The translations under genes were made by a program, and so were the position numbers. Source: an uncultured delta proteobacterium (lineage in GTDB: Bacteria; Desulfobacterota; Desulfobacteria; Desulfobacterales; UBA2156). From it: a stretch of 64,000 nucleotides of DNA. The first letter of the stretch is position 1; every line of letters begins with the position of its first letter. Under the pieces are notes generated by a model that saw only the letters and a program-made list of their open reading frames with translations, ran no database searches and was not told the DNA's origin. The DNA lies in NCBI GenBank assembly GCA_963736855.1, contig CAVTQK010000015.1, positions 512,001-576,000 of the forward strand, written 5' to 3'. This document shows, piece by piece, positions 1 through 64,000 of this stretch.

Positions 1-2
1 TT

Positions 3-125
3 CGAGGGATGTATGTGGCCGGGGACGGGCCCGGGGTTGCCGGCAACATCGTATCCTCGGCGGCTACGGGTTTGCTTTCGGCAAAAGCCGTCGTTGCTAA
101 GTTGCATCGAATCAAAGACAGGTAA
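3..125 (+). CDS. 3' end of an NAD(P)/FAD-dependent oxidoreductase (partial, runs off window)
   Basis: Manual translation RGMYVAGDGPGVAGNIVSSAATGLLSAKAV...KDR* contains the C-terminal YxAGD FAD-binding motif. Confidence 0.7.
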   Translation, partial: RGMYVAGDGPGVAGNIVSSAATGLLSAKAVVAKLHRIKDR

Positions 126-141
126 AACAAAAGGATGAAGC

Positions 142-318
142 ATGGAAAAGGAAGTGCTCAACGCGATGAAAAAAGCTGGAAAACCGGTCCGTCCGGGTGA
201 CATTGCTAAAATGATTGGGGCCGACAGCAAGATAGTTTCCGAGGTAATCGCCGAATTGAAAAAGAAGGGAAAAATTGTTTCTCCCAAGCGTTGCTACTAC
301 AGCCTCGGAGAAGAGTAA
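142..318 (+). CDS. Small (58 aa) winged-helix DNA-binding protein, below the ORF-track length cutoff
   Basis: Manual translation MEKEVLNAMKKAGKPVRPGDIAKMIGADSKIVSEVIAELKKKGKIVSPKRCYYSLGEE; AAGGA RBS upstream; HTH-plus-wing pattern. Confidence 0.75.
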   Translation: MEKEVLNAMKKAGKPVRPGDIAKMIGADSKIVSEVIAELKKKGKIVSPKRCYYSLGEE

Positions 319-319
319 T

Positions 320-1462
320 CTATCTCCGGCTTAAATTTTTAACGGCTCTGACGACTACCTTAAATGCGTGATCGATCTCTTCCGGGGTGGTCATTTTACC
401 GGTGGAAAAGCGAAGAGTCCCTTTGGCAAAATCGAGGGGGAGTCCCATGGCCTCAAGGACATGGGACACGGTGATTCGGTCCGAGTGACAGGCGGCACCT
501 GCTGAAGCCGCCACTTCCAATCCGATTTCCTCCAGCACGCGGTTGGCTTCGACTCCACGAAATGAAATGCTGAGCGTATTCGGGAGGCATTTCTCGGGGT
601 GCCCGTTCAGGCGGACTTCTTCCAACCCGTTTGTCACGCCTGTGTAAAATCGATCCCGCATGGCCTGCATATGGGATCGATTGGCATCCAGGTCACGGAG
701 AGCGACCTCGCATGCTTTTCCGAGACCAACGATTCCCAGGACGTTTTCCGTTCCTGGCCGCATTCCGGCTTCCTGACCGGCTCCGAGCATCAAGGGGTCC
801 AGAAAAAGTCCTTCTCGGATATAAAGAGCTCCCACCCCTTTGGGAGCATAGATTTTATGCCCGGCCACCGATAGCATATCGACCCCCAGCTCATGAACGT
901 CGACCCGGATCTTACCGATTGACTGGGCGGCATCGGTATGCATGAGAATTCCGTGTTCCCGTGCCAGTGCTGCAATTTCCTGTATGGGCTGGAGAGTTCC
1001 CACCTCGTTGTTGGCATGCATGATGGAGATCAACACCGTTTCCCGAGAAATGGTTTTTCGGACGGTATCCACCGAAACACAACCGAAATCGTCCACAGGA
1101 AGATAACTGGCCGTAAACCCTGAGCGTTCCAAAAAGGCAAAAACCGATAAGACCGCAGGGTGCTCGATTTGCGTAGTGATGATGTGACGGCCCTTTTGGG
1201 CTGCGGCTGTGGCGGCGCATCTTATGGCATGATTATTGGCTTCGGTACCTCCGCTGGTGAAAAGAATCTCCCCAATCCTCGCGCCCAAAATTCGGGCTAC
1301 TTGTTCCCGGGCCCGGATCACCGCCTTCTTGGGAGCAATGCCGTACCAGTGGGTACTGGAGGGATTGCCGAATTCTTTTTCTAGAAAAGGCCGCATAGCC
1401 TCGATGACTTCGGGATCGTGTGGCGTTGTCGCGTTGTAGTCGAGATAGATAGGATTTTTCAT
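320..1462 (-). CDS. PLP-dependent cysteine desulfurase / selenocysteine lyase-like protein (class V aminotransferase)
   Basis: YLDYNATTP, FTSGGTEANN, HTDAAQ, AGHKIYAPKG (PLP Lys), SAGAACHS catalytic Cys loop. Confidence 0.92.
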   Translation of the reverse strand: MKNPIYLDYNATTPHDPEVIEAMRPFLEKEFGNPSSTHWYGIAPKKAVIRAREQVARILGARIGEILFTSGGTEANNHAIRCAATAAAQKGRHIITTQIEHPAVLSVFAFLERSGFTASYLPVDDFGCVSVDTVRKTISRETVLISIMHANNEVGTLQPIQEIAALAREHGILMHTDAAQSIGKIRVDVHELGVDMLSVAGHKIYAPKGVGALYIREGLFLDPLMLGAGQEAGMRPGTENVLGIVGLGKACEVALRDLDANRSHMQAMRDRFYTGVTNGLEEVRLNGHPEKCLPNTLSISFRGVEANRVLEEIGLEVAASAGAACHSDRITVSHVLEAMGLPLDFAKGTLRFSTGKMTTPEEIDHAFKVVVRAVKNLSRR

Positions 1463-2610
1463 ATCAGAGGAATCCATTCGGAAAACGGATGGTCAGAAAG
1501 ATCGGTCTCGGAGACAAAGGCTGAGAATTGAGCGAGGACGGTTTCCAGAATCCGTTTCGATTGATGCCCGGAAATAATGGAGGAGATAGACATGAAAATA
1601 AGTTTAGGCCCTGATCTAGAACCCGTCCAGGGTGTTCGTTGAGCGTATCGGGCACAGGATCTGTAGTAGCGTTCTGTAAAAAGAAGCATTAAAATCATTG
1701 ACCCACGACATAAGCTCAACCGGGGAAAATCCATCAGTTCCGCCATCCTGAGGTAAGCCGGAGCCAAAGAAAGGGCGCGCACCAGCAGGATTTCTCGAAC
1801 CGAGGCTATCCGTCGGGAAAGCTCGGGCTCATCAAAGTCCCGACGTCCCAAATCACCCTTCAAGGAAGGGTGGTAGGCGATTCCGCGCTTAAGATCGCTT
1901 TCGATATCCCGAGTGATGTTGGCCAGTTGGATAAACTCACCCGCCTGAAGTGCGTTTCGATAAAGCTCCCTGGGCAGATCGGCGTTCTTGTGATGGAAAA
2001 GGTTCATGAGTCGGACGGCAAAAATCGTGGGATTGCCCAGGACGTTGTGACAATACCGGGAAAGCTGCTCGGTGGTCGCTAACACGCCTCCCTGACTTTC
2101 GAAGATCTGGGATGACCAGATCATGCCCCCGGCCATTTTACGAACAAGCTCAACGATGATGCTCTGAAACGGTAATTTAAGCTTGGCAAATACCGCGTCG
2201 ATGAGACGACAACGGTTGACCAGGAGCGTGTAGATGCGGTCGCTGGCGCTTCGAGCCAGTTTGTCGTCGATGAAGGGTGCCGGATCGGTGGAATATCCTT
2301 TTGGATCGAATTTAAATCGATGAACGAAGCTTTTCAGCATGGCCTCCCGCTGGGCGGGATACAGGACCAGATCTTCATAGGTGTCGAGAATCCGGCAATA
2401 AAGGTAGGCGACGGCCGCGCTGATCGCCAGTTGGGAGGGCAGAAAGAGGATACAGGCTGAAAAAGTTCGTGCCGCATGGGATAGGATTCTCCATACAAAG
2501 GATTCCGGTGAACGGGTCTTTTCCAGTCTGGAAATATCCGGAGCCGATCGATCCAGAACCAAGCCCTGAACTATGCGATGGGGTCTCAATAAAAAAAAAG
2601 CGATATCCAT
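1459..2610 (-). CDS. Squalene/phytoene synthase family protein
   Basis: YLYCRILDTYED, YCHNVLG and QLANITRDIESDLKRG motifs of head-to-head isoprenoid synthases. Confidence 0.8.
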   Translation of the reverse strand: MDIAFFLLRPHRIVQGLVLDRSAPDISRLEKTRSPESFVWRILSHAARTFSACILFLPSQLAISAAVAYLYCRILDTYEDLVLYPAQREAMLKSFVHRFKFDPKGYSTDPAPFIDDKLARSASDRIYTLLVNRCRLIDAVFAKLKLPFQSIIVELVRKMAGGMIWSSQIFESQGGVLATTEQLSRYCHNVLGNPTIFAVRLMNLFHHKNADLPRELYRNALQAGEFIQLANITRDIESDLKRGIAYHPSLKGDLGRRDFDEPELSRRIASVREILLVRALSLAPAYLRMAELMDFPRLSLCRGSMILMLLFTERYYRSCARYAQRTPWTGSRSGPKLIFMSISSIISGHQSKRILETVLAQFSAFVSETDLSDHPFSEWIPLI

Positions 2611-2639
2611 ACAGGTATGCGCTGGAAAATGTCAATTAT

Positions 2640-2829
2640 GATGAAATCGTAAAAAAGCTATTTTTGCTCGCTTCGTGATCATTTTCGGGAGATGCTCACG
2701 GCTTCTCTAAATTTCAAGAACTCGGCGCAAGCGCCTCAAACAGCTTGAAATTATTAACGCTCAGCCGTTCGCATCTCTTTTTCCGAAAATGCTCCAATCT
2801 CGCTTGCAAAAGCTTTTTACAAAGCCATC
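2640..2829. mobile_element. MITE-like palindromic element with a 6-bp target-site duplication
   Basis: Imperfect terminal IRs GATGAAATCGTAAAAAAGC / GCTTTTTACAAAGCCATC, flanked on both sides by AATTAT; nested internal IRs (CATTTTCGG/CCGAAAATG, GAGATGC/GCATCTC, AATTTCAAG/CTTGAAATT). Confidence 0.75.
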
Positions 2830-2916
2830 AATTATGGAATTTGGGCAATATCGGAATTCATCCATAGTGAAAGCCGAAGATAAAGTCAATTCATCAACAG
2901 AATTTCACATGGAAGA

Positions 2917-4323
2917 TCAATCTGTTTTCCTCAAATGCCCCCTGAAGTAGGAGAAAAAAATACCGACTGTACACATTGCTGCGAAAAGAACAAAGCATAT
3001 CCGCATCGCCTTTAAAAAAAAAGGGTACTGATCCGGGGTTAATTTCTCGTTTCCGATGAAGATGGAAAAGACGACCATGACGATGGACATGCTGACCATT
3101 TGCCCCAAGAGGCGCATGGTGGCCACGGCGCCTGAGGCAATCCCGAAGAGCCGATTTTCAACCGCGCCCATAATGGCGCTCATATTGGGTGAAGAAAACA
3201 AGGCGAATCCGAAGCCGATGCAGGCGAGTGTCCCGGCGATATAAAATTTTTCCGTCTGTGGTCCGATGAATGAGAAAATGAAAAGTCCTGTTGCGGTAAT
3301 GGCCATCCCGATGGATGCCAGTATCCTCGGTTCCACCCGATCGGATGTCTTCCCGGCAAAGGGAGAAAAGATCGTCATGATTACCGGTTGGGCCACGAGC
3401 AACGTTCCGGCAGCTTGCGGGGTGAGGCCTTTGATATATTGCAGATACAGGCTGAGCAAGAATGTGATCCCGAAGGTGGCTGAATAATGGATCAGCGCAG
3501 CCAGACTGGAAAATGCAAAGACCTTGTTTTGAACAAACAGACGGACCTCGAAAATCGGATAACGGACGCGGAGCTCATAACGAATGAAAACCAAAAGCAG
3601 AATCATCCCGACGAAGATAAGGCCTACGGCCCAAAACTTTGGCAAAGCGGTGGTGCCGTAAACCAATGCCAGAATAGAGAATCCATAAAGGAAGCTGCCG
3701 AGAAGATCCAGCCTTTCCCCCCGGGCATCGGCCCACTCTCCTTTTAAGAGGGTTAATGTGATGTAAACCGATGCTCCCCCGAGAGGGACCCCCGCGATGA
3801 ACAGGCTCCTCCATCCCAATTGTTGGGTCAAGAATCCTCCCACAAAAGGGCCCGTGGACAAGCCTGCATAAACCGCCGCGACATAGATTCCAATGGCCTT
3901 TCCTCGTCTTTGTGGCGGGAAAATAGACGTGATGATGGCCATTCCGGTTGTGACGAAAAGGGCTGCGCCGATGCCTTGAAACACACGAAAGAGGATGAGG
4001 ATGCTCACCGAAGTCGAAAACGCCGCAAAAAGAGAGGAAAAGGTAAAAAGGGCGAGGCCCGATGTAAAGACCTTTTTTCTTCCGTAAAGGTCGGCGATTT
4101 TTCCGGCCGGCACCAGTACAACGGCAACGGCCAGGAGAAAAGCGTGGGCGATCCAGCCCAGTTCAACGGCATTCACGCCGAATTCTTTCTGGATCGCCGG
4201 GAGAGCCACGTTGACGGAGGAGATCATAAAGGGTCCCACGAAGGATGAAACCGTGGTCACCCACAAGGCGGTCTTTTCTTGAGTAGCCGGATCCGGAGGT
4301 TGGATTGGATGCATCGGGTTCAT
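2917..4323 (-). CDS. MFS transporter, DHA2 (EmrB/QacA-like, 14 TM)
   Basis: SSVNVALPAI, GKIADLYGRKK motif A, GPFVGGFLT motif C; many TM segments. Confidence 0.9.
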   Translation of the reverse strand: MNPMHPIQPPDPATQEKTALWVTTVSSFVGPFMISSVNVALPAIQKEFGVNAVELGWIAHAFLLAVAVVLVPAGKIADLYGRKKVFTSGLALFTFSSLFAAFSTSVSILILFRVFQGIGAALFVTTGMAIITSIFPPQRRGKAIGIYVAAVYAGLSTGPFVGGFLTQQLGWRSLFIAGVPLGGASVYITLTLLKGEWADARGERLDLLGSFLYGFSILALVYGTTALPKFWAVGLIFVGMILLLVFIRYELRVRYPIFEVRLFVQNKVFAFSSLAALIHYSATFGITFLLSLYLQYIKGLTPQAAGTLLVAQPVIMTIFSPFAGKTSDRVEPRILASIGMAITATGLFIFSFIGPQTEKFYIAGTLACIGFGFALFSSPNMSAIMGAVENRLFGIASGAVATMRLLGQMVSMSIVMVVFSIFIGNEKLTPDQYPFFLKAMRICFVLFAAMCTVGIFFSYFRGHLRKTD

Positions 4324-4796
4324 CTTGCGGTACGGGCGATATTAGGGAAAATGTCTTTGAGCTTTTCGATGTGGGTGTTTTCTTCGTGGATAATGCGGTC
4401 CAGTGTTTCAGAGGTTTTTTCCTCCGATATGAAGGGCGCCAGCATCTTGTAGAATAGGATGCTGTCTTTTTCAAAACCAATGGCGGTCTCAATCAGTTCC
4501 TCAATCGTCCGGATCGTTGACAAATCGACATCTTTGAGGGAAAAAACCTGGTCTGCGAAAAAATCATCGGATAAAGACCGGCTCATTTCTCCGAGAATAT
4601 GGTGGTCATCGTCTCTTCCGAGGGTTTCTTTTAAATCGGAAAACCATCGGGCATGACTGTTTTCCTCGTCCGCGAGCAATTCCAAAAGTTCTCGAATCTC
4701 CGGATCATCGGCGGCTTTGGCGGCTTTCTGATAAACCCTCTGGCCGTTTTCCTCGAGCCTTACGGCCAATGCGATGATGTCATGGATCGTAAACAT
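4320..4796 (-). CDS. Ferritin-like / rubrerythrin-family diiron protein
   Basis: AVRLEENG, LADEENSH, AIGFEKDS, IIHEENTH (two ExxH pairs). Confidence 0.85.
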   Translation of the reverse strand: MFTIHDIIALAVRLEENGQRVYQKAAKAADDPEIRELLELLADEENSHARWFSDLKETLGRDDDHHILGEMSRSLSDDFFADQVFSLKDVDLSTIRTIEELIETAIGFEKDSILFYKMLAPFISEEKTSETLDRIIHEENTHIEKLKDIFPNIARTAR

Positions 4797-4884
4797 GGTG
4801 AAATCCAATTGAAATCATAAAAATCTTGAGATCCGGTCGGATTCTTCCGGATGAAATACCCTGCAGAAGGCTGTGTGTTTATCT

Positions 4885-5073
4885 CTATATTTTGCGGTTC
4901 AAGTTGTATTGCCGAATCAGAACCTTTTTTTCATCATCGGGCAATGATTTCATGTAAGCACTCCATCCCGGGCACCAGTTGGTATGCCATCTCCACAATC
5001 GTCCTAAAATCGATTTCGGGTTGGCGTCGTATTTTGCCCTGAACGCGCAGGTGGAGCATTTAAGTTTTGCCAT
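4885..5073 (-). CDS. Small conserved-looking hypothetical protein with Cys/His motif
   Basis: CSTC...WRWHTNWCPGW; GGAGG RBS; start immediately follows the stop of the upstream cytochrome gene. Confidence 0.65.
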   Translation of the reverse strand: MAKLKCSTCAFRAKYDANPKSILGRLWRWHTNWCPGWSAYMKSLPDDEKKVLIRQYNLNRKI

Positions 5074-5074
5074 A

Positions 5075-7165
5075 TCAGTGTGCCTCCATGAGTGCAACAA
5101 AGCGTTTTTTCAATTCATACAGACCGTGCCACCACCTATAATCCGGAGCCATCATGGCAGCTCCCATTTTCGCGGCGCGTCCTTCCCGGTGCCCCATTTC
5201 GATCCAGGCGATCTCCAGTTGTTCGTCCGTCAGTCGTGTTTTATCCAGGATGTTTTCCCGATAAAGCCTTTCCATGTAACGACGTACGGGTCCTCCATAG
5301 ACTTCATTGTATTCATGAACGGCGCGGTCCAATTGATCGAAATGGTTACGGGTCCACAACAGGCTATGACATTGAAGACAGACGGTTTCCATTCGACCCC
5401 GGGCCTCTTTCCAATCGATCCCTTCAGGTCGGCCGGTAGGGGAGGCTTGGAGTTCCCAACTCAGCCGATGGCCCACATCATGGGAAGGCGGGGTATTTCC
5501 GGCGCCGGAAATATGGCATGCCGCGCAGGTGGGTGATCGATAGTCCACGCCGGCGGTCCAGGTGGAGGCGGCGGGTTCCCAGCGCCATGCGTCGCCAAAA
5601 ACCTGATAGAGGGTGCCGTGTTTGGATTCCCGGTAGATTTCCATTTGGGGATGTTCTGGGCCCACATGACACTTCCCACAGGCCTCGGCACGCCTCGCCT
5701 GGGATACGGCGAAACTGTGCGGTCCATGACAGGCGCCGCAATTTCCAAAGGATCGATCTGAGTTCATGCGGCCGATTCCCCGAGGCAGACCGCGTAGCTG
5801 TTCAAGCCGGGCTGATCCATCGGAGATGCCGACTCCATGGCAGCCTTCGCATCCGGTCACGATTTCTACATCTGAAAGGCGGTTTTCACGGATGAAGGGA
5901 TCCGTGGAAAGAACGATGGCAACGGTTTTGGCATGCTTGGATCGCTGGAATTCCTGATTTCGATCCAGATGGCATCTGGAACAATCTTTGGGTGTCACAA
6001 CCGGCGAGACCCACGCTTTTCCATGTTTTTTGTGAAAATTGGAAATATCCGGGTCCGACTTGGAAGCCAGATGGCAATGCATACAGGAAACTCCGTTTTT
6101 GGCATGGGCGGATTCGGACCAATCAGCCAGCACGGCGGGGGTCTCGAGATTATGGCACTTCAGACACGCATTCGCTTTCCCCCGGGTCCATTTTGGAAAC
6201 GGATCCACCAAAGGAGGTCCCCATCTCCACCAGACGATGCACGTCAGGACTACCAGGACGCACACTAAAATAAAATATGCCAGAAATACGAATAGATTTA
6301 AAACGTTTTTGCCCCGGTCCTTCTCGTCGGCCGCGGGGGCGGTCCCGAGATCCTTCACGCGCTCGAACACTTCCAGACTGTGGGGTGCTTTTTCCAGGGC
6401 ATCGGTTAAATCGGTTCCGGCAAAATGCCGTGCCATATGAACACCGTTCTTCCAGAACTTCGAACCAGTGACATCGTAGAGACGCCCGCTATGTATAATA
6501 TGGGCCGGACGCCCCTCTTTCCCATCGGGTTTCAGTGCACCGTCTCGCCCGGCCGCTTCCCGGAGCTTGCGATCGATGTAAGTGGTGGCAACAGCTGCCA
6601 CAACGACCATGAGAAAGTAGGTGCCCACTTTGACGATCCAGATGATTCCGAAGGTGGTGCTCCACAGTTCCCGCACTTCCTGGATCTTCAACAGGGTTAA
6701 TCCGATACCGGTCAACCCGACGACCCCGATACATAGACGCCCTAAAAACTTTTCGGATTTGGGCATCCCCGCCACCAGCGACCGGGGCTTGATGACCAGA
6801 TGTACGTAAATGATGGACCCGAACCAGATCACGCCGAAAAGGATGTGTAAAAAGCCCAGGACGGTCCTGGCTAGACGCTTGACCCAAAGGTGTCTTCCTT
6901 CGTCGGGAAGCAGGGTATATCCATCGGCCTTGAAGCGTTCACCCCTGAAGGTCAAGGCGCTGCCGCCGTCCGGATGAATATGGCATGCGGAACAGGCCAG
7001 TTTGCTCTGCCCGGAAAATTCAGGGGAAGCTATCGCTTGATGGTTCCATGCAGCCAATATAAACGGAATGGACATGATGAAAAAAAAGGTCATTTTCACG
7101 TGGGGCAATCGTCTTCGCGACGTTTCCGTTTCCCTGGGATTCCTTGTAAATGCCTCAATTGTCAT
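5075..7165 (-). CDS. Membrane-bound multidomain cytochrome: monoheme c + TM bundle + cytochrome b5-like domain + octaheme HAO-like domain
   Basis: 9 CxxCH motifs; b5-like GRLYDVTGSKFWKNGVHMARHFAGTDLTDALEKAPH; HAO-family GPEHPQMEIYRESKHG and MMAPDYRWWHG. Confidence 0.85.
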   Translation of the reverse strand: MTIEAFTRNPRETETSRRRLPHVKMTFFFIMSIPFILAAWNHQAIASPEFSGQSKLACSACHIHPDGGSALTFRGERFKADGYTLLPDEGRHLWVKRLARTVLGFLHILFGVIWFGSIIYVHLVIKPRSLVAGMPKSEKFLGRLCIGVVGLTGIGLTLLKIQEVRELWSTTFGIIWIVKVGTYFLMVVVAAVATTYIDRKLREAAGRDGALKPDGKEGRPAHIIHSGRLYDVTGSKFWKNGVHMARHFAGTDLTDALEKAPHSLEVFERVKDLGTAPAADEKDRGKNVLNLFVFLAYFILVCVLVVLTCIVWWRWGPPLVDPFPKWTRGKANACLKCHNLETPAVLADWSESAHAKNGVSCMHCHLASKSDPDISNFHKKHGKAWVSPVVTPKDCSRCHLDRNQEFQRSKHAKTVAIVLSTDPFIRENRLSDVEIVTGCEGCHGVGISDGSARLEQLRGLPRGIGRMNSDRSFGNCGACHGPHSFAVSQARRAEACGKCHVGPEHPQMEIYRESKHGTLYQVFGDAWRWEPAASTWTAGVDYRSPTCAACHISGAGNTPPSHDVGHRLSWELQASPTGRPEGIDWKEARGRMETVCLQCHSLLWTRNHFDQLDRAVHEYNEVYGGPVRRYMERLYRENILDKTRLTDEQLEIAWIEMGHREGRAAKMGAAMMAPDYRWWHGLYELKKRFVALMEAH

Positions 7166-7207
7166 CGGATGTCGGGAAGTTTTTACACGGGGTGGTTTCT
7201 CAACGAT

Positions 7208-7648
7208 TCATGAAATCGGAACCGTTACGACGGGGACCGGCGAGCATCTCAGCACCCGATCCGCAACGCTTCCGAAATCAAACCGACCGGTGCTTCCTTT
7301 TGTGGTGAGGACAACCATGTCGATGCCTTCCGCCTCGATCAGCTTGAGAATTTCTTCAGCCGCATCCCCCACCGCGATATGTTTGACAAATAAAACGCAC
7401 TGATCTAGAAACTTGGAACAGATTTCATCAAGTCGCTTTTCAGCCATTTCTTTTTCCCATCGGCTCATTTTTTCGAAATCCGCGGGGTCGTACTCACCAT
7501 AGGAGGCGCCCCATTCGCCATAGGACTTGAGGACATGCAGGACATGGATCTCAGCCTGATACTTTTCAGACAAAGACGTCAGGTGCGGGAGGGCCGCAGC
7601 CGCGTTTTTCGAAAGATCGGTCGGATAAAGGATTTTTTGGATCCGCAT
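7208..7648 (-). CDS. Universal stress protein (UspA family)
   Basis: KILYPTDLS N-terminus; FGSVADRVLRCSPVPVVTV C-terminus. Confidence 0.92.
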   Translation of the reverse strand: MRIQKILYPTDLSKNAAAALPHLTSLSEKYQAEIHVLHVLKSYGEWGASYGEYDPADFEKMSRWEKEMAEKRLDEICSKFLDQCVLFVKHIAVGDAAEEILKLIEAEGIDMVVLTTKGSTGRFDFGSVADRVLRCSPVPVVTVPIS

Positions 7649-7707
7649 TTATTTATTCCTCCTTCAATCATCTATTGATAAAAGCAAGGCTTTCCGGGAG
7701 GATCTCT

Positions 7708-9969
7708 TCATTTCCGCGTGGCCACGTACACACCATCCCAGTCCTCCGGCGGCGTATTTTCCAAGTAAAGACGACAACGGTTGGACATGACCCTGCATGA
7801 AGAGTCTCCTTCTAGGATGCCGCCACACTCTTCGAAAAGCGTCAATGCCCGATCCCAAGATCGGCGGCGGTATGTTTCCAGGGCTTCGGCATAGACGTCG
7901 AGGAAACGACGCTTTTGTTCCGGGAGCCGGTCTTCCAGGCGGCCCACCAGCTCGAAGATTTTTGCGGCCTGCTTTTTGCCAACCACTCGTACCGAGTCGA
8001 GTTCCCTTACTAGCAATGTTTTTTCCACCATTTTGGCTGTATTTTCTCCGATTAAAATGTCTGTGCCGTAAAGCTTGTTGAGGCCTTCCAACCTGGATGC
8101 GAGGTTCACATGATCCCCCAGGACACCGTAGGTGAAGCGCTGGTCGGATCCCAGGTTTCCCACCAGCATGGGCCCGGAATTGATACCGATCCGGGCGGTC
8201 AGCATGGGACGGTTCATGGCAGACCACTCGAGTTGAAGGGAAAGAAGCCTTTTACGCATGGCCAAGGCCGAAAGGCACGCCTGTTCGGCATGGACAGGGC
8301 TTTCAACAGGCGCCCCGAAGACCGCCATGAGGGCATCACCGATATACATCAGGAGCGTGCCATGAGAGTCGAAAATTTCCTCGGTCATCTTGGTGAAATA
8401 GCTGCTCAGAATGCTCACCAGCTCTTCAGGGGAATAGATTTCTGAATAGGTGGTGAAACCCCTTAAGTCGGAAAAGAGAACCGTGAGCGTTTTGACCTCG
8501 CCCCCCAGTTTGAGCTGCTCGGGATTCTCGAGCATTTCCTCGATGACATCGGAGGCGACGTACTGGGTGAAGACTTTTTTAACTTGGCGCCGTTTCCGTT
8601 CTTCAGTGAAATAGCTCAAGACCGTAATCCCGATGTAAGTCAGCAGCAGCCCTAAGAGCGGGTAAACCATGTTGAGGAGGGTACCGGACCGGACGAAAAG
8701 CTGTTGGACGAAAAGGATATACCCCCCAAAAAGGAAAAGGGCGAAGAACAACCCTTTCAAAGGATTCAGGCGGGATAGACCGAAGCTGATAAGGAGGCAT
8801 AGGATTACGACAGCCAAAATATCAAAGACCCGGATCCAGGGGGGCTGGGCCAGGAAGTGTTCCGTCAGAATGTTGTCGGATACAACGGCATGTAACGCCA
8901 GGCCGGGCGTGGAGGCGCTGAAAGGGGTAATAATGTAGTCGGCGATGCCCATGGCGGCCCCCCCCACGAACACGATCTTGTCCTTGAAGGTCTCCGGTGG
9001 GACCTGTCCCTTGAGAATATCCGTGATGGAGTATTGGGGAACCATCGCCTGGGGGCCGAGGTGGTTGACCGCCATCCTACCGAACTCGTCCGTGGGAATG
9101 AAGATCTTTCCCAGTTGGACGCCCCGGACACCATAAGAGCTGAGCATCACCTCCAAGGGCGGACGATTCAGGAAATGCCATACTGCCTTGACAGCCAGGG
9201 AGGCATACATATCAGCGCCGCAGCGCACCAACAGGGGCGCCCAACGGACGACGCCATCCATATCCTGGGTTTTGTTGAAAAAACCGGAAGAATGGGCTGC
9301 CCTGGAAAGGAGGTCAAGGTTTCCTTGCGGGGCGAACGCTGTGATCATGGGAGGCGGTTCGGTGGCACCGTTGACAAAGCGCATTTTTGGATAGCGGGAA
9401 TTGGCGATCCCTTCCAGGCGGCGCTCGATCTCCAGGGGGGTAATGTCATAGTTGAGATCCGTCCGGCGCATGTGGAAAAAATGGCCCAGCACCACGGCGG
9501 CCCGGGAGCGTTGGATCGCTTCCGCAAGGAGGCGGTCGTTATCTGCATTTTTCCGATAAATGTCAATGAAATCCACAAATCTTTTTTCATGGATGTCCAA
9601 GGAAACGGCTTTATTTTTGATAACATCGATGACTTTCAATGATGAGTTCTCATCCGGATCCAGGAACCCGATATCAAACCCGATGACCTTCGCCCCGCTT
9701 TCCGACAGAGCATCGACGAGCCGAGCCATTTTGAACCGGGGCCAGGGCCACCGGCCTTCAGCTTCCAGACTCTTTTCATCGATCAGCGCCATTATGGCAT
9801 TTCCTGAGGAAGGAATCGGACCTCGGGAAACAAAACGAAGATCGACGGTTTTCAGCTCCATCAATTCCAGGAAGGGGATTCCAATAATAAAAGCCACGAT
9901 CGTCAAGACGAGGATCAAAACGGTGACGGAAATGCGATGCAGTGAAAGGGATTTTAGCAACTGTATCAT
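7708..9969 (-). CDS. CHASE2-domain class III adenylate/guanylate cyclase
   Basis: IDEKSL..GRWPWPR CHASE2 signature; 3 TM; LFSDLRGFT, YIGDALMAVFGAP, YGVLGDHVNLASRLEG. Confidence 0.92.
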   Translation of the reverse strand: MIQLLKSLSLHRISVTVLILVLTIVAFIIGIPFLELMELKTVDLRFVSRGPIPSSGNAIMALIDEKSLEAEGRWPWPRFKMARLVDALSESGAKVIGFDIGFLDPDENSSLKVIDVIKNKAVSLDIHEKRFVDFIDIYRKNADNDRLLAEAIQRSRAAVVLGHFFHMRRTDLNYDITPLEIERRLEGIANSRYPKMRFVNGATEPPPMITAFAPQGNLDLLSRAAHSSGFFNKTQDMDGVVRWAPLLVRCGADMYASLAVKAVWHFLNRPPLEVMLSSYGVRGVQLGKIFIPTDEFGRMAVNHLGPQAMVPQYSITDILKGQVPPETFKDKIVFVGGAAMGIADYIITPFSASTPGLALHAVVSDNILTEHFLAQPPWIRVFDILAVVILCLLISFGLSRLNPLKGLFFALFLFGGYILFVQQLFVRSGTLLNMVYPLLGLLLTYIGITVLSYFTEERKRRQVKKVFTQYVASDVIEEMLENPEQLKLGGEVKTLTVLFSDLRGFTTYSEIYSPEELVSILSSYFTKMTEEIFDSHGTLLMYIGDALMAVFGAPVESPVHAEQACLSALAMRKRLLSLQLEWSAMNRPMLTARIGINSGPMLVGNLGSDQRFTYGVLGDHVNLASRLEGLNKLYGTDILIGENTAKMVEKTLLVRELDSVRVVGKKQAAKIFELVGRLEDRLPEQKRRFLDVYAEALETYRRRSWDRALTLFEECGGILEGDSSCRVMSNRCRLYLENTPPEDWDGVYVATRK

Positions 9970-10255
9970 AAAGGATTCCGATTCAAATTAGGTCGTTAAG
10001 TCGGCGTCACCCAAAACGATTAGGAGCCGGAACCGGTCAGAGCCCAAAAGGCACATAGGGCGCTATCTACCAAAGTCTTATCGACAACACAACGAAAAGT
10101 CGAAACCCCTTGACTCTCATGCCGCTATTTTTTAAAGTATTTATGATAAAAAATGATGGAACCGATTCTGAATCGGTCATCCGGATTCCGCTTTCCGGAA
10201 GCGCGTTGTGCCATTCGCTCTTGAACTATCCACCCACTGGAAAGAGATCGCCAAG

Positions 10256-13200
10256 ATGAAAAAAGCTGAATTTATTGAGCGCATTTGGATACCCACAGTC
10301 ACGCTCTTTTTTCTGGCCGCATGTACCACACCCCTTTCAACGCTTCCTTCTTCCCCTCCGGCACTGAACTCCCTGGATGCCCGGATCCGGTTCATAGGCG
10401 ACATCCCGGCGCCCCGGGTCGCGCGTCTGACGGTCGATGCGGAAAACCGACTGATTGCCGTAAAGCAGGACGGCGGAATGGAATTTTTCAGCCGGAAAAA
10501 GGACAAAGGGACTCCGCTCACTGCTATTGCCGGACAGGCGATGCCTGTCACCAAAAGACCTTTAGGAGCAACCACCGGTGACGGAAAGATCTATGTAACC
10601 GATGCCGGAAGCCACGAGGTGGTTCTCTTGGACCCAAAGGGATCGCGAATCGACAGTTTCGGCAGCCGGGGAAGCGGTCCAAAAGCCTTCAATGTCCCCC
10701 ACGGAATTACATTCATAGAAGACCGGGTCTATGTGGCAGATTCCGGTAACCGGCGCATCCAGATATTGGGTGTCAACGGCGAATATATTACATCCGTGGG
10801 CCCCATCCTGACGGTTAAAGACGAAAAAGCCAAAAAGGCCTTACTGGAAAAGCCTGCACCCAAAGATCCGAACAAAGAAGAACTCGAAAAAATCAAGCTC
10901 ATCTTACGAAAAAAAACCCCGGAAGATGAAAAACCCAAAACGGTATCCCTGATGAATCCCATCGATGTCGCTGTGGACCCCCGGGGATTGATTTATATTG
11001 TGGATGCCGGGGACGACTCTGTCAAGATCTGCGATGCTTCTGGGGAGTTCATCGATAAACTTACACAGGTCAAGTCTCCGCACATCATCGTTGCCGCAAA
11101 AGACGGCATCTATCTGGCAGACCGGGAGAAACTCAGCATCCAAAAATACAGCCATGACATGAAGTTCCTCTATGCCTTCGGGAGCCGAGGCACCGGTCCG
11201 GAGCAGTTCGGCGCCATCGACGACCTTGCCGTTGATGAGGAGGGGCACCTTTTTGTCGCTGACGGAAAGAGGGGGTTGATTCATGAGTTTCTTCCTGACC
11301 CGGAACCCCCCTTTCAGGTATGGACAAAGTCGCCGCCGCCTGCTTCCATCCGATGGGTGATGGATTTGCCCTTAAAAGCCGCCAGGATTGCATGGGATGG
11401 TCAAGAGACCCTGTACGCCGTGGACGGGTCACAGGTATACCGGATTCGAGATGGACGGATCGAACGGATATCCATCAATGAAAAAATGGAACCGGTGGCC
11501 GTGGCCGTGGATCCGGCTGGATTCCCGTGGGTGCTGGACGGTGCCGGCAAGCAGGCCGTGAAAATTGATGCGACAGGCGCGGTACTGGCAAGGCCTTTTC
11601 AGCTCAATGACAAGGCTTTGAACTGGCTTTCAAAAATCAAGGACATTGCCGTGAGTAGTAAAGGGGTGGTTTCCGTGGCCGATTCCGGCAATCGCTGGAT
11701 TTGGATGCAGGCTTTCAAACCTGATGGAACCAGGCTATCCACCGTGATTCGGAACGACAAGTCGGGGAGTATGCTGGAGAGTCCGGTAGCCCTTTCTTTT
11801 GATGAGGCCGACAATCTCTACGTTCTTGACGATCAAGCCAGGCGCATTCATATCTATAGTCCGACCGGTGAACCCGTGGGCTCATTCTCCATCCAGGGCA
11901 AATCAGAGTCCCCCGTCGATCTGTGCGTGATCCATGGCGAAATCTATGTAGCGGATCCCGGTAAAGACCGTATCCAGGTTTTCAGCACACAAGGCGCATT
12001 TCTGCGAGAGATCGGCATCAAGGGGAGTGGAAAAGGAGACTTCATCGACCCTGTCGGAATTGCGGTCAAGGAAGATCTCACCCTTTTTGTGGCTGATTCC
12101 GGAAACTCCAGGATCCAAGTGCTCCAGCAGGCTCTCAACCCCGGGATGCCTTCGGAAGTCAACATCATCCCGGGCATCCGAAGCGTGAACATCGAATGGA
12201 AAAAGAATCCGGAGTCATATCCATTGGACTATAAGATCTATCGTTCGGTTTCGATGGAGGAGCCTTTTAATTATATCGGATCCACAAGAGAAAATCGATT
12301 CTTCGACCAGGATGTCGCAGGAGGAAGGAAATATTTTTATCGGGTGTCCGCACAGGCGGCAAAAGGAAACGAAAGCCTTCCTACCCAGCCGATGGTTGCC
12401 GAACCTGCAGTTTACACCCCACAGGCACCAAAAAACCTCAAGGCCCTGAGCATGGAATGGTCTGTAGAAATTTCCTGGGAATCCGATGACCGGACCTTTG
12501 TCGCCGAGTATGTGATTTACAGGCAGGCCGGAAATCAGAAATTCGAAGTCGGCAGGACCAAAGAAACTGCCTACAAAGACGAATCTTTATCTCCGGATAC
12601 GGCATACACCTATCTCATTACGGCGATAAGCGCCGACGGTCAGGAAGGGCAGCCGGGCACGGTAACCACCAAAACCCGGGTAGCCACCCAGGATCCCATC
12701 GAGATCATGGTGGTCGAGATGCAGAATATCTTCTCCAACGCTTATAAGATCTACGAGGACGAAGGGGTCGGTCGCATCCGAATCCAGAATAATTCCGGGG
12801 ATTTCATCTCGAACCTCAAGATATCCTTCACCATCAAGGAATTCATGGATTTTCCGTCTCAAACCGAGATCCGGGACCTTGAGCCGGGGAAAACCCGCGA
12901 TATTTTACTCAAGGCAGTTTTTAATAACAAAATCCTTAATGTCACGGAAGACACCCCCACTCAGACTGAGATCCGGGCGTCTTACTTTTACAACAACCTG
13001 CCCCGAGAGTTCACCCGCACTTATACAGCCAACATTTATGAGAAGCATCGGATGATGTGGAACATACCCGAGCGTTTTGCGGTTTTCGTGACGCCGAAAG
13101 ACCCGGTGGTCATCGATTTCGTGCGTGCTTCTATCGCTTCAGTTGGAAAGACGGAAAGTGTCATCCAAAGGGCTGCCATCGTTTTCCATGCCCTCGGGGC

Positions 13201-14131
13201 CTTCGGGATCACCTATCTCCCGGACCCGAACAATCCCTATCAGATCACCTCGGAAAAGACCGATATTGTCGATTATCTTCAGTTTCCCAGAGAAACGCTG
13301 AATCGGAAATCCGGGGACTGCGACGATCTCGTAGCCCTTTATGCCACATGCTTAGAAAGCATGGGAATCAGTACCCAGGCCGTGGAGATTCCGGGACATA
13401 TGTTGATGATGTTTTCCACCGATATCGAGTCCGGAAAAAGCGCTGATACCATGAACGGTCTCTTTGTCATCCACCAGGGGCGTCTCTGGGTTCCGGTGGA
13501 GACCACCGTCGTAGGATCCTCCTTTACGAAGGCTTGGGAAAAAGGGAGCGCTTCCTATTACCAATGGGAAAAATTGAATTTGGATACCATCAACATTCAA
13601 TCTTCCTGGCGTCGATTCAAGCCCGCGAGCCTTCCCGAAACCGGCTGGCGGGCACGGGCTGTTTCCCAACAGATCATTGAAGGGCGATTCGGAGGAGAGC
13701 TTGTTGCCCTTAAAAACATTGAATTGAAATTGAAATCTCAAAAATACTATGATATTCTTGCCATAAAGCCCAACGATGCTTATGCTTTGATGCAAATCGG
13801 GATCATCTACGGAAAAGGAGGTTCCACCAAAGAGGCGGTCCGGGCCTTGGACGAAGTGCTGGCAAAGGACCCGAGAAATGCCGCGGCCCTCAACAACAAG
13901 GCCAACGCTTTTTTCATGGAGGGCCGATACGAAGAGGCGGTGCGGCTGTATGAAAAGGCAGGCGTCTTGGAACCGAAGGACCCCTTGATCTGGGTGAATC
14001 AGGCCCGGTGCTATCAGGAGATGAAAGACCTTATCAACGCCAAAAAGGCTTTCCGGAAGGCTTTTGAGCTCGACCGCAGTATAACCGTTAGGTATCGTAT
14101 GATGGCTCTCGAGCTTTTAAGCGGTTTTTAA
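10256..14131 (+). CDS. Large lipoprotein: NHL beta-propellers + FN3 repeats + transglutaminase-like domain + TPR
   Basis: LAAC lipobox; repeated YVADSGNxRIQ NHL units; FN3-like YFYRVSA and YTYLITA; GDCDD...PGH...WVPVETT; C-terminal TPRs (AALNNKAN). Confidence 0.8.
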   Translation: MKKAEFIERIWIPTVTLFFLAACTTPLSTLPSSPPALNSLDARIRFIGDIPAPRVARLTVDAENRLIAVKQDGGMEFFSRKKDKGTPLTAIAGQAMPVTKRPLGATTGDGKIYVTDAGSHEVVLLDPKGSRIDSFGSRGSGPKAFNVPHGITFIEDRVYVADSGNRRIQILGVNGEYITSVGPILTVKDEKAKKALLEKPAPKDPNKEELEKIKLILRKKTPEDEKPKTVSLMNPIDVAVDPRGLIYIVDAGDDSVKICDASGEFIDKLTQVKSPHIIVAAKDGIYLADREKLSIQKYSHDMKFLYAFGSRGTGPEQFGAIDDLAVDEEGHLFVADGKRGLIHEFLPDPEPPFQVWTKSPPPASIRWVMDLPLKAARIAWDGQETLYAVDGSQVYRIRDGRIERISINEKMEPVAVAVDPAGFPWVLDGAGKQAVKIDATGAVLARPFQLNDKALNWLSKIKDIAVSSKGVVSVADSGNRWIWMQAFKPDGTRLSTVIRNDKSGSMLESPVALSFDEADNLYVLDDQARRIHIYSPTGEPVGSFSIQGKSESPVDLCVIHGEIYVADPGKDRIQVFSTQGAFLREIGIKGSGKGDFIDPVGIAVKEDLTLFVADSGNSRIQVLQQALNPGMPSEVNIIPGIRSVNIEWKKNPESYPLDYKIYRSVSMEEPFNYIGSTRENRFFDQDVAGGRKYFYRVSAQAAKGNESLPTQPMVAEPAVYTPQAPKNLKALSMEWSVEISWESDDRTFVAEYVIYRQAGNQKFEVGRTKETAYKDESLSPDTAYTYLITAISADGQEGQPGTVTTKTRVATQDPIEIMVVEMQNIFSNAYKIYEDEGVGRIRIQNNSGDFISNLKISFTIKEFMDFPSQTEIRDLEPGKTRDILLKAVFNNKILNVTEDTPTQTEIRASYFYNNLPREFTRTYTANIYEKHRMMWNIPERFAVFVTPKDPVVIDFVRASIASVGKTESVIQRAAIVFHALGAFGITYLPDPNNPYQITSEKTDIVDYLQFPRETLNRKSGDCDDLVALYATCLESMGISTQAVEIPGHMLMMFSTDIESGKSADTMNGLFVIHQGRLWVPVETTVVGSSFTKAWEKGSASYYQWEKLNLDTINIQSSWRRFKPASLPETGWRARAVSQQIIEGRFGGELVALKNIELKLKSQKYYDILAIKPNDAYALMQIGIIYGKGGSTKEAVRALDEVLAKDPRNAAALNNKANAFFMEGRYEEAVRLYEKAGVLEPKDPLIWVNQARCYQEMKDLINAKKAFRKAFELDRSITVRYRMMALELLSGF

Positions 14132-14157
14132 ACCTATAAGGAATGGGGGAGACAGCG

Positions 14158-14565
14158 ATGAAAAAGATTGCTTTCATAATCGCCATCGTATTTGTGACGA
14201 GCGTTTCGCTGTATGCGGGGGATGCACCCGAGGCTCAGGGGGGATTTTGGGACAAGATGCTCACCAAGGTGAACCAGATCATCCCGAAAAAGAAGGTCGA
14301 AGCTGAAACTTCTATTGCCGGCATCCGCGGTAAAAGCCAAGAGGAAGGGCAAGCCCTTTATTGGAAGGGAGAAGATGCCGTGGTTTCGGTGACCGAAGAA
14401 GAGCTGGAAACCTTCAAAGTCGCGGTGAGGAAAGCATTGGAGGGAGAAAGGGATCAGGCGCTCAAACTATTCCATAGATTCAACGAGTTGTATCCGAATA
14501 GCGCGTTGAAAATCGATGCCCAAAATGCCATCAGCGAACTAAAGGCTGGGGGGTCTAAGACTTAG
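14158..14565 (+). CDS. Exported hypothetical protein with TPR-like C-terminus
   Basis: Signal peptide MKKIAFIIAIVFVTSVSLYA; ALKLFHRFNELYPNS helix pair. Confidence 0.7.
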   Translation: MKKIAFIIAIVFVTSVSLYAGDAPEAQGGFWDKMLTKVNQIIPKKKVEAETSIAGIRGKSQEEGQALYWKGEDAVVSVTEEELETFKVAVRKALEGERDQALKLFHRFNELYPNSALKIDAQNAISELKAGGSKT

Positions 14566-14606
14566 GGCCCCCTTCTAATGGTTAATGATCAGGCCGAGCC
14601 AGATCA

Positions 14607-15587
14607 TTACGCATCCAGGCATGCGAGAATCCTGGATGCGGCGGTTGTCGGAGGAAGTTGCCCGCGTTCGACTTTTCGGATAAGGACCGGTAGAATGGCT
14701 TTGATTTTTGCATTATTGTAAAGCCGATCTTTCATCTCTTCCTCTACCAATGACCACATCCAGTCCAAAGATTGGCGCCTGCGCTTTACATCGAGTTCCC
14801 CCGTTGCCATCAACTTGTTTCGGTGATCCAGAACGACCTTCCATATCGCATCGAGTCCGGTCTGCTCCAGGGCGCTGCATGTCAAGACAGGGGGTCGCCA
14901 GGAGGGGAAAGCGGGTGCCAGGAGGCCTAACGCACTTTCATACTCCTTTTGGGCAAGTCTGGCCCGTTCGATGTTGTCTTCATCGGCCTTGTTGATGGCC
15001 AGCGCATCAGCCATTTCGAGGACCCCTTTCTTGATACCTTGAATTTCATCTCCGGCACCGGCCAGCATCAGCACCAGAAAAAAATCGACCATGGAAGCCA
15101 CCGTTGTTTCACTCTGTCCGACCCCCACCGTTTCGACGAGAATCACGTCAAACCCTGCAGCCTCGCAGATCAGCATCGTTTCACGGGTTTTGCGTGCAAC
15201 GCCTCCCAGGGTCCCTCCGGACGGAGAGGGCCGGATAAAGGCAAAGGAGTGGGTGGACAATTTTTCCATACGGGTTTTATCCGCCATCACGCTTCCGCCG
15301 CTCCGCCGACTGCTCGGATCGACGGCCAGGACTGCCAACCGGTGTCCTTTTTCCACGAGACGCATCCCGAAACTCTCAATGAAAGTGCTCTTCCCAACGC
15401 CGGGAACCCCCGTGATTCCTAGGCGAACGGCGTTGCCGGTGTGAGGAAGAAGTGCGTCAATGATTTGCTGTGCAAGGGCCTGATGGGATGCCAGTCGGCT
15501 TTCAACCAAGGTGATTGTCCTGGAAAGGATTCTGCGATTTTTGGCTAAAACACCCTTAATGAAGTATTCGGGGTCTTGAAGCGTCAT
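14607..15587 (-). CDS. meaB: Methylmalonyl-CoA mutase-associated GTPase MeaB
   Basis: GITGVPGVGKST, AVDPSS, DKTRM, ETVGVGQSE, DEIQGIKKG, NKAD. Confidence 0.93.
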   Translation of the reverse strand: MTLQDPEYFIKGVLAKNRRILSRTITLVESRLASHQALAQQIIDALLPHTGNAVRLGITGVPGVGKSTFIESFGMRLVEKGHRLAVLAVDPSSRRSGGSVMADKTRMEKLSTHSFAFIRPSPSGGTLGGVARKTRETMLICEAAGFDVILVETVGVGQSETTVASMVDFFLVLMLAGAGDEIQGIKKGVLEMADALAINKADEDNIERARLAQKEYESALGLLAPAFPSWRPPVLTCSALEQTGLDAIWKVVLDHRNKLMATGELDVKRRRQSLDWMWSLVEEEMKDRLYNNAKIKAILPVLIRKVERGQLPPTTAASRILACLDA

Positions 15588-15843
15588 TTTCATTCCTCTT
15601 AAAACAAAATGCCGGATGTTGAACAGCAAAAAGGGACTTGTCGCAGGCCCATCGCGTCGAAGACATATCCAACCCATATATTTCTGTCAACCCGAAGCTT
15701 GGCGCCTTTTCGGGCGTTTCCGCAGCAGAACACCGACTTGCGATAAGGGTCGATAGCGTTTGACAAGCCGTTAGGGAATAGAATAAAAGAATACCTTAGC
15801 AGGAACATCAAAAACGGTTTTTCCTAAAATGTGGAGATGATCC

Positions 15844-16452
15844 ATGGATATTAAAAAACACCTCGAAACGGCGTGGAACATGACCCTGAAATTTATTGTT
15901 CCTCTCGTCATTCTAACCCTCGTAATGCTTGCCGTATCCATTGTCACATTGGGGATTCTGGCTCCTGTGGCGTTAGCCGGATATACCCAGTCTCTGCTGC
16001 TTTTGATGCGGACAGGAAGGGAACCCCGGGTCCAGGATATTTTTTCCCAGATGCGCCTGTTTTTGCCCTTGCTGTTTTTTGGAATCGTAACCTTCATTGC
16101 GGTACTCATCGGGTTCTTCCTGATGGTTCTCCCGGGTATTTTGGTGGCCTTGGCCGTTCTCTTCTGCTGTTTCTACATGATCCCACTCATGACGGACCGG
16201 GGGCTGGGTCTAATGGATGCGATCAAGGAAAGCTATGCCATGGCCATGTCCGGAAACAAACAGGACCATGCGGTAGCCGTCCTCATTTTCATCGCCATAA
16301 CAGCGGTCGGCGGATCCATCTTCATCGGGTCGTTATTTACCCAGCCCTTGGCCACACTCTTCTTTCTGTCTGTTTATGAAGAAAAGACCGCCGGGTTTGG
16401 CAAACGGAACCCTGAAGAAAAATCGAGTCCAATCCGGACGAGAGAATCCTGA
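15844..16452 (+). CDS. Integral membrane hypothetical protein
   Basis: 202 aa ORF with several hydrophobic segments; GGAG RBS. Confidence 0.75.
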   Translation: MDIKKHLETAWNMTLKFIVPLVILTLVMLAVSIVTLGILAPVALAGYTQSLLLLMRTGREPRVQDIFSQMRLFLPLLFFGIVTFIAVLIGFFLMVLPGILVALAVLFCCFYMIPLMTDRGLGLMDAIKESYAMAMSGNKQDHAVAVLIFIAITAVGGSIFIGSLFTQPLATLFFLSVYEEKTAGFGKRNPEEKSSPIRTRES

Positions 16453-16585
16453 TCAGGGTTATCTGCAAGATCAACCCTTGTGCGCCCTGTCGTTACATGA
16501 ATGAAACAGCGAGGGTAGTATTCCCGAAATATGAGGATTTCATGAAGCCGATTTTGAAGATCCCGGCTCAAAAGGGAAGCATGTT

Positions 16586-17257
16586 GTGAATGTATGGGTC
16601 ATCGGTTGCGGAAAATTCGGATCCAAGGCCGTGACCCAGTTACTGCGGTCAGCACCGGATGTCTCCATCACAGTGGCGGATCCGAATCCTGAAAAGTTGG
16701 TTCCGTGGGATGGACGGATAGAAATCGTCATCGGTGACGGTATTGAATTTATGACCCGGCATCTTAAAGCCGGGCCGTGGCCCGAATGGATCATTCCTGC
16801 TGCCCCGGTCCATGTGGCCTATCGATGGATCTTGGAAAATGCCTCCGGTGTTCGGCTGGAGACGATTCCCGTGCCGGAGCCCTTTGTTTCAGCGTTTCCG
16901 AATCCGTTCCGTGGAAAAGCAGGCGAGCTTTTTTTAAGCTTTGCTGATTTTCTCTGTCCCGAGGATTGCCCGGAACCGGCAGATACGTGTACGGTAACCG
17001 GCCATCCCAGGAAGGAGAACCTGTACACACTTCTCGAAAACCTCAGCCGACCCGGTTGGCCTTCCGTTGTCATCAGGAGTCGTTTGCTTTTTCCAGGTGT
17101 CGGGGGTTATCCTCCGCGTGCCCTGTATGAAATGAAAAACCGCATTGAAAACATCGAAGGGACCTTTCTTTTGAGTACTGCCTGCCGGTGCCACGGCGTT
17201 CTTCATGCACTCAAAACGGTCCGGATCGCCTTTTCTGAATCCGAGTTACAAGTCTGA
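16586..17257 (+). CDS. Rossmann-fold (TrkA-N-like) protein with a Cys-rich C-terminal domain
   Basis: VIGCGKFG dinucleotide-binding motif; CPEDCPEP..C and STACRCHG. Confidence 0.7.
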   Translation: MNVWVIGCGKFGSKAVTQLLRSAPDVSITVADPNPEKLVPWDGRIEIVIGDGIEFMTRHLKAGPWPEWIIPAAPVHVAYRWILENASGVRLETIPVPEPFVSAFPNPFRGKAGELFLSFADFLCPEDCPEPADTCTVTGHPRKENLYTLLENLSRPGWPSVVIRSRLLFPGVGGYPPRALYEMKNRIENIEGTFLLSTACRCHGVLHALKTVRIAFSESELQV

Positions 17258-17267
17258 TGAGTTCAAG

Positions 17268-18269
17268 ATGACTTCCAAGGAGCTCTTACCTGTGCACATG
17301 AATCGAAGAAGCAAGATATTGTACCGAATGGCCGCCCGGATTATTATTGGCTCTATATTTATGCCGCTTTTGGTCCAAGGAGTGTGCCGGGGATCTGATG
17401 AAGAGAGCAAGATTCCGGTCTTTGTGAGTATTTTGCCCCAGCGCTACTTTGTGATAAAGATCGGGGGTCCGAGGATCCATGTTTCGACCATGGTGCTGCC
17501 GGGGGCAAATCCGCATATCTTCGAGCCCAAGCCGAGCCAAATGGTCGAATTGATCAAGGCGAAGGTTTATTTCGCCGCCGGTGTTCCTTTTGAAACGACC
17601 TGGCTGGCCCGGATCGCATCGGCCAATCCCCGCATGGTCATCGTCCACACCGACGCCGGTATCGAGAAAAAAAACATGGATGTGCATCAATACCATGAGG
17701 CCGAATCCATTTCGGGGAGCCAACCTGCGGATCATGCTCGGCGTTTTCGGGAGAGCCGGACCGGGCATTTACATGAAGGCGAAAAAGATCCGCACACATG
17801 GCTTTCCCCTCCCTTGGCTAAAATCCATGCCCGAAACATACTCAATGCATTGGTGGATGTCGACCCGTCTTTCCAGGGATTGTATGAGGCCAATTATCAA
17901 AAACTGGAAATGGAAATTGATGCAGTGGATGCCCGGTTGAAGGCCGTTTTTTCCGGAGTCGGTCAGAGGACAGCGTTCATGGTATTTCACCCGGCATGGG
18001 GGTACTTTGCAGAAACTTACAATCTCAAGCAGGTTCCGGTGGAGATGGAAGGAAAAGAGCCGAAACCTGCAGATCTTCGGCATTTGATCCGCTGGGCGAA
18101 AAATAATAATATCAAGGCTATTTTTACACAGAAACAGTTTTCCGCCAAAAGCGCGGAAGTGATTGCGGGAGCCATCAACGCTCAGGTCATCTATGCCGAT
18201 CCGCTTGCAGAGGAGTGGTCGGAAAACCTGCTTCTTGTGGCTGAGAAATTCAGGGATGCCTTGAGGTAG
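17268..18269 (+). CDS. znuA: Zn/Mn ABC transporter substrate-binding protein (start uncertain)
   Basis: NPHIFEP, His-rich loop, DPHTWLSP, FHPAWGYF. Confidence 0.88.
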   Translation: MTSKELLPVHMNRRSKILYRMAARIIIGSIFMPLLVQGVCRGSDEESKIPVFVSILPQRYFVIKIGGPRIHVSTMVLPGANPHIFEPKPSQMVELIKAKVYFAAGVPFETTWLARIASANPRMVIVHTDAGIEKKNMDVHQYHEAESISGSQPADHARRFRESRTGHLHEGEKDPHTWLSPPLAKIHARNILNALVDVDPSFQGLYEANYQKLEMEIDAVDARLKAVFSGVGQRTAFMVFHPAWGYFAETYNLKQVPVEMEGKEPKPADLRHLIRWAKNNNIKAIFTQKQFSAKSAEVIAGAINAQVIYADPLAEEWSENLLLVAEKFRDALR

Positions 18270-18275
18270 CCGGTC

Positions 18276-19031
18276 ATGATTCGGGAAGTCATACGGATCC
18301 GGGATCTGTGGTTTTCCTACAACGGGGACCCGGTCCTTAAAGAAATCAATCTGGTGATTAAGGAGAAAGAATTTTTGGCTCTTATCGGCCCCAACGGGGG
18401 TGGAAAAACCACCTTGTTGAAGCTGATGTTGGGTCTTCTGAAGCCGGATCGGGGGAGTATTCTAATATTCGATCGATCTCCTCATGAGGTCGCTCACCGC
18501 ATCGGATATGTACCTCAGAGTCTTCACACCAATAAAGGCGTTCCCGTGACGGCTCTTGAGGTTGTACTTATGGGACGCCGGATGCCGGGATCCGCGTGGC
18601 GCAGATATCAGAGCCGGGATAAGAATGCGGCCCGAAGGGCCATGGAACAGATGGGGATATGGAGCTTGCGCAACCGATGGGTTGGCGCGCTTTCCGGTGG
18701 ACAGCGGCAGCGCCTCCTGATCTCCCGGGCGTTGGCGGCAGAACCCGAGATGCTTTTCCTGGACGAGCCCGCGGCCAATATCGATGCAAAAGGACAGGGT
18801 GAATTGTACGACCTGCTGAAGGCGCTCAATAAGCACATGACCATCATTCTGGTCAGTCATGACCTCATGGTGGTATCCAGCTACAGTCACGCGGTGGCCT
18901 GCGTCAATGAGCGCTTGCATTACCACGATGAAGCCGAAATTACTGAGGAAATGATGGAAGCCTTCCAGTGCCCGGTGGACTTGATCGCTCACGGACAGCC
19001 CCATCGGGTCTTGAGACCCCACGAGAAATAG
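18276..19031 (+). CDS. znuC: Zn/Mn ABC transporter ATP-binding protein
   Basis: GPNGGGKTT, LSGGQRQR, LDEP, SHD. Confidence 0.9.
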   Translation: MIREVIRIRDLWFSYNGDPVLKEINLVIKEKEFLALIGPNGGGKTTLLKLMLGLLKPDRGSILIFDRSPHEVAHRIGYVPQSLHTNKGVPVTALEVVLMGRRMPGSAWRRYQSRDKNAARRAMEQMGIWSLRNRWVGALSGGQRQRLLISRALAAEPEMLFLDEPAANIDAKGQGELYDLLKALNKHMTIILVSHDLMVVSSYSHAVACVNERLHYHDEAEITEEMMEAFQCPVDLIAHGQPHRVLRPHEK

Positions 19032-19042
19032 AAGAAGAAAAG

Positions 19043-19867
19043 ATGCTGGACGCTCTTCAACTCGATTTTTTCAGGCACGCCGTTGCCGTTGGTTTACTGG
19101 CCAGCCTCCTGTGCGGTCTCATCGGCACCCTTGTCGTAATCAACCGGCTGGTGTTTCTTTCCGGCGGGATCGCTCACGCCGCGTATGGAGGAATCGGATT
19201 ATCCGTTTTTTTGGGAATTCCCTTCCTTGCGGGGACCTTGGGGTTTGCGCTGATGTCTGCTTGGGTCATGGCGGCCATCACATTGAAAGCCAAACATCGC
19301 TCCGATACCGTCATCGGTGTTGTCTGGGCGGTGGGGATGGCTCTGGGTATCATCCTGATCGACCTGACGCCCGGATATCATGTGGACCTGATGAGTTACC
19401 TTTTCGGAAGCATTTTGACCGTAACCCGGGAAGACATATATATCCTGAGCGGGGCGGGGCTTTTCGTGATTCTGGTGGTTGGCTATTTTTATCATGACCT
19501 GTCATCCATGGCGTTCGACGAGGAGTTCGCAAGACTTCGAGGTGTTCCGGTCAAAGGGCTGTATTTTCTTTTGGTTTGCATGGTCGCCCTAAGCGTGGTT
19601 TTGATCATTCGGGTGGTGGGACTTATTCTCGTCATGGCTCTAATGACGATACCCCCTTACATCGCGGAAGGCTACACCGCATCGCTTCGCTCCATGATGC
19701 TTCTGTCGGTGTGTTTAAGCGTTCTTTTCATGACGGCAGGCCTGTATCTCTCGTTTTCCTTCAACCTGACTTCCGGTGCCGCCATCATTCTGACGGCTGC
19801 GGTCGGTTTTTTTATTTCCATGGGGCTCAAAAGCCTTTTAAAGGGTCGAAAAAAGACAGCCCGATGA
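19043..19867 (+). CDS. znuB: Zn/Mn ABC transporter permease
   Basis: GGIAHAAYGG, SYLFGSIL, FDEEFA (ABC-3 family). Confidence 0.9.
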   Translation: MLDALQLDFFRHAVAVGLLASLLCGLIGTLVVINRLVFLSGGIAHAAYGGIGLSVFLGIPFLAGTLGFALMSAWVMAAITLKAKHRSDTVIGVVWAVGMALGIILIDLTPGYHVDLMSYLFGSILTVTREDIYILSGAGLFVILVVGYFYHDLSSMAFDEEFARLRGVPVKGLYFLLVCMVALSVVLIIRVVGLILVMALMTIPPYIAEGYTASLRSMMLLSVCLSVLFMTAGLYLSFSFNLTSGAAIILTAAVGFFISMGLKSLLKGRKKTAR

Positions 19868-20250
19868 GAACCGGTGTCCAACCCTTAGGCATGTTGCGGG
19901 TCATATTCTGTGCGATTTGTCTGTTTTTTTCCGGATGTGCCGCAGGAACATGGTCAGATATCGATGTGGGAAAGGATCCTTTGTCCGTTTTGGTTCGCCT
20001 TTACGAGGGCCCTCTCGATCATATGGACGCAGTGCGGGGCGGAGAATGCCCCATGTATCCGTCGTGTTCCGCTTATGCCAAGGCGGCGCTTGAAAAGCAT
20101 GGTTTTCTCGCCGGATGGATAATGGCATCGGATCGTCTCATGCGGTGCGGACGGGATGAGGTCAAACTCAGCCCCGGGATCTTCATCAACGGAAAATGGA
20201 GGATTTACGATCCGCTGAAAAAAAACGATCATTGGTGGTCCGAAAGATAG
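19864..20250 (+). CDS. YidD-like (membrane protein insertion efficiency / hemolytic domain) lipoprotein
   Basis: CPMYPSCSAYAKAALEKHG...DRLMRC; FSGC lipobox-like; ATGA overlap with znuB stop. Confidence 0.75.
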   Translation: MRTGVQPLGMLRVIFCAICLFFSGCAAGTWSDIDVGKDPLSVLVRLYEGPLDHMDAVRGGECPMYPSCSAYAKAALEKHGFLAGWIMASDRLMRCGRDEVKLSPGIFINGKWRIYDPLKKNDHWWSER

Positions 20251-20280
20251 ATCTTGATGCTTTAGAGCGATCCTGTTTTT

Positions 20281-20802
20281 TTAACCGGTCGGGTCCCGTA
20301 TGTCATATTGATGACGGCAGGTCTCCAAGCAGGATAGGCAATCGGCAGGATTTTTTGTATCCGTTGCGCAATAATTCAGAAATGCCTGTACCCAATCGCT
20401 TCCCGTGCGGGGGCAATTATCGATGAATTTAATGAATTTCAATAATTTATCTATGGTCTGGGCATCTATGGCATGTTCCATACGACAGGCCGCGGCCTCT
20501 GCCCGCTGTGCATCGACCTGGAGGACCCTTAAGAGAAAGTCTTTCAGTATGTCGTGGCGACGGGTGATTTCACGGGCGATCCGGGTCCCTTTTTCGGTGA
20601 GGGTGATGAACCGGTAAGGCGCGTAGTGAATGAGCCCTTTCTCCCCGAGGCTTTTGAGCGCTCCCGTGACGGCCGCCGGCTGTACCCCCATCCGTTCGGA
20701 GATATCCTTGACCCGGGCGACCTTATTGGTTTTTTCCAAGTCCAAAATGATTTCCAAGTAGTCCTCGAGACTTTCCGAAAGCGGTATCTCCTTGAGTTTC
20801 AT
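20281..20802 (-). CDS. DtxR/MntR-family metal-dependent repressor with Cys-rich tail
   Basis: SLEDYLEII, ARVKDIS, ACRMEH; divergent from feoAB. Confidence 0.9.
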   Translation of the reverse strand: MKLKEIPLSESLEDYLEIILDLEKTNKVARVKDISERMGVQPAAVTGALKSLGEKGLIHYAPYRFITLTEKGTRIAREITRRHDILKDFLLRVLQVDAQRAEAAACRMEHAIDAQTIDKLLKFIKFIDNCPRTGSDWVQAFLNYCATDTKNPADCLSCLETCRHQYDIRDPTG

Positions 20803-20825
20803 ATTGCCTCCTTTTGAATCATGAT

Positions 20826-20916
20826 TAACATAATGTATAATAATTTAAAGTCAACAAAAATATTTTATGAGATATTAAAAATATATTGACTTAATAATAA
20901 AGTTAAGTGTACTGAA
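20826..20916. promoter_or_regulatory. Divergent sigma70-like promoters and a candidate DtxR-family operator
   Basis: TTGACT on + (20886) and on - (20849-20854); imperfect palindrome TTAAGTGTACTGAA (20903-20916). Confidence 0.4.
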
Positions 20917-20983
20917 AACATATCTTTTTAATATCGACTCCTAAAAATAAGGACAAGTTTTCGCGTCCTCCGGAGGTGAAACC

Positions 20984-21217
20984 ATGCGGCGCATCCTGAT
21001 GCGGCAAATGAAAGATAACCAAAGCGGCACGATTGCAGCCATTAAAGCTAACGGAGAACTCGGCCGGAGGATCCGGGATATGGGCTTGGTCCCCGGTATG
21101 CCCATCAAGGTCCAGGGGAGGGCTCCTCTGTATGATCCGGTCGCATTGAGGGTTTTAAATTTCACCGTGGCGCTCAGAAACAAAGAGGCCGACTTCATCG
21201 AGGTCGAGGTGGAATGA
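20984..21217 (+). CDS. feoA: Ferrous iron transport protein A
   Basis: RRIRDMGLVPG...RAPLYDP...ALRNKEA. Confidence 0.92.
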   Translation: MRRILMRQMKDNQSGTIAAIKANGELGRRIRDMGLVPGMPIKVQGRAPLYDPVALRVLNFTVALRNKEADFIEVEVE

Positions 21218-23373
21218 AAAAGGAATCCATTATTGCGCTGGCCGGAAACCCCAATTCCGGAAAGACCACCCTTTTCAATGCCCTCACCGGCGCCCGACAG
21301 CATGTGGGGAATTATCCAGGGGTGACCGTCGAAAAAAAAGAGGGGATATATACGACCGATGGAACTCGGATTCGGATCGTTGATCTTCCCGGAACATACT
21401 CATTGACCGCGTACTCTCTGGAAGAGGTGGTTACCCGCGATTTTTTGGTCAACGAGAAACCCGATCTCGTTATCGACATCGTGGATGCTTCCAACCTGGA
21501 AAGGAATCTTTACCTGACAATACAATTTCTCGAGTTGGGAATTCCCCTCTGTATTGCTTTGAACATGATGGATGTGGCAAAAGGCCGAGGCATCGAGATC
21601 GACGCTCAAAAACTCAGCCGACTCCTGAGAGTCCCTGTGGTTCCGACCGTGGCGCGTATAGGCCGGGGAAAAAGGGAATTGATGGAAACTGCGGAAAAGT
21701 CGTCATCGGCCGAGGGAGCGCCTCCCCTGAGGATCTCCTACGGCGATGACCTGGATCGCGCCATCGTGGAGATGGAAAAAGAGATACTTCAACACCAATT
21801 CCTGATCCAGATTTACCCGGCGCGCTGGATCGCCTTGAAATACCTCGAAAATGACGAACAGATCCTTATCAAAGGAAAGGGAGAGAACCCGGAAGTTTCG
21901 AAACGCATTCAGCAGGTGGTACAAAAAGTCTCCGATCACCTGATGGCCACCACAGGCAGCTATCCTGAGGCCATCATTGCCGACCAGCGGTACGGATACA
22001 TTTATTCCATCATCAAACAGGGCGTCCTCACCCAACGTCCGGATCAGCACCGCCTCTACCACTCCGATAAAATCGATAGGGTGCTCACTCACCGGGTCTT
22101 AGGGCCCCTCATCATGTTCATGATTATTTTCGGGCTTTACCATTTGACGTTCAACTACAGCAAAAGGCCGGTCATCTGGGTGGAATATCTCTTCGAATGG
22201 ATTAGGAACGCGGCCTCCGCATCGCTTCCCGATGGGATGCTCAAGTCCCTAATCGTTTCAGGCGTCATCGATGGAGTCGGCGGTGTCCTGACTTTTGTTC
22301 CCCTGATCCTGATGATGTTTTTCGGGATCGCCATTTTAGAGGATTCCGGATATCTGGCCAGAATGGCGTTCATGCTGGATCGCGTTTTCAGCCTGTTCGG
22401 ACTTCACGGGAGTTCAGTCATGGCCTATATCATCTCCGGAGGGATTGCCGGCGGATGTGCCGTTCCGGGGGTAATGGCCACGCGCACCCTGCGATCTCCA
22501 AAAGAGCGGCTGGCGACACTGTTGACGGCACCCTTTATGAATTGCGGTGCCAAACTCCCGATCTTTGCCCTTTTAATTGCGGCCTTTTTCAAGGAAAACG
22601 AAGCCGTTTTCATGTTCTCCCTCACTTTGGTTTCATGGATCGGGGCGCTTCTCGTGGCTAAATTGTTGCGCGTCACCGTTATACGGGGAGAGCCGACACC
22701 GTTTGTGATGGAGTTGCCTCCCTATCGGCTTCCCATATTCAAAGGCTTGTTGATCCATTCTTGGGAGCGCACGTGGCAATACATCAAGAAGGCTGGAACG
22801 GTAATTTTAGCAATTTCCATCCTTCTGTGGGCCATGATGAGTTTTCCCAGGCCCCCGGTGTCTGAAAAAAATGCCATCCGGAACGAATTGAAGCCGGCAG
22901 CGCTTTCCGGTGCGGTTCAGACGGAAAGCTCCCAGGCAATGGAAGAGAATGCAAATGCCGAAGTCGCGTTGCGCTATTCGGCGGCGGGGCGCATCGGCAC
23001 CGCCCTGGAAAGGATCAGCCGCCTGGCCGGATTTGATTGGCGTATCAACATTGCGTTGATCGGCGGCTTTGCCGCAAAGGAAGTTGTGGTATCGACTCTG
23101 GGAACCGCATATTCCTTGGGGGAAAAGATCGATGCGGAAAAAAGCGGCCCTTTGTCTGAAAAGCTTTCTAAATCCGCGGGGTGGCGTCCGTTGACGGCTC
23201 TGAGTCTCGTGATTTTTATAATGTTTTACGCGCCGTGTTTCATCACCGTCATATGCATCGCGCGGGAGGCCGGATCTTGGAAGTGGGGGGCCTTCTCCAT
23301 GTTTTTTAACACTGCCTTGGCTTTCATTCTCGCGGTGGCGCTTTTCCAGATCGGCTCATTGCTGGGATATTGA
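21214..23373 (+). CDS. feoB: Ferrous iron transport protein B
   Basis: GNPNSGKTT, VGNYPGVTV, DLPGTYSL, EDSGYLAR, PFMNCGAKLP. Confidence 0.96.
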   Translation: MKKESIIALAGNPNSGKTTLFNALTGARQHVGNYPGVTVEKKEGIYTTDGTRIRIVDLPGTYSLTAYSLEEVVTRDFLVNEKPDLVIDIVDASNLERNLYLTIQFLELGIPLCIALNMMDVAKGRGIEIDAQKLSRLLRVPVVPTVARIGRGKRELMETAEKSSSAEGAPPLRISYGDDLDRAIVEMEKEILQHQFLIQIYPARWIALKYLENDEQILIKGKGENPEVSKRIQQVVQKVSDHLMATTGSYPEAIIADQRYGYIYSIIKQGVLTQRPDQHRLYHSDKIDRVLTHRVLGPLIMFMIIFGLYHLTFNYSKRPVIWVEYLFEWIRNAASASLPDGMLKSLIVSGVIDGVGGVLTFVPLILMMFFGIAILEDSGYLARMAFMLDRVFSLFGLHGSSVMAYIISGGIAGGCAVPGVMATRTLRSPKERLATLLTAPFMNCGAKLPIFALLIAAFFKENEAVFMFSLTLVSWIGALLVAKLLRVTVIRGEPTPFVMELPPYRLPIFKGLLIHSWERTWQYIKKAGTVILAISILLWAMMSFPRPPVSEKNAIRNELKPAALSGAVQTESSQAMEENANAEVALRYSAAGRIGTALERISRLAGFDWRINIALIGGFAAKEVVVSTLGTAYSLGEKIDAEKSGPLSEKLSKSAGWRPLTALSLVIFIMFYAPCFITVICIAREAGSWKWGAFSMFFNTALAFILAVALFQIGSLLGY

Positions 23374-23385
23374 AAGGGGGATTCG

Positions 23386-23634
23386 ATGGAATGGGTGATC
23401 GTAGCCATCATTGTCGGCCTGGCGGCATTTTTTGTTGGAAGAAAGTTTTATCGCATGTTCCAAACGAAGGGCGCGAACGGATGCGGCTGCGGATGCACAT
23501 CCTGCGGGATTCCAAGGGATATCTGTGATCAGCATTTTGTCTTTCAAGACCGGCCCGGTCATGACTCACCGGCTCAGGTGGGTTTGCCACAACTGCACTT
23601 TCCTAAAGTAAGAGGGGATTCCAAAGACGCCTGA
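23386..23634 (+). CDS. FeoB-associated Cys-rich membrane protein
   Basis: N-terminal TM followed by CGCGCTSC; directly downstream of feoB. Confidence 0.75.
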   Translation: MEWVIVAIIVGLAAFFVGRKFYRMFQTKGANGCGCGCTSCGIPRDICDQHFVFQDRPGHDSPAQVGLPQLHFPKVRGDSKDA

Positions 23635-24746
23635 CCATCGGGAGCGTTTGTTTCCGAAGCAGGCCTCTTTCCGGCATGCATTCGTGTTACGGAGAGAAAC
23701 TTTCGGATCAAAGGTTTAATGGAAAGCGCCCCCAGAAACAGAGCGCCCAGGATTTCTAAAAACTCAGGGACAATCTCTTTCGGGGATTGCAGCAAAGCTT
23801 TTGCGGACCAGGCGAAATACCCATAGATCCAGTCCAGAATCAGCCCACAGATCACTGAAGAGATCGCAATGGCGCCAACGTAAATGGCTGTGGATCGTTT
23901 GCCGAAAGTAGCCAAAAGGACCGTTATGGAGGTGATGTTGGTGGCCGGTCCTGCGAGCAAAAAGACCAATGCGGCACCGGGGCTGACTCCTTTCAGGATA
24001 AAAGCAGCGGCAATGGGCGTGGAGGCGGTGGCACAGATATAGAGGGGGATCCCCACTCCCAGCATAACGAGCATCGATGGAAGTCCGCCTCCTAAATAGC
24101 GACTCATCAGGTCTGCGGGGATAAAACCGGTGATCAGTCCAGCCAGGAACAATCCCAAAAAGAACCATCCGGCCATACCTTGCCAAAGACCTTTAAAAGC
24201 AAATCCGAAACCGGCTTTAGCTTTCTCGAAAACGGTGTGGTGGTTTTTATGTTTCTCAGGATCGCAGTTCACACCGTCGCAGCAGTTATCCACCGGGCAG
24301 CGGAGGTCGGGCCTCAGGGATTCAGGGTTTTTCCGCCTGTCTGCCAGGTTTTCGGCAATCCCTGCCGCGGCAGCGGTGATGAAAGCCGCTGTAGGCCGGG
24401 CAATGGTCATGATTGGATCCATGAGAGCGTAAGTCACGGCGATGGAGTCGATCCCGGATTCGGGAGTTGAGATTAAAAAGGCGCTCACAGCACCTTTGCT
24501 CGCCCCTTGCTTGCGCAGCGACACGGCTGCGGGTAACACCCCGCACGATCAAAGGGGAACGAGAATTCCAAGGAATGCGGCTTTGAAGACCGATCGGATC
24601 CTTCCGCCTCCCAGGTGGTTGGCGACGATGTCGGGATTGAGAAATGCGCGCAAAAGCCCACTGACGATCAAGCCGAAAATGACGTAAATGGATACTTCTT
24701 GTAAGAGCTTCCAGGCCTCTAAGAACGGGGTAAGGAAAAAATTCAT
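23574..24746 (-). CDS. DUF318/ArsP (SO_0444-like) metal permease, probable selenoprotein (in-frame TGA at 24549-24551)
   Basis: Reads LGILVPL-TGA-SCGVLPAA in one frame (family motif PLCSCG); second repeat PLYICATASTP is intact. Confidence 0.85.
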
Positions 24747-24801
24747 ATTTGCAATCCCATGCTCAAGCATTATTTACCTTGGGCTTCAGACTTTAATTTT
24801 T

Positions 24802-25176
24802 TCATTCCCGGATATGATCGAGTCCGATGCGTAAAAAGTCCAATACGTGTTCGTCATCCAGAGAATAATAAAAAATCTGGCCTTCCCTCCGCTTTTTTAC
24901 CAGGTTCAGGTCTTTGAGCCGACGCAACTGATGAGAGATAGCCGATTCGCTCAGCTCTAAGTAGGCCGCCAAATCGCATACGCACATTTCTCCCCCTATC
25001 AGCGCCAGGGAAATCTTCAAACGCGTGGGATCCCCGAGGGCCTTGTAAACATAGGTGAGTCGGGTTAACTCCTTATCCGGGACCGCATCCAAAATAGCCC
25101 TTTCGATGCGTTCCCGATGGATGGTACGTACCGAACAGAGTAAACTATCCATTTTTTTCTCTATATTAGTAGTCAT
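24802..25176 (-). CDS. ArsR/SmtB-family metal-sensing repressor (CadC/CzrA-like)
   Basis: KALGDPTRLKI, EMCVCDLA, SAISHQLR, YYSLDDEHV. Confidence 0.92.
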   Translation of the reverse strand: MTTNIEKKMDSLLCSVRTIHRERIERAILDAVPDKELTRLTYVYKALGDPTRLKISLALIGGEMCVCDLAAYLELSESAISHQLRRLKDLNLVKKRREGQIFYYSLDDEHVLDFLRIGLDHIRE

Positions 25177-25181
25177 ATAGA

Positions 25182-25207
25182 AATATTTAAATAATTGATC
25201 ATATATT
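25182..25207. promoter_or_regulatory. Candidate SmtB/CzrA-type 12-2-12 operator
   Basis: AATATTTAAATAATTGATCATATATT imperfect inverted repeat immediately upstream of the ArsR gene. Confidence 0.55.
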
Positions 25208-25264
25208 CATATATTGGATTGCCCCTTGTCAATGGGTATCTACACTTGTATGGATAGAAGCCAA

Positions 25265-26257
25265 ATGGAAAAATACCCCCTTGAGCTTGAAATCGCATTA
25301 TCCGCAGTTAAAAAAGCTTTGCGGGTCTGCCGGCGTGTTCAAGATCGGTTTGTCGGTGTCCGTGGTTATTCCTTCGAAAAAGAGGACCGGTCCCCTGTGA
25401 CGATTGCCGACTTTGCCAGTCAAGCCGTCATCACGGCCGAACTTTTGAAGGCTTTTCCGGCGGATGCGATCGTGGGTGAAGAAGATGCCGGCCTTATCCG
25501 AAAAGATCACAGGATATGCGATGATGTCGTTTCCATTGTCGGGGAGGAATGGGAAGGCTTTAAGGATAATGAATTGTCTGATCTCATCGATCATGGAAAA
25601 CGGCCATTTGATCCGCTTCACCGCTTCTGGACTCTGGATCCGATTGACGGCACGAAAGGATATCTTGCCGGGCGCCAGTATGCCGTTGCCCTGGCATTGA
25701 TGGAGGAGGGAAACGTGAAGCTGGGCGTTTTGGCCTGCCCCGGCCTGGAAAAGACACCGCTGGAAGCTGGAGAAGGGGGTTGCATCCTTTTTGGTACCCG
25801 GCGAGAGGGCACCCGAGTCATGAACATAGACGGAGGCGATACCGAACCGATCACCCGAAAAAGCTTTGTCGCTCTTGAGCAGGCCCGGTTATGTGAATCG
25901 GTGGAGCCTTCCCACAGCGCCCATGAAATCCACGCCCGGATCCTGCAGGATCTGGGAATCTCCGTCCCGTCTTTACGCATGGACAGTCAAGCCAAATACG
26001 GCGCCGTAGCTTTAGGGACGGCCGATATTTACCTGAGGATTCCCAGGAAGAAAGACTATCGGGAAAAGATCTGGGATCATGCCGCCGGGACCCTGATCAT
26101 CGAAGAGGCTGGCGGAGAAGTCAGCGACATGCTGGGTCGACCGTTGGATTTTTCTAAAGGCGAAATCCTGGGCTCGAATACGGGTGTGGTGGCGACTGCG
26201 GGCGGCATCCATGCCCAGATTATTTCCGCAGTGAAAAGGGCGATCCGACCATTCTGA
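25265..26257 (+). CDS. 3'(2'),5'-bisphosphate nucleotidase (HAL2/CysQ-like, inositol monophosphatase family)
   Basis: KEDRSPVTIADF, GEED, LDPIDGTKG, DSQAKY, WDHAAG. Confidence 0.9.
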   Translation: MEKYPLELEIALSAVKKALRVCRRVQDRFVGVRGYSFEKEDRSPVTIADFASQAVITAELLKAFPADAIVGEEDAGLIRKDHRICDDVVSIVGEEWEGFKDNELSDLIDHGKRPFDPLHRFWTLDPIDGTKGYLAGRQYAVALALMEEGNVKLGVLACPGLEKTPLEAGEGGCILFGTRREGTRVMNIDGGDTEPITRKSFVALEQARLCESVEPSHSAHEIHARILQDLGISVPSLRMDSQAKYGAVALGTADIYLRIPRKKDYREKIWDHAAGTLIIEEAGGEVSDMLGRPLDFSKGEILGSNTGVVATAGGIHAQIISAVKRAIRPF

Positions 26258-27096
26258 CACATACCTTTGTCCATATTCCGGGAATCGGGCTGAAAACCGA
26301 AAAAAAGCTCTGGAGAGCGGGTGTATTTACCTGGCGCGACTGGGAATCCGGAAAGCATGACGTGATCGCCCGGGGAGATCCCGGGAGCCTTGATGTATAT
26401 CTCGAAGAATCCTGGAATTTTTTACAAAGAAGGGATCCCAGGTTTTTCTCCAAACGTATGTCAGCCGGTCTCCAGTGGCGCTTCTTCCCGGAATTCAGGG
26501 ATGAGACCGCCTATCTGGACATCGAAACCACAGGCTTGAGCAACTGGGAAAACGAGATTACCACCATCGCCCTATATGACGGAAGGAGTGTTTATTATTA
26601 CATCAACGGAGAAAACCTCGAACAGTTTCCTGAAGATATCCTCCGGTATTCGGTGGTGGTCACCTACAATGGGAGATCCTTTGATATTCCCTTCATCGAG
26701 CGGTATTTTCACATACACATACCCTGTGCTCATATCGACCTACGGTATATCCTGCACAGCCTCGGATTGAAAGGGGGGTTGAAAGGGTGTGAAAGGGCTC
26801 TGGGCCTTCACCGCGGGGACCTGGAAGGAGTCGACGGCTATTTTGCCGTGCTCCTCTGGCAGGAGTACCTGAGGCGACAAAATGTCAAAGCCCTCGAGAC
26901 GCTTCTGGCTTACAACATCGCTGATGTCCTGTCCCTGGAAACCCTCATGATCACCGCGTTTAACCTCAAGCTAAAAGAAACCCCCTTTGCCGGCCTGCTG
27001 GATATGGAAAAACCTCGTCTGCCTGAAAACCCCTTTGCGGCCGACAAGGATACCATTTTCAGGATCCGGAATTATTTGGCAAAGAGAGGGATCTAA
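26251..27096 (+). CDS. RNase H-like (YprB/DEDD) exonuclease; probable non-canonical ATT start
   Basis: YLDIETTG, TYNGRSFDIPF, HIDLR, YNIADV; in-frame HTFVHIPGIGLKTE (HhH-like) N-terminus lies upstream of the called GTG. Confidence 0.8.
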   Translation: MLTHTFVHIPGIGLKTEKKLWRAGVFTWRDWESGKHDVIARGDPGSLDVYLEESWNFLQRRDPRFFSKRMSAGLQWRFFPEFRDETAYLDIETTGLSNWENEITTIALYDGRSVYYYINGENLEQFPEDILRYSVVVTYNGRSFDIPFIERYFHIHIPCAHIDLRYILHSLGLKGGLKGCERALGLHRGDLEGVDGYFAVLLWQEYLRRQNVKALETLLAYNIADVLSLETLMITAFNLKLKETPFAGLLDMEKPRLPENPFAADKDTIFRIRNYLAKRGI

Positions 27097-27104
27097 AACC
27101 ATTC

Positions 27105-27173
27105 TTTGATGACTTCGTAAAAAGGTTTTGTGAGCGGCGCGAGAAAAATCAGCCTTTTTACGAAGTCATCAAA
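27105..27173. repeat. Short copy of the GATGACTTCGTAAAAAG MITE-like family (perfect 21-bp IR)
   Basis: TTTGATGACTTCGTAAAAAGG ... CCTTTTTACGAAGTCATCAAA between convergent genes. Confidence 0.8.
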
Positions 27174-27282
27174 TTTGGGTTAGAGTCCATCTACATGATG
27201 TAACTCCGTGGATGGCATAAAAAAAGAAGATGCCCGCATTGCAGTGGATTAGCAACCAAATTGAACAACAGAGGCGGTTATA

Positions 27283-29052
27283 CTATTTAATGCGAATCAC
27301 CCGAAATCCGATATGATTGGAACGACCCGATTCCAGGTATTTGCCACGACCTGATACTCTGCATCGATTCAACGTGCTGAGCCAGGATCCTCCCCGGTGG
27401 ACGCGGTAACCCTCTCCCACGATTATTTCAGGATCAAGAGAGGCATGCATGGAATAAGCGTTTTCCTGATAGAAATCGCGGCACCATTCCCAAACATTCC
27501 CGCACATGTCAAACAATCCCAGATGATTTGGCTTTTTTTTACCCACAGGTTGCGTGGATCCATTGGAATTGTCGATATACCAGGCCAATTCATCGACATG
27601 AATCCCTCCGGCATAGGGTTCCTGTTTTCCGCAACTGCCGGCCGCATACTCCCATTGCGCCTCAGAAGGCAGTGAAAACAGATTGGGATGATTATTTTTT
27701 TGTGAAAGCCGTTTCAGAAAGGCCGTGGCTTCCAACCAGGAAACCTGCTCCACAGGGTAGTCATTTCCGAGTTTAAAGCATGAGGGGTTCGTCCCCATGA
27801 TTTTTTTCCATTGTCCCTGTGTCACTGGGTATCTGCCCATCCAGAATCCGAAAATCCTCACTTTGTGTAATGGAAGCTCATTTTCAAATCCCTGCTCGCT
27901 CCGCTTTCCACATCCCATTTCGAAACGTCCATCCGGCACCCAGATAAAATCCATGCCGGTATAAGGTTCCGACCAATGATGGGGATCTGAGGGGGATAAA
28001 GCACGAGCGAGGGCATGGGTATCCATATGCACCCGATTTCCTTGAGTATTGAAGATAGAAGCGTCGATTTCCTTTTGATTGATGTCGGAAACGGCAACCT
28101 TTTTCTCATAGGCCGTCAATCCATTGGATGCATGCCGGTTATCGGTGAGATGCTGCAAAATATCCTGAAAATGAGTCGGCCTTCTGGTGGGCTCGAATTC
28201 AAGGCATTGCCGGATCAGAGCCTTGAATTCTCCAGGAATATCATGTCTGTTAAAATGGATTCCTTTATCTCTGATGGCGTGGAAACGCTTGACAAAGTCC
28301 ATATCTTCATAAGGGAGTTTACCTTCGAAAGCAAAATATAAAATAAGCCCGAATGAGAAAATGGTTGAGGAGATACCCGGTTTTACACTTCGCAAAATCA
28401 GCTCAGGGGCTGTCCAATTCGGAGTTAATTGCAGATGAGCGGTCGTCGATATACTTCCCAGTCGTTTGATTCCTCCCAGGTCTCCAATGTAAAGCTTGTT
28501 GTTATGATCAATGAGCAGATTGGATGGTTTCAGATCCGTAATCACGAAGGCATCCGGATTATTATGGTAAAGTCGGTCCATGACGCGGGCCAGATCCCGG
28601 ATGAGTTGTCTTATTGTAACCAGTGGAACAGGATAGCGATTCACAACGTAGTTGAGCAGGTTATCGGGATAATACGCCATAAGAATAACCAGGTACGCCC
28701 GGACGGTCTGATCCGAGATCTGTTTGCCGACCAGATGAAAATCAAGAACCTCTATGACACCTTCACCCTTTATAGATTCGTAGTATTTTCTTACGGCTTG
28801 AAAGTCGTGGGAGATTTTCGAATTCAGATCATGTCCGGTTGATAACGTGATTGATCGCTCGGCAGCGAGGGGAACGATTTTTACTGCCCGTGATTTGAAT
28901 TCATCCTGCAACTGGTATACAGCGCCATAAACTCCCTCGCCTATTTTTTTGACGATATTATAAGTAGGAAGGCATTGGTGAATCACCATCTCTATGGGGA
29001 AATTTCCATCGATCACGTTATTTGAAATATTTATATTTGATTGAAAGTTCAT
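27283..29052 (-). CDS. Ser/Thr protein kinase fused to an FGE-sulfatase (SUMF1) domain
   Basis: IGEGVYGAVY, AVK, DLKPSNLL, DLG, APE; C-terminal LPSEAQWEYAA, GLFDMCGNVWEW, RGGSW, GFR. Confidence 0.88.
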   Translation of the reverse strand: MNFQSNINISNNVIDGNFPIEMVIHQCLPTYNIVKKIGEGVYGAVYQLQDEFKSRAVKIVPLAAERSITLSTGHDLNSKISHDFQAVRKYYESIKGEGVIEVLDFHLVGKQISDQTVRAYLVILMAYYPDNLLNYVVNRYPVPLVTIRQLIRDLARVMDRLYHNNPDAFVITDLKPSNLLIDHNNKLYIGDLGGIKRLGSISTTAHLQLTPNWTAPELILRSVKPGISSTIFSFGLILYFAFEGKLPYEDMDFVKRFHAIRDKGIHFNRHDIPGEFKALIRQCLEFEPTRRPTHFQDILQHLTDNRHASNGLTAYEKKVAVSDINQKEIDASIFNTQGNRVHMDTHALARALSPSDPHHWSEPYTGMDFIWVPDGRFEMGCGKRSEQGFENELPLHKVRIFGFWMGRYPVTQGQWKKIMGTNPSCFKLGNDYPVEQVSWLEATAFLKRLSQKNNHPNLFSLPSEAQWEYAAGSCGKQEPYAGGIHVDELAWYIDNSNGSTQPVGKKKPNHLGLFDMCGNVWEWCRDFYQENAYSMHASLDPEIIVGEGYRVHRGGSWLSTLNRCRVSGRGKYLESGRSNHIGFRVIRIK

Positions 29053-29366
29053 GTCCGATAGAAGATTAATTGATAAGAAAACGCTTATTTGGTCTGAGCC
29101 TTGCTGAATAATGGAATGGTGTTTAACCGCTATACATACCCCAAGATATGGGGATATTCAGTTCTTAAGGCTTATAAATTTTTTTTACCACGATGGAGCG
29201 TACGCTGTCAAGCCGGATTTTTCGGGCATTTTGTTGAAATTTTAGCAGCCTTGGAGAACACTTCACTAACAAACTGCCGGTTAGGAGGGGTTAATCATGA
29301 AGGCATCATTTTTTTATCCCTGCATCTCTTCCCCCAGCAGGGAACTGGGTCGGCGTTTGAACGACT

Positions 29367-30650
29367 TTAGCTCTTGACCGTGCATGTTTTTTTTTGGCGG
29401 ATGACACAAGCGACTATCATCAGGCCGATGCCGGTGATCCCGGCGGCCAGCGCAAAAGAGATGCGATAAGAAAGTGCTTCGGGGATACCCCGAGTCATGA
29501 GCAGATCCGCCGCCGGTCCGACGATAAGGGTCCCGGCCAGTCCCCAGCTTAAGAAAAATGTGGCGTTGAAGACGCCGAAGAAACGGGCTCGGGTTTGGGG
29601 TGAGATCAGCGCTGCGGCCAGGGCATACGATGAGGACATGATGATGACATCCGAGGCCCCTTTCAGGAAATTACTCAGGTAAATCAGCTTGAGGTTCAAG
29701 GTCGCCGAAAGGAGTATCAGGGAGGCGATGGCTAGAACCGTTCCGAGGATCAGGGCGGTTCGATTCTGGATTCGGCGCCCGATCCATCCGGTTGAAAACC
29801 CTGTCAGGATGATGGCTGCCGATTGCATATTGACGATATTGGAAAGCTCACGGCTTGAGACGCCGAAGGTGGAATCCATCACCAGGTATTGAGTCTGAAT
29901 AACCATGATGGAATTACGCCCGAAGTTGATGCATGCCATTGCCAAGATGAAAAAGAAGAAGACGAAGAGTTCTGAGTGGTCGAATTGCGCTTCGGTCCGT
30001 GTCGGGTCAGCAGATTCCCGGCTAATTCCTCCCTCGGGAACCCACCGCAAAGGAAGGATTGAAAGTAGCATGACCGCCGAAGCTATAAAGAAAAGCGATC
30101 CTTCATGAAATCCCCATCCATTGTACCGCAGTCCCAGCCCGTCGTAGAGCAGTCCTCCGATCCAGATCCCGACCATCCGGCCTAACCCGCCAAGGCTGGC
30201 CAGCCTTCCCTGGACGGCAATCCGCTCCTTTTGGGGATAGATGTCCGATATGAGTGCGCTCCATCCCACATTCGACATGGACCAGAAAATTTCCACGAGG
30301 GTCAACCCGAATATGACGGCGTATCCGGATCCCCGCATCGACTCGGGGAACCGGTGAGCATACCAGACCAGGGCTGTGCCTAAAGCCGCCAGGAATTCTC
30401 CCCATAAAATCAGGGAGCGCCGGACCTGAAAGCGATCCGAGACAGGTCCCCATACGAGAGTCTGGCATAACACATTGGCGATCATGGGAAGGGTCGCAAA
30501 GAGGGTCGTTTCCGTAACCGAAAGACCCAGGAAATGGCGCAGGTAAATGGATAGATACGAATAAAAAAGACCTCGCCGGAACATGGCCATCATCTCAAAT
30601 GAAGACAGGCCATAAAAAATTTTTCTGCCACCGGTCGGATATGCGCTCAT
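29367..30650 (-). CDS. MFS transporter
   Basis: About 12 TM; WGPVSDRFQVRR motif-A-like segment. Confidence 0.8.
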   Translation of the reverse strand: MSAYPTGGRKIFYGLSSFEMMAMFRRGLFYSYLSIYLRHFLGLSVTETTLFATLPMIANVLCQTLVWGPVSDRFQVRRSLILWGEFLAALGTALVWYAHRFPESMRGSGYAVIFGLTLVEIFWSMSNVGWSALISDIYPQKERIAVQGRLASLGGLGRMVGIWIGGLLYDGLGLRYNGWGFHEGSLFFIASAVMLLSILPLRWVPEGGISRESADPTRTEAQFDHSELFVFFFFILAMACINFGRNSIMVIQTQYLVMDSTFGVSSRELSNIVNMQSAAIILTGFSTGWIGRRIQNRTALILGTVLAIASLILLSATLNLKLIYLSNFLKGASDVIIMSSSYALAAALISPQTRARFFGVFNATFFLSWGLAGTLIVGPAADLLMTRGIPEALSYRISFALAAGITGIGLMIVACVIRQKKTCTVKS

Positions 30651-30795
30651 AAATGATTTTTCTTCGGTTTTCTCGATTAAAGCCTCCGGGATAATGACCG
30701 AAATCTTGACTAAGGAGGTTGAAATTCATATACAATAGATGCGCTTTTCAAGAAAGGTTTTGCATCAAGAATTTAGATCCATGCGGGGTTATGGA

Positions 30796-30996
30796 ATGCA
30801 AAAAAACCTGATCATCGTCGGCCTGCTCATCCTTTTTGCCGGGATCCTTTGGCCATACCTGGAAAAAATTCCGCTGGGACGTCTGCAAGGAGATATCGTT
30901 ATCACCCGGCCGAATCTGAAGATCTACATTCCCGTTGCGACGATGATCGTTATCAGCATTATCGTTTCCATTGTTTTGTGGATTTTTCGGAGATGA
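30796..30996 (+). CDS. Small membrane protein (DUF2905-like)
   Basis: LGRLQGDI...IYIPVATMIVISII. Confidence 0.75.
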   Translation: MQKNLIIVGLLILFAGILWPYLEKIPLGRLQGDIVITRPNLKIYIPVATMIVISIIVSIVLWIFRR

Positions 30997-31143
30997 CTGA
31001 ATTATAAACCTTGCACTATGGCACTATCGTGGGAGGGCGGAAGGATGCCGATCGCTTCCAGAAGGCGCTTTCCGGAAAAGTGGATGTGATGATCCTGTAG
31101 TCGGGATTCCTTTCGCTTCCCGAACCGATAAACGGGCTGGGTG

Positions 31144-31866
31144 TCACTTCAGTTCGAAGCGGATGGGAACCCGAACCCACATGCCCACCGGACGATCTCC
31201 GATCATCCCCGGCTCGAAAACCCAGGCGCCCACGGCTTGAAGGGCCGCCCGGTCCAGCACCCCGTGACCGCTCGATTTAAAGATTTTGACCTGCTCGACT
31301 TTGCCATTTGAATCCACGAGGACCTCCAGGAGGACGCTTCCCTCGACTCCTCTTCTCCTTGCTGATCCCGGGTAAGGGGGCGGAGGGTTTTCCCGATAAG
31401 CCGGCCGTGCTTCCTTAATAGTTATCGGTTTAGCGGGCAATGCTGTCGCAAGTTCCTGAACCGACGATTCATGCAAGATGACCGGCGAGGCTTCGACCGC
31501 TTTTCCCGGTATGGTCGTTGTATGGCCATAAAGCGGCTTCACCGGCTCGGTCTGCAAGCGTTCAGGCTCCGGGGTGGACTCCGAAAGCAGGGTCTCTTGG
31601 ACCGCTTTTTGAGGAAGCGGTTCCGGTATTATGGGCCGGACCGGCTGCCGAACTTTGTGCGGCTCGGATTTATTGATGGGCTGTGCAAGGGGGTTCTCAG
31701 CGGACTCGGATAATGACTTCGGTGGGGAGGTGTAAGATAGGGTGACCGTGAGATGCCGGGGCAGCCGGAGATCCGTTTTTTGTCTTGCCGACAGATTCAG
31801 ATCTGAAAAAAGAAAAAGCCCATGGATGCCAAGGGAAACAAAAAAAGCTGCAGCGAGGCGTTTCAC
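31144..31866 (-). CDS. tonB: Energy transducer TonB
   Basis: N-terminal TM with SxxxH, Pro-rich linker, YPGSARRRGVEGSV...SSGHGVLDRAA. Confidence 0.9.
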   Translation of the reverse strand: MKRLAAAFFVSLGIHGLFLFSDLNLSARQKTDLRLPRHLTVTLSYTSPPKSLSESAENPLAQPINKSEPHKVRQPVRPIIPEPLPQKAVQETLLSESTPEPERLQTEPVKPLYGHTTTIPGKAVEASPVILHESSVQELATALPAKPITIKEARPAYRENPPPPYPGSARRRGVEGSVLLEVLVDSNGKVEQVKIFKSSGHGVLDRAALQAVGAWVFEPGMIGDRPVGMWVRVPIRFELK

Positions 31867-32273
31867 GGCCTTTTTTCCGCCTCTGCCTGCAAGGAGATTT
31901 TCTGGAGGCCCGCCATCCGGATCCGATCCAGCACTGAAAAGAGTTTTTGGTAAGGAAGCGTGTTTTCGGCAAACAGGAGCACTCCCGGATCCGGATTTTC
32001 CATAGCCTTTGCCCTCAATTTTTCAGTCAGTTCTTCATATAGAACCGGTTCCTTGTCCACGAACAAGGAGCCATCGGATTTGACCGTGACGGTCAGGATC
32101 GTCTTTCGATCCATCTGAGTTGTGGAGGAGATGGGGAGCACTACGGGAACACCCCGATGTATCGCCATAGAGAGCATGCCGTAGATGAAAAAAACGAGGA
32201 CCAAAAAGATCATGTCGATGAGCGGTATCATCTCAATTCTGGGCTTCTTATTTACATATTGTGGCAGTTTCAT
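31863..32273 (-). CDS. exbD: Biopolymer transport protein ExbD
   Basis: IEMIPLIDMIFLVLVFF. Confidence 0.9.
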   Translation of the reverse strand: MKLPQYVNKKPRIEMIPLIDMIFLVLVFFIYGMLSMAIHRGVPVVLPISSTTQMDRKTILTVTVKSDGSLFVDKEPVLYEELTEKLRAKAMENPDPGVLLFAENTLPYQKLFSVLDRIRMAGLQKISLQAEAEKRP

Positions 32274-32902
32274 CTAAGGGGCCTCTCTGTCGGATCCATC
32301 TTTTTAGGAAGCTTCTCATAGACGATCTCGAGGCTGGTGGCGTATTTTTCGATAGCGATGGCGGCGCTTTCCACCCGGGAGTTGAAGTAGTTGTAAGGGA
32401 AGATGGAGAAAATGGCGATTCCCAGACCGGCGGCGGTGGTGATGAGGGCTTCGGCGATTCCGGCGGTGACCATCTGGGGATTCTCGATACCGGAGGTCCC
32501 CAGGACATCAAAGGAATGAATGATACCGGTGACCGTCCCGAGGATGCCCAATAAAGGAGCGACGGTGATGAGGGTGTCTAGGATGCTCATGAAGCGCCGC
32601 ATCTGCTTCAGTTCATCGGCGGCTGTGGCTTCCATGGCCTTACTCATGGAGAATTCCCGGTGCAGGATGCCGCTGACCAGGATGCGGATGATATAATCTT
32701 TGGATCCTGTCACTTTTCCTTTGACGCTTTCCCAGTTTCCCACCCGGCAAAGTTCCAGGACTTCATTCACCAGGGCTTGATTCCGCCGGATATCCAGTTG
32801 AATCCAATAGATCAGGCGTTCAATTACCACCGTCAGCATAATCAGAGAGCAGGCTAAAAGGGGGTACATGACCGGCCCCCCGCTTTGAAACAGGGCTATC
32901 AT
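32270..32902 (-). CDS. exbB: MotA/TolQ/ExbB proton channel
   Basis: APLLGILGTVTGII, GIAEALITTAAGL. Confidence 0.9.
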   Translation of the reverse strand: MIALFQSGGPVMYPLLACSLIMLTVVIERLIYWIQLDIRRNQALVNEVLELCRVGNWESVKGKVTGSKDYIIRILVSGILHREFSMSKAMEATAADELKQMRRFMSILDTLITVAPLLGILGTVTGIIHSFDVLGTSGIENPQMVTAGIAEALITTAAGLGIAIFSIFPYNYFNSRVESAAIAIEKYATSLEIVYEKLPKKMDPTERPLR

Positions 32903-33040
32903 GGCAATTTATTCCCATCGTTTTTGAAGGTGAATCATCGGTCGCCTTAAAACAAAACCTTAGGTCTTATTATGGATCCCATACCGGATTTTCCCGTTTC
33001 CTTCAAGGCATCGGCCAGGCCTCCGGGTCATCTGAAACAG

Positions 33041-33072
33041 GAAATGCCGGGCAGGTGAGACCCGGCATTTTC
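33041..33072. terminator. Hairpin downstream of the TonB-dependent receptor gene
   Basis: GAAATGCCGGG-caggtgaga-CCCGGCATTTTC. Confidence 0.55.
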
Positions 33073-33091
33073 GCATGCATCTCAGCGGAGA

Positions 33092-35140
33092 TTAGAACTC
33101 GTAGCCGAGTTTGACAAAAATGGAGCGTCCGGCCCCCGGAAACCCTTCAAGGGTCGTTTCGCCGGTTGAAAAATTATAAAAAGGACTCAGGTAAGTGTCA
33201 TATTCCTCATCCAAAAGATTGTTTGCGGATAAAGAAACGAGCCAGTGCTCGAAGACACGTTGGGTGAGCCGAAGATCCATGGTCCAATAAGCATCCAGCG
33301 TTCCCGTGGGCTCGGTAAGCGTCTTGTCGGACCCGTAATAGAGGCGATCTCCCATGTACCGTAACGTCAGCTGGGTGGTCAGTCCGAAGCTTGCCCTATG
33401 CGTGAGGGTCCCTTTGAATTGATGCTCAGGCGTGTAGGTCGCCTGTCGGGTGACGAATGCATTTTCTTCCTCTGCATCCGTATAAGTATAAGACAGTCCA
33501 AAGGTCATGTTCTGATAAGGACCGATATTCAGTCCGGCTTCCCAACCGGTTCCTTCGAAACGATCCAGATTAACGGGCCTGTAATGCCAGTTGTCATCAG
33601 GTTGCCATTGGATCTTGTCGTTGACGTCCCACTCAAAGTACGTCAAAAATGCAAAGATCCGGTCTTTCCAGAATCGGTGCTCCACCGTGGCGTCCGAGTG
33701 CCAGCCGGTTTCGGGTTTCAAGTCGGGATTTCCCTCAAGGGAATAAAATCCGAAATCCTGGTTGGGCCAGAATAGATCGTTGGGGGTAGGGGCCAAAAAG
33801 TGCTTCCCGTGACTGATTTTAATGGCGGTGCGGTCCCCGGCGTTGATGACCGCACCGAAAAGGGGAAGATTTTCGGTACCGAATGTGGAATGCTTTTCCT
33901 GCCGCACGCCGGCCAGGGCTTTGAAATAATCACAGGGCCGATACTGAGCCTCCATGTACAGACCCGTGGTATGCAAATCGGCATCGAAAGAGTTCCGGGA
34001 AGCGGGCGCTTCACCACCTCCGGCGGTGAGATTCACGCTGTCGTTTTCCCAGCTGTAATTTTTATGATCCATTCCTACCAGGACTGTGGCGCCTTTGAAT
34101 AGCCGGATATTGGCATTGGCTTCTATGCCGCGCACCGCGTTGGTCACCTTCAGTTGCGTGCCGGCCAAGTCGTTGTTGGAATCGACATACCAGTCCAAGT
34201 CCTCATTTTCCAGTTGAGTGTAATCCCCCCTCGCGTTCAGAGTCAGCCAGTCCAAGGGGCGGCTTTTGAGCTGAAGGATCAGATGACTGTCTTTGTCGTT
34301 TCCTTCGGCCAGAAGGTTGGCGGCATCGGCATCGTAGAACTTAACCCCTCCGACAAAGAAATCCTGAGTTCCATCAGGAGGCTGGACACCGGGACGTCCG
34401 TATTCCCGGTCAATATAGTCTCCATAGAGGCTCATGTTCAGAACGTCTCCTTTGTCCCAGACCAGCTTCAGAGAAACGTCGTTGTGGGTCAAGTCGCTGT
34501 TTTCTCTGAAACCGTCGGTTTCTCTGCGACCGGCGGTCAGGTAATAGCCGAAGTCGCCGAAGAAAAACATGCCGGATTCCGCTGTCAGCTCATAGGTATT
34601 CTGGGTGCCGTATCCGGCGCCGGCTTTCAGATCGACCTGATCTCTCCTGGGGCTCTTCGTGATGATGTTGACGGTTCCCCCCATGGCGCCGGATCCGTAA
34701 AGGAGGGACCCGGAGCCCTTAACCACCTCCACCCGCTCGATATTGTTGAGGGGAACCTTGCTGACATCGGCTGTGCCCAGGGAAGGAGAGGCGATGTTTA
34801 CCCCGTTGAGTAGGACCTGGGTGCCGTTGGCGCTCATTCCTCGGATTTGGATGGTTTCAGAGGCACCTCCGTAATCCCCATAAGTCCTCCAGTCGACCCC
34901 GGGTTCATTGGCCAGCAGTTCTCCCATGCTCTTGGCGGGACTTTCTTCGATGTCGAGCGAGTCCATGAGAATTACAGAGTTGGGTATGTCTTTTCTCTTT
35001 TCCTCGGTTTTCGTGGCACTGACCACCACCTCTTCCAGAACGCTCGGCACGGAATCGTCTTTCGGATTCCGGGGCTCCGCCGCCATTGCACCGGAGACCA
35101 TGAGAATCAGTGCGACCGCCGTCCACCCATGTTTTTTCAT
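33092..35140 (-). CDS. btuB: TonB-dependent receptor, probable cobalamin transporter
   Basis: TonB box EEVVVSA, plug IERVEVVKGSGSLLYGSGAMGG, C-terminal YEF; lies downstream of a cobalamin riboswitch. Confidence 0.85.
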   Translation of the reverse strand: MKKHGWTAVALILMVSGAMAAEPRNPKDDSVPSVLEEVVVSATKTEEKRKDIPNSVILMDSLDIEESPAKSMGELLANEPGVDWRTYGDYGGASETIQIRGMSANGTQVLLNGVNIASPSLGTADVSKVPLNNIERVEVVKGSGSLLYGSGAMGGTVNIITKSPRRDQVDLKAGAGYGTQNTYELTAESGMFFFGDFGYYLTAGRRETDGFRENSDLTHNDVSLKLVWDKGDVLNMSLYGDYIDREYGRPGVQPPDGTQDFFVGGVKFYDADAANLLAEGNDKDSHLILQLKSRPLDWLTLNARGDYTQLENEDLDWYVDSNNDLAGTQLKVTNAVRGIEANANIRLFKGATVLVGMDHKNYSWENDSVNLTAGGGEAPASRNSFDADLHTTGLYMEAQYRPCDYFKALAGVRQEKHSTFGTENLPLFGAVINAGDRTAIKISHGKHFLAPTPNDLFWPNQDFGFYSLEGNPDLKPETGWHSDATVEHRFWKDRIFAFLTYFEWDVNDKIQWQPDDNWHYRPVNLDRFEGTGWEAGLNIGPYQNMTFGLSYTYTDAEEENAFVTRQATYTPEHQFKGTLTHRASFGLTTQLTLRYMGDRLYYGSDKTLTEPTGTLDAYWTMDLRLTQRVFEHWLVSLSANNLLDEEYDTYLSPFYNFSTGETTLEGFPGAGRSIFVKLGYEF

Positions 35141-35180
35141 CTTTTCCTCCTATGGCAAAAACCGTTCATTCCGGGTCCGG

Positions 35181-35225
35181 AATAAAAAATCCCCGGACCG
35201 ACATTTTCTCGATCCGGGGATTTTC
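35181..35225 (-). terminator. Intrinsic terminator in the riboswitch expression platform
   Basis: Minus strand AAAAATCCCCGGATCG...CGGTCCGGGGATTTTTTATT between the aptamer and the btuB start. Confidence 0.7.
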
Positions 35226-35282
35226 CCTTTTTGAATCCTGAGATCATTTGGTGCATTTTTTTCCTCGAAAAAGGCACCTTTT

Positions 35283-35447
35283 GTTCAGGCAGGTCTTCTG
35301 ACTTACGGATCTTCCTACTTGCCGCGCCTTCCCATTTCCATCATGCGCGAAACAGTGGCGTCTGCGGCGTTCGTCCCCGATCACAGCGGCGGGCCCGTCC
35401 CCTATTTACAAGGGGTTCCCTTTTCAGCTCTAAGGAGCACCCGAACG
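35283..35447 (-). ncRNA. Cobalamin (AdoCbl) riboswitch
   Basis: Minus strand GGTGC...AAAAGGGAA-CCCC-TTGTAAATA-GGGG-ACGGGCCCGCCGCTGT...GCCACTG...TGGGAAGGC...AGTCAGAAGACCTGCC (B12 box). Confidence 0.93.
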
Positions 35448-35657
35448 ATCACCCCTTTAGATGGGGAAAAGCAGAAAGTCAATCGATTTTTAAACCTCTC
35501 TTTCGACTCGATCGAAACCGGTGGTTTTTTGAGCGGGCGGTTTTAATACCAAGGGGCGGTTTGATTATATCAAAATGCCTATAAACATGGAACCGATGCG
35601 ACAACATCCCTGTCTAGAGAAGGCGATCTGTCGGGCCTCTATAAGAACAGTTTTCAT

Positions 35658-35687
35658 GAAACGGCGGGCTTGCAAGCCCGCCGTTTC
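35658..35687. terminator. Perfect hairpin directly after the response-regulator stop codon
   Basis: GAAACGGCGGGCTTGCAAGCCCGCCGTTTC. Confidence 0.55.
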
Positions 35688-35689
35688 GA

Positions 35690-36580
35690 TTATCGAAGGG
35701 TCAACAGGTGCGTCCTCAGGTTACCGCCCCTCTTCTTCAGGCCGAGTTTCCTTCGGATATGGTTTCGATGTGCGTCGATGGTCCGCTTGGACAATTCGAA
35801 GATTTCGGCGATTTCCTTGGTGCTTCTTCCCTGTTTGATCAGGTTGGCGATCTGGACTTCCTTGGGTGTAAGGTTTACGTACTTCGTGGATAGGGTATGG
35901 CCGAAAGGAGAGATGATCTCCGTGAGGGACATCTCAACGATTTCCACAAAAGTTTGCTGGCTGGAATCGAGCTTGGTGACTTTGAGCTTTTCCAGGTAGG
36001 GCTGTACCATCCGTTTGACATTGAGGAGGATCTTTTCCTCAAGCTCATTTTTGTCATCTTCCCGCTTCTTGAGAATGGTTTTGAGGGCGGTGTTGGTGTC
36101 TTCAAGGTTCATCGTTCTGGTTTTAAGCTCTTCAGTGCGTTCCTGGACCATCTCTTCCAACCGGTTCCGTTCCGTTCTTAGGGATTCTTCGCTCTCTTTC
36201 AGTTTTCGCTCCAGTTCGATGCGCTGCAGCGCGATTTCCACCGTCGCCTTGACCTGGTAATCATGGAACGGTTTAAGAATATAACCCACAATCTGCAGCG
36301 ACTTGGCTTGTTCCAGCCATTTCTCATCATCATGAGCCGTGATGAAAATGATAGGAATATCGGACTTGGCCTGTATCTTTTTAGCGGCTTGAATCCCGTT
36401 CATTCCTCCCGGCAAGATGATATCCATCAAGATCAGTTCCGGTTTGTATTTTTTGGCCATCTCGACGGCTTCTTTTCCGGACATGGCCCGGCCCACCACT
36501 TCATATCCCATGGATTCCAACGTTCCCTCAAGCTGGAGTCCGATTATCGCCTCGTCTTCAACAATAAGCAATTTACTCAC
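35690..36580 (-). CDS. Response regulator: REC + coiled coil + LuxR HTH
   Basis: IVEDE, LMDI, ITAH, KP; LTPKEVQIANLIKQGRSTKEIA...TIDAHRNHIRRKLG. Confidence 0.9.
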   Translation of the reverse strand: MSKLLIVEDEAIIGLQLEGTLESMGYEVVGRAMSGKEAVEMAKKYKPELILMDIILPGGMNGIQAAKKIQAKSDIPIIFITAHDDEKWLEQAKSLQIVGYILKPFHDYQVKATVEIALQRIELERKLKESEESLRTERNRLEEMVQERTEELKTRTMNLEDTNTALKTILKKREDDKNELEEKILLNVKRMVQPYLEKLKVTKLDSSQQTFVEIVEMSLTEIISPFGHTLSTKYVNLTPKEVQIANLIKQGRSTKEIAEIFELSKRTIDAHRNHIRRKLGLKKRGGNLRTHLLTLR

Positions 36581-36849
36581 GGTTCAATCCTCTCTGTTTA
36601 AATATTTTGTCAATTTAAATACCTCAAAAAGCTCGGGCTTCTATTTGGTATCAATGAGTATAAATAAATTTGTTTTACTAACATAATGAATGCATCTTTA
36701 CAATATTTTTGTAGAATGTCAATAGATCAGAAAAGAATGCAGCTGTTTTTTTATCGTTTATCCCATTTTAACCCGTTTTACGGTTTTTAACTCCACCTCC
36801 ACCGCGCTATTCGAATAATCAGGGAACCTCTACTTTAACTAAATTGAGC

Positions 36850-36951
36850 GATTTTCGAATTTGCCGCAGATGCAAGGCGTCCGGAAGCGAAGGCGTACAA
36901 TTCGTACGTCGAGCTTTCGGCAACGCAGCAGATGCGGTGAAATCGGAAATC
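36850..36951. repeat. Long imperfect hairpin (REP/MITE-like element)
   Basis: GATTTTCGAATTTGCCGCA pairs with TGCGGTGAAATCGGAAATC; inner CCGGAAGC/GCTTTCGG and GGCGTAC/GTACGTC. Confidence 0.55.
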
Positions 36952-37290
36952 CCAAAGGGTTTTCAATTCGGCAAATCATTTCACTGCATAACTTTTATGG
37001 TACACCCGATGGGTGGGCAATTGGAAGGGTCAACTCCGTTCCAACACAAAGATATTCAAACACAATTCACTTTTGCCGAATTGAAAACGATCAATTTGAG
37101 CTTAAGCAGGTTTCTGCTTTTAACGACATGAAAATAATTCGAATGAAGGAGGAGGTTATTTAGCTGAGCAATTGAGTATGATTTTGACAATTACGCAGAT
37201 TTGTTTTATTTTCTAAAATATTAAAGAGTTATAAACGCTATAAACAGCAAGGCTTTTCAAGGAAATTACCTGAAATCAGGAGATCAGATC

Positions 37291-38241
37291 ATGGATTCAA
37301 AATCCGACCATCAGGAACCCAGTTGCAGAATCGATATGGAAACGCTTTCAAATTTCAGAAAAAAACTTCCAGACGTTGCGGAGCGGATCATCGAAAGCTG
37401 CAGCGACGATAAGTGTTACACCCACATCGATTACGACCCGATCCCGTCCAAGGAATCGGTGATTGAAATCATCGAACGCATGAAGGAAATTATTTTTCCG
37501 GGATATTTCAGCCGCAGCCGGCTTGACCCGGCCAACCTGAAATACAATATGGGACAGTCGGTGTCGATCCTCTTCGATGTCCTGTCCGAACAGATCACCC
37601 GGAGCGTCCGCCACGACTGCATCCGATATGATTTGGCATGCACCGAATGCGCGGAGCAAGGGCACCAGATCGCCCTCAGCATCCTGGAGGCTGTGCCTTT
37701 AATTCGGAAAACCCTGGCTATGGATGTACGCGCGACTTTCGAAGGTGACCCGGCGTCCAAGAGTGACGACGAAATCATCTTTAGTTATCCCGGTATATTT
37801 GCCACCATGGTTTACCGGATTGCCCACGTGTTGTTTCAATCCGGGGTTCCTCTGCTCCCCAGGATCATGTCGGAATACGCCCACGCCCAGACCGGCGTCG
37901 ACATTCACCCGGGCGCCCGAATCGGTGAGGAGTTCGTCATCGACCACGGCACGGGGGTCGTCATCGGCGAAACCACAGAGGTCGGAAACCGGGTCCGGAT
38001 CTACCAGGGCGTGACCTTGGGGGCTCTTTCCCTCCCCAAAGGCGCCGGGAATCGATTGCGCGGGAAAAAGCGACATCCCACCATAGAGGATGACGTGATC
38101 ATCTATTCTGGAGCCACCATTCTCGGGGGCGATACGGTGATCGGAGCGCGATCGGTGATCGGGGGAAATGTCTGGATCACCCGATCCGTCCCTCCGGATA
38201 CGAAAGTCCTGCTGGAAGAACCGAGGCTGATTTACAAATAG
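37291..38241 (+). CDS. cysE: Serine O-acetyltransferase
   Basis: [37 protein letters not shown]. Confidence 0.93.
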
Positions 38242-38315
38242 AGATATTCGGCAGCTATTCTATTTGCAGCCGTCTTGTCATCGTCCAGAACCCGCGGAGA
38301 AAAAAGGAAGGGATC

Positions 38316-39242
38316 ATGAGGATATTGAATAGCATCACAAAGACCATCGGCTGCACACCGATGGTCCGGATCAATAAAATTGCCGAAGGGGTGGATGCGG
38401 AGATCATCGCCAAGCTGGAATTTTTCAACCCCTTGAGCAGCGTCAAGGATCGGATCGCCGTATCCATGATCGATGCCGCTGAAAAAAACGGCCTGATCAA
38501 ATCCGACACACTCATCGTGGAGCCTACCAGCGGAAATACCGGAATCGCCCTGGCTTTTGTGTGCGCTGCAAAGGGGTACCGGCTCTGTCTGACCATGCCT
38601 GAAACCATGAGTATCGAAAGAAGGAAGTTGCTCAAACACCTGGGTGCGGAACTGGTCCTCACACCGGGACCGCAGGGGATGAAAGGGGCCATCGAGAAGG
38701 CTCGGGAGATTACCACGTCCATGAAAGGATCCTACATGCCTGATCAATTCTCGAATCCGGCCAACCCCCGGGTTCACCGGGAAACCACGGCGGAAGAGAT
38801 CTGGCACGATACGGAAGGCACTGTGGACATCCTGGTCGCCGGTGTGGGCACCGGCGGGACCATTACCGGCATTGCTCAGGCGATCAAGCCCAGGAAACCT
38901 TCTTTCAAGGCCATCGCCGTGGAACCGGCGGACTCTCCGGTTTTATCCGGCGGAAAGCCCGGCCCCCACAAAATCCAGGGAATCGGTGCCGGGTTCGTCC
39001 CGGATGTCCTGGACCGCAGCATCATCGACGATGTGGTCACCGTCGCCGATGAAGATGCCTTTGCCACCGCCCGTCGACTGGCTGCGAAAGAGGGAATTCT
39101 CTGTGGCATCTCTTCAGGAGCCGCCATGTGGGCCGCACTCCAGGTGGCCCGGCGGCCGGAATCCGCCGGAAAACGGATCGTGGTCATCCTTGCCAGCACC
39201 GGCGAGCGATACCTTTCTACCGAATTGTTCAAAAACGCCTGA
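38316..39242 (+). CDS. cysK: Cysteine synthase A
   Basis: [36 protein letters not shown]. Confidence 0.95.
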
Positions 39243-39255
39243 AAGCGCCCTACTC

Positions 39256-39298
39256 AAAACCCGGCATTCGGAAATTGAATGCCGGGTTTTTTGTTTTT
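39256..39298 (+). terminator. Rho-independent terminator after cysK
   Basis: AAAACCCGGCATTC-ggaaatt-GAATGCCGGGTTTT followed by a T-tract. Confidence 0.85.
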
Positions 39299-39378
39299 GT
39301 TTGTTTTTTCCTCATATTTCTTGTAACAAAAAACTGTAGATGAAACCTCTACATCCCTTTTTTACCGCGGTAAGGACC

Positions 39379-40758
39379 ATGGCGTTTCGAATCGAATCCG
39401 ACAGCATGGGAGAGGTGAGGATCCCTGAAAGCGCCTACTACGGGCCCCAGACCCAGCGGGCCCGGGACAATTTTCCCATAAGCGGTCGGACCTTTCCGCC
39501 GGCTTTGATTGGCGCAATCGCCCAGATCAAGGAACATGCTGCTGCGGTCAACCGCGATCTGGGGCTTCTGGATGGAAAGGTCGCCGCTGCTGTTATCCAG
39601 GCAGCAAGAGAAGTCCGCGAAAGACGATTCGATGACCAGTTTGTGGTGGACGTGTTCCAGACCGGTTCCGGGACTTCCACCAACATGAACATGAACGAAA
39701 TATTGGCCTCCCGTGCCAACGAAATTTTGACCGGAAGGAAAGGGGGGCGGTCGCCGGTTCATCCCAACGACCATGTGAACCTGGGACAATCCAGCAACGA
39801 CATCATTCCCTCGGCCATACACATCGCCGCCTCACTGTCGATCCGAAACGAGCTGATCCCCGCCCTTCATATTCTGCAAAACGCGCTCTCTTCGAAGGCC
39901 CAAGCCTTTGCGGGAATTTCGAAGATCGGCCGGACTCATCTCCAGGACGCCCTCCCGGTAACCCTGGGTCAGGAATTTTCCGCTTATGCACGCCAGGTGG
40001 AACTGGGTATCCGTCGTGTGGAGCGCACCCTCGATGGCCTTGATGAATTGGCCCTGGGGGGAACCGCCGTGGGGACCGGTGCCAATGCTCATCCGCGGTT
40101 CGCGGCAGAAATTATTTCCCGGATCGCGGCGGAAACCGGAGTTCCCTTTTATGAGGCCAAAAATCATTTCGAAGCGCAGGGGGCCCAGGATGCCGCAGTA
40201 GAGACCAGCGGGGCGCTGAAGACCCTGGCGGTTAGTCTCATGAAGATCGCCAACGACATTCGGTGGATGGCTTCCGGACCCCGATGCGGACTCAAGGAGA
40301 TCAACCTTCCTGCCTTACAACCCGGATCCTCAATTATGCCCGGAAAGATAAACCCGGTTATCTGCGAATCCGTCATTCAGGTAGCGATGCAGGTTGTGGG
40401 AAATGATACCGTTGTTACTCTGGGAGGAACCGGAGGCGTTCTGGAGCTGAACCTCTCCTTGCCGGTCATCGCCGACAACCTCCTGGGATCCATTTCCCTG
40501 TTGACCGCTGCCGCCCGGGTTTTTGCCGGAAAATGCATCGAAGGTATCACGGCCAACGCTGACATCTGCGAGGCCAACATCGAAAAGAGCTTGGCCTTGG
40601 CAACCCTCCTGATCCCGCACATCGGTTACGACCGGGCGGCCTCTCTGGCCAAACAGGCCCATGATTCCGGTAAAACCATCCGGGAAACGGTAAAAGAGGC
40701 CGGCATCTTGCCTGATGATGATCTGAACCGAATACTGAAATGGGATGGATCGACTTGA
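39379..40758 (+). CDS. fumC: Class II fumarate hydratase
   Basis: RIESDSMG, QTGSGTSTNMN, GQSSND, GRTHLQDA, GSSIMPGKIN. Confidence 0.93.
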   Translation: MAFRIESDSMGEVRIPESAYYGPQTQRARDNFPISGRTFPPALIGAIAQIKEHAAAVNRDLGLLDGKVAAAVIQAAREVRERRFDDQFVVDVFQTGSGTSTNMNMNEILASRANEILTGRKGGRSPVHPNDHVNLGQSSNDIIPSAIHIAASLSIRNELIPALHILQNALSSKAQAFAGISKIGRTHLQDALPVTLGQEFSAYARQVELGIRRVERTLDGLDELALGGTAVGTGANAHPRFAAEIISRIAAETGVPFYEAKNHFEAQGAQDAAVETSGALKTLAVSLMKIANDIRWMASGPRCGLKEINLPALQPGSSIMPGKINPVICESVIQVAMQVVGNDTVVTLGGTGGVLELNLSLPVIADNLLGSISLLTAAARVFAGKCIEGITANADICEANIEKSLALATLLIPHIGYDRAASLAKQAHDSGKTIRETVKEAGILPDDDLNRILKWDGST

Positions 40759-41696
40759 ATCCAGAAGCAATATCTACCAGACGCTGGAATTGGGGCCGCA
40801 TAAAGCTTTTTTTCGCCCTTTCCCGAACACCCCACAGTCTCATTGACATGGCTTCCCCGGCCCTGGCGGCGCTGTTGTCTTCGGGATCCTTTCCTCCCTT
40901 GGGGGTGATCCTTTTGGGTCTGTTCACCGCATTTGCCGGTTACACCGCTGTCTATGCTTTAAACGACCTGATCGACTACCGGAGCGACCGGGAAAAAGCG
41001 AAATCAGCGGGAGTTGCCCCCAAAACAAGCGATCTCGATGCTCTCATGGTCCGGCATCCCCTAGCCCAGGGCCTTTTAACTTTTAAAGAAGGTTTTTTGT
41101 GGACTTTTGCGTGGGGAACCGCGGCGCTGTTGGGCGCCTGGGTGTTGAATCCGGTGTGTCTTTTACTTTTTTTTGCCGCTTGTCTTTTAGAAATCTTTTA
41201 TTGCCTCTTGTGGCGTATTACTCCTTATCGCGCCATAATCAACGGGCTGGTTAAAACCGCCGGCCCTCTGGCGGCCGTCTTTGCTGTGAATTCCGACCCG
41301 TCGCTTCTTTTTCTGGTACTGGTTTTCCTGTTGATCTTTTTTTGGGAAATCGGCGGTCAGAACATCCCCAATGATTGGACCGACATAGAAGAAGATCGGC
41401 GCTTTAAGGCCAAGACCGTTCCGATCTATTTCGGTCCGGAGAGATCCAGCCACATGATTCTGGGTTCTCTCACCGCAGCCATTCTTTTGAGCATGCTCCT
41501 CTTTGTCGCTTGCCCGGCAGATTTTGTCCCGCTTTTCTATCTGATCATCGGCGTTTTGGGCGGGATTCTTTTGATATGGCCGGCAATGCGCCTTTCAAAA
41601 AACCTGCGGGATAAAGACGCCATGCTTCTCTTCAATCTTGCAAGCTATTATCCTTTTTCTCTCTTGATCGTTGCCGTAGTCAATCTGGTAATTTAA
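40740..41696 (+). CDS. UbiA-family prenyltransferase
   Basis: NDLIDYRSD and NDWTDIEED Asp-rich motifs; multiple TM. Confidence 0.85.
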   Translation: MGWIDLNPEAISTRRWNWGRIKLFFALSRTPHSLIDMASPALAALLSSGSFPPLGVILLGLFTAFAGYTAVYALNDLIDYRSDREKAKSAGVAPKTSDLDALMVRHPLAQGLLTFKEGFLWTFAWGTAALLGAWVLNPVCLLLFFAACLLEIFYCLLWRITPYRAIINGLVKTAGPLAAVFAVNSDPSLLFLVLVFLLIFFWEIGGQNIPNDWTDIEEDRRFKAKTVPIYFGPERSSHMILGSLTAAILLSMLLFVACPADFVPLFYLIIGVLGGILLIWPAMRLSKNLRDKDAMLLFNLASYYPFSLLIVAVVNLVI

Positions 41697-42279
41697 CGGC
41701 CACACCCAAGATTCCCAGAAAGCGGGACTCGAGGACGGATTCAAAAAAGAGGCCGGCATCCGCTAACGCCATTTTCAGGTCTTTGCCGTCGAAGCGGTTT
41801 TCAGTGGGATGAAGGAGAAGGCGGCGGGTGATCGCATTGAGGTATAAAGGCGGGTAAATCTCTTCGATATAGTATAGGCCACCGGGCTTGAGGACCCTTG
41901 CGATTTCTTCTACAGCAGATTGCCAGTGCGGGACATGATGTAAAAATCCGAACCCGAATATGACATCATAAACAGCGCTTTGAAAGGGGAGCCGGGTGCT
42001 GTCCCCGACGTAAAGGGATACTCGGGCGCGCTCTCCAGGAGTTAAGAATCCCTTAGCCTTTTGCACCATCAAATAGTCGAGGTCCAAAGCATCGATGCGA
42101 CAAGGATGCATCTTTTTCAGCAAGATCCGGGCGCCGGCACCCCGGCCGCATCCGATTTCCAGAAAGCGGAGATTCGGCCGGGGAAGTGCTGTATGCATAA
42201 ACCACAGCATTTCCATTTGCTGCATGGCCATCCGAAACGGATTGTTGACCACCAGACGTTCCGCCCAATTGAGTTTCAT
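41680..42279 (-). CDS. Class I SAM-dependent methyltransferase
   Basis: LEIGCGRG, LHHVPHW, RVLKPGG. Confidence 0.88.
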   Translation of the reverse strand: MKLNWAERLVVNNPFRMAMQQMEMLWFMHTALPRPNLRFLEIGCGRGAGARILLKKMHPCRIDALDLDYLMVQKAKGFLTPGERARVSLYVGDSTRLPFQSAVYDVIFGFGFLHHVPHWQSAVEEIARVLKPGGLYYIEEIYPPLYLNAITRRLLLHPTENRFDGKDLKMALADAGLFFESVLESRFLGILGVAVKLPD

Positions 42280-42298
42280 GCCGCCTCCCTCATCTGAA

Positions 42299-43090
42299 TC
42301 ATCCGGTTTTAGTTGCCCGGTGAATCACGGCGATCCCATTGGTCAGACGCCGGTATGAGATATCCGTAAAACCGATCGCCGTAAGCATTTCCGACAGTTC
42401 GTCGGGCAAAGGCCATGTCCGGATGGACTCGGGCAGGTGGGTATACGCCCTCCGGGATCCTGCAAAGAGCTGGCCCAGAAGCGGCATGATCTGAAACGAA
42501 TAAAAATCATAAAGTCCCCGGAACACTGTGGAGGTCGGCTTTGAAAATTCCAGGCACATCATTTTCCCGCCGGATTTAAGAATCCTGTAAATTTCTGAAA
42601 AACCGGCTTTGGGCCGGGTCAGGTTGCGGATCCCAAAACCGACCATGGCCGCATTGAATGTGTCATCGGGAAACGCCATGCATTCGGCGTCTCCCTGAAC
42701 GAAAGGCATGCGGGTAAATGCCCCGACAAGGTTTACCTTTTTCCGACCGGCATTCATCATCGGCCGGTTGATGTCATAAAGAATGATGAGTCCTCCAGAG
42801 CTGACGTGCTTTGCCGCGATAAGGGCCAGATCGCCGGTGCCTGCACAGACATCGATGACTCGGTCCCCCTTTTTAAGTCCCAGCATCCGGACCGCCAGAC
42901 GCTTCCATTGGTGATGGATACCGAAAGAAAGCAGCGTGTTCATGAAATCGTACTTATGAGCCACCGACTCAAAGTGCCGATAGACCCGTCGCGCTTTCTC
43001 GTTAAAAGAAACCGCCTGATATCCGAAGCGGGTGACAGGAATTATAGAAGGATCCGTCGTCTCCTTGCGCTGTTTTACGTTAAACCACAC
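42299..43090 (-). CDS. ubiE: UbiE/MenG quinone C-methyltransferase (start uncertain)
   Basis: YDFMNTLLSFGIH, DVCAGTGD, GFGIRN, LEFSKP, LPESI. Confidence 0.88.
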   Translation of the reverse strand: MWFNVKQRKETTDPSIIPVTRFGYQAVSFNEKARRVYRHFESVAHKYDFMNTLLSFGIHHQWKRLAVRMLGLKKGDRVIDVCAGTGDLALIAAKHVSSGGLIILYDINRPMMNAGRKKVNLVGAFTRMPFVQGDAECMAFPDDTFNAAMVGFGIRNLTRPKAGFSEIYRILKSGGKMMCLEFSKPTSTVFRGLYDFYSFQIMPLLGQLFAGSRRAYTHLPESIRTWPLPDELSEMLTAIGFTDISYRRLTNGIAVIHRATKTG

Positions 43091-43234
43091 GCATCTCTCT
43101 TTATTCCAGAAAACCGGGCATGGCAAGGTGAAATCGGTAAGCAGTTGATCGTACACCAGAACAGAAAATCGATAAATTCGGTTTGACAAAAGCCGCCTCA
43201 TCATATATCAAAATCTTTTAATGGAAGCTCAAAT

Positions 43235-43311
43235 GGGCCGTTAGCTCAACCAGGCAGAGCAACTGACTCTTAATCAGGAGGTTCCGAGTTCGATTCTCGG
43301 ACGGCCCACCA
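43235..43311 (+). tRNA. tRNA-Lys (CTT)
   Basis: GGGCCGTTAGCTCAA...CTGA-CTCTTAA-TCAG...GTTCGATTC...ACGGCCCACCA cloverleaf with encoded CCA. Confidence 0.95.
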
Positions 43312-43363
43312 GCCAAAAAGGCGGGATTTTAGAAAGGTTAGACCGGAGGTTTTTCCGTGCTGC

Positions 43364-44164
43364 CTAAAACTCCCTAAAGATGCCGAGGGAAAGGCCATAT
43401 TTATCATATCCTTCTTTTAACTTAAGGTAGCTGAGGTCTCCAAAGATGCCGTAGTCTTTGCCTATCCAGTGTCTATGTTTAAGGGAAGTGTATAGGGAGT
43501 TCTGCCTCACCTCTTCAGGACTTGCAAGGTAAGTAGCAAGGTAAGCCTGTTTTCCAAAGGAGAAGTCGAGGTATGTCCATTGCCAACCTTCCCTGCCATA
43601 TCCGGCGCTGATGAGCTGAGAGTAAGAGACGATGCTCCCGGGGTCGCTCTCATTTCTGAATAACCTGTACTTCCATATCCATCTATCGAGATAGAGCGTT
43701 ATCCCTGTTGATAGGATTATGTCTTTATGGACATCAAAATACCTTAAATAAGAAGCCCCCGCAGTCCATACAATATTTTTAATAGCACCAAACTTGATAT
43801 TAAAGTCATGATCTATCCTGATCTGTGGTAGATAGTCCGACCTTGTTCCTGCAGATAGGGCTGAGTACGTATATAACCTATCCCCCCAGTCTTTATATGC
43901 ACCGATGGTTCCGAGTAATGCCTCTCCCTCCTTCCTCGAGAATGCCCCGAGCTGAAGGAAGTAGGTGAGGTCTTCCCTGGGTTTGTCGTAAAAGCCGAGT
44001 GAGAGTGTATTCCACGAGCCGTAAACTCCATTTGGGGAAAGGTATTCGTAAGAAAAATTAGCCTCAAGACGATGTCTCTTCACAGATTCATCCTGCCCGA
44101 ACAAATCCTTCGGCGTAGAGATTACCAGAACAGAGAGGAACGCGAGTATAAGAGCCCTCTTCAC
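43364..44164 (-). CDS. YaiO-family outer-membrane beta-barrel
   Basis: Signal peptide; alternating aromatic beta-strands; terminal Phe; last gene of the glycan operon. Confidence 0.7.
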   Translation of the reverse strand: MKRALILAFLSVLVISTPKDLFGQDESVKRHRLEANFSYEYLSPNGVYGSWNTLSLGFYDKPREDLTYFLQLGAFSRKEGEALLGTIGAYKDWGDRLYTYSALSAGTRSDYLPQIRIDHDFNIKFGAIKNIVWTAGASYLRYFDVHKDIILSTGITLYLDRWIWKYRLFRNESDPGSIVSYSQLISAGYGREGWQWTYLDFSFGKQAYLATYLASPEEVRQNSLYTSLKHRHWIGKDYGIFGDLSYLKLKEGYDKYGLSLGIFREF

Positions 44165-45369
44165 GGCGTTCCTCCTAAACTAAAAGTATTCGGGATATTT
44201 AACACTTCCATGTACGATGACGGATACCATTTTATAAAGTCCTTGATATTGTCCAGCATGAGAAACTGGAGTATCTTCTCGGATGCCTTTCCATCCCCGA
44301 AGGGATTGCTTATCTTTGAAATGGCCCTGTAGATATCTTCGTCCTCGTAAAACTGTGAGAAGACCTCAGTGATTCTTTCTTTATCTTTACCAACAATAAA
44401 ACCGATGCCTGCATCGACAACCTCAGGTCTCTCGGTGGTATCCCTTAAGATCAGCACAGGCTTACCGAAGGTGGATGCCTCTTCCTGTATGCCTCCAGAA
44501 TCCGTCATCAGGACATGAGACCTTTTCATCAGATATATCATGGTCTGATAAGAAAGGGCCTCGGTAAACACTATATTTTCCTGTCTGTTCATTAATTCCT
44601 CAAGTACGATTTCCCTGACTTCAGGATTCTTATGGAGCGGCCACAGGAAAAGGACATCCTTATACCTCTCTGATAGAAAACGTATGGCTCTGCATATCTC
44701 TCTAAGAGGTGCCCCGATGTTTTCCCTCCTGTGAACTGTTATTAGTACAAGCCTCATAGTATTGAGTAACTTTTCGATTTTTTGGTCATAACCTGATAGC
44801 TCTTTAAGGATAGCATTTTCATTTACTAACCGCTGGGCAAGCAGAATTGCATCAACCACTGTATTGCCGGTAATTATTATCCTGTCTTTTCTTATGCCTT
44901 CTGACAAAAGGTTCTTATAAGCCCTTAAAGTCGGCACGAAATGAAAATCAACGAGCCTGCTTACAAGAACCCTCAGTGTCTCCTCTGGAAAGGGCGAGTA
45001 TTTATTGAAACTCCTCAATCCTGCTTCTACATGAAAGACAGGTTTTTTTAGCATAAATCCGACAAAGGCTGCAGCATAAGTTGTCAGTGTATCCCCCTGA
45101 ACGATTATCAGATCGGGGTCTTCACTATCGATCGCTATCCTCATCTCCTTCTGGATACATTCATGCAGTTTTTCGAGGTCAGGCTTCTCTGTCATACATC
45201 CAAAGCTGTAGTCAGGTATTAATCGAAAAAAGTCAGTGACCTGGTGCACCATATCAAGATGCTGCCCTGTGGAGATTATCCTTACATCAAACCTCTCCCT
45301 GAGACTGTAAATCACTGGCGCAAGCTTTATAGCCTCGGGCCTTGTTCCAAAAACAATGAATACCTTCAT
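44161..45369 (-). CDS. wecB: UDP-N-acetylglucosamine 2-epimerase (non-hydrolysing)
   Basis: FGTRPEAIKLAP, STGQH, QGDT, HVEAGLRS, TVHRREN, TDSGGIQEE, TERPE, NPFGDG. Confidence 0.95.
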   Translation of the reverse strand: MKVFIVFGTRPEAIKLAPVIYSLRERFDVRIISTGQHLDMVHQVTDFFRLIPDYSFGCMTEKPDLEKLHECIQKEMRIAIDSEDPDLIIVQGDTLTTYAAAFVGFMLKKPVFHVEAGLRSFNKYSPFPEETLRVLVSRLVDFHFVPTLRAYKNLLSEGIRKDRIIITGNTVVDAILLAQRLVNENAILKELSGYDQKIEKLLNTMRLVLITVHRRENIGAPLREICRAIRFLSERYKDVLFLWPLHKNPEVREIVLEELMNRQENIVFTEALSYQTMIYLMKRSHVLMTDSGGIQEEASTFGKPVLILRDTTERPEVVDAGIGFIVGKDKERITEVFSQFYEDEDIYRAISKISNPFGDGKASEKILQFLMLDNIKDFIKWYPSSYMEVLNIPNTFSLGGTP

Positions 45370-46283
45370 TTGCCGATCGCCCCATTTTCTAGAAGTTCAA
45401 ATATCAATTTTTGCTCTAAAGAAAATAGATCTGGTTTATCTGCATATCTTTTTATGAATTTCTTCCCGAGTTTTTCTTTTAATTGCGGCATCTCTTCAAG
45501 AATACCGTAGAGTAAGGGAAAGACCTGGGAAAATGCATCAGGATAAAGTCTATTCCAATCCGGTATAAATACCTCATCATTCCCTATCGCCCAGTAAAAA
45601 TCTCCCCTCCTCTTATCGTAAAGAGAAAATAGTATTCCTTTCTTTATGGCATTTTCAAGTTCAATATAGTATTTATTCTCACTCCACCCCATTTCTCTGG
45701 ACAATCTATTGTATGACCTTATCCCTCCGTAGGCCTCACAGTTATCCATCAGGTACTTTAACTTACCGTTAGGCAGGGCCATAATAAGCCCGTCTTCGTC
45801 CTGTAAATATGCTATAAGATATGCGATATCTTCGAGTTTTTCTCTGTTTTCCTGTATTATCCTTGCATCCCTTGTCTTTATGTAATAGTCATACACCATA
45901 ACAAGGAATATCCCTGCATAACCATCAACAGAGTCATAAATGAGTGTAGATTCCTCCTGCCCGGTTTTACAGTTTATTGTATAGTCGTAGATTGTACCCG
46001 TAAGTCCTGACCTGTCGGGATAATTGGTGTGTTCGAGATACCATAGAATATAATCCTTGATTATCCTGGGGTCAGCCCCTTTATGAAGCATATATATCGC
46101 CTTTATATTCAGGATATAAGGATTAATATAGTTGCTGTCTTTTTCAATCGGGATGAACTGCCGTGAGATATTTAACGCAGGATGTTCCGCACAAACAAAA
46201 GCAGGGTATTCCGCACGGAAGCCATTAAAAGCACATGAGACCGTGCATATATTAGAGAGCATCAAAATAAATAGTCTTTTCAT
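45366..46283 (-). CDS. Exported (alpha/alpha)-barrel glycoside hydrolase-like protein
   Basis: Signal/lipobox-like TVSC; DSVDGYAG, LQDEDGL, YLMDNCEAYGG; aromatic-rich helices. Confidence 0.5.
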   Translation of the reverse strand: MKRLFILMLSNICTVSCAFNGFRAEYPAFVCAEHPALNISRQFIPIEKDSNYINPYILNIKAIYMLHKGADPRIIKDYILWYLEHTNYPDRSGLTGTIYDYTINCKTGQEESTLIYDSVDGYAGIFLVMVYDYYIKTRDARIIQENREKLEDIAYLIAYLQDEDGLIMALPNGKLKYLMDNCEAYGGIRSYNRLSREMGWSENKYYIELENAIKKGILFSLYDKRRGDFYWAIGNDEVFIPDWNRLYPDAFSQVFPLLYGILEEMPQLKEKLGKKFIKRYADKPDLFSLEQKLIFELLENGAIGK

Positions 46284-48087
46284 CTGTCTTATCTGTGAAT
46301 GTCAGATAATAATAGTCTCCGTCCTGCTGGAGCATGAGATTTTCCTTATCGTGGATCCGGTATCTATCTCTTGGTATTGCAAGTGTTAATCCATCCAGTC
46401 CTTCTTGATTTTTCATTGATACAACCAATTTTTTATCATCAATTCTGAAATTATACCTTGTCTTTAAGAATTTAAGCCAAAACTTGGCAAAATGGCTCAT
46501 GGGTCTTATCTCGAGTTTATCCTCTTTCTGCAAGTCCTCTGAATAACTTAGAAAGGATTTTAGTGCAGAGGGATAGTTGAATATGTCGTAGGGATGGGAA
46601 TATATAAGCCTTACGGTCCTGTTTCTGACAGCATAATCTACAGTTTCGATAAGCCATTCTTTTACTTTGTCCTCGGGTATAGCAGCGCTCTTCATCTCAT
46701 GGAATGAGGCTGAACGCATAAGGGGCATTATCGGAAAGGCAATGACCTTTTCAGAAACCATCTTTCCGTTTATGAAGGTTCTATTCGGTGATGAGCCTGT
46801 ATCTCCTGTATAGTAGTACGCCAGAAAACCGAGCTTTTTCAGGACATTGGTGGTTATTGGTTGTGGATGGGCTCCATTGGGTGCTGCATACTCAGTGATT
46901 TTATATCCTGTTATACTCTCAAGGCACTCGTTATTTTTCTTTATGTATTCGTATATCTCTCTTTTCGAAAATTTGCCATTTTCGATATTTTCCGAAAACC
47001 AGTTATGTGCCCAGCCGCCGTGAGAACCTATTACTCCATAACTCAGCAAAGTCTGAACAAAGAATTTGCCCTTGCCGCAGGCATCGAAACCGAGATTATC
47101 CCCTAATTTGTCCCTGAAATTCCCGGCTGTTATGTGAAAGGAGTATTTAATATCTTTTCTCAGGTATCCATCCTCCAACATAAGGTGAATGCTCTCCCAA
47201 TCAATACTTGAATCAATATGCCAGTTTATTACTATACCGCCTTTCCCATTATTGGTATTCAGTAGATGCGGTATCTTTATAACCTTGAACAGAAAAGTCC
47301 TTATTATAGCCCGCAGGGGAAGGTCGTCTGAATGGGCCTTCAAATGACCGAGAGGGAGATTAACATAAAGTATTTTACCGGTACCGTAGTCTCGTATCAC
47401 CACTGCAGGATATGTCTCTCCTTTTTGTGTAACTGCATTGGCGTAAATATTGTCTTTACTAAAAGCCTCTTTGAATTCGGTTCTCGCTATAGGATACTCA
47501 AGCTTCCCATAAGCATAACCTCCGAGGAGAAGACCCATCTCACTCTTTCCAGAGGGTATCTGTAAAAAGTCCATGGCGCTTTTATCATCGATTTTTATAT
47601 AACCGAGCGTAAATGCATTTTCATGGAGCCTGCTATAGGTTATGTAATTTATCCCGATCATATCAGAAAACAGTGATTCATCGAAAAATGCTCCTTTTCT
47701 GTTTTTTATGCCAGCATCATATATAACGGCTATGCTACCACCCATGAGGAGATAATCCTTTATCCATGACTTTAATACCACTGGCAGTATCTGGGCTACA
47801 CCATCAGGAAATATTATGACGGGCTTGCTCTTCACTATATCCTCAGCCTTTAAAGAGAGGAGATGATTGACATTTATCTCATCGTGAGGCGCACCCTCTT
47901 CATCGAGAACGCTTTTATATGCCTGAAGGACATAAGAGTAATCAATCATAAGGGCCGGATTATAGACCAAAAGCACACCAAGTTTCTGTGACCTCGATAT
48001 CCTCGAGGTCTTATAGACAATGTTAATGCTGTAGATCGAAAAGATTAAGATGGCTACGATTATGACAATGATAAAAAATCTCTTCAT
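46252..48087 (-). CDS. Membrane-anchored polysaccharide deacetylase (CE4-like) with N-terminal GATase-like domain
   Basis: N-terminal TM; WHIDSSID, IGSHGGWAH, YAAPNG, IYSHP motifs. Confidence 0.7.
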   Translation of the reverse strand: MKRFFIIVIIVAILIFSIYSINIVYKTSRISRSQKLGVLLVYNPALMIDYSYVLQAYKSVLDEEGAPHDEINVNHLLSLKAEDIVKSKPVIIFPDGVAQILPVVLKSWIKDYLLMGGSIAVIYDAGIKNRKGAFFDESLFSDMIGINYITYSRLHENAFTLGYIKIDDKSAMDFLQIPSGKSEMGLLLGGYAYGKLEYPIARTEFKEAFSKDNIYANAVTQKGETYPAVVIRDYGTGKILYVNLPLGHLKAHSDDLPLRAIIRTFLFKVIKIPHLLNTNNGKGGIVINWHIDSSIDWESIHLMLEDGYLRKDIKYSFHITAGNFRDKLGDNLGFDACGKGKFFVQTLLSYGVIGSHGGWAHNWFSENIENGKFSKREIYEYIKKNNECLESITGYKITEYAAPNGAHPQPITTNVLKKLGFLAYYYTGDTGSSPNRTFINGKMVSEKVIAFPIMPLMRSASFHEMKSAAIPEDKVKEWLIETVDYAVRNRTVRLIYSHPYDIFNYPSALKSFLSYSEDLQKEDKLEIRPMSHFAKFWLKFLKTRYNFRIDDKKLVVSMKNQEGLDGLTLAIPRDRYRIHDKENLMLQQDGDYYYLTFTDKTDEKTIYFDAL

Positions 48088-49097
48088 ACCACTATCCCTG
48101 AACCTTCAGTCATTATGTATCCATAAATCATGACATTCTGACCGAGTATGATTCCCTTATTTCCAATAACTGATTTGATCTTTCCAGCATTTCCTATCCT
48201 CACCCTTTTCTTTATGGTTATAGTCCCCTGTGAAAAGATATCTCCTGAGATTGTGGTGCCCTCGCCGATCTCTATATCTCCATCGGAGAACAGATTCCCA
48301 GAAATATTAACATCTTCTTCTATGATCAAATCTCTGTAAGTTTTTATATTGCCCAGAATGAGAGCTCCCCCCATGACCTGCAGATCTTTCTTTACAATAA
48401 TGTCCTTTTCGACCCTTGTAATGGGTGGTATTATCAGGCGGTCTTTATTTACAATCCCTGTATTGTCAGAGATCTCTTCCTTGCCAGGACAATGGCCATG
48501 ATCATTATCATTTGCGCTATAGGTTGTTATAGGCATCCCGTATAAACGTCTAAACCTACAGCCCTTGCCTATTCTGAATTCATCCCCTGATGATGCGCTT
48601 ATTCCGAGATTACAATTATCATTAACCTCAACCATCCCTTCTGCATCTATCCATCTGATAATCTTCATCTTGCTTGAGATAGAAAGCCTCCCATCACAGG
48701 CTAAGGCCCTTAAGGTATTATTGCTGCCGATGACAGCATCCCCTTTAACATAAACCTCTTTGTTGAATCTTGCCTTATCCTCAGAGACGAGGTCTCCGAT
48801 TATGAAAAGGATGTGGTTAACCTCTTCTCCTACAAGTATCCTCTTGGAATGGGCAATCTCTACCTTCTCATTCTTGGACAGTGTAACCTCTCTAATCCCG
48901 GAACTGGCATCTGCAGGGATCACATTTTTAAGCATTTTTTTAAAGGACCTGCAAAAGTATCGTGGGTCCTTTGAGTAATCCATATTAATAAACAGAGGTA
49001 ATGCATCTTTTGGTCTTAATAACTCTATAATACCCGGTATAAAAGGGATCAAAAGCAGTATGAAGAAAACCAGGAATATAAACAGGAGAGTTATCAA
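48084..49097 (-). CDS. Membrane-anchored beta-helix (bactofilin-like) repeat protein
   Basis: N-terminal TM, then repeats such as ISGNLFSDGDIEIGEGTTISGDIFSQGTITI. Confidence 0.6.
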   Translation of the reverse strand: MITLLFIFLVFFILLLIPFIPGIIELLRPKDALPLFINMDYSKDPRYFCRSFKKMLKNVIPADASSGIREVTLSKNEKVEIAHSKRILVGEEVNHILFIIGDLVSEDKARFNKEVYVKGDAVIGSNNTLRALACDGRLSISSKMKIIRWIDAEGMVEVNDNCNLGISASSGDEFRIGKGCRFRRLYGMPITTYSANDNDHGHCPGKEEISDNTGIVNKDRLIIPPITRVEKDIIVKKDLQVMGGALILGNIKTYRDLIIEEDVNISGNLFSDGDIEIGEGTTISGDIFSQGTITIKKRVRIGNAGKIKSVIGNKGIILGQNVMIYGYIMTEGSGIVV

Positions 49098-50356
49098 TCC
49101 TTGTTGGCCTCTCTGTATCTCTTTGTCTTATGCCATGTGGTTTTTCTCTTTGTTGCCAGGTCAATTACTGCATCCAGGAATCCAAGCGATATATACCACA
49201 TGCTGAAGAAAAAGTTAAAGAGAAAGAGGGGAAGCAGGCGTATCCTGTTTGTGGCACCATCAAGCAGAGAGGCTGTTCCGATCTGATAGAAAGGGGCAAA
49301 GTTGCCGAAGGTGTTGAAGGCAGCCATAAACAGGAAGATAACGACGTTTTCTATGATCTGCATCTCTCCGAGAAAGAAGAGAGACAAGGAATCGGCTATC
49401 CCTGTCAGGAGCATAAACGGAACTGTATATACAAAAAGCAGTAAGAATCCATCCATCTTCTCTATAACAGATAGATTAGATGCCTTGAGTAATTGGAAAA
49501 GATACCTGAACATCACCTGTGAATGGCCTCTTGCCCATCTCCTGATCTGTCTTCCTCTCACATACCAGTCTTCTGGAACTTCCTCGTAACATTCGACCCT
49601 ATTTGCATAGACAACCTTCCACCCCTTGATTAAAAGCTTGAAGGTGAGCTCTGTGTCTTCTGTAAGGATATTGGGTTCAAACCCTCCAAGAGATAAAACA
49701 ACATCCCTTCTGAAGCCGCCGACTGTCCCTCCATACTGAGGGATGAGTCTTAGGTTATGCTTTGCCTGCTGATCCACCTGATAGCCCCCTGACCTCTCAA
49801 GGTCGATAAGCCTTGTGAGTAAATTCCTTCTGGTATTCTCTGGAACGACCCTTCCCATCACAGCACCAACCTCTGGATCTTTGAAGGAAATGGCTATATC
49901 CCTGAGACTGCCTTTTGGAGGGAGATAGTCTGCGTCAAATATTATAATGATCTCTCCAACAGCCTGCTTAAGGGCATCGTTCAGTGCTGATGGTTTTCCT
50001 CTTCTGCCTTCGCTTCTGTGCAGGGGTCTAATGTATGGATATCTTGATGCATATTCTATCAGTATATCGTATGTTTTATCTGAGGAATGGTCGTTTATCG
50101 GTATTATCTCGAGTTTAGATATTGGAAAGTCTGTTGCAATCAATCGATCGAGTATGTTGGCTGCCACCCTCTCCTCGTTATGCATTGGGACCAGCACTGA
50201 GATGCTCGGAAGCTCAGAGTCAATAATATCCTGATAATATATCCTCTGTTTACCAATAAGTCGGTTCAGAGTGAATAGGAGGTGTCTTACTGTATAAAGG
50301 ATCATGATAACCGCTACGAAGACGAGGTAAGATTGAAGGATTAGGACCATTTCCAC
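49094..50356 (-). CDS. Processive GT2 polysaccharide synthase (IcaA/PgaC/BcsA-like)
   Basis: PMHNE, NDHSSD, GKPSALN, DADY, TED, QIRRW; N- and C-terminal TM. Confidence 0.9.
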   Translation of the reverse strand: MEMVLILQSYLVFVAVIMILYTVRHLLFTLNRLIGKQRIYYQDIIDSELPSISVLVPMHNEERVAANILDRLIATDFPISKLEIIPINDHSSDKTYDILIEYASRYPYIRPLHRSEGRRGKPSALNDALKQAVGEIIIIFDADYLPPKGSLRDIAISFKDPEVGAVMGRVVPENTRRNLLTRLIDLERSGGYQVDQQAKHNLRLIPQYGGTVGGFRRDVVLSLGGFEPNILTEDTELTFKLLIKGWKVVYANRVECYEEVPEDWYVRGRQIRRWARGHSQVMFRYLFQLLKASNLSVIEKMDGFLLLFVYTVPFMLLTGIADSLSLFFLGEMQIIENVVIFLFMAAFNTFGNFAPFYQIGTASLLDGATNRIRLLPLFLFNFFFSMWYISLGFLDAVIDLATKRKTTWHKTKRYREANKD

Positions 50357-51111
50357 GCTCCTACCTCTACTCGATTATTCATCTTCCGGGCAATGACACT
50401 GCTGTAAAGTGCATATATACCGACCATGTATGTAAAATCCATGAAATGACCAAAGGCAAAGAATAAGAGCGGCATGAATATGTAGGAAAACATTTTGAGT
50501 ACATAAAGGAAGACAATGTATCGGAGGATACCGAACACTATTGAGTATAGAAGGGTTAGCACAGCAATGGAAAACATAGATATGATGCTGGAGGGCAACA
50601 GCAGCAGGGTTATTCCCATAACTACTGGAACAAAAAACCATATGGCCACTTCAGTCTTAACATAGAGCTCTGAAAAGTTCTCCATATCATAGGGAAATAT
50701 AGAGGGGGTGAGCATGAAAAAGATCGATGATATAAGGTTTATAGATGATATAAAAATAATCCATGCAACCATCGGTCTGAAGACCCTGACTTTTGGTATA
50801 AAAAAGATAGTAGCTATTGAGAATAAAAATAGCAGAAAGGATAGCAGGGGAGTGGGATGCTTTCCAATTATGCTGAGGATGTATATATTGCTTAGCATAT
50901 AAGGTTTTTCTAATATCTTTATATCATCGAATGGGAAGGAAGACAGAAGGAGAGATTTGGCAAAACAGTTCATAAAAAAGGTTATTTGAGGATACAGGAA
51001 AAGTATAGCCATTAATAATGGAACTACGAGGAACAGGAATTTAGGGAAAATGTATTTACCCTCAATAGAAAGCCTTCTATATGCCCTATGGTAAAAGATT
51101 ATATCCTTCAT
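50341..51111 (-). CDS. Polytopic membrane protein, first gene of the glycan operon
   Basis: About 6 hydrophobic segments; overlaps the GT2 start. Confidence 0.7.
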   Translation of the reverse strand: MKDIIFYHRAYRRLSIEGKYIFPKFLFLVVPLLMAILFLYPQITFFMNCFAKSLLLSSFPFDDIKILEKPYMLSNIYILSIIGKHPTPLLSFLLFLFSIATIFFIPKVRVFRPMVAWIIFISSINLISSIFFMLTPSIFPYDMENFSELYVKTEVAIWFFVPVVMGITLLLLPSSIISMFSIAVLTLLYSIVFGILRYIVFLYVLKMFSYIFMPLLFFAFGHFMDFTYMVGIYALYSSVIARKMNNRVEVGAWKWS

Positions 51112-51132
51112 ATTCGTGACCTAAAATATTGA

Positions 51133-51511
51133 GTCGAGTAGACCAGTTCCTCCCGATACTAAACAGTTTGAGGTTTGTTTTCTCTATTTGCCGCCTGATT
51201 TCCCGGCGGTACCACTCTCTTTCAACTATGTACCCGTTGGCCCCGGCCCCTCACAGAAACGGACGGGAGATTTCTCCCGTCATGGCGGGACTCTTCAGGC
51301 AGGTTCACATGCCTGCGGTATAAATTCAAGAGTAATCTTTCACTATCCTGGGTCTTGGTAAAGGAAAACGATTGAGTTGCTCCTGATATTCTTCCTAGTT
51401 GAAACTCTTCCGCTGACTTTGCCTGTTGAGCCACTTGAACCACATAAGATTGACCTCATAGGCAAATTTATTCAACGTTGCTGCATTTCCCGCAAAACCG
51501 TAGTAGTTATA
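51133..51511 (-). pseudogene. Decayed 3' fragment of a group II intron (maturase X-domain remnant + domains V/VI)
   Basis: Minus-strand translation YNYYGFAGN...WFKWLNRQSQRKSFN*EEY...RFPLPRPRI with internal TAG (51395-51397); then DV-like GAAGAG...CGTCCGTTTCTGTGAGGGG and a 3' end CTACTCGAC. Confidence 0.85.
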
Positions 51512-51971
51512 ATCTGAATCTTGCACGTTATTCAGGTTTTATGAAAAACCGTTTCGATTTTTCAATGAAGGGGGAGTCAACCTTAGATTCGAATGCTTCG
51601 TTTTAAATTGATCGTCTTTGTGCATTTTCTATGGGGGTATTCGATCATAACTTGTGATATTTATTTTATCTTGATAGTAATCATGGGTGAAATAATAGAA
51701 GAAGCTTATCTGCAGGATAGGCACGGTCCCCTTTTTCATTATCTGTAATCTAAGAAATGTGGACATTCATTGGCCGTAGGCGATGGATTCTCAATTATCC
51801 GAAGGATGAGGTAGTTTCAAGGTCAATTAATCAGTATGATATTGAAATTCCATTCAAATTGAGTGCAGATCGCCAATTTTGCCTCTATTGAATTTTCTTT
51901 TGGAAGTCGGAATCCAGGGGATATTCCGGATCTGAAACGCAGTCATCAAAAAGCTTCAAGGAACTCATTCG

Positions 51972-52889
51972 TCATCCGGCCAGCCCGAGCCAGCAGGACA
52001 GGCTCAGAGCCGAGAGCAGGGTGCTGGCCGATATTGTGATCACGGCCAATTCCAAATCCCCGTTCATTTCTCCGGCCATGGTATAGATCAGTGTGGCCGA
52101 AGGACAGGCCAGCAGGATCAATGCCGGCAAGAAGTCGGCTGATGGGATCCCCAAGATTCGAAACATCGCCAGTCCCAATGCTGGAAGGACCACGAGTTTG
52201 AACATACCGGCGCCGATCCAGTCGCGGACCTGATCCTTGATTTGGCGCAACGAGATCGAGGCGCCGATGAGCAGCAGGGCCAGGGGCAGAGCCATGCCGC
52301 TTAAAATGGTCAAGCTCCGGTCCACGACTTCAGGAAAGGAAAACCGGGTCAGGGATGCGATGATACCTGCGGCAGCGGACAGGATCACCGGATTTCCCGC
52401 GATTTTCAGAACACCGGTTCGAACCGGATGCCCCCGGGATTGAACGCTGAAACGTTGGAGTATGAACACGGCGAGAATATTTTGTAAAACCATGATGAAA
52501 CCCGCCAGAATCCCTGCCCGAACGAGTCCGTCTGGGCCTAGGAAAAAATAAGCCACGGCCAGGCCGATATATCCCAAATTCCCGTGAATGGCGCTTTGGA
52601 CAAAGGTGGCCTTTCGGGAAGGCGCTAATGCCAGGGATCGTGCCGTGAGCCATGATAGCGCGAATACTACTATTATCGCCGCCAGACTGATGAGGACCAC
52701 TTCAGGATGGAAATGAGTGGTGAAGCTGGATTTGGATACGGCCTGAAAGATCATGGCCGGGATGGCAAAATAAAAGACGAGACGATTGGCCGGACCCATC
52801 AGTTCGTGGGTCATAAAGCGTTTTTCCCTGGCGATCCATCCTAAGATGATGATGGTAAATACAGGAATGATAGTGGTCAGGACAGCCAT
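51972..52889 (-). CDS. AEC (auxin efflux carrier) family transporter
   Basis: NRLVFYFAIPA, GNLGYIGL, NPVIL, KLVVLP; start at MAVLTT. Confidence 0.88.
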   Translation of the reverse strand: MAVLTTIIPVFTIIILGWIAREKRFMTHELMGPANRLVFYFAIPAMIFQAVSKSSFTTHFHPEVVLISLAAIIVVFALSWLTARSLALAPSRKATFVQSAIHGNLGYIGLAVAYFFLGPDGLVRAGILAGFIMVLQNILAVFILQRFSVQSRGHPVRTGVLKIAGNPVILSAAAGIIASLTRFSFPEVVDRSLTILSGMALPLALLLIGASISLRQIKDQVRDWIGAGMFKLVVLPALGLAMFRILGIPSADFLPALILLACPSATLIYTMAGEMNGDLELAVITISASTLLSALSLSCWLGLAG

Positions 52890-53106
52890 GTTATCGACCC
52901 CTGGAATTGTTCCGGCCTGATGGCGTTTCCATTCGCCCAAGGATTTGCCGATGCCGGTTTTCGGGGTCCATAACATGCCTTGAAAAAAACCGAAACCCTT
53001 TTCCGGGTGATGAAACTGAATCGGGAATATGGCGTCTAACCCCTTTGCACCTTTTTCAATGAACAGTCGTTCGTGGGGGTTTGGCCTCTCAGGTTGCCGC
53101 GCTGGA

Positions 53107-53736
53107 TCAGACGGTTTTGACGATCGCCACCGCTTCCCTGACCTGTTTGCGGATGGTGTCGAATTGTCCGGAGGCGATGAGCTGACGGGTTGCAAGCCAG
53201 GAGCCGCCGCAGGCGGAAACGCTCGGAAGCTTGAGATAACGACTGAGATTTTCAGGGCTGATACCGCCGGTGGGGACGAACCGCATCATCGGAAAAGGAG
53301 CAATGAGCGCTTTGAGAGTCTGAATTCCGCCAAAAGCCTCTGCCGGAAAAAATTTGACGAGATCCAGGCCGTAATCCAGCGCCATTCCGATGTCGGTGGG
53401 AGTACAAACGCCGGGAAGCACCGGGATTCGACGGTCAAGGCAGTATCGAATGACTTTGGAGTGAATGCCCGGAGAAACGATGAAGGACGCCCCTGCATCG
53501 ACCGCTTGTCCGGCCTGTTCGACATTCAGCACGGTTCCGGCTCCGACGATCAGATCTCCTCTTAAAGCCAATGCCGTCATGGCTTTTAGAGCCGCATCTG
53601 TCCGGAATACCACTTCGGCGCACGGCAGGCCCCCTTCAATGAGTGCATCCGCCAACGGATCCGTATCTTTCGGATCTTCAATGGCAATCACCGGGATGAC
53701 TCTTAACTTCAAAGCGATTTCAAATGGTGTCTGCAT
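53107..53736 (-). CDS. eda: KDPG/KHG aldolase
   Basis: AEVVFRT, GAGTV, FIVSPG, PGVCTPTD, KFFPA, PTGGI. Confidence 0.9.
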   Translation of the reverse strand: MQTPFEIALKLRVIPVIAIEDPKDTDPLADALIEGGLPCAEVVFRTDAALKAMTALALRGDLIVGAGTVLNVEQAGQAVDAGASFIVSPGIHSKVIRYCLDRRIPVLPGVCTPTDIGMALDYGLDLVKFFPAEAFGGIQTLKALIAPFPMMRFVPTGGISPENLSRYLKLPSVSACGGSWLATRQLIASGQFDTIRKQVREAVAIVKTV

Positions 53737-53777
53737 GTTCCTTTTCTCCCTGATGACGAACTGAATCGAAAGGCACC

Positions 53778-54075
53778 TCAATCCATGAGAAAACCCCCGT
53801 TGACGTCCAGAATTTCTCCGGTGATAAAAGACGCTTTGTCCGAGGCCAGGAAAAGGACCGCTTCCGCCACCTCCTCCGGCTTTCCCAGGCGTTTCAAGGG
53901 AATGGCGTCAATGACGGCCTTGCGTTTTTCCGGCGGCCATTGGGCGCTCATTTCCGTTTCAATCGCATGGGGCGCCACGCCATTGACATGGATGCCAAAT
54001 TGGGCCAGTTGGCGGGCCAGTGTTTTCGTCAAAGCGTCCATTCCCGCCTTGGAGGGCCCATATCCGGGCGCACCG
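53778..54075 (-). pseudogene. C-terminal fragment of a short-chain dehydrogenase (FabG-like)
   Basis: YGPSK (YxxxK), VNGVAP, ITGEILDVNGG; the N-terminal GxxxGxG region is absent. Confidence 0.8.
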
Positions 54076-54258
54076 ATGTCCAAGAGCTTGCTGAATAGTT
54101 CGTACCATCATCGGCAACGGACATGTTCGGGTGGTATCCGGTGTTAAGATAAGAATTTTTTTTCCTTCGAATCGATGGATGGGTATTTCATCCTCGATGA
54201 TCGATATCACTTCGCTTTCCAATAAAACCGAATCCGGATTTCCTTTTCCAGAAGTCAT
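54076..54258 (-). pseudogene. N-terminal fragment of a LarA (lactate racemase-like) family protein
   Basis: GKKILILTPDTTRTCP motif, then abrupt loss of similarity at the junction with the SDR fragment. Confidence 0.6.
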
Positions 54259-54762
54259 TTCACAATCCTATCAATCCGCTGATAGAAATTAAAAATGGGT
54301 GGGTAATCGATATGTTCGGATGGATGATACTCAGGATTGGATTATGTTTTGCCGTCATTTCGGCCCAATAAATGATACAATATAGTTGCCGTGACTGATA
54401 GTTTTTCAATTATCCAAAGGAAAGAGCAGTGTCAACAGCAATTCTATCGGCATCTTCTTGAAATTCCTGCCGATTTGAATATAAGGCGCTGCTCAACTGT
54501 TGGGCGGTATTGACTCGAAAGGAAGGATCAAAAAACCATTTCCGCTTCAAACAGGCTGAGCATGATTTCCTTGCCAGTATCAAAGTATAGATAGGGGATG
54601 TGTAACGGCCAACAGAGCGGTTTCCCGGAAACATTTAAATAATCTACACATGTATGTGCAGGGGGATTGAATCCGAAAACTCCCTTTATATTTGAATTCT
54701 AATATTGATTTTTATTCGTAATGAAAGTTGACAGGAACCGATTTACTGTTAAAGTATTTTCC

Positions 54763-55872
54763 ATGAAACCGGCCATGACCCAGCGCACATTCGGACATGT
54801 GAAGATCCCCATGAAACGGGTTCACCTGGAACTGACGAACGTCTGCGAATTCAATTGCGTCTTTTGCCCCAAATCCCGGATGACGCGTCCTCCGGGATTC
54901 ATGGATACCAGCATTGCCAGGGATGCGATTTCGATCCTTGGCGCGGAAGGGATTTCAGAAAAGGTGACCCTGCACGTCATGGGAGAGCCGACTCTTCACC
55001 AAGACTTTTTTAATATCCTCTCCCATGCTCAGAAAGAGAGGGTCCCCATCGGACTTACCACCAATGGAAGGAGTTTGGGAGGAGCCGTGGGTCAGGGTCT
55101 CCTTTCCTATCCTTTGCAACAGATCGACGTGTCGCTGCAGACCCCTGATCCCTCCTCTTTTATTTTAAGAAAAGCCCGATCTCTATCCTTTGAAAATTAC
55201 CTTTCAGGCATTTTAACCTTCTTTTTTGCCTACAAAAAAAAGTACCCTCAAACGATTTTTAAATTCCGATTTCTCAATACACGCTTTTCAAAAAAGCAAA
55301 TGGAAAAGGCTACAGGGCCTTTGCGAGTAATTTCTTCCAACCGGGAATTGAGGCGCATTTTTAGCCAATGGGCGAATCGGATTCAGGACGGGTTAAAAAC
55401 CGATCCCATTCAAAGGGCGGCCGTAGGTAAAAAGATCGATTCGCTTACTTCCTACAAGTGGAATGTCCTGGAAGTCCATCCGAGCGTTTTTTTTGAAACC
55501 TACGTTCTGGAAGATTGGGGTCATGCTTTCAATTCGCAGCCTGTTCGAGACGCCTGGGCCGGGTACTGTTTCGGCATGCGGGATCACTTCGGTATCCTTT
55601 ATAACGGCGATGTGACGCTGTGCTGCATCGATTATGACGGCAAGACCGCCATCGGGAATCTGAAAGAGGCGTCTTTGAAACATGTTCTATCGTCGAAGGC
55701 TCTTGGAGAGATCATGGATGGATTTGATCGCTTTCGCTTGGTGCATCCGTATTGCAGGCAGTGTCTGGGGAGCACCGGCGTGGTGTCATGGCTGGTCAAG
55801 CCGGTAGCATCAATCATAGCGCTGAAGATACTGAAACCATTTTTTTATGCAAAATCGAATATCGACTCCTGA
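54763..55872 (+). CDS. Radical SAM protein with SPASM/twitch domain
   Basis: CEFNCVFC; GEPTLH; C-terminal C...GDVTLCCID...IGNL...CRQC. Confidence 0.88.
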   Translation: MKPAMTQRTFGHVKIPMKRVHLELTNVCEFNCVFCPKSRMTRPPGFMDTSIARDAISILGAEGISEKVTLHVMGEPTLHQDFFNILSHAQKERVPIGLTTNGRSLGGAVGQGLLSYPLQQIDVSLQTPDPSSFILRKARSLSFENYLSGILTFFFAYKKKYPQTIFKFRFLNTRFSKKQMEKATGPLRVISSNRELRRIFSQWANRIQDGLKTDPIQRAAVGKKIDSLTSYKWNVLEVHPSVFFETYVLEDWGHAFNSQPVRDAWAGYCFGMRDHFGILYNGDVTLCCIDYDGKTAIGNLKEASLKHVLSSKALGEIMDGFDRFRLVHPYCRQCLGSTGVVSWLVKPVASIIALKILKPFFYAKSNIDS

Positions 55873-55908
55873 CGTTTCAAACCTACGAAGATAAAGACGA
55901 GGCCTGCT

Positions 55909-56631
55909 TCAGGAAGCGTCGGGAGCGGGATTTTTCTGTTTGCACTCTGTATCTCGTCCCAATTGTATTTTCACAGGATATTTATGATGCCTGACAATTT
56001 CACCTTCAATTAAATAAATGACTTCTTCAGCGATATTGGTGGCGTGATCCGCAAGACGTTCCAGATGCCTGGAAATCAGAAAAAGATTGATCAGTGGACC
56101 TATGGCTTCGGGATTTTTTTTCATTTCGTTTTTGATCTGGTCATAAGCCACTGTTTTCAAGTGGTCCACTTCGTCGTCCAGGGTGAGCACCTTGAAGGCA
56201 AGTGCTTCATCTAGCTTCACCAGGGCATCCAGGCTCATCTTCAACATGGTCATCGCTTTCTCTGACATCTGGGAATAGTCGTAATAGAGGTTCGATGATT
56301 TCCTTTGGGCCAATACCCAGACCCGCTGGGCGATATTCACGGCGATGTCACCGATCCGTTCGAGTTCATTGTTGATTTTGATGATCGCAACAAGAAATCG
56401 AAGGTCCACGGCAACAGGTTGGTGCAGCGCCAGTACCTTGAGGCATTCTTCTTCCACTTCAACTTCCATCTCATCGATCTCATAATCCATTTTAATGATC
56501 TGCTGGGCCAGATCAGGATCCTTGTTTTCCACGGCTTGGATTACCTTGAGCACCCGTTCTTCCACAAGAGCTCCTAAAGAAAGAACCATTTTTTTGATAT
56601 TCGCCAGTTCTCGCTGAAAATGTTTTGCCAT
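55909..56631 (-). CDS. phoU: Phosphate signalling protein PhoU
   Basis: QPVAVDLR, ELERIGD, DDEVD, LERLADHATNIAE. Confidence 0.95.
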   Translation of the reverse strand: MAKHFQRELANIKKMVLSLGALVEERVLKVIQAVENKDPDLAQQIIKMDYEIDEMEVEVEEECLKVLALHQPVAVDLRFLVAIIKINNELERIGDIAVNIAQRVWVLAQRKSSNLYYDYSQMSEKAMTMLKMSLDALVKLDEALAFKVLTLDDEVDHLKTVAYDQIKNEMKKNPEAIGPLINLFLISRHLERLADHATNIAEEVIYLIEGEIVRHHKYPVKIQLGRDTECKQKNPAPDAS

Positions 56632-56685
56632 GATTTATTCTCCAAACTTGAGAAAGACGTTTTCGGTTTATGCTATTTTTAAGAA

Positions 56686-58503
56686 CTATAAAGCCTGACC
56701 TGTTTCGGTTTTCGACGATTCAGGTTCCGGGTTGGGAAAATGTAAAGTGAACGTGGACCCTTTTCCGGGTGCGCTTTCCACTGTAATATGACCTCCATGT
56801 GCCTGGATGATGTGTTTGACGATTGCAAGCCCCAACCCTGTCCCTCCGAGCTTTCGGCTTCTTGCCTTGTCCACCCGATAAAACCGTTCAAAAAGCCTGG
56901 GAATATGCTTTTTTTCGATTCCGATGCCTTCGTCCTTAAAAGAGATTTTCAGCTCGGATACTTCCATACGACCCTCAATTCGGATGACACTTCCTTCCGG
57001 GCTATATTTGATGGCATTGTCGAGGAGGTTGACGGCGGCTTGTTCGAAAAGAATGGAATCCATCTTCATCCTGGATGCATCGTCGCAAAGCCATTCGATC
57101 CGGATCTTTTTGGCCTCCGCTTCGGGTCTGCGGAGTTCTATGGCCTTTTGGATAATCTCTTTAACGCTGTGTGTTTGTTTCCCGATCCGGTTTGTCTCTC
57201 CGTTTTCTTCTATCCGGGCCAGCGTCAACAGATTTTCGATGATGGCATCCAACCGGTTGACGTGTTTTTCGACGATATCCAGGAACCGTTTGGTTTCTCC
57301 AGTATGATCTAGGGGGCTGTTAAGGAGCGTCTCAACAAATCCCTTGACCGCCGTCAGAGGTGTTTTGAGTTCATGGGAGACATTGGCTGCAAAATCTCGG
57401 CGGATGTTTTCCAGGCGGCGCAGTTGAGTCACATCACTGAGCATTAAAAGCGTACCCATATCGTGCCCTTGAACACCGTATATGCGACAGCCATGAACAT
57501 GGATCGTCCGTTCGCTACCGTTGCGATGAAAAGTAATGTCCTTTTCGGTTGGTGTCTCAGTGGAAATGACCTCCTGGATGAATTGCTCGAGATCCCGGTT
57601 GCGGATGAGTTCCAGGATGCTGAAATTTTTTTCGGGATCACGGGAAACTCCGAGAATATCCTGGGCGGCAACGTTTATTTTAATCACGCGTTGCTGGGAG
57701 TCCAGCGCGATAAGTCCTTCTCGCATGCTGGCCAGTATGGCTTCGATTTCGTTGTGCTGTTGAGAAATATCGATCATGCGTTTTCTGAGCTGTTGAGCCA
57801 TTCGATTCATTGCATCCGCCAGGCCGGCCATTTCATCCGTGTTCGCCATAGGAAGCCGATAATCCAGATCTCCTGAAGCAAATCGATTCGCACCCTGTTT
57901 CATGGCCTCAATGGGCATGCTGATTCTGCGGGAAATCCAAAGACTGAGTCCTGCCGCAGCCAGAAAGATAGCTATTCCTGCAAAGACTAGTCGGTTTCGA
58001 ATGCCATTGATCTGACCTTCGATGGTTGCCACCGCCAACGATGTCCGGATCACACCCTGAACCCGGCCGTTTAAGAGAACGGGAATGGCAACATACAGGA
58101 GCTTTTTCTGCAGGGTGTTGCTGAAGCGGATATTGGTTGCCATTTCACCTGCCATCGCTTTTCGGATCTCCGGTCGATCGGCGTGATTTTCCATCTTTTG
58201 AGGATTCACATAGGAATCCCCCAAAATCGTGCCATCTTGAGATATGACCGTGATTCGGCTCTTTGAGGCGTTGCCGGCCTCTTTACAAATTGCATCAATG
58301 GCTGAACCGTTTACCGGTGATAGGTGTTGGACTACCTGAACTTTAATGAGCTGACACCGTGTCTCGAGATCCGATGCCGATTGGTTGTAAAAAAAATTCT
58401 TCATGGCCCAAAAAGCATACCCGCCGGAAACGATTAGTGAGACAACCGCGATCAGGAGGGAAGCGAAAAACAGGATCCATGTCAGTCTTGCTTTTTTTTT
58501 CAT
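56686..58503 (-). CDS. phoR: Sensor histidine kinase PhoR
   Basis: ENHADRPE, HAMP, PAS, ANVSHELKTPLT, FERFYRVDKARSR, GGTGLGL. Confidence 0.9.
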   Translation of the reverse strand: MKKKARLTWILFFASLLIAVVSLIVSGGYAFWAMKNFFYNQSASDLETRCQLIKVQVVQHLSPVNGSAIDAICKEAGNASKSRITVISQDGTILGDSYVNPQKMENHADRPEIRKAMAGEMATNIRFSNTLQKKLLYVAIPVLLNGRVQGVIRTSLAVATIEGQINGIRNRLVFAGIAIFLAAAGLSLWISRRISMPIEAMKQGANRFASGDLDYRLPMANTDEMAGLADAMNRMAQQLRKRMIDISQQHNEIEAILASMREGLIALDSQQRVIKINVAAQDILGVSRDPEKNFSILELIRNRDLEQFIQEVISTETPTEKDITFHRNGSERTIHVHGCRIYGVQGHDMGTLLMLSDVTQLRRLENIRRDFAANVSHELKTPLTAVKGFVETLLNSPLDHTGETKRFLDIVEKHVNRLDAIIENLLTLARIEENGETNRIGKQTHSVKEIIQKAIELRRPEAEAKKIRIEWLCDDASRMKMDSILFEQAAVNLLDNAIKYSPEGSVIRIEGRMEVSELKISFKDEGIGIEKKHIPRLFERFYRVDKARSRKLGGTGLGLAIVKHIIQAHGGHITVESAPGKGSTFTLHFPNPEPESSKTETGQAL

Positions 58504-59192
58504 GGATTTTCCGTAAAGCGATAGCCTACCCCGCGGACGGTTTCAATATACTCTCCCAGCAGCCCCATTTTTTTCCTGAGACCTGCAATCTGTACATCGA
58601 CGCTTCGATCCGTGACAGCATAGTTGACACCTCTGACGGCATCGACGATCTGGGTGCGGGTGAAAACCCAGCCGGGACGTCTTGCCAGAAGCACCAGGAT
58701 TTCAAATTCCGTGTAAGTAAGCCGAATTTCTTCTCCGCGTGCATGGACCGTGTGCTTGAGTGTATTGATGGTCAACTCCCCCCATTCTATGAAAGAAGGT
58801 TTTTCCGTTACGGCGTCCTGCTTTCTTCTAAGAATTGAACGGACCCGGGCCAGAAGTATGCGGGGGCTGAACGGCTTGGTGACATAATCGTCTGCGCCCA
58901 TCTCCAGGCCGGTAACCACATCGGCTTCTTCACCCTTGGCGCTGAGCATCAGGATGGGCAGATGCCGGGTTTTGGAGTCTGTCTTAAGGGTTCTGGTTAC
59001 TTGAAGGCCGTCTATACCCGGAAGCATCAGGTCCAGGATTAAGAGGTCAAAAGATTCATTTGCGGCGGTTTTAATGGCGGTTTCTCCAGAAGCGGCACAG
59101 GTGATTTGAAACCCTTCCTTTTCCAGGTTATATCGCACCAATTCCAGGATGTCTTCCTCATCATCCACCACAAGAATCTTACCTTTGCTCAT
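58500..59192 (-). CDS. phoB: OmpR-family response regulator PhoB
   Basis: VVDDE, LDLMLPG, GADDYVTKPFS, TVRGVGY; in an operon with phoR and phoU. Confidence 0.9.
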   Translation of the reverse strand: MSKGKILVVDDEEDILELVRYNLEKEGFQITCAASGETAIKTAANESFDLLILDLMLPGIDGLQVTRTLKTDSKTRHLPILMLSAKGEEADVVTGLEMGADDYVTKPFSPRILLARVRSILRRKQDAVTEKPSFIEWGELTINTLKHTVHARGEEIRLTYTEFEILVLLARRPGWVFTRTQIVDAVRGVNYAVTDRSVDVQIAGLRKKMGLLGEYIETVRGVGYRFTENP

Positions 59193-59296
59193 CAGTTTTC
59201 CCTTTGAAAAAGAGAGATTTTGTTTTCGAAAGTCAACCAGGGTATCAATTTTTTAGCGATTGATCATATACACTCGCGATAAATTGTGTACGTTTT

Positions 59297-59333
59297 GTTA
59301 GGAATGGATCAAAAATACGTTAGATAAAGGTTA
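59297..59333 (-). promoter_or_regulatory. Candidate Pho box (TAAC repeats phased at 11 bp)
   Basis: GTTA at 59297, 59319 and 59330 (spacings 22 and 11) upstream of phoB. Confidence 0.5.
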
Positions 59334-59391
59334 CGATAAAGAATATCGGAGTTCAATCGTTTCCAAAAAGCACCGCTGGATCATTCGGAAT

Positions 59392-60459
59392 TCAGGATCC
59401 CTTTCCAAAGGGGCAGGCTGGGTAATGGCAGGTCGGACAATCCAGGCAGAGCCCTCCATGGGCGAGTCTGGCCAGATCCTTCGCATTCGGCCTTTCACCT
59501 GAAAGGATCCTGGGAAGGATGAGATCAAAAATGGTTGCTTTATGATACAAGGCACAGGCAGGGATCCCCATGATGGGAATATCTCCCCGGTAGGCCAAAA
59601 GAAACATGGCCCCCGGAAGTACTGCTGAACTGTAATACATCCGATCGACACCTGCCTTGTAAATCCCGATCCGGGTGACATCGTCAGGGTCAACGGACAT
59701 GCCGCCGGTAGTGACGATGAGATCGGCGCCTTGAGAGAGGAATCGCTTTAAATGATTGGCGATGTCATTCTCGTCATCCGGCAGGATGACCGTTTCCAAT
59801 AGCATGGAACCCATCTCCGTAACTTTATTCCGGACGATCCCTTCGAATCGATCCTCAATGATTCCCTGGTAGACCTCATTTCCGGTGATGATCAGATAGA
59901 CCTTATGCATGATAAAGGGCTTGACCGAGAAAATGGGAAAGTGGTGTTTTGCCAGTTCTAAGGCTTGATCCAGGACAGGACGTCGAATCACTAAGGGGAC
60001 AGCGCGGGTTCCTGCAAGCTTCTGACCTTTTTTGACCGGCGTATGGGTGTGGATGGAAGCACACATCACGTCCTGGATTTCATTCAAGGAAATGAGGGGA
60101 TCCACTTTCACAGTAAACAGGCCGTCCGTTGCAGCAAAAAGCTGAATTTTTCCTTCGGAGGGATTCGGGGTATAGGTCACGCCAGGGCCGGATAATGCCT
60201 CGGCAATTTCCAACACCGCTTCATCCTCATGAACCTCATCCTTTCCGAGTTCGAGAACATAGATATGTCGCTTGCCCAGGCGCATCAGGTGGCAAAGATC
60301 TCCGGCTTCGATTTTCTGGCCCCGATGAAAGGACGGCCCCTTGAACTTTCCGGGGATGATCTCCGTCATGTCATGGGGAATTGACAAGCCGACGGCATCT
60401 TCGATCTTGATTTTCTTTTGTGGCCTCTTGCAGGTCGGGTCGTCTTCGGGCTTCAGCAT
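59392..60459 (-). CDS. Molybdopterin-binding (MoeA-like) protein
   Basis: HDMTEI, TGNEV, TGGMSVDPDD, VLPGAM, GGLCLDCPTCHYPACPF. Confidence 0.85.
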   Translation of the reverse strand: MLKPEDDPTCKRPQKKIKIEDAVGLSIPHDMTEIIPGKFKGPSFHRGQKIEAGDLCHLMRLGKRHIYVLELGKDEVHEDEAVLEIAEALSGPGVTYTPNPSEGKIQLFAATDGLFTVKVDPLISLNEIQDVMCASIHTHTPVKKGQKLAGTRAVPLVIRRPVLDQALELAKHHFPIFSVKPFIMHKVYLIITGNEVYQGIIEDRFEGIVRNKVTEMGSMLLETVILPDDENDIANHLKRFLSQGADLIVTTGGMSVDPDDVTRIGIYKAGVDRMYYSSAVLPGAMFLLAYRGDIPIMGIPACALYHKATIFDLILPRILSGERPNAKDLARLAHGGLCLDCPTCHYPACPFGKGS

Positions 60460-60707
60460 AGTATTGTATCTCGGAATTTAAGAGATATAAGCTTTGGTCA
60501 TTAGAAAATAATATTGAATAATTATAATAGAATCATCTCTTTTGCACAAGCCCGATTCATCTAAATTTCGATTTGTCCTTGACTTAAAAAAGGTTTTTTG
60601 ATTGGATTAATAAAAAAAGAATTGTGGATCATTTTTCTGATCAACTCCCTGATCCCATCGAGCCCGGCAGAGCATCCTTCTTTATTCCCGCTTTAAGGAA
60701 GGAGTCC

Positions 60708-61307
60708 ATGAGCAAGAAAGAGGCGGCCTTGTCTGAAGATGATCTGAAGCCCTTCTGGAAAAAGGGGGTATTACCGATTCTTTTTATCGGCATCGGAATC
60801 ATCGTCGCCTTCCCCCTGTTCAGCATCACCTATTATACCATGGTCCGGACTTCGACACCCGGATTCTGCGCCTCCTGCCACGAGATTGAACCGGCTTATC
60901 AGGCATGGAAAATGTCCACCCATGTCAACAATGCCCAGGGCTTTGTCGCCGACTGCATGGACTGCCATCTCCCCGCTCCCCATGATACCTTCAATTTCTT
61001 TTTTACCAAGACGGCCCATGGCATCAAGGATGTCGTGATTCACTTCACGGGGAAGCCTTATGATCGGGAGGAGAATCGGCAGGCGGCGTATGCATCCTTT
61101 AAGAACGAGCAGTGCCAGAAGTGCCATCGGAACATCCTGAATATTCCCGATAAACGGGGCGCCATGCTGGCGCATCGGGATGTTCTCTATCCGCGGCCGG
61201 GATATGAAAAACGATGTGTGGATTGCCACAGAAACCTCGTTCACAACGACAGCCCGCTTTACCGGTATAAGCAGTACCAAACCGCATATCGGGGTTTGGG
61301 CTTATAG
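60708..61307 (+). CDS. NapC/NirT-family tetraheme quinol dehydrogenase
   Basis: N-terminal TM; CASCH, CMDCH, CQKCH, CVDCH. Confidence 0.9.
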   Translation: MSKKEAALSEDDLKPFWKKGVLPILFIGIGIIVAFPLFSITYYTMVRTSTPGFCASCHEIEPAYQAWKMSTHVNNAQGFVADCMDCHLPAPHDTFNFFFTKTAHGIKDVVIHFTGKPYDREENRQAAYASFKNEQCQKCHRNILNIPDKRGAMLAHRDVLYPRPGYEKRCVDCHRNLVHNDSPLYRYKQYQTAYRGLGL

Positions 61308-61365
61308 AAGCTTGAAAAAGCATCAAACGGAGATTATAACCCAGAAGGAGAAAGGGGGGCTTGCT

Positions 61366-62766
61366 ATGAAAAAAGGGGGGATTTTCGCCCTTTTAGCGGC
61401 AGGTATGGGGATGGCTCTGATGGTGTGGGTCGTACATGCGGATGCCCAGAACGCCGGTAACCTGCCGAAGGCCAAAGAGTTTAGAATCGAACGGAGCATG
61501 CCCAAGGAGGCGGTGGCCTGCATCGAATGCCACAAGCGGGAGCATCCGGGCCTGTTTGCGGACTGGGCCAATAGCCGGCACGCCAACGCCAACATTACCT
61601 GCTACGATTGCCACAAGGCCGAGGAGTTCGAACCGGATGTGAGCAAGGCGCATTACAAACAGTACCAGCGCTCCGATGTCAAATATGGGACCAAGGAATA
61701 CCGGGTTCCCGTGGCTGCAGCCGTGACACCCAAAGATTGTTCCCGATGCCATCCTGATGAAGCCAAACAGTACAGCCTGAGCAAACATGCCAATACGATG
61801 GAGATCATATGGAAGATCGATCTCTGGCTTCAGAAAGGCATGAACAGCGACTTCGAGCGGGCCAGCGGTTGCTATCACTGCCATGGAACGGTGTTGAAGA
61901 TGAAAGGGGATGTCCTTGATTCCGAGAGCTGGCCCAATGTGGGTGTGGGCCGCGTGAATTTCGACGGTAGCAAAGGGAGCTGCACAAGCTGTCATACCCG
62001 TCACCGGTTTTCCATTATGGAAGCCCGGAAACCCGAGGCCTGCGGACAATGCCACCTGGGGCCGGATCACCCCCAGATCGAAATCTACATGGAGTCCAAG
62101 CATGGCGATCTGTATACCGCCCATGGACATGAGTTCAATTGGAACGCCGCTCCCGGAACGTGGACTCCCGGGGTGGATTACCGAGGGCCCACCTGCGCCT
62201 CCTGCCATATGTCCGGGGCCGGTACCGTGATGACCAGCCACGATGTAACCGAAAGACTCTCCTGGGAGATCCAGGCGCCTCTGACGATTCGACCTTCGGA
62301 ATTTGCAGCTTTTCCCGCCAAGACCAACTGGCAGGTCGAACGGGATAAGATGAAGGTTGTCTGCATGCAATGCCATGGCAAAGTGTGGGTGGATGGACAT
62401 TATGACAAACTGGATAAGGTCGTGACGGAATACAACGAAAACTATTACAAACCCGCTAAAAAGATGTTCGACGATCTGAATGAGAAGAAACTCCTCGATT
62501 CCACTAAGTTTTTTGATGAAAGGCTCGAAGTGGAGTTTTACGAGCTGTGGCATCATGAGGGTCGCCGGGCCCGAATGGGTGCGGCCATGATGGCGCCGGA
62601 TTACACCTGGTGGCATGGATTTTATGAATGTAAAAATCGGTTCAATGCGTTCATGGAAGAGAGTCGGGACCTGATCCGGCATAACAAGAAGGCCTATGTG
62701 GCCACCGACTTCCCCAACGCCACAGGAACCACCGTTAGACCTAAGGAGGTATTCCCTAAGCCCTGA
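61366..62766 (+). CDS. Octaheme hydroxylamine oxidoreductase-family cytochrome c
   Basis: Signal peptide; 8 CxxCH; [27 protein letters not shown]. Confidence 0.9.
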   Translation: [466 protein letters not shown]

Positions 62767-62789
62767 GCCCTCTCCAAAGCCTCTTTTTC

Positions 62790-62826
62790 AAAACCCCGCC
62801 CAAAGTTAGGGCGGGGTTTTTATTTT
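62790..62826 (+). terminator. Rho-independent terminator
   Basis: AAAACCCCGCCC-aaagtta-GGGCGGGGTTTTT followed by T-rich sequence. Confidence 0.85.
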
Positions 62827-62959
62827 CACATATCTACGTCTAACGCATTCTTAACAAAAGGCTAGTTGTTCCTTAATAGAAGCTCTTTAATTTGCGATTT
62901 CATGAGGGGCGAGTCATAAAATTGATAACAATTGTCCACAGAAAGACAGACATAGAATT

Positions 62960-64000
62960 ATGCCGACCATTCTTTTGATCGTCGTCCTTTTGGGACTGTC
63001 ATCAGTTGGTTTCTATCTGGGTCGCCGTCGGGCTTTGGCCGTTGCCGATGGACCGTCAAAGAAGGTCACGCTTCATTCGCGGCCGATCTATTACGGCGCG
63101 TTAACAGCGTTATGGTGCGGGATTCCCGGCCTGCTCATATTTGGGTTTTGGCTGGCCTTTGAAGGAAACATGATCACCCGGATGGTGGTGGCCGATCTTC
63201 CGACAAAGTACGGAAATTTGCCGGAAGATCGAATCAATCTCCTGGTCAACGACATTAAAAACCAGGTGGAAGGCAACATCGTATCGATCAAGGAGGATCC
63301 GGATATTATCCAGGCCGCTCAACATTATCGAAATCTCCGATCCACCAGTCGGACTGCCCTAAGCGTTGCGATTCTATCTCTGGCGGTCGGAGGGATCATC
63401 CTGGTGTGGTCACGAATCAAACCTTCATTGAAGGCCCGAAACCATGTGGAAACGTTGGTTCAATGCATCCTCATCGTCTGCTCCACCATCGCGATTCTTA
63501 CCACCGTCGGTATCGTGCTTTCCGTACTCTATGAATCGATCCGCTTTTTCAAGGAAGTCCCTTTTCCTGATTTTCTCTTTGGCCTGGAGTGGTCCCCCCA
63601 GACCGCTATACGGAAGGATCAGGTGGGAAGCTCAGGCGCTTTCGGAGCGATTCCGGTCCTTTTGGGTACGGTCCTGATTTCCGCCATTGCCATGGTGGTG
63701 GCGGTTCCGGCGGGCCTTATGTCGGCCATTTACCTTTCAGAGTATGCCGGTTCGCGGTTTCGGGCGGTCGCAAAACCTCTGATCGAGATTTTAGCCGGAA
63801 TCCCCACGGTGGTATATGGATTTTTTGCCGCCCTCACCGTCGCCCCATTTATCCGGAATGCCGGCGGATATCTGGGGCTCGATGTTTCTTCAGAGAGCGC
63901 CCTGGCCGCCGGACTCGTCATGGGGATCATGATCATACCCTTTGTTTCTTCCCTTTCAGACGACTTCATCAATGCAGTTCCTCAATCTCTGCGGGACGGC
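62960..64000 (+). CDS. pstC: Phosphate ABC transporter permease PstC (partial, runs off window)
   Basis: Manual translation MPTILLIVV...LHSRPIYYG...FLFGLEWSPQ...AIYLSEYA...EILAGIPTVVYGFFA. Confidence 0.9.
   Translation, partial: MPTILLIVVLLGLSSVGFYLGRRRALAVADGPSKKVTLHSRPIYYGALTALWCGIPGLLIFGFWLAFEGNMITRMVVADLPTKYGNLPEDRINLLVNDIKNQVEGNIVSIKEDPDIIQAAQHYRNLRSTSRTALSVAILSLAVGGIILVWSRIKPSLKARNHVETLVQCILIVCSTIAILTTVGIVLSVLYESIRFFKEVPFPDFLFGLEWSPQTAIRKDQVGSSGAFGAIPVLLGTVLISAIAMVVAVPAGLMSAIYLSEYAGSRFRAVAKPLIEILAGIPTVVYGFFAALTVAPFIRNAGGYLGLDVSSESALAAGLVMGIMIIPFVSSLSDDFINAVPQSLRDG

Follow-up and report, generated by a model that had tools for sequence, protein, structure and literature searches.

A redox module of Cyc2-like heme c, membrane bundle and cytb5M domain, stand-alone or fused to an HAO-family octaheme cytochrome

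In a sulfate-reducing bacterium, a single reading frame joins a monoheme cytochrome c domain, a four-helix membrane bundle, a cytochrome b5 domain and an octaheme cytochrome of the HAO family. Our analysis of this feature, located in a 64,000-nucleotide stretch of DNA (the window), establishes that it is real, recurrent and broader than first reported, and sequence comparison indicates that the front ~270 residues are a separate protein family whose members mostly stand alone. We give even chances to the proposal that this front module delivers electrons across the membrane along a wholly predicted path, from the b5 domain through a heme in the bundle to the monoheme and on to an octaheme reducing nitrite, NO or hydroxylamine. 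More tentatively, the module may represent an undescribed class of inner-membrane conduit, carrying electrons heme to heme from the cytoplasm to periplasmic N-oxide reductases and bypassing the quinone pool.

Introduction

The fusion bears on the electron source of reductive HAO-like octahemes, since enzyme and candidate donor module are here encoded by one gene. Sulfate reducers, Geobacteraceae and Nitrospirota commonly carry the module, which has been found there only under automatic names; databases label its members as 'CopD family protein', 'multiheme c-type cytochrome' or 'predicted heme/steroid binding protein'. The full-text literature searched, a body of work outside which most subscription journals and supplements fall, was found to describe neither the module nor the fusion. 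Cytochrome b5 and CopD do not occur in the available text of a survey of Desulfuromonadia cytochromes, and the module goes unmentioned in the available text of two papers on multiheme evolution. For cytb5M, the available text of 10.1101/2021.11.17.468889 describes only ferric-reductase neighbourhoods in CPR and does not mention cytochrome c, CopD or multiheme proteins. Matches to 'cytochrome b5' in papers on Geobacter and iron oxidizers were to b558 or b561. Every one of its domains has known kin, but the module itself and the way it is paired with N-oxide cytochromes seem not to have been described before.

Should the conduit reading be true, the module, found across hundreds of species of anaerobes, would give prokaryotic cytb5M domains their first function, and the fusion would constitute a complete ten-to-twelve-heme wire and its catalyst in a single chain. 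The module also offers a handle on the role of prokaryotic cytb5M, the proposed ancestors of PGRMC1/MAPR, and its use of a Cyc2-type heme domain outside porins matters when that domain is read as a marker of iron oxidation.

Results and discussion

Gene structure and integrity of the fusion

Read from its first ATG, ORF 5075-7165 on the minus strand encodes 696 residues. Hydropathy places a signal-like hydrophobic stretch at residues 23-46, hydrophobic helices at ~98-125, 140-160 and 170-198, and a strong helix at 293-311 (Kyte-Doolittle 3.15). Nine CxxCH motifs, one at residue 58 (CSACH) and eight at 334-600, account for 18 of the 21 cysteines, and the other three lie in membrane helices. Pfam matches follow one another as CopD (residues 141-207, 38 bits, above cut-off), Cyt-b5 (220-267, slightly below cut-off in the full protein, at 22.3 against 23.7 bits) and Multi-haem_cyto (475-641). 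By hydropathy, CxxCH positions and Pfam, all the parts listed by the initial annotation are thus present in the order it gave: signal-like stretch, heme c, helices 1-3, b5, helix 4 and octaheme (Table 1). The nearest solved structures are the Ignicoccus octaheme 4QO5, Nitrosomonas HAO and the archaeal b5 domains 6NZX and 6VZ6. A full-length AlphaFold model reaches a pTM of 0.60, which leaves the domain arrangement uncertain, and a complex prediction of the module (46-318) with the octaheme (325-696) scored 0.00 and carries no evidential weight.

Translation probably begins at the GTG at 7099, giving 674 residues, because three cluster members and the ortholog in genome G405 begin there. The signal peptide may be cleaved after A46, although our placement of the mature N-terminus is a guess; position 46 is Ala in 118 of 141 modules.

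Table 1. Features of the fusion gene and of a related gene pair in the window
Feature	Position (nt)	Strand	Basis
Probable GTG start (7099) and Sec-type signal peptide (residues 23-46)	7028..7099	-	Hydropathy; 674-aa homologues
Cyc2-like mini monoheme c domain (residues 47-88); CSACH at nt 6994-6980	6902..7027	-	CxxCH in 141/141
Membrane helices 1-3 of CopD/HemJ-like bundle	6575..6886	-	Pfam CopD 30/30; AlphaFold
Candidate ligands in bundle: H107, H122, K179	6847-6845; 6802-6800; 6631-6629	-	
cytb5M (MAPR-related) domain, predicted cytoplasmic	6341..6532	-	6NZX, 6VZ6 matches; Foldseek
Axial His H243, H262 of cytb5M	6439-6437; 6382-6380	-	Map to H42/H61 of solved domain
Membrane helix 4, terminal WWRWG	6221..6298	-	Hydropathy 3.15; stand-alone members end here
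Compact HAO-family octaheme c domain and C-terminal helices	5075..6178	-	4QO5, 6H5L, 1FGJ
NapC/NirT-family tetraheme cytochrome	60708..61307	+	PF03264, 127 bits
Separate HAO-like octaheme, 46% identical to fused domain, same subfamily	61366..62766	+	

The possibility of an assembly chimera is ruled out. A contig from another sample (run X2, record 9) is 98.5% identical and spans 4300-7673 without gaps and with 50 differences; no joint appeared in any of the four runs examined, for which Logan contigs rather than raw reads were used; and the fusion recurs elsewhere. A search with residues 40-330 yielded 43 clusters out of 6434 candidates. The full-length architecture, with all nine CxxCH, recurs in 39 of these, while three clusters without the N-terminal motif look partial and one stops after the module. 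Since the full fusion occurs in five of 40 relatives, including two of five same-genus genomes, it constitutes an accessory gene.

Distribution and evolution of the module

A full-length match to residues 46-320 was found in 48 of 400 genomes of the phylum, ten of them fused and 38 unfused as judged by frame length. Among the 30 best loci, 23 terminate within 10 residues of the WRWG motif of helix 4 (WWRWG here), which is the point where fused proteins continue into the octaheme. Scanning GTDB returned 472 confirmed module stretches among 483 pattern matches. The best 80 of these stretches comprise 65 unfused modules, 13 fused ones and two fused ones cut by a contig end, carried by Desulfobacterota, Geobacteraceae, Nitrospirota, Calditrichota, Rokubacteria, Myxococcota and one archaeon. 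Cultured carriers include Desulfosarcina widdelii (fused), Geomonas silvestris and Citrifermentans bremense (both unfused). Across 141 non-redundant modules, obtained by clustering at 75% identity, the CxxCH, the H107/K179 pair and H243/H247/H262 are all invariant together (141/141). No other C-terminal partner of the module was found among full-module proteins, nor among longer proteins in what was a weak search. A 206-residue 'CopD' cluster of the Atlas might be a b5-less form of the module, the one example examined ending at a contig edge. Two fusions, P0017 and P0023, carry a duplicated b5 domain. That the front module is mostly a stand-alone protein, and that its heme-c domain is Cyc2-like, had escaped the initial annotation.

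All 40 fused modules fall within one 52-row clade of the module tree (SH-aLRT 96), and several independent origins of the fusion are unsupported. The octahemes of the fusions, conversely, are rejected as a clade (p-AU 7.6e-6) in a test on 13 fused and 8 separate rows chosen to span a 48-row tree. Modules of loci L031 and L032 group with P0025 and their octahemes belong to a very distant subfamily; in a further locus, L003, a module of this type and an octaheme of that distant subfamily are encoded as two genes 28 nt apart. As far as sequences can tell, this pattern points to at least one change of octaheme partner, plus later splits, and repeated splits could explain part of the octaheme non-monophyly.

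Membrane topology and the N-terminal heme domain

Hemes of the c type are attached outside the membrane. Because only helix 4 separates the b5 domain from the octaheme, the b5 domain is predicted to lie inside and both c-type domains outside, and the signal peptide and three helices give the same topology from the N-terminal end. The predicted inside loops are rich in Lys and Arg, averaging 3.3 and 5.3 K+R per loop across 30 modules, compared with 1.8 for the loop outside. These data agree with the original proposal that b5 and c-type domains face opposite sides.

The N-terminal heme domain is short (~40 residues) and, by profile comparison, is a divergent homologue of the Cyc2 heme domain, distinct from Cyc2 proper. 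Its profile also retrieves proteins of 400-460 residues with a Cyc2 motif and a barrel-like body (9 of 12 regions examined), it aligns with a cytochrome-porin profile at an hhalign value of 97.9%, for templates chosen with the query profile itself, and it matches the first heme of OmhA (6QVM, E 2.2e-5). In Cyc2, the motif AXPXFAR[Q/K][T/Y] precedes the CxxCH, according to the available text of 10.1101/228056. None of the 141 modules has the strict form PxFAR[QK][TY] and 119 have a loosened one; the domain is therefore a divergent relative of Cyc2. Both proteins have a short monoheme right behind the signal peptide, with the same motif layout and profiles that align, but Cyc2 has a C-terminal beta-barrel porin where the module has an inner-membrane helical bundle. 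As for a sixth ligand of this heme, the module alignment contains no conserved Met or His in residues 46-100. The same mini-cytochrome caps a NarI-like/4Fe-4S/CCG membrane protein at locus L128, which is, like the Cyc2-like porins, a setting for trans-membrane electron transfer.

The membrane bundle

The AlphaFold model of the module (pLDDT 84, ~90 in the bundle helices) packs helices 1-3 together with helix 4 into a single bundle of four, with the b5 domain as an insertion ahead of helix 4. Within the bundle, H107 and K179 occur in 141 of 141 modules and H122 in 134; as the pattern of the GTDB scan contained H122, this residue was recounted on 41 non-redundant modules found by HMM, 34 of which retain it and seven of which have lost it. 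H122 is accompanied by Y120 and E138, and with no conserved His in helices 2-4 of the 141 modules it is left without a conserved His partner; the Lys of helix 3 could serve the outer site, but the helix has no ligand to offer the inner one. C309 is invariant solely in fused forms. H107 and H122 lie 15 residues, or ~22 A, apart along helix 1, a spacing of histidines known from cytochrome b helices. The two His pairs on two parallel helices that mark di-heme cytochrome b or b561 are absent, conserved His being confined to helix 1. Fold matches to the bundle (Z 8-12, with 9-12 for 4D2, CydB, cytochrome b6 and FdnI) fall in the range of generic helical bundles, and helices 1-3 of CydA, considered as a homologue, gave no match.

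The heme of HemJ is reportedly ligated by an invariant His/Lys pair. Like the module, the HemJ family has an invariant helix-1 His, set in a His...Trp pattern, and an invariant helix-3 Lys; from the HemJ (PF03653) and CopD (PF05425) bundles the module differs in the c-heme and b5 domains that flank the bundle and in a second helix-1 His, located at the inner end. Alignment to the HemJ family by hhalign is weak (60%) and covers helix 1 only (His/Trp), and only when the two families are aligned jointly with MAFFT does K179 line up with the HemJ Lys. The 30 modules scanned have no PF03653 match, and HemJ was above cut-off in 0 of 151 Desulfobacterota; the comparison sequences were taken from the phylum of genome G439. 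The heme chain through the membrane envisaged in the initial annotation remains hypothetical, H107/K179 being the only invariant candidate ligand pair.

The CopD matches raise the question of whether the bundle imports or reduces copper in the manner of CopD. Pfam CopD is above cut-off in the fusion and matches all 30 modules scanned, and a conserved membrane His matters in CopD/YcnJ, according to the available text of PMC13344008. The NCBIfam copper_CopD model nevertheless scores 21-25 bits against a cut-off of 195, and only ~100 residues match; the neighbours scanned include no CopC-like gene, and a multicopper oxidase turned up just once across 17 loci (16 fused and the split L033). We consider a copper function extremely improbable.

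The cytb5M domain

The central domain does have the b5 fold anticipated for it, more precisely that of the cytb5M class of prokaryotes, and it keeps the two axial His. It matches 6NZX and 6VZ6 with E-values of 1.6e-15 and 2.3e-10, compared with E>=0.3 for classical b5, and superposes on solved cytb5M with a Foldseek rmsd of 1.1-1.2 A. H42 and H61 are the axial heme ligands of 6VZ6, and H46 and S34 contact the heme (10.1101/2021.11.30.470528); these map to H243/H262, H247 and S235, and H243, H247 and H262 occur in 141 of 141 modules. The domain thus shares fold (rmsd ~1.2 A), axial His pair and third His with 6NZX and 6VZ6, and differs from them in that it interrupts a membrane bundle, sitting between its helices 3 and 4.

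The cytb5M domain has no known function (10.1101/2021.11.30.470528), which leaves room for a role in handling heme or sensing NO, in which the domain, kin of MAPR/PGRMC1, would hold heme while the His/Lys bundle passes or monitors it on behalf of heme-rich periplasmic enzymes, instead of supplying their catalysis with electrons. The partnerless H122 could suit an exchange site, the enriched neighbours of the module (NorBC, ONR/NrfA and HAO-like) are all heme-rich, and hemerythrin-like, HPP/CBS and Usp genes recur nearby. The one-to-one fusion to an enzyme, maintained through a change of partner, and the invariant heme c favour electron transfer instead. No signalling output domain was found, nor were longer fusions, by a weak search, and on balance we regard heme handling or sensing as unlikely.

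The octaheme domain

The fused octaheme has eight CxxCH, an HAO-type fold and C-terminal helices, and Foldseek matches it to 4QO5 (E 9e-16) and 1FGJ (E 9e-12). Catalytic positions were compared in an alignment of 38 fusion homologues, leaving out five that are partial or broken. Tyr467 of NeHAO aligns to W678 (W in 30, T in 4 and Q in 4), the next residue is W in 38/38, and Tyr occurs at neither position in any of the 38, with Y676 located two positions before W678. The cross-link Tyr of oxidative HAO/HDH (P460) is accordingly absent in 38/38. The distal Asp-His pair corresponds to E504/H505, with H505 present in 38/38 and residue 504 being D in 20, E in 17 and A in 1, and the position of NeHAO His459 is M671, Met replacing it in 34 of 38. 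As judged from this alignment, the domain fits the reductive HAO type, lacking the cross-link Tyr and keeping the distal His, and its heme 4 may be five-coordinate, with a distal His pocket. HAOs without the cross-link Tyr reduce nitrite, NO and hydroxylamine, as described in the available text of PMC8042395, and the suggestion that the fused octaheme is suited to N-oxide reduction gains from these alignments.

The same HAO spacing of eight CxxCH is seen in IhOCC (4QO5), Kuenenia HAOr Kustc0458 (6H5L) and epsilonproteobacterial Hao, and reductive HAOs have, like the fused domain, C-terminal helices and the distal His that follows Asp or Glu, and likewise lack the cross-link Tyr. The fused octaheme differs in its compact size (~370 residues) and in the Glu that replaces Asp ahead of the His. 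It is also tethered past a membrane helix to its own redox module, whereas reductive HAOs work with a separate cytochrome partner.

Proposed electron path and the quinol alternative

The domain order, the c-heme and b5 ligands, the opposite-side topology, the absence of the Tyr and the separate module protein are indicated directly by sequence, alignment and model; the electron path is a construction upon them. In that path, the cytoplasmic cytb5M would take electrons from a soluble reductant and pass them to an inner site at H122, Y120 and E138, which might hold a heme that is five-coordinate or whose missing ligand comes from a neighbouring subunit. In the membrane's outer half, H107 and K179 may hold a b-heme, much as the corresponding pair may do in HemJ, and from this outer heme electrons would proceed to the Cyc2-like heme c and through the octaheme to its predicted five-coordinate heme. 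Unfused modules would serve separate periplasmic partners, be they octaheme HAO-like, ONR/NrfA or NorC, and the physiological role may be the removal or respiration of N-oxides in an anaerobe. The chain from b5 to octaheme is the simplest reading that uses every invariant ligand, and the inner step is its weak link because the partner helix offers no second His.

Were the inner site to hold no heme, a quinol-oxidising substitute for NapC with a b5 side branch would become more likely. Under that alternative, the module is a quinol dehydrogenase replacing NapC/NrfH, menaquinol is oxidised at the H107/K179 heme, its electrons pass to the monoheme and octaheme, and the b5 domain is not their source but serves as a redox or gas sensor, a buffer or a second acceptor. 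Of the membrane sites only the outer one is strictly invariant, no gene for a cytoplasmic donor recurs with the fusion, and HemJ, the closest heme-binding relative, is a b-type hemoprotein and membrane oxidoreductase according to the available text of PMC13564367. Moreover, the fused octaheme's subfamily elsewhere sits behind NapC/NirT. Against this weigh the b5 ligands, which are equally invariant (141/141), the duplication of b5 in P0017 and P0023, and redundancy with NapC in the same cluster at loci L035 and L036, where the fusion directly follows a napC-octaheme pair. We regard the quinol dehydrogenase as about half as likely as the b5-fed chain.

NapC/NirT-NrfH resemble the module as membrane anchors likely to feed electrons to a periplasmic multiheme enzyme, and so do b/c fusion cytochromes such as CbcL of Geobacter. 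The module differs in lacking the di-heme bis-His cytochrome b pattern and in carrying a cytoplasmic heme domain. The fusion has no PF03264 tetraheme domain and no sequence relation to NapC (hhalign 4%). The initial annotation had correctly recognised the NapC/NirT-family gene at 60708, and had proposed that the fusion could operate without NapC; this proposal stays hypothetical, given the presence in the same window of both NapC and an octaheme 46% identical to the fused one, and the napC-octaheme pairs ahead of the fusion at L035 and L036.

Genomic context

The host, whose dsrA and hcp genes are above cut-off, has two further HAO-like genes, one of them behind NapC within the window; its only NrfA candidate is a marginal family match in an eight-heme frame, with no clear NrfA. 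HAO-like octahemes were found in 225 of 401 Desulfobacterota genomes sampled. An HAO-like gene is present in 32 of 38 genomes with unfused modules, compared with 182 of 352 others, in a set of kin genomes that are not independent; none was found in the other six of the 38, including the closed genome G166.

Among the 65 unfused loci in the best 80 GTDB stretches, 13 have an N-oxide-type gene (HAO-like, NorBC or ONR/NrfA-like) within 5 kb, against a rough expectation, from assumed copy numbers, of 0.6-1.7. These 13 lie in Nitrospirota, Geobacteraceae, a Desulfobulbaceae genome and a deltaproteobacterial MAG, and many are kin. The remaining 52 of the 65 loci lack such a neighbour, and 54 further immediate neighbours are mostly unrelated genes. 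Around fused genes, the 54 of 76 listed neighbours that were scanned include only scattered Usp genes and the napC-octaheme pair, and no NAD(P)H/flavin reductase or ferredoxin donor recurs among them.

The neighbours also bear on whether a conduit might work with another substrate or direction, such as a sulfur oxyanion, O2 or peroxide stress, or inward flow to b5 from an oxidation in the periplasm. A rubrerythrin-like gene and a Usp gene flank the fusion in the window, the N-oxide substrates of the octaheme subfamily are predicted ones, and Cyc2-type domains take in electrons from Fe(II), according to the available text of 10.1101/228056. The missing Tyr, on the other hand, favours reduction, and the recurrent neighbours are N-oxide enzymes, so that we deem a different substrate or direction decidedly unlikely.

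A scan for promoters and terminators stayed at chance level, and a plasmid search gave no match. Upstream of 105 module genes, we found four strong HcpR-like and four strong FNR-like boxes, compared with 0.6 and 1.6 in shuffled sequences, at variable positions. Hemerythrin-like, HPP/CBS and Usp genes also recur near modules.

Gene neighbourhood and domain repeats of the fusion

The fusion lies in a same-strand gene set, and Usp also adjoins the fused genes at three further loci (L047, L092 and L097). In two representatives of the fusion (P0017 and P0023) the cytb5M domain is duplicated in tandem, the reading frame of P0023 being lost past helix 4, and three to six cytb5M repeats per protein are common among the matched representatives (P0098, P0100, P0130 and others).

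The mini heme-c domain in other proteins

The Cyc2-like mini heme-c domain recurs in a multidomain protein (L128), where its fusion partners are a NarI-like membrane cytochrome b, a 4Fe-4S dicluster and two CCG domains. This single chain could serve as a conduit of the heterodisulfide-reductase type leading from periplasm to cytoplasm. In a small protein (L130) the mini heme-c domain is accompanied only by a signal peptide and a single C-terminal membrane helix. Cyc2-like cytochrome-porin genes were found at L120-L127 and L131, in several genomes of the host's phylum; none of the three encoded proteins tested from this set was matched by Pfam. This phylum consists mostly of anaerobes.

Locations of the features discussed
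Feature	Location	Strand	Remark
Usp, fusion, rubrerythrin-like ferritin, MFS transporter	window 2917-7648		same-strand gene set
Multidomain protein with Cyc2-like mini heme-c	L128:280-2460 (G327:C56)	(-)	
Small mini heme-c protein	L130:1845-2300	(-)	
Multiheme cytochromes of host genome (G000)	window 60708-62766 (napC and HAO-like pair); C21:199837-201351; C15:388321		
Low-GC stretch	window 44000-52000		GC 0.40-0.42 vs about 0.52

Other cytochromes and the low-GC stretch

Besides a napC and HAO-like pair, the host genome encodes a third octaheme, IhOCC-like with a distal pair reading Asp-Val, a further 8-heme cytochrome with a weak NrfA-family match, and a 16-heme cytochrome. Many frames of 580-900 aa (G020, G018, G036, G097, G060, G120 and other genomes) match cytochrome bd subunit I over its N-terminal half only, a pattern suggestive of CydA-like fusions to other domains. 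The low-GC stretch of the window, whose ORFs appear glycosyltransferase-like when their translations are judged by eye, was possibly acquired.

Follow-up and report, generated by a model that had tools for sequence, protein, structure and literature searches.

The permeases closest to the one analysed here belong to the SO_0444 family, whose founding member in Shewanella oneidensis is, in the accessible part of the source (PMC3219624), required for growth under zinc and copper stress (ZnSO4 or CuCl2), listed as complemented and predicted to be controlled by a ZntR orthologue; that part of the source makes no mention of selenocysteine (Sec). According to the accessible portion of PMC10092412, a homolog from Nitratiruptor is induced by cadmium and copper. 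A form of the family with Sec in a U-S-C motif has been named, with WP_014809615.1 of Desulfomonile tiedjei as its example (accessible sections of Haft and Gwadz, bioRxiv 10.1101/2022.07.06.499078), and a 2026 review and catalogue tabulates the SO_0444 family with one Sec and the motif UxC, as the initial annotation had suspected in saying that Sec forms of such permeases might be on record. The ArsP organoarsenical exporters and SaoE share with our permease the Pfam family PF03773 and the C-S-C motif, and the same sections of Haft and Gwadz give no Sec members for SaoE. Sec residues near the C-terminus, cut off by annotation and proposed to be metal ligands, occur in the UXX-star families (NF041114, NF041211), in SaoC and in KCU-star. 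The name UXX-star refers to a Sec placed just before the stop codon.

The permease of the window, by which we mean the whole 64,000-nucleotide stretch of DNA under analysis, resembles the known U-S-C form of SO_0444 in the site itself, in scoring above the family cut-off and in its broad sulfate-reducer lineage, but differs from the catalogued form in a probable second Sec, located in a tail beyond the 351-position family model. In contrast to Shewanella SO_0444, it has as its likely controller an ArsR/SmtB protein of the alpha5/alpha3N type. It is separated from SaoE and ArsP by a SaoE score below the cut-off and by a neighbouring regulator lacking C-V-C-x-x-C, and from the families with Sec near the stop because it matches none of their models (the 399-aa read-through product had no match to NF041114 or NF041211) and because here the motif forms the tail of an exporter that crosses the membrane several times. 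Since the U-S-C form is already published, the Sec at site 74 is ordinary and enlarges a catalogued family by one member; the initial annotation recognized this internal Sec and missed the probable second one at the apparent stop. Taking the sequence comparisons together, the locus is probably one operon for a metal exporter with two Sec residues (74 and 399), each served by its own hairpin.

The permease gene lies at 23559..24770 on the minus strand and encodes 403 aa if both UGA codons are read as Sec. The minus-strand interval 24770..23574 is a single frame broken by one internal stop only, a TGA at 24551-24549 in the context G-I-L-V-P-L-*-S-C-G-V-L-P-A-A, so that the two open reading frames listed on either side of it do share one frame, as had been seen at the outset. 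Read-through joins them into one protein, first estimated at some 390 aa; the single product stands, and its length is corrected to 398 aa if it ends at the following TGA and 403 aa if that TGA is read too. A second Met at 24746 (ATG) offers an alternative start giving a product 8 aa shorter, and the alignments of relatives mostly begin at residue 7-9. The assignment to the DUF318/ArsP permeases is borne out by PF03773 (156.7 bits against a cut-off of 32.3) and can be made more exact with NF033936, the SO_0444 family Cu/Zn efflux transporter (394.2 bits against a cut-off of 300), whose match covers residues 20-352 and leaves the tail outside the model; the SaoE model NF040736 gave the read-through permease 171.4 bits, below its cut-off of 325. 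The database protein at this locus (P0002) is a 304-aa fragment, the gene having been split by gene callers. The seemingly broken permease gene is intact, and its internal stop is a selenocysteine.

The predicted structure model (pLDDT 80, pTM 0.76) found its best structural match in ArsB (Z 13.0, rmsd 4.7, 277 aligned). Twelve rows of transporters came next with Z of 8.2-12.3, after which Z dropped to 5.2; these ArsB-like matches are what we take to be elevator-type carriers. No homolog of solved structure was found by sequence, and Foldseek gave no match with E of 0.001 or lower. Residues 74-76 and 244-246 (Y-I-C246 in the second) fall at matching helix breaks of two repeats in the model, and this correspondence suggests a metal-binding transport site, while the basic residues following the last helix suggest that the tail, for which pLDDT is below 50, is cytoplasmic. 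The same genome holds a distant PF03773-like paralog (G000:C23:127192-128373) with C-S-C and no in-frame TGA, and a set of distant homologs (L092, L096, L098-L103, L107, L111, L151-L170) extends about 650-730 codons beyond C-S-C, which points to fusion with further domains.

In the case of the internal UGA (24549..24551, minus strand), we examined 212 loci, which after removal of 6 without a readable motif and 19 duplicates left 187 distinct ones. The codon at site 74 was TGA in 29 of these, TGC in 105 and TGT in 53 (Cys in 158 altogether), and in none was it TAA or TAG; the alternation of TGA with TGY that had been suggested as a check is thus present, and the 28 other TGA loci have intact frames. 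The columns U74-S75-C76 are invariant in an alignment of 83 rows. Because TGA recurs at this point with TGC or TGT in all the remaining loci and never TAA or TAG, codon 74 is no sequencing slip, and contigs from four public runs, one of them (X1) perhaps from the source sample, span it with no difference listed; among public runs, no RNA data set with the locus was listed. We regard it as almost certain from these comparisons that codon 74 is decoded as Sec at the conserved Cys, as originally proposed. The tree, midpoint-rooted and built with site 1 masked and the tail omitted, placed the U74 rows at four or more positions under open forks, resolving no single origin of Sec74; three loci are absent from it (L040, L127 with TGA at site 74 and L169 with TGC).

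Two hairpins downstream of this UGA had been put forward as SECIS candidates, and both exist, only one of them at a suitable distance. Hairpin 1 (24528..24545, minus strand; +4..+21, loop at +10) and hairpin 2 (24514..24531, minus strand; +18..+35, 6-bp stem, 6-nt loop from +24 with G second) overlap and compete, with energies of -11.1 and -9.8 kcal/mol, respectively, in isolated folds. We applied by hand the bSECIS rule, which asks for a loop of 3-9 nt, a stem of 4-16 bp, G at loop position 1-2, a spacing of 16-37 nt and an energy of -7.5 kcal/mol or lower. Hairpin 2 agrees with it throughout (a 6-nt loop with G second, a stem of 6 bp, a spacing of 23 nt and -9.8 kcal/mol in isolation), whereas the loop of hairpin 1 begins 9 nt from the UGA against the 16-37 nt required. 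All five core pairs of hairpin 2 were present in 16 of the 29 TGA loci and in 1 of the 158 Cys loci; the corresponding numbers for a complete hairpin 1 were 8/29 and 3/158. In a 52-nt fold hairpin 1 wins over hairpin 2, and the farther TGA loci lack hairpin 2 in the same register. By its sequence features hairpin 2 appears the better SECIS candidate of the two.

The genome is equipped for Sec insertion: selA, selB, selC and selD, which it had been advised to look for, were all four found, the tRNA-Sec having the anticodon TCA and SelD itself an in-frame TGA. As for relatives, selA occurs in 58/61 of them and in 41/43 carriers of the phylum sample; the two carriers without a selA match, G194 and G342, both have selB and tRNA-Sec (one also selD), so that their missing selA are probably assembly gaps. 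Because selA is almost universal, co-occurrence discriminates little, and no informative Sec-less control was found among the relatives and phylum carriers. A genome-wide motif scan for read-through candidates was too noisy and served only to pick the SelD and FdhA contexts. Two other plus-strand places in the genome have an in-frame TGA, one near 137800 of G000:C6 with 1416 open codons downstream and a SECIS-like hairpin (loop at +23), the other near 100130 of G000:C23 with 388 open codons downstream.

The apparent stop of the permease is likewise a TGA (23574..23576, minus strand). It follows C-S-C-G-K-P-T, and the tail would read C-x-C-x-x-P-T-U-A-G-E-S, with the true stop proposed four codons past Sec399 (23559..23561, minus strand), at a next stop that is variable in relatives; these read C-x3-T-TGA-G-C-S. 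We compared the C-termini of 166 loci with a complete end, setting aside the 21 of 187 without one. Defining the Thr-ending class from the protein upstream of the TGA only, the terminal codon was TGA in 62/63 Thr-ending relatives against 50/103 others, counts that are not independent because the loci are kin. Relatives ending in C-x3-T had TGA in 38/38, the first set gave 51/52 Thr-ending against 39/73 others, and a separately drawn phylum sample 11/11 against 11/30. Thr was also the last residue of 44 of 119 database homologs. Beyond the tail TGA, Gly follows in 44/62 loci (with all four codons in use), Cys in 41/62 (both codons) and Ser in 32/62 (both AGY and TCN), and this variety of codons for G-C-S indicates selection on the protein. 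The next in-frame stop, mostly four codons on, was TGA in 41 of the 62 loci, TAA in 10 and TAG in 8, with none within 13 codons in 3.

In three homologs of the Desulfosarcina clade (L060, L118, L140), one from D. widdelii and two from metagenomes, a Cys codon is aligned with the tail TGA: D. widdelii reads C-G-C-S-H where D. alkanivorans reads TGA-G-C-R-H, and the proteins measure 386 aa and, when cut at the TGA, 381 aa. Cultured relatives that combine Cys74 with a TGA tail are Desulfosarcina alkanivorans, D. variabilis and Desulfonema magnum. In the tree without the tail, the Cys tails fall at two places of a 26-row clade (SH-aLRT 100) in which all of the remaining 23 rows carry the TGA tail, which, in a midpoint-rooted tree, suggests repeated change from Sec to Cys. 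Judging from these comparisons, the tail UGA is very probably Sec in the clade at large.

A candidate SECIS for Sec399 lies at 23544..23564 (minus strand), with a stem of 3+5 bp, the loop GGC at +19..+21 and its 3' half in the 3' UTR. Under the bSECIS rule it qualifies throughout (a 3-nt loop with G first, an upper stem of 5 bp, a spacing of 18 nt and -8.1 kcal/mol as an isolated fold), and its loop starts at +19 where that of site 74 starts at +24; in the FdhA and SelD hairpins of this genome the loops start at +19 to +24. Pairing of +14..+18 with +22..+26 in at least 4 of 5 pairs was found in 33/63 Thr-ending loci against 10/103 others. In the phylum sample the stem in this fixed register appears in only 3/11 Thr-ending loci, and in several loci it is shifted out of that register. 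Among 27 rows picked by hand (24 TGA tails in common register and 3 Cys tails), 74% of the cells were paired compared with 63% in shuffles and 67% after a slide of one column, and 6 of the 7 pairs had changed on both sides. Of the 2797 long-ORF ends in the genome, 9 are followed by the strict pattern of the tail hairpin, a number that includes the site from which the pattern was derived. In a 47-nt fold (z -0.92) the tail hairpin gives way to a competing structure of lower energy.

Whether the window's own lineage still reads the tail UGA is a narrower matter. The tail here is U-A-G-E-S, without the Cys that follows in the wider clade, and because of this loss read-through is less sure. One rival explanation, unlikely though deserving serious weight, would make of it something else: that the gene is now a single selenoprotein, with Sec74 decoded and the tail TGA a plain stop in this lineage, and that the tail is a relic whose hairpin is a decaying SECIS, a structure of the mRNA end or a sequence kept by an overlapping antisense gene. 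Such a gene exists, a FeoB-associated Cys-rich small membrane protein (PF12669, residues 4-41) at 23386-23634 on the plus strand, which runs antisense over the last codons of the permease and the tail hairpin. In accord with a relic, the four residues past the TGA are unconserved in the genus (AGES, ARAS, PDTA, ASTS, SGAA), with the Cys lost, and one member (G004, locus L026) has lost the tail hairpin. Moreover, in G005 of the same genus (L194, about 3340-3500) arsR and most of the permease are deleted and the tail remains, and run X4 has a contig that joins window position 23674 to 25209, with arsR and most of the permease gone as well; in both, the promoter/operator region is fused to roughly the final 33 codons, tail TGA and hairpin included. 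As the tail outlasts the deletion of its gene, its retention here can have other causes than decoding; D. widdelii, too, keeps a remnant of the hairpin after the change to Cys, so that such hairpins can linger.

Against a relic stands the constancy of the rest. The genus clade keeps P-T-TGA in 6/6 rows, and in 5/6 has both the stop exactly four codons on and at least 4/5 pairs of the stem, of which one pair is compensated in L027 and L115. In G002 and G003, furthermore, the gene for the FeoB-associated protein is at a distance of about 1.4-1.6 kb and does not overlap, and TGA and hairpin are still kept. Weighing both sides, we consider it likely from the sequence features that the tail UGA is still read as Sec in the organism of the window.

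That the tail TGA should be an ordinary stop throughout the clade, with the hairpin a terminator or stability element, is very improbable. In favour of it, a hairpin beyond a stop codon is nothing unusual, no stop is used more often in this genome than TGA (776/1626 long ORFs), and six RefSeq proteins (WP_155315992.1, WP_207679427.1, WP_419663103.1, WP_372677235.1, WP_319404741.1 and WP_319259963.1), in records possibly updated since, match translations ending at Thr, one residue before the tail TGA. To this are opposed the near-exclusive use of TGA after Thr, the synonymous variation in G-C-S and the Cys homologs in register, as well as the rarity of a T-run, which accompanies just 4 of 51 tail hairpins and thereby disfavours a terminator role. 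The notion that codon 74 reflects a pseudogene, a sequencing error or a genome-wide reading of UGA as Trp has a negligible probability, since the split gene call and the deleted copies in the genus are countered by the intact frames of the other TGA loci with their TGA-specific hairpin, by the agreement of the four runs, and by a tRNA-Sec in a genome where TGA is a common stop.

Upstream of the permease by 31 nt lies an ArsR/SmtB metalloregulator gene (24802..25176, minus strand; NF033788, 95 bits against a cut-off of 55), whose product has an alpha5 signature D-x-H-x10-H-x2-E, C-V-C in alpha3 and an N-terminal Cys, features that the accessible part of PMC8790569 ascribes to SmtB-type repressors sensing Zn, Cu or Cd. 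An arsR homolog was found in 106 of the 190 fetched loci, with the alpha5 signature in 93 of the 106. The motif of arsenic-type ArsR proteins is C-x-C-x-x-C, and none of the 106 neighbouring homologs has C-V-C-x-x-C. An imperfect inverted repeat of SmtB type (25183..25206, minus strand), a candidate operator, is situated a short way downstream of the sequence TTGACA (25232-25227), and a comparable repeat precedes 73 of the 106 arsR homologs when the pattern is a loose one, used with no control by shuffling; the promoter scan did not call this region, the promoter and terminator scan as a whole being at chance level.

The neighbourhood is similarly one of metals, since 17205-23373 of the window is a metal-homeostasis cluster with a znuABC-type importer, a YidD-like gene, a DtxR/MntR-type regulator, feoA and feoB, and in Desulfosarcina-like loci feoAB likewise come after the permease, there on the same strand. 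The neighbours scanned were feo, znu-type and dtxR-type genes, and an ars operon with an arsenic-type ArsR was not found among them. Of the initial proposal of a metal or metalloid permease under an adjacent ArsR regulator, the linkage stands, and regulator and neighbourhood point to Zn, Cu or Cd rather than to arsenic. By analogy with SO_0444 and from the regulator signature, the substrate is quite probably of the Cu/Zn type.

Placing these results into a mechanism, the operon would be governed by the SmtB-type repressor, presumably released by ions of the Zn/Cu/Cd type, which would control a secondary exporter of the SO_0444/ArsP family. In the permease mRNA, SelB and tRNA-Sec would read both UGA codons as Sec, with a separate hairpin following each of them. 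In the membrane, Sec74 would take the place of the leading Cys of the C-S-C motif, and Sec399 would belong to a flexible, probably cytoplasmic, Cys-rich tail that would catch metal and hand it to the pump. For such a role of the tail as a hand-off arm we see the chances as evenly balanced. An undecoded tail UGA costs five residues only, and the pump of relatives with Cys74 should therefore work with or without selenium; in the window's lineage Sec74 is present as well, and any pump there would consequently depend on selenium. Selenium dependence has been argued to be a liability for resistance proteins in the case of mercury resistance (accessible sections of Haft and Gwadz, bioRxiv 10.1101/2022.07.06.499078), and a Sec placed near the terminus would avoid its cost.

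The tail Sec is probably unannotated so far, and the tail, judged by its sequence, is probably common to many sulfate-reducer relatives. No paper on it was found, although a description of the tail may stand in Haft and Tolstoy 2025, in the journal paper by Haft and Gwadz or in the supplements; our literature searches returned nothing on a DUF318 selenoprotein, on a double or second Sec, or on this tail in the literature on C-terminal Sec, and SO_0444 does not come up in a term search of the main text and one supplement of BSepDB and of the main text of deep-Sep. We advance tentatively, giving it slightly less than an even chance, the broader view that a large branch of Desulfobacterota SO_0444 proteins has an unannotated C-x3-T-U-G-C tail with its own SECIS, more widespread than U-S-C and perhaps older, and that this tail would be an optional selenium-dependent metal-capture arm, the pump being made without selenium and a selenol ligand gained with it; the window gene would be a double selenoprotein of this kind. 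Should the tail Sec be confirmed, many proteins annotated as ordinary Cys permeases would become selenoproteins and the few known Sec-containing transporters would be added to. Cultured Desulfosarcina species with Sec and with Cys tails make the matter directly testable.

Variants of both sites were also seen. The U-S-C homolog L242 (G247) has a further in-frame TGA 83 codons past site 1, where its central loop reads S-T-*-A-D-N-H-C-S-C; a hairpin whose loop is at +21 comes after this codon, which may be a third Sec position in the family. In P0135, which clusters with L066, the sequence S-T-G-G-C-S-H has a Gly where the tail Sec would stand, possibly by a TGA-to-GGA change or an assembly error. 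In L214 (G380) the permease ends in C-G-C-G-H followed by TGA and then by a stem with 4/5 pairs in the same register, which may represent a variant tail.
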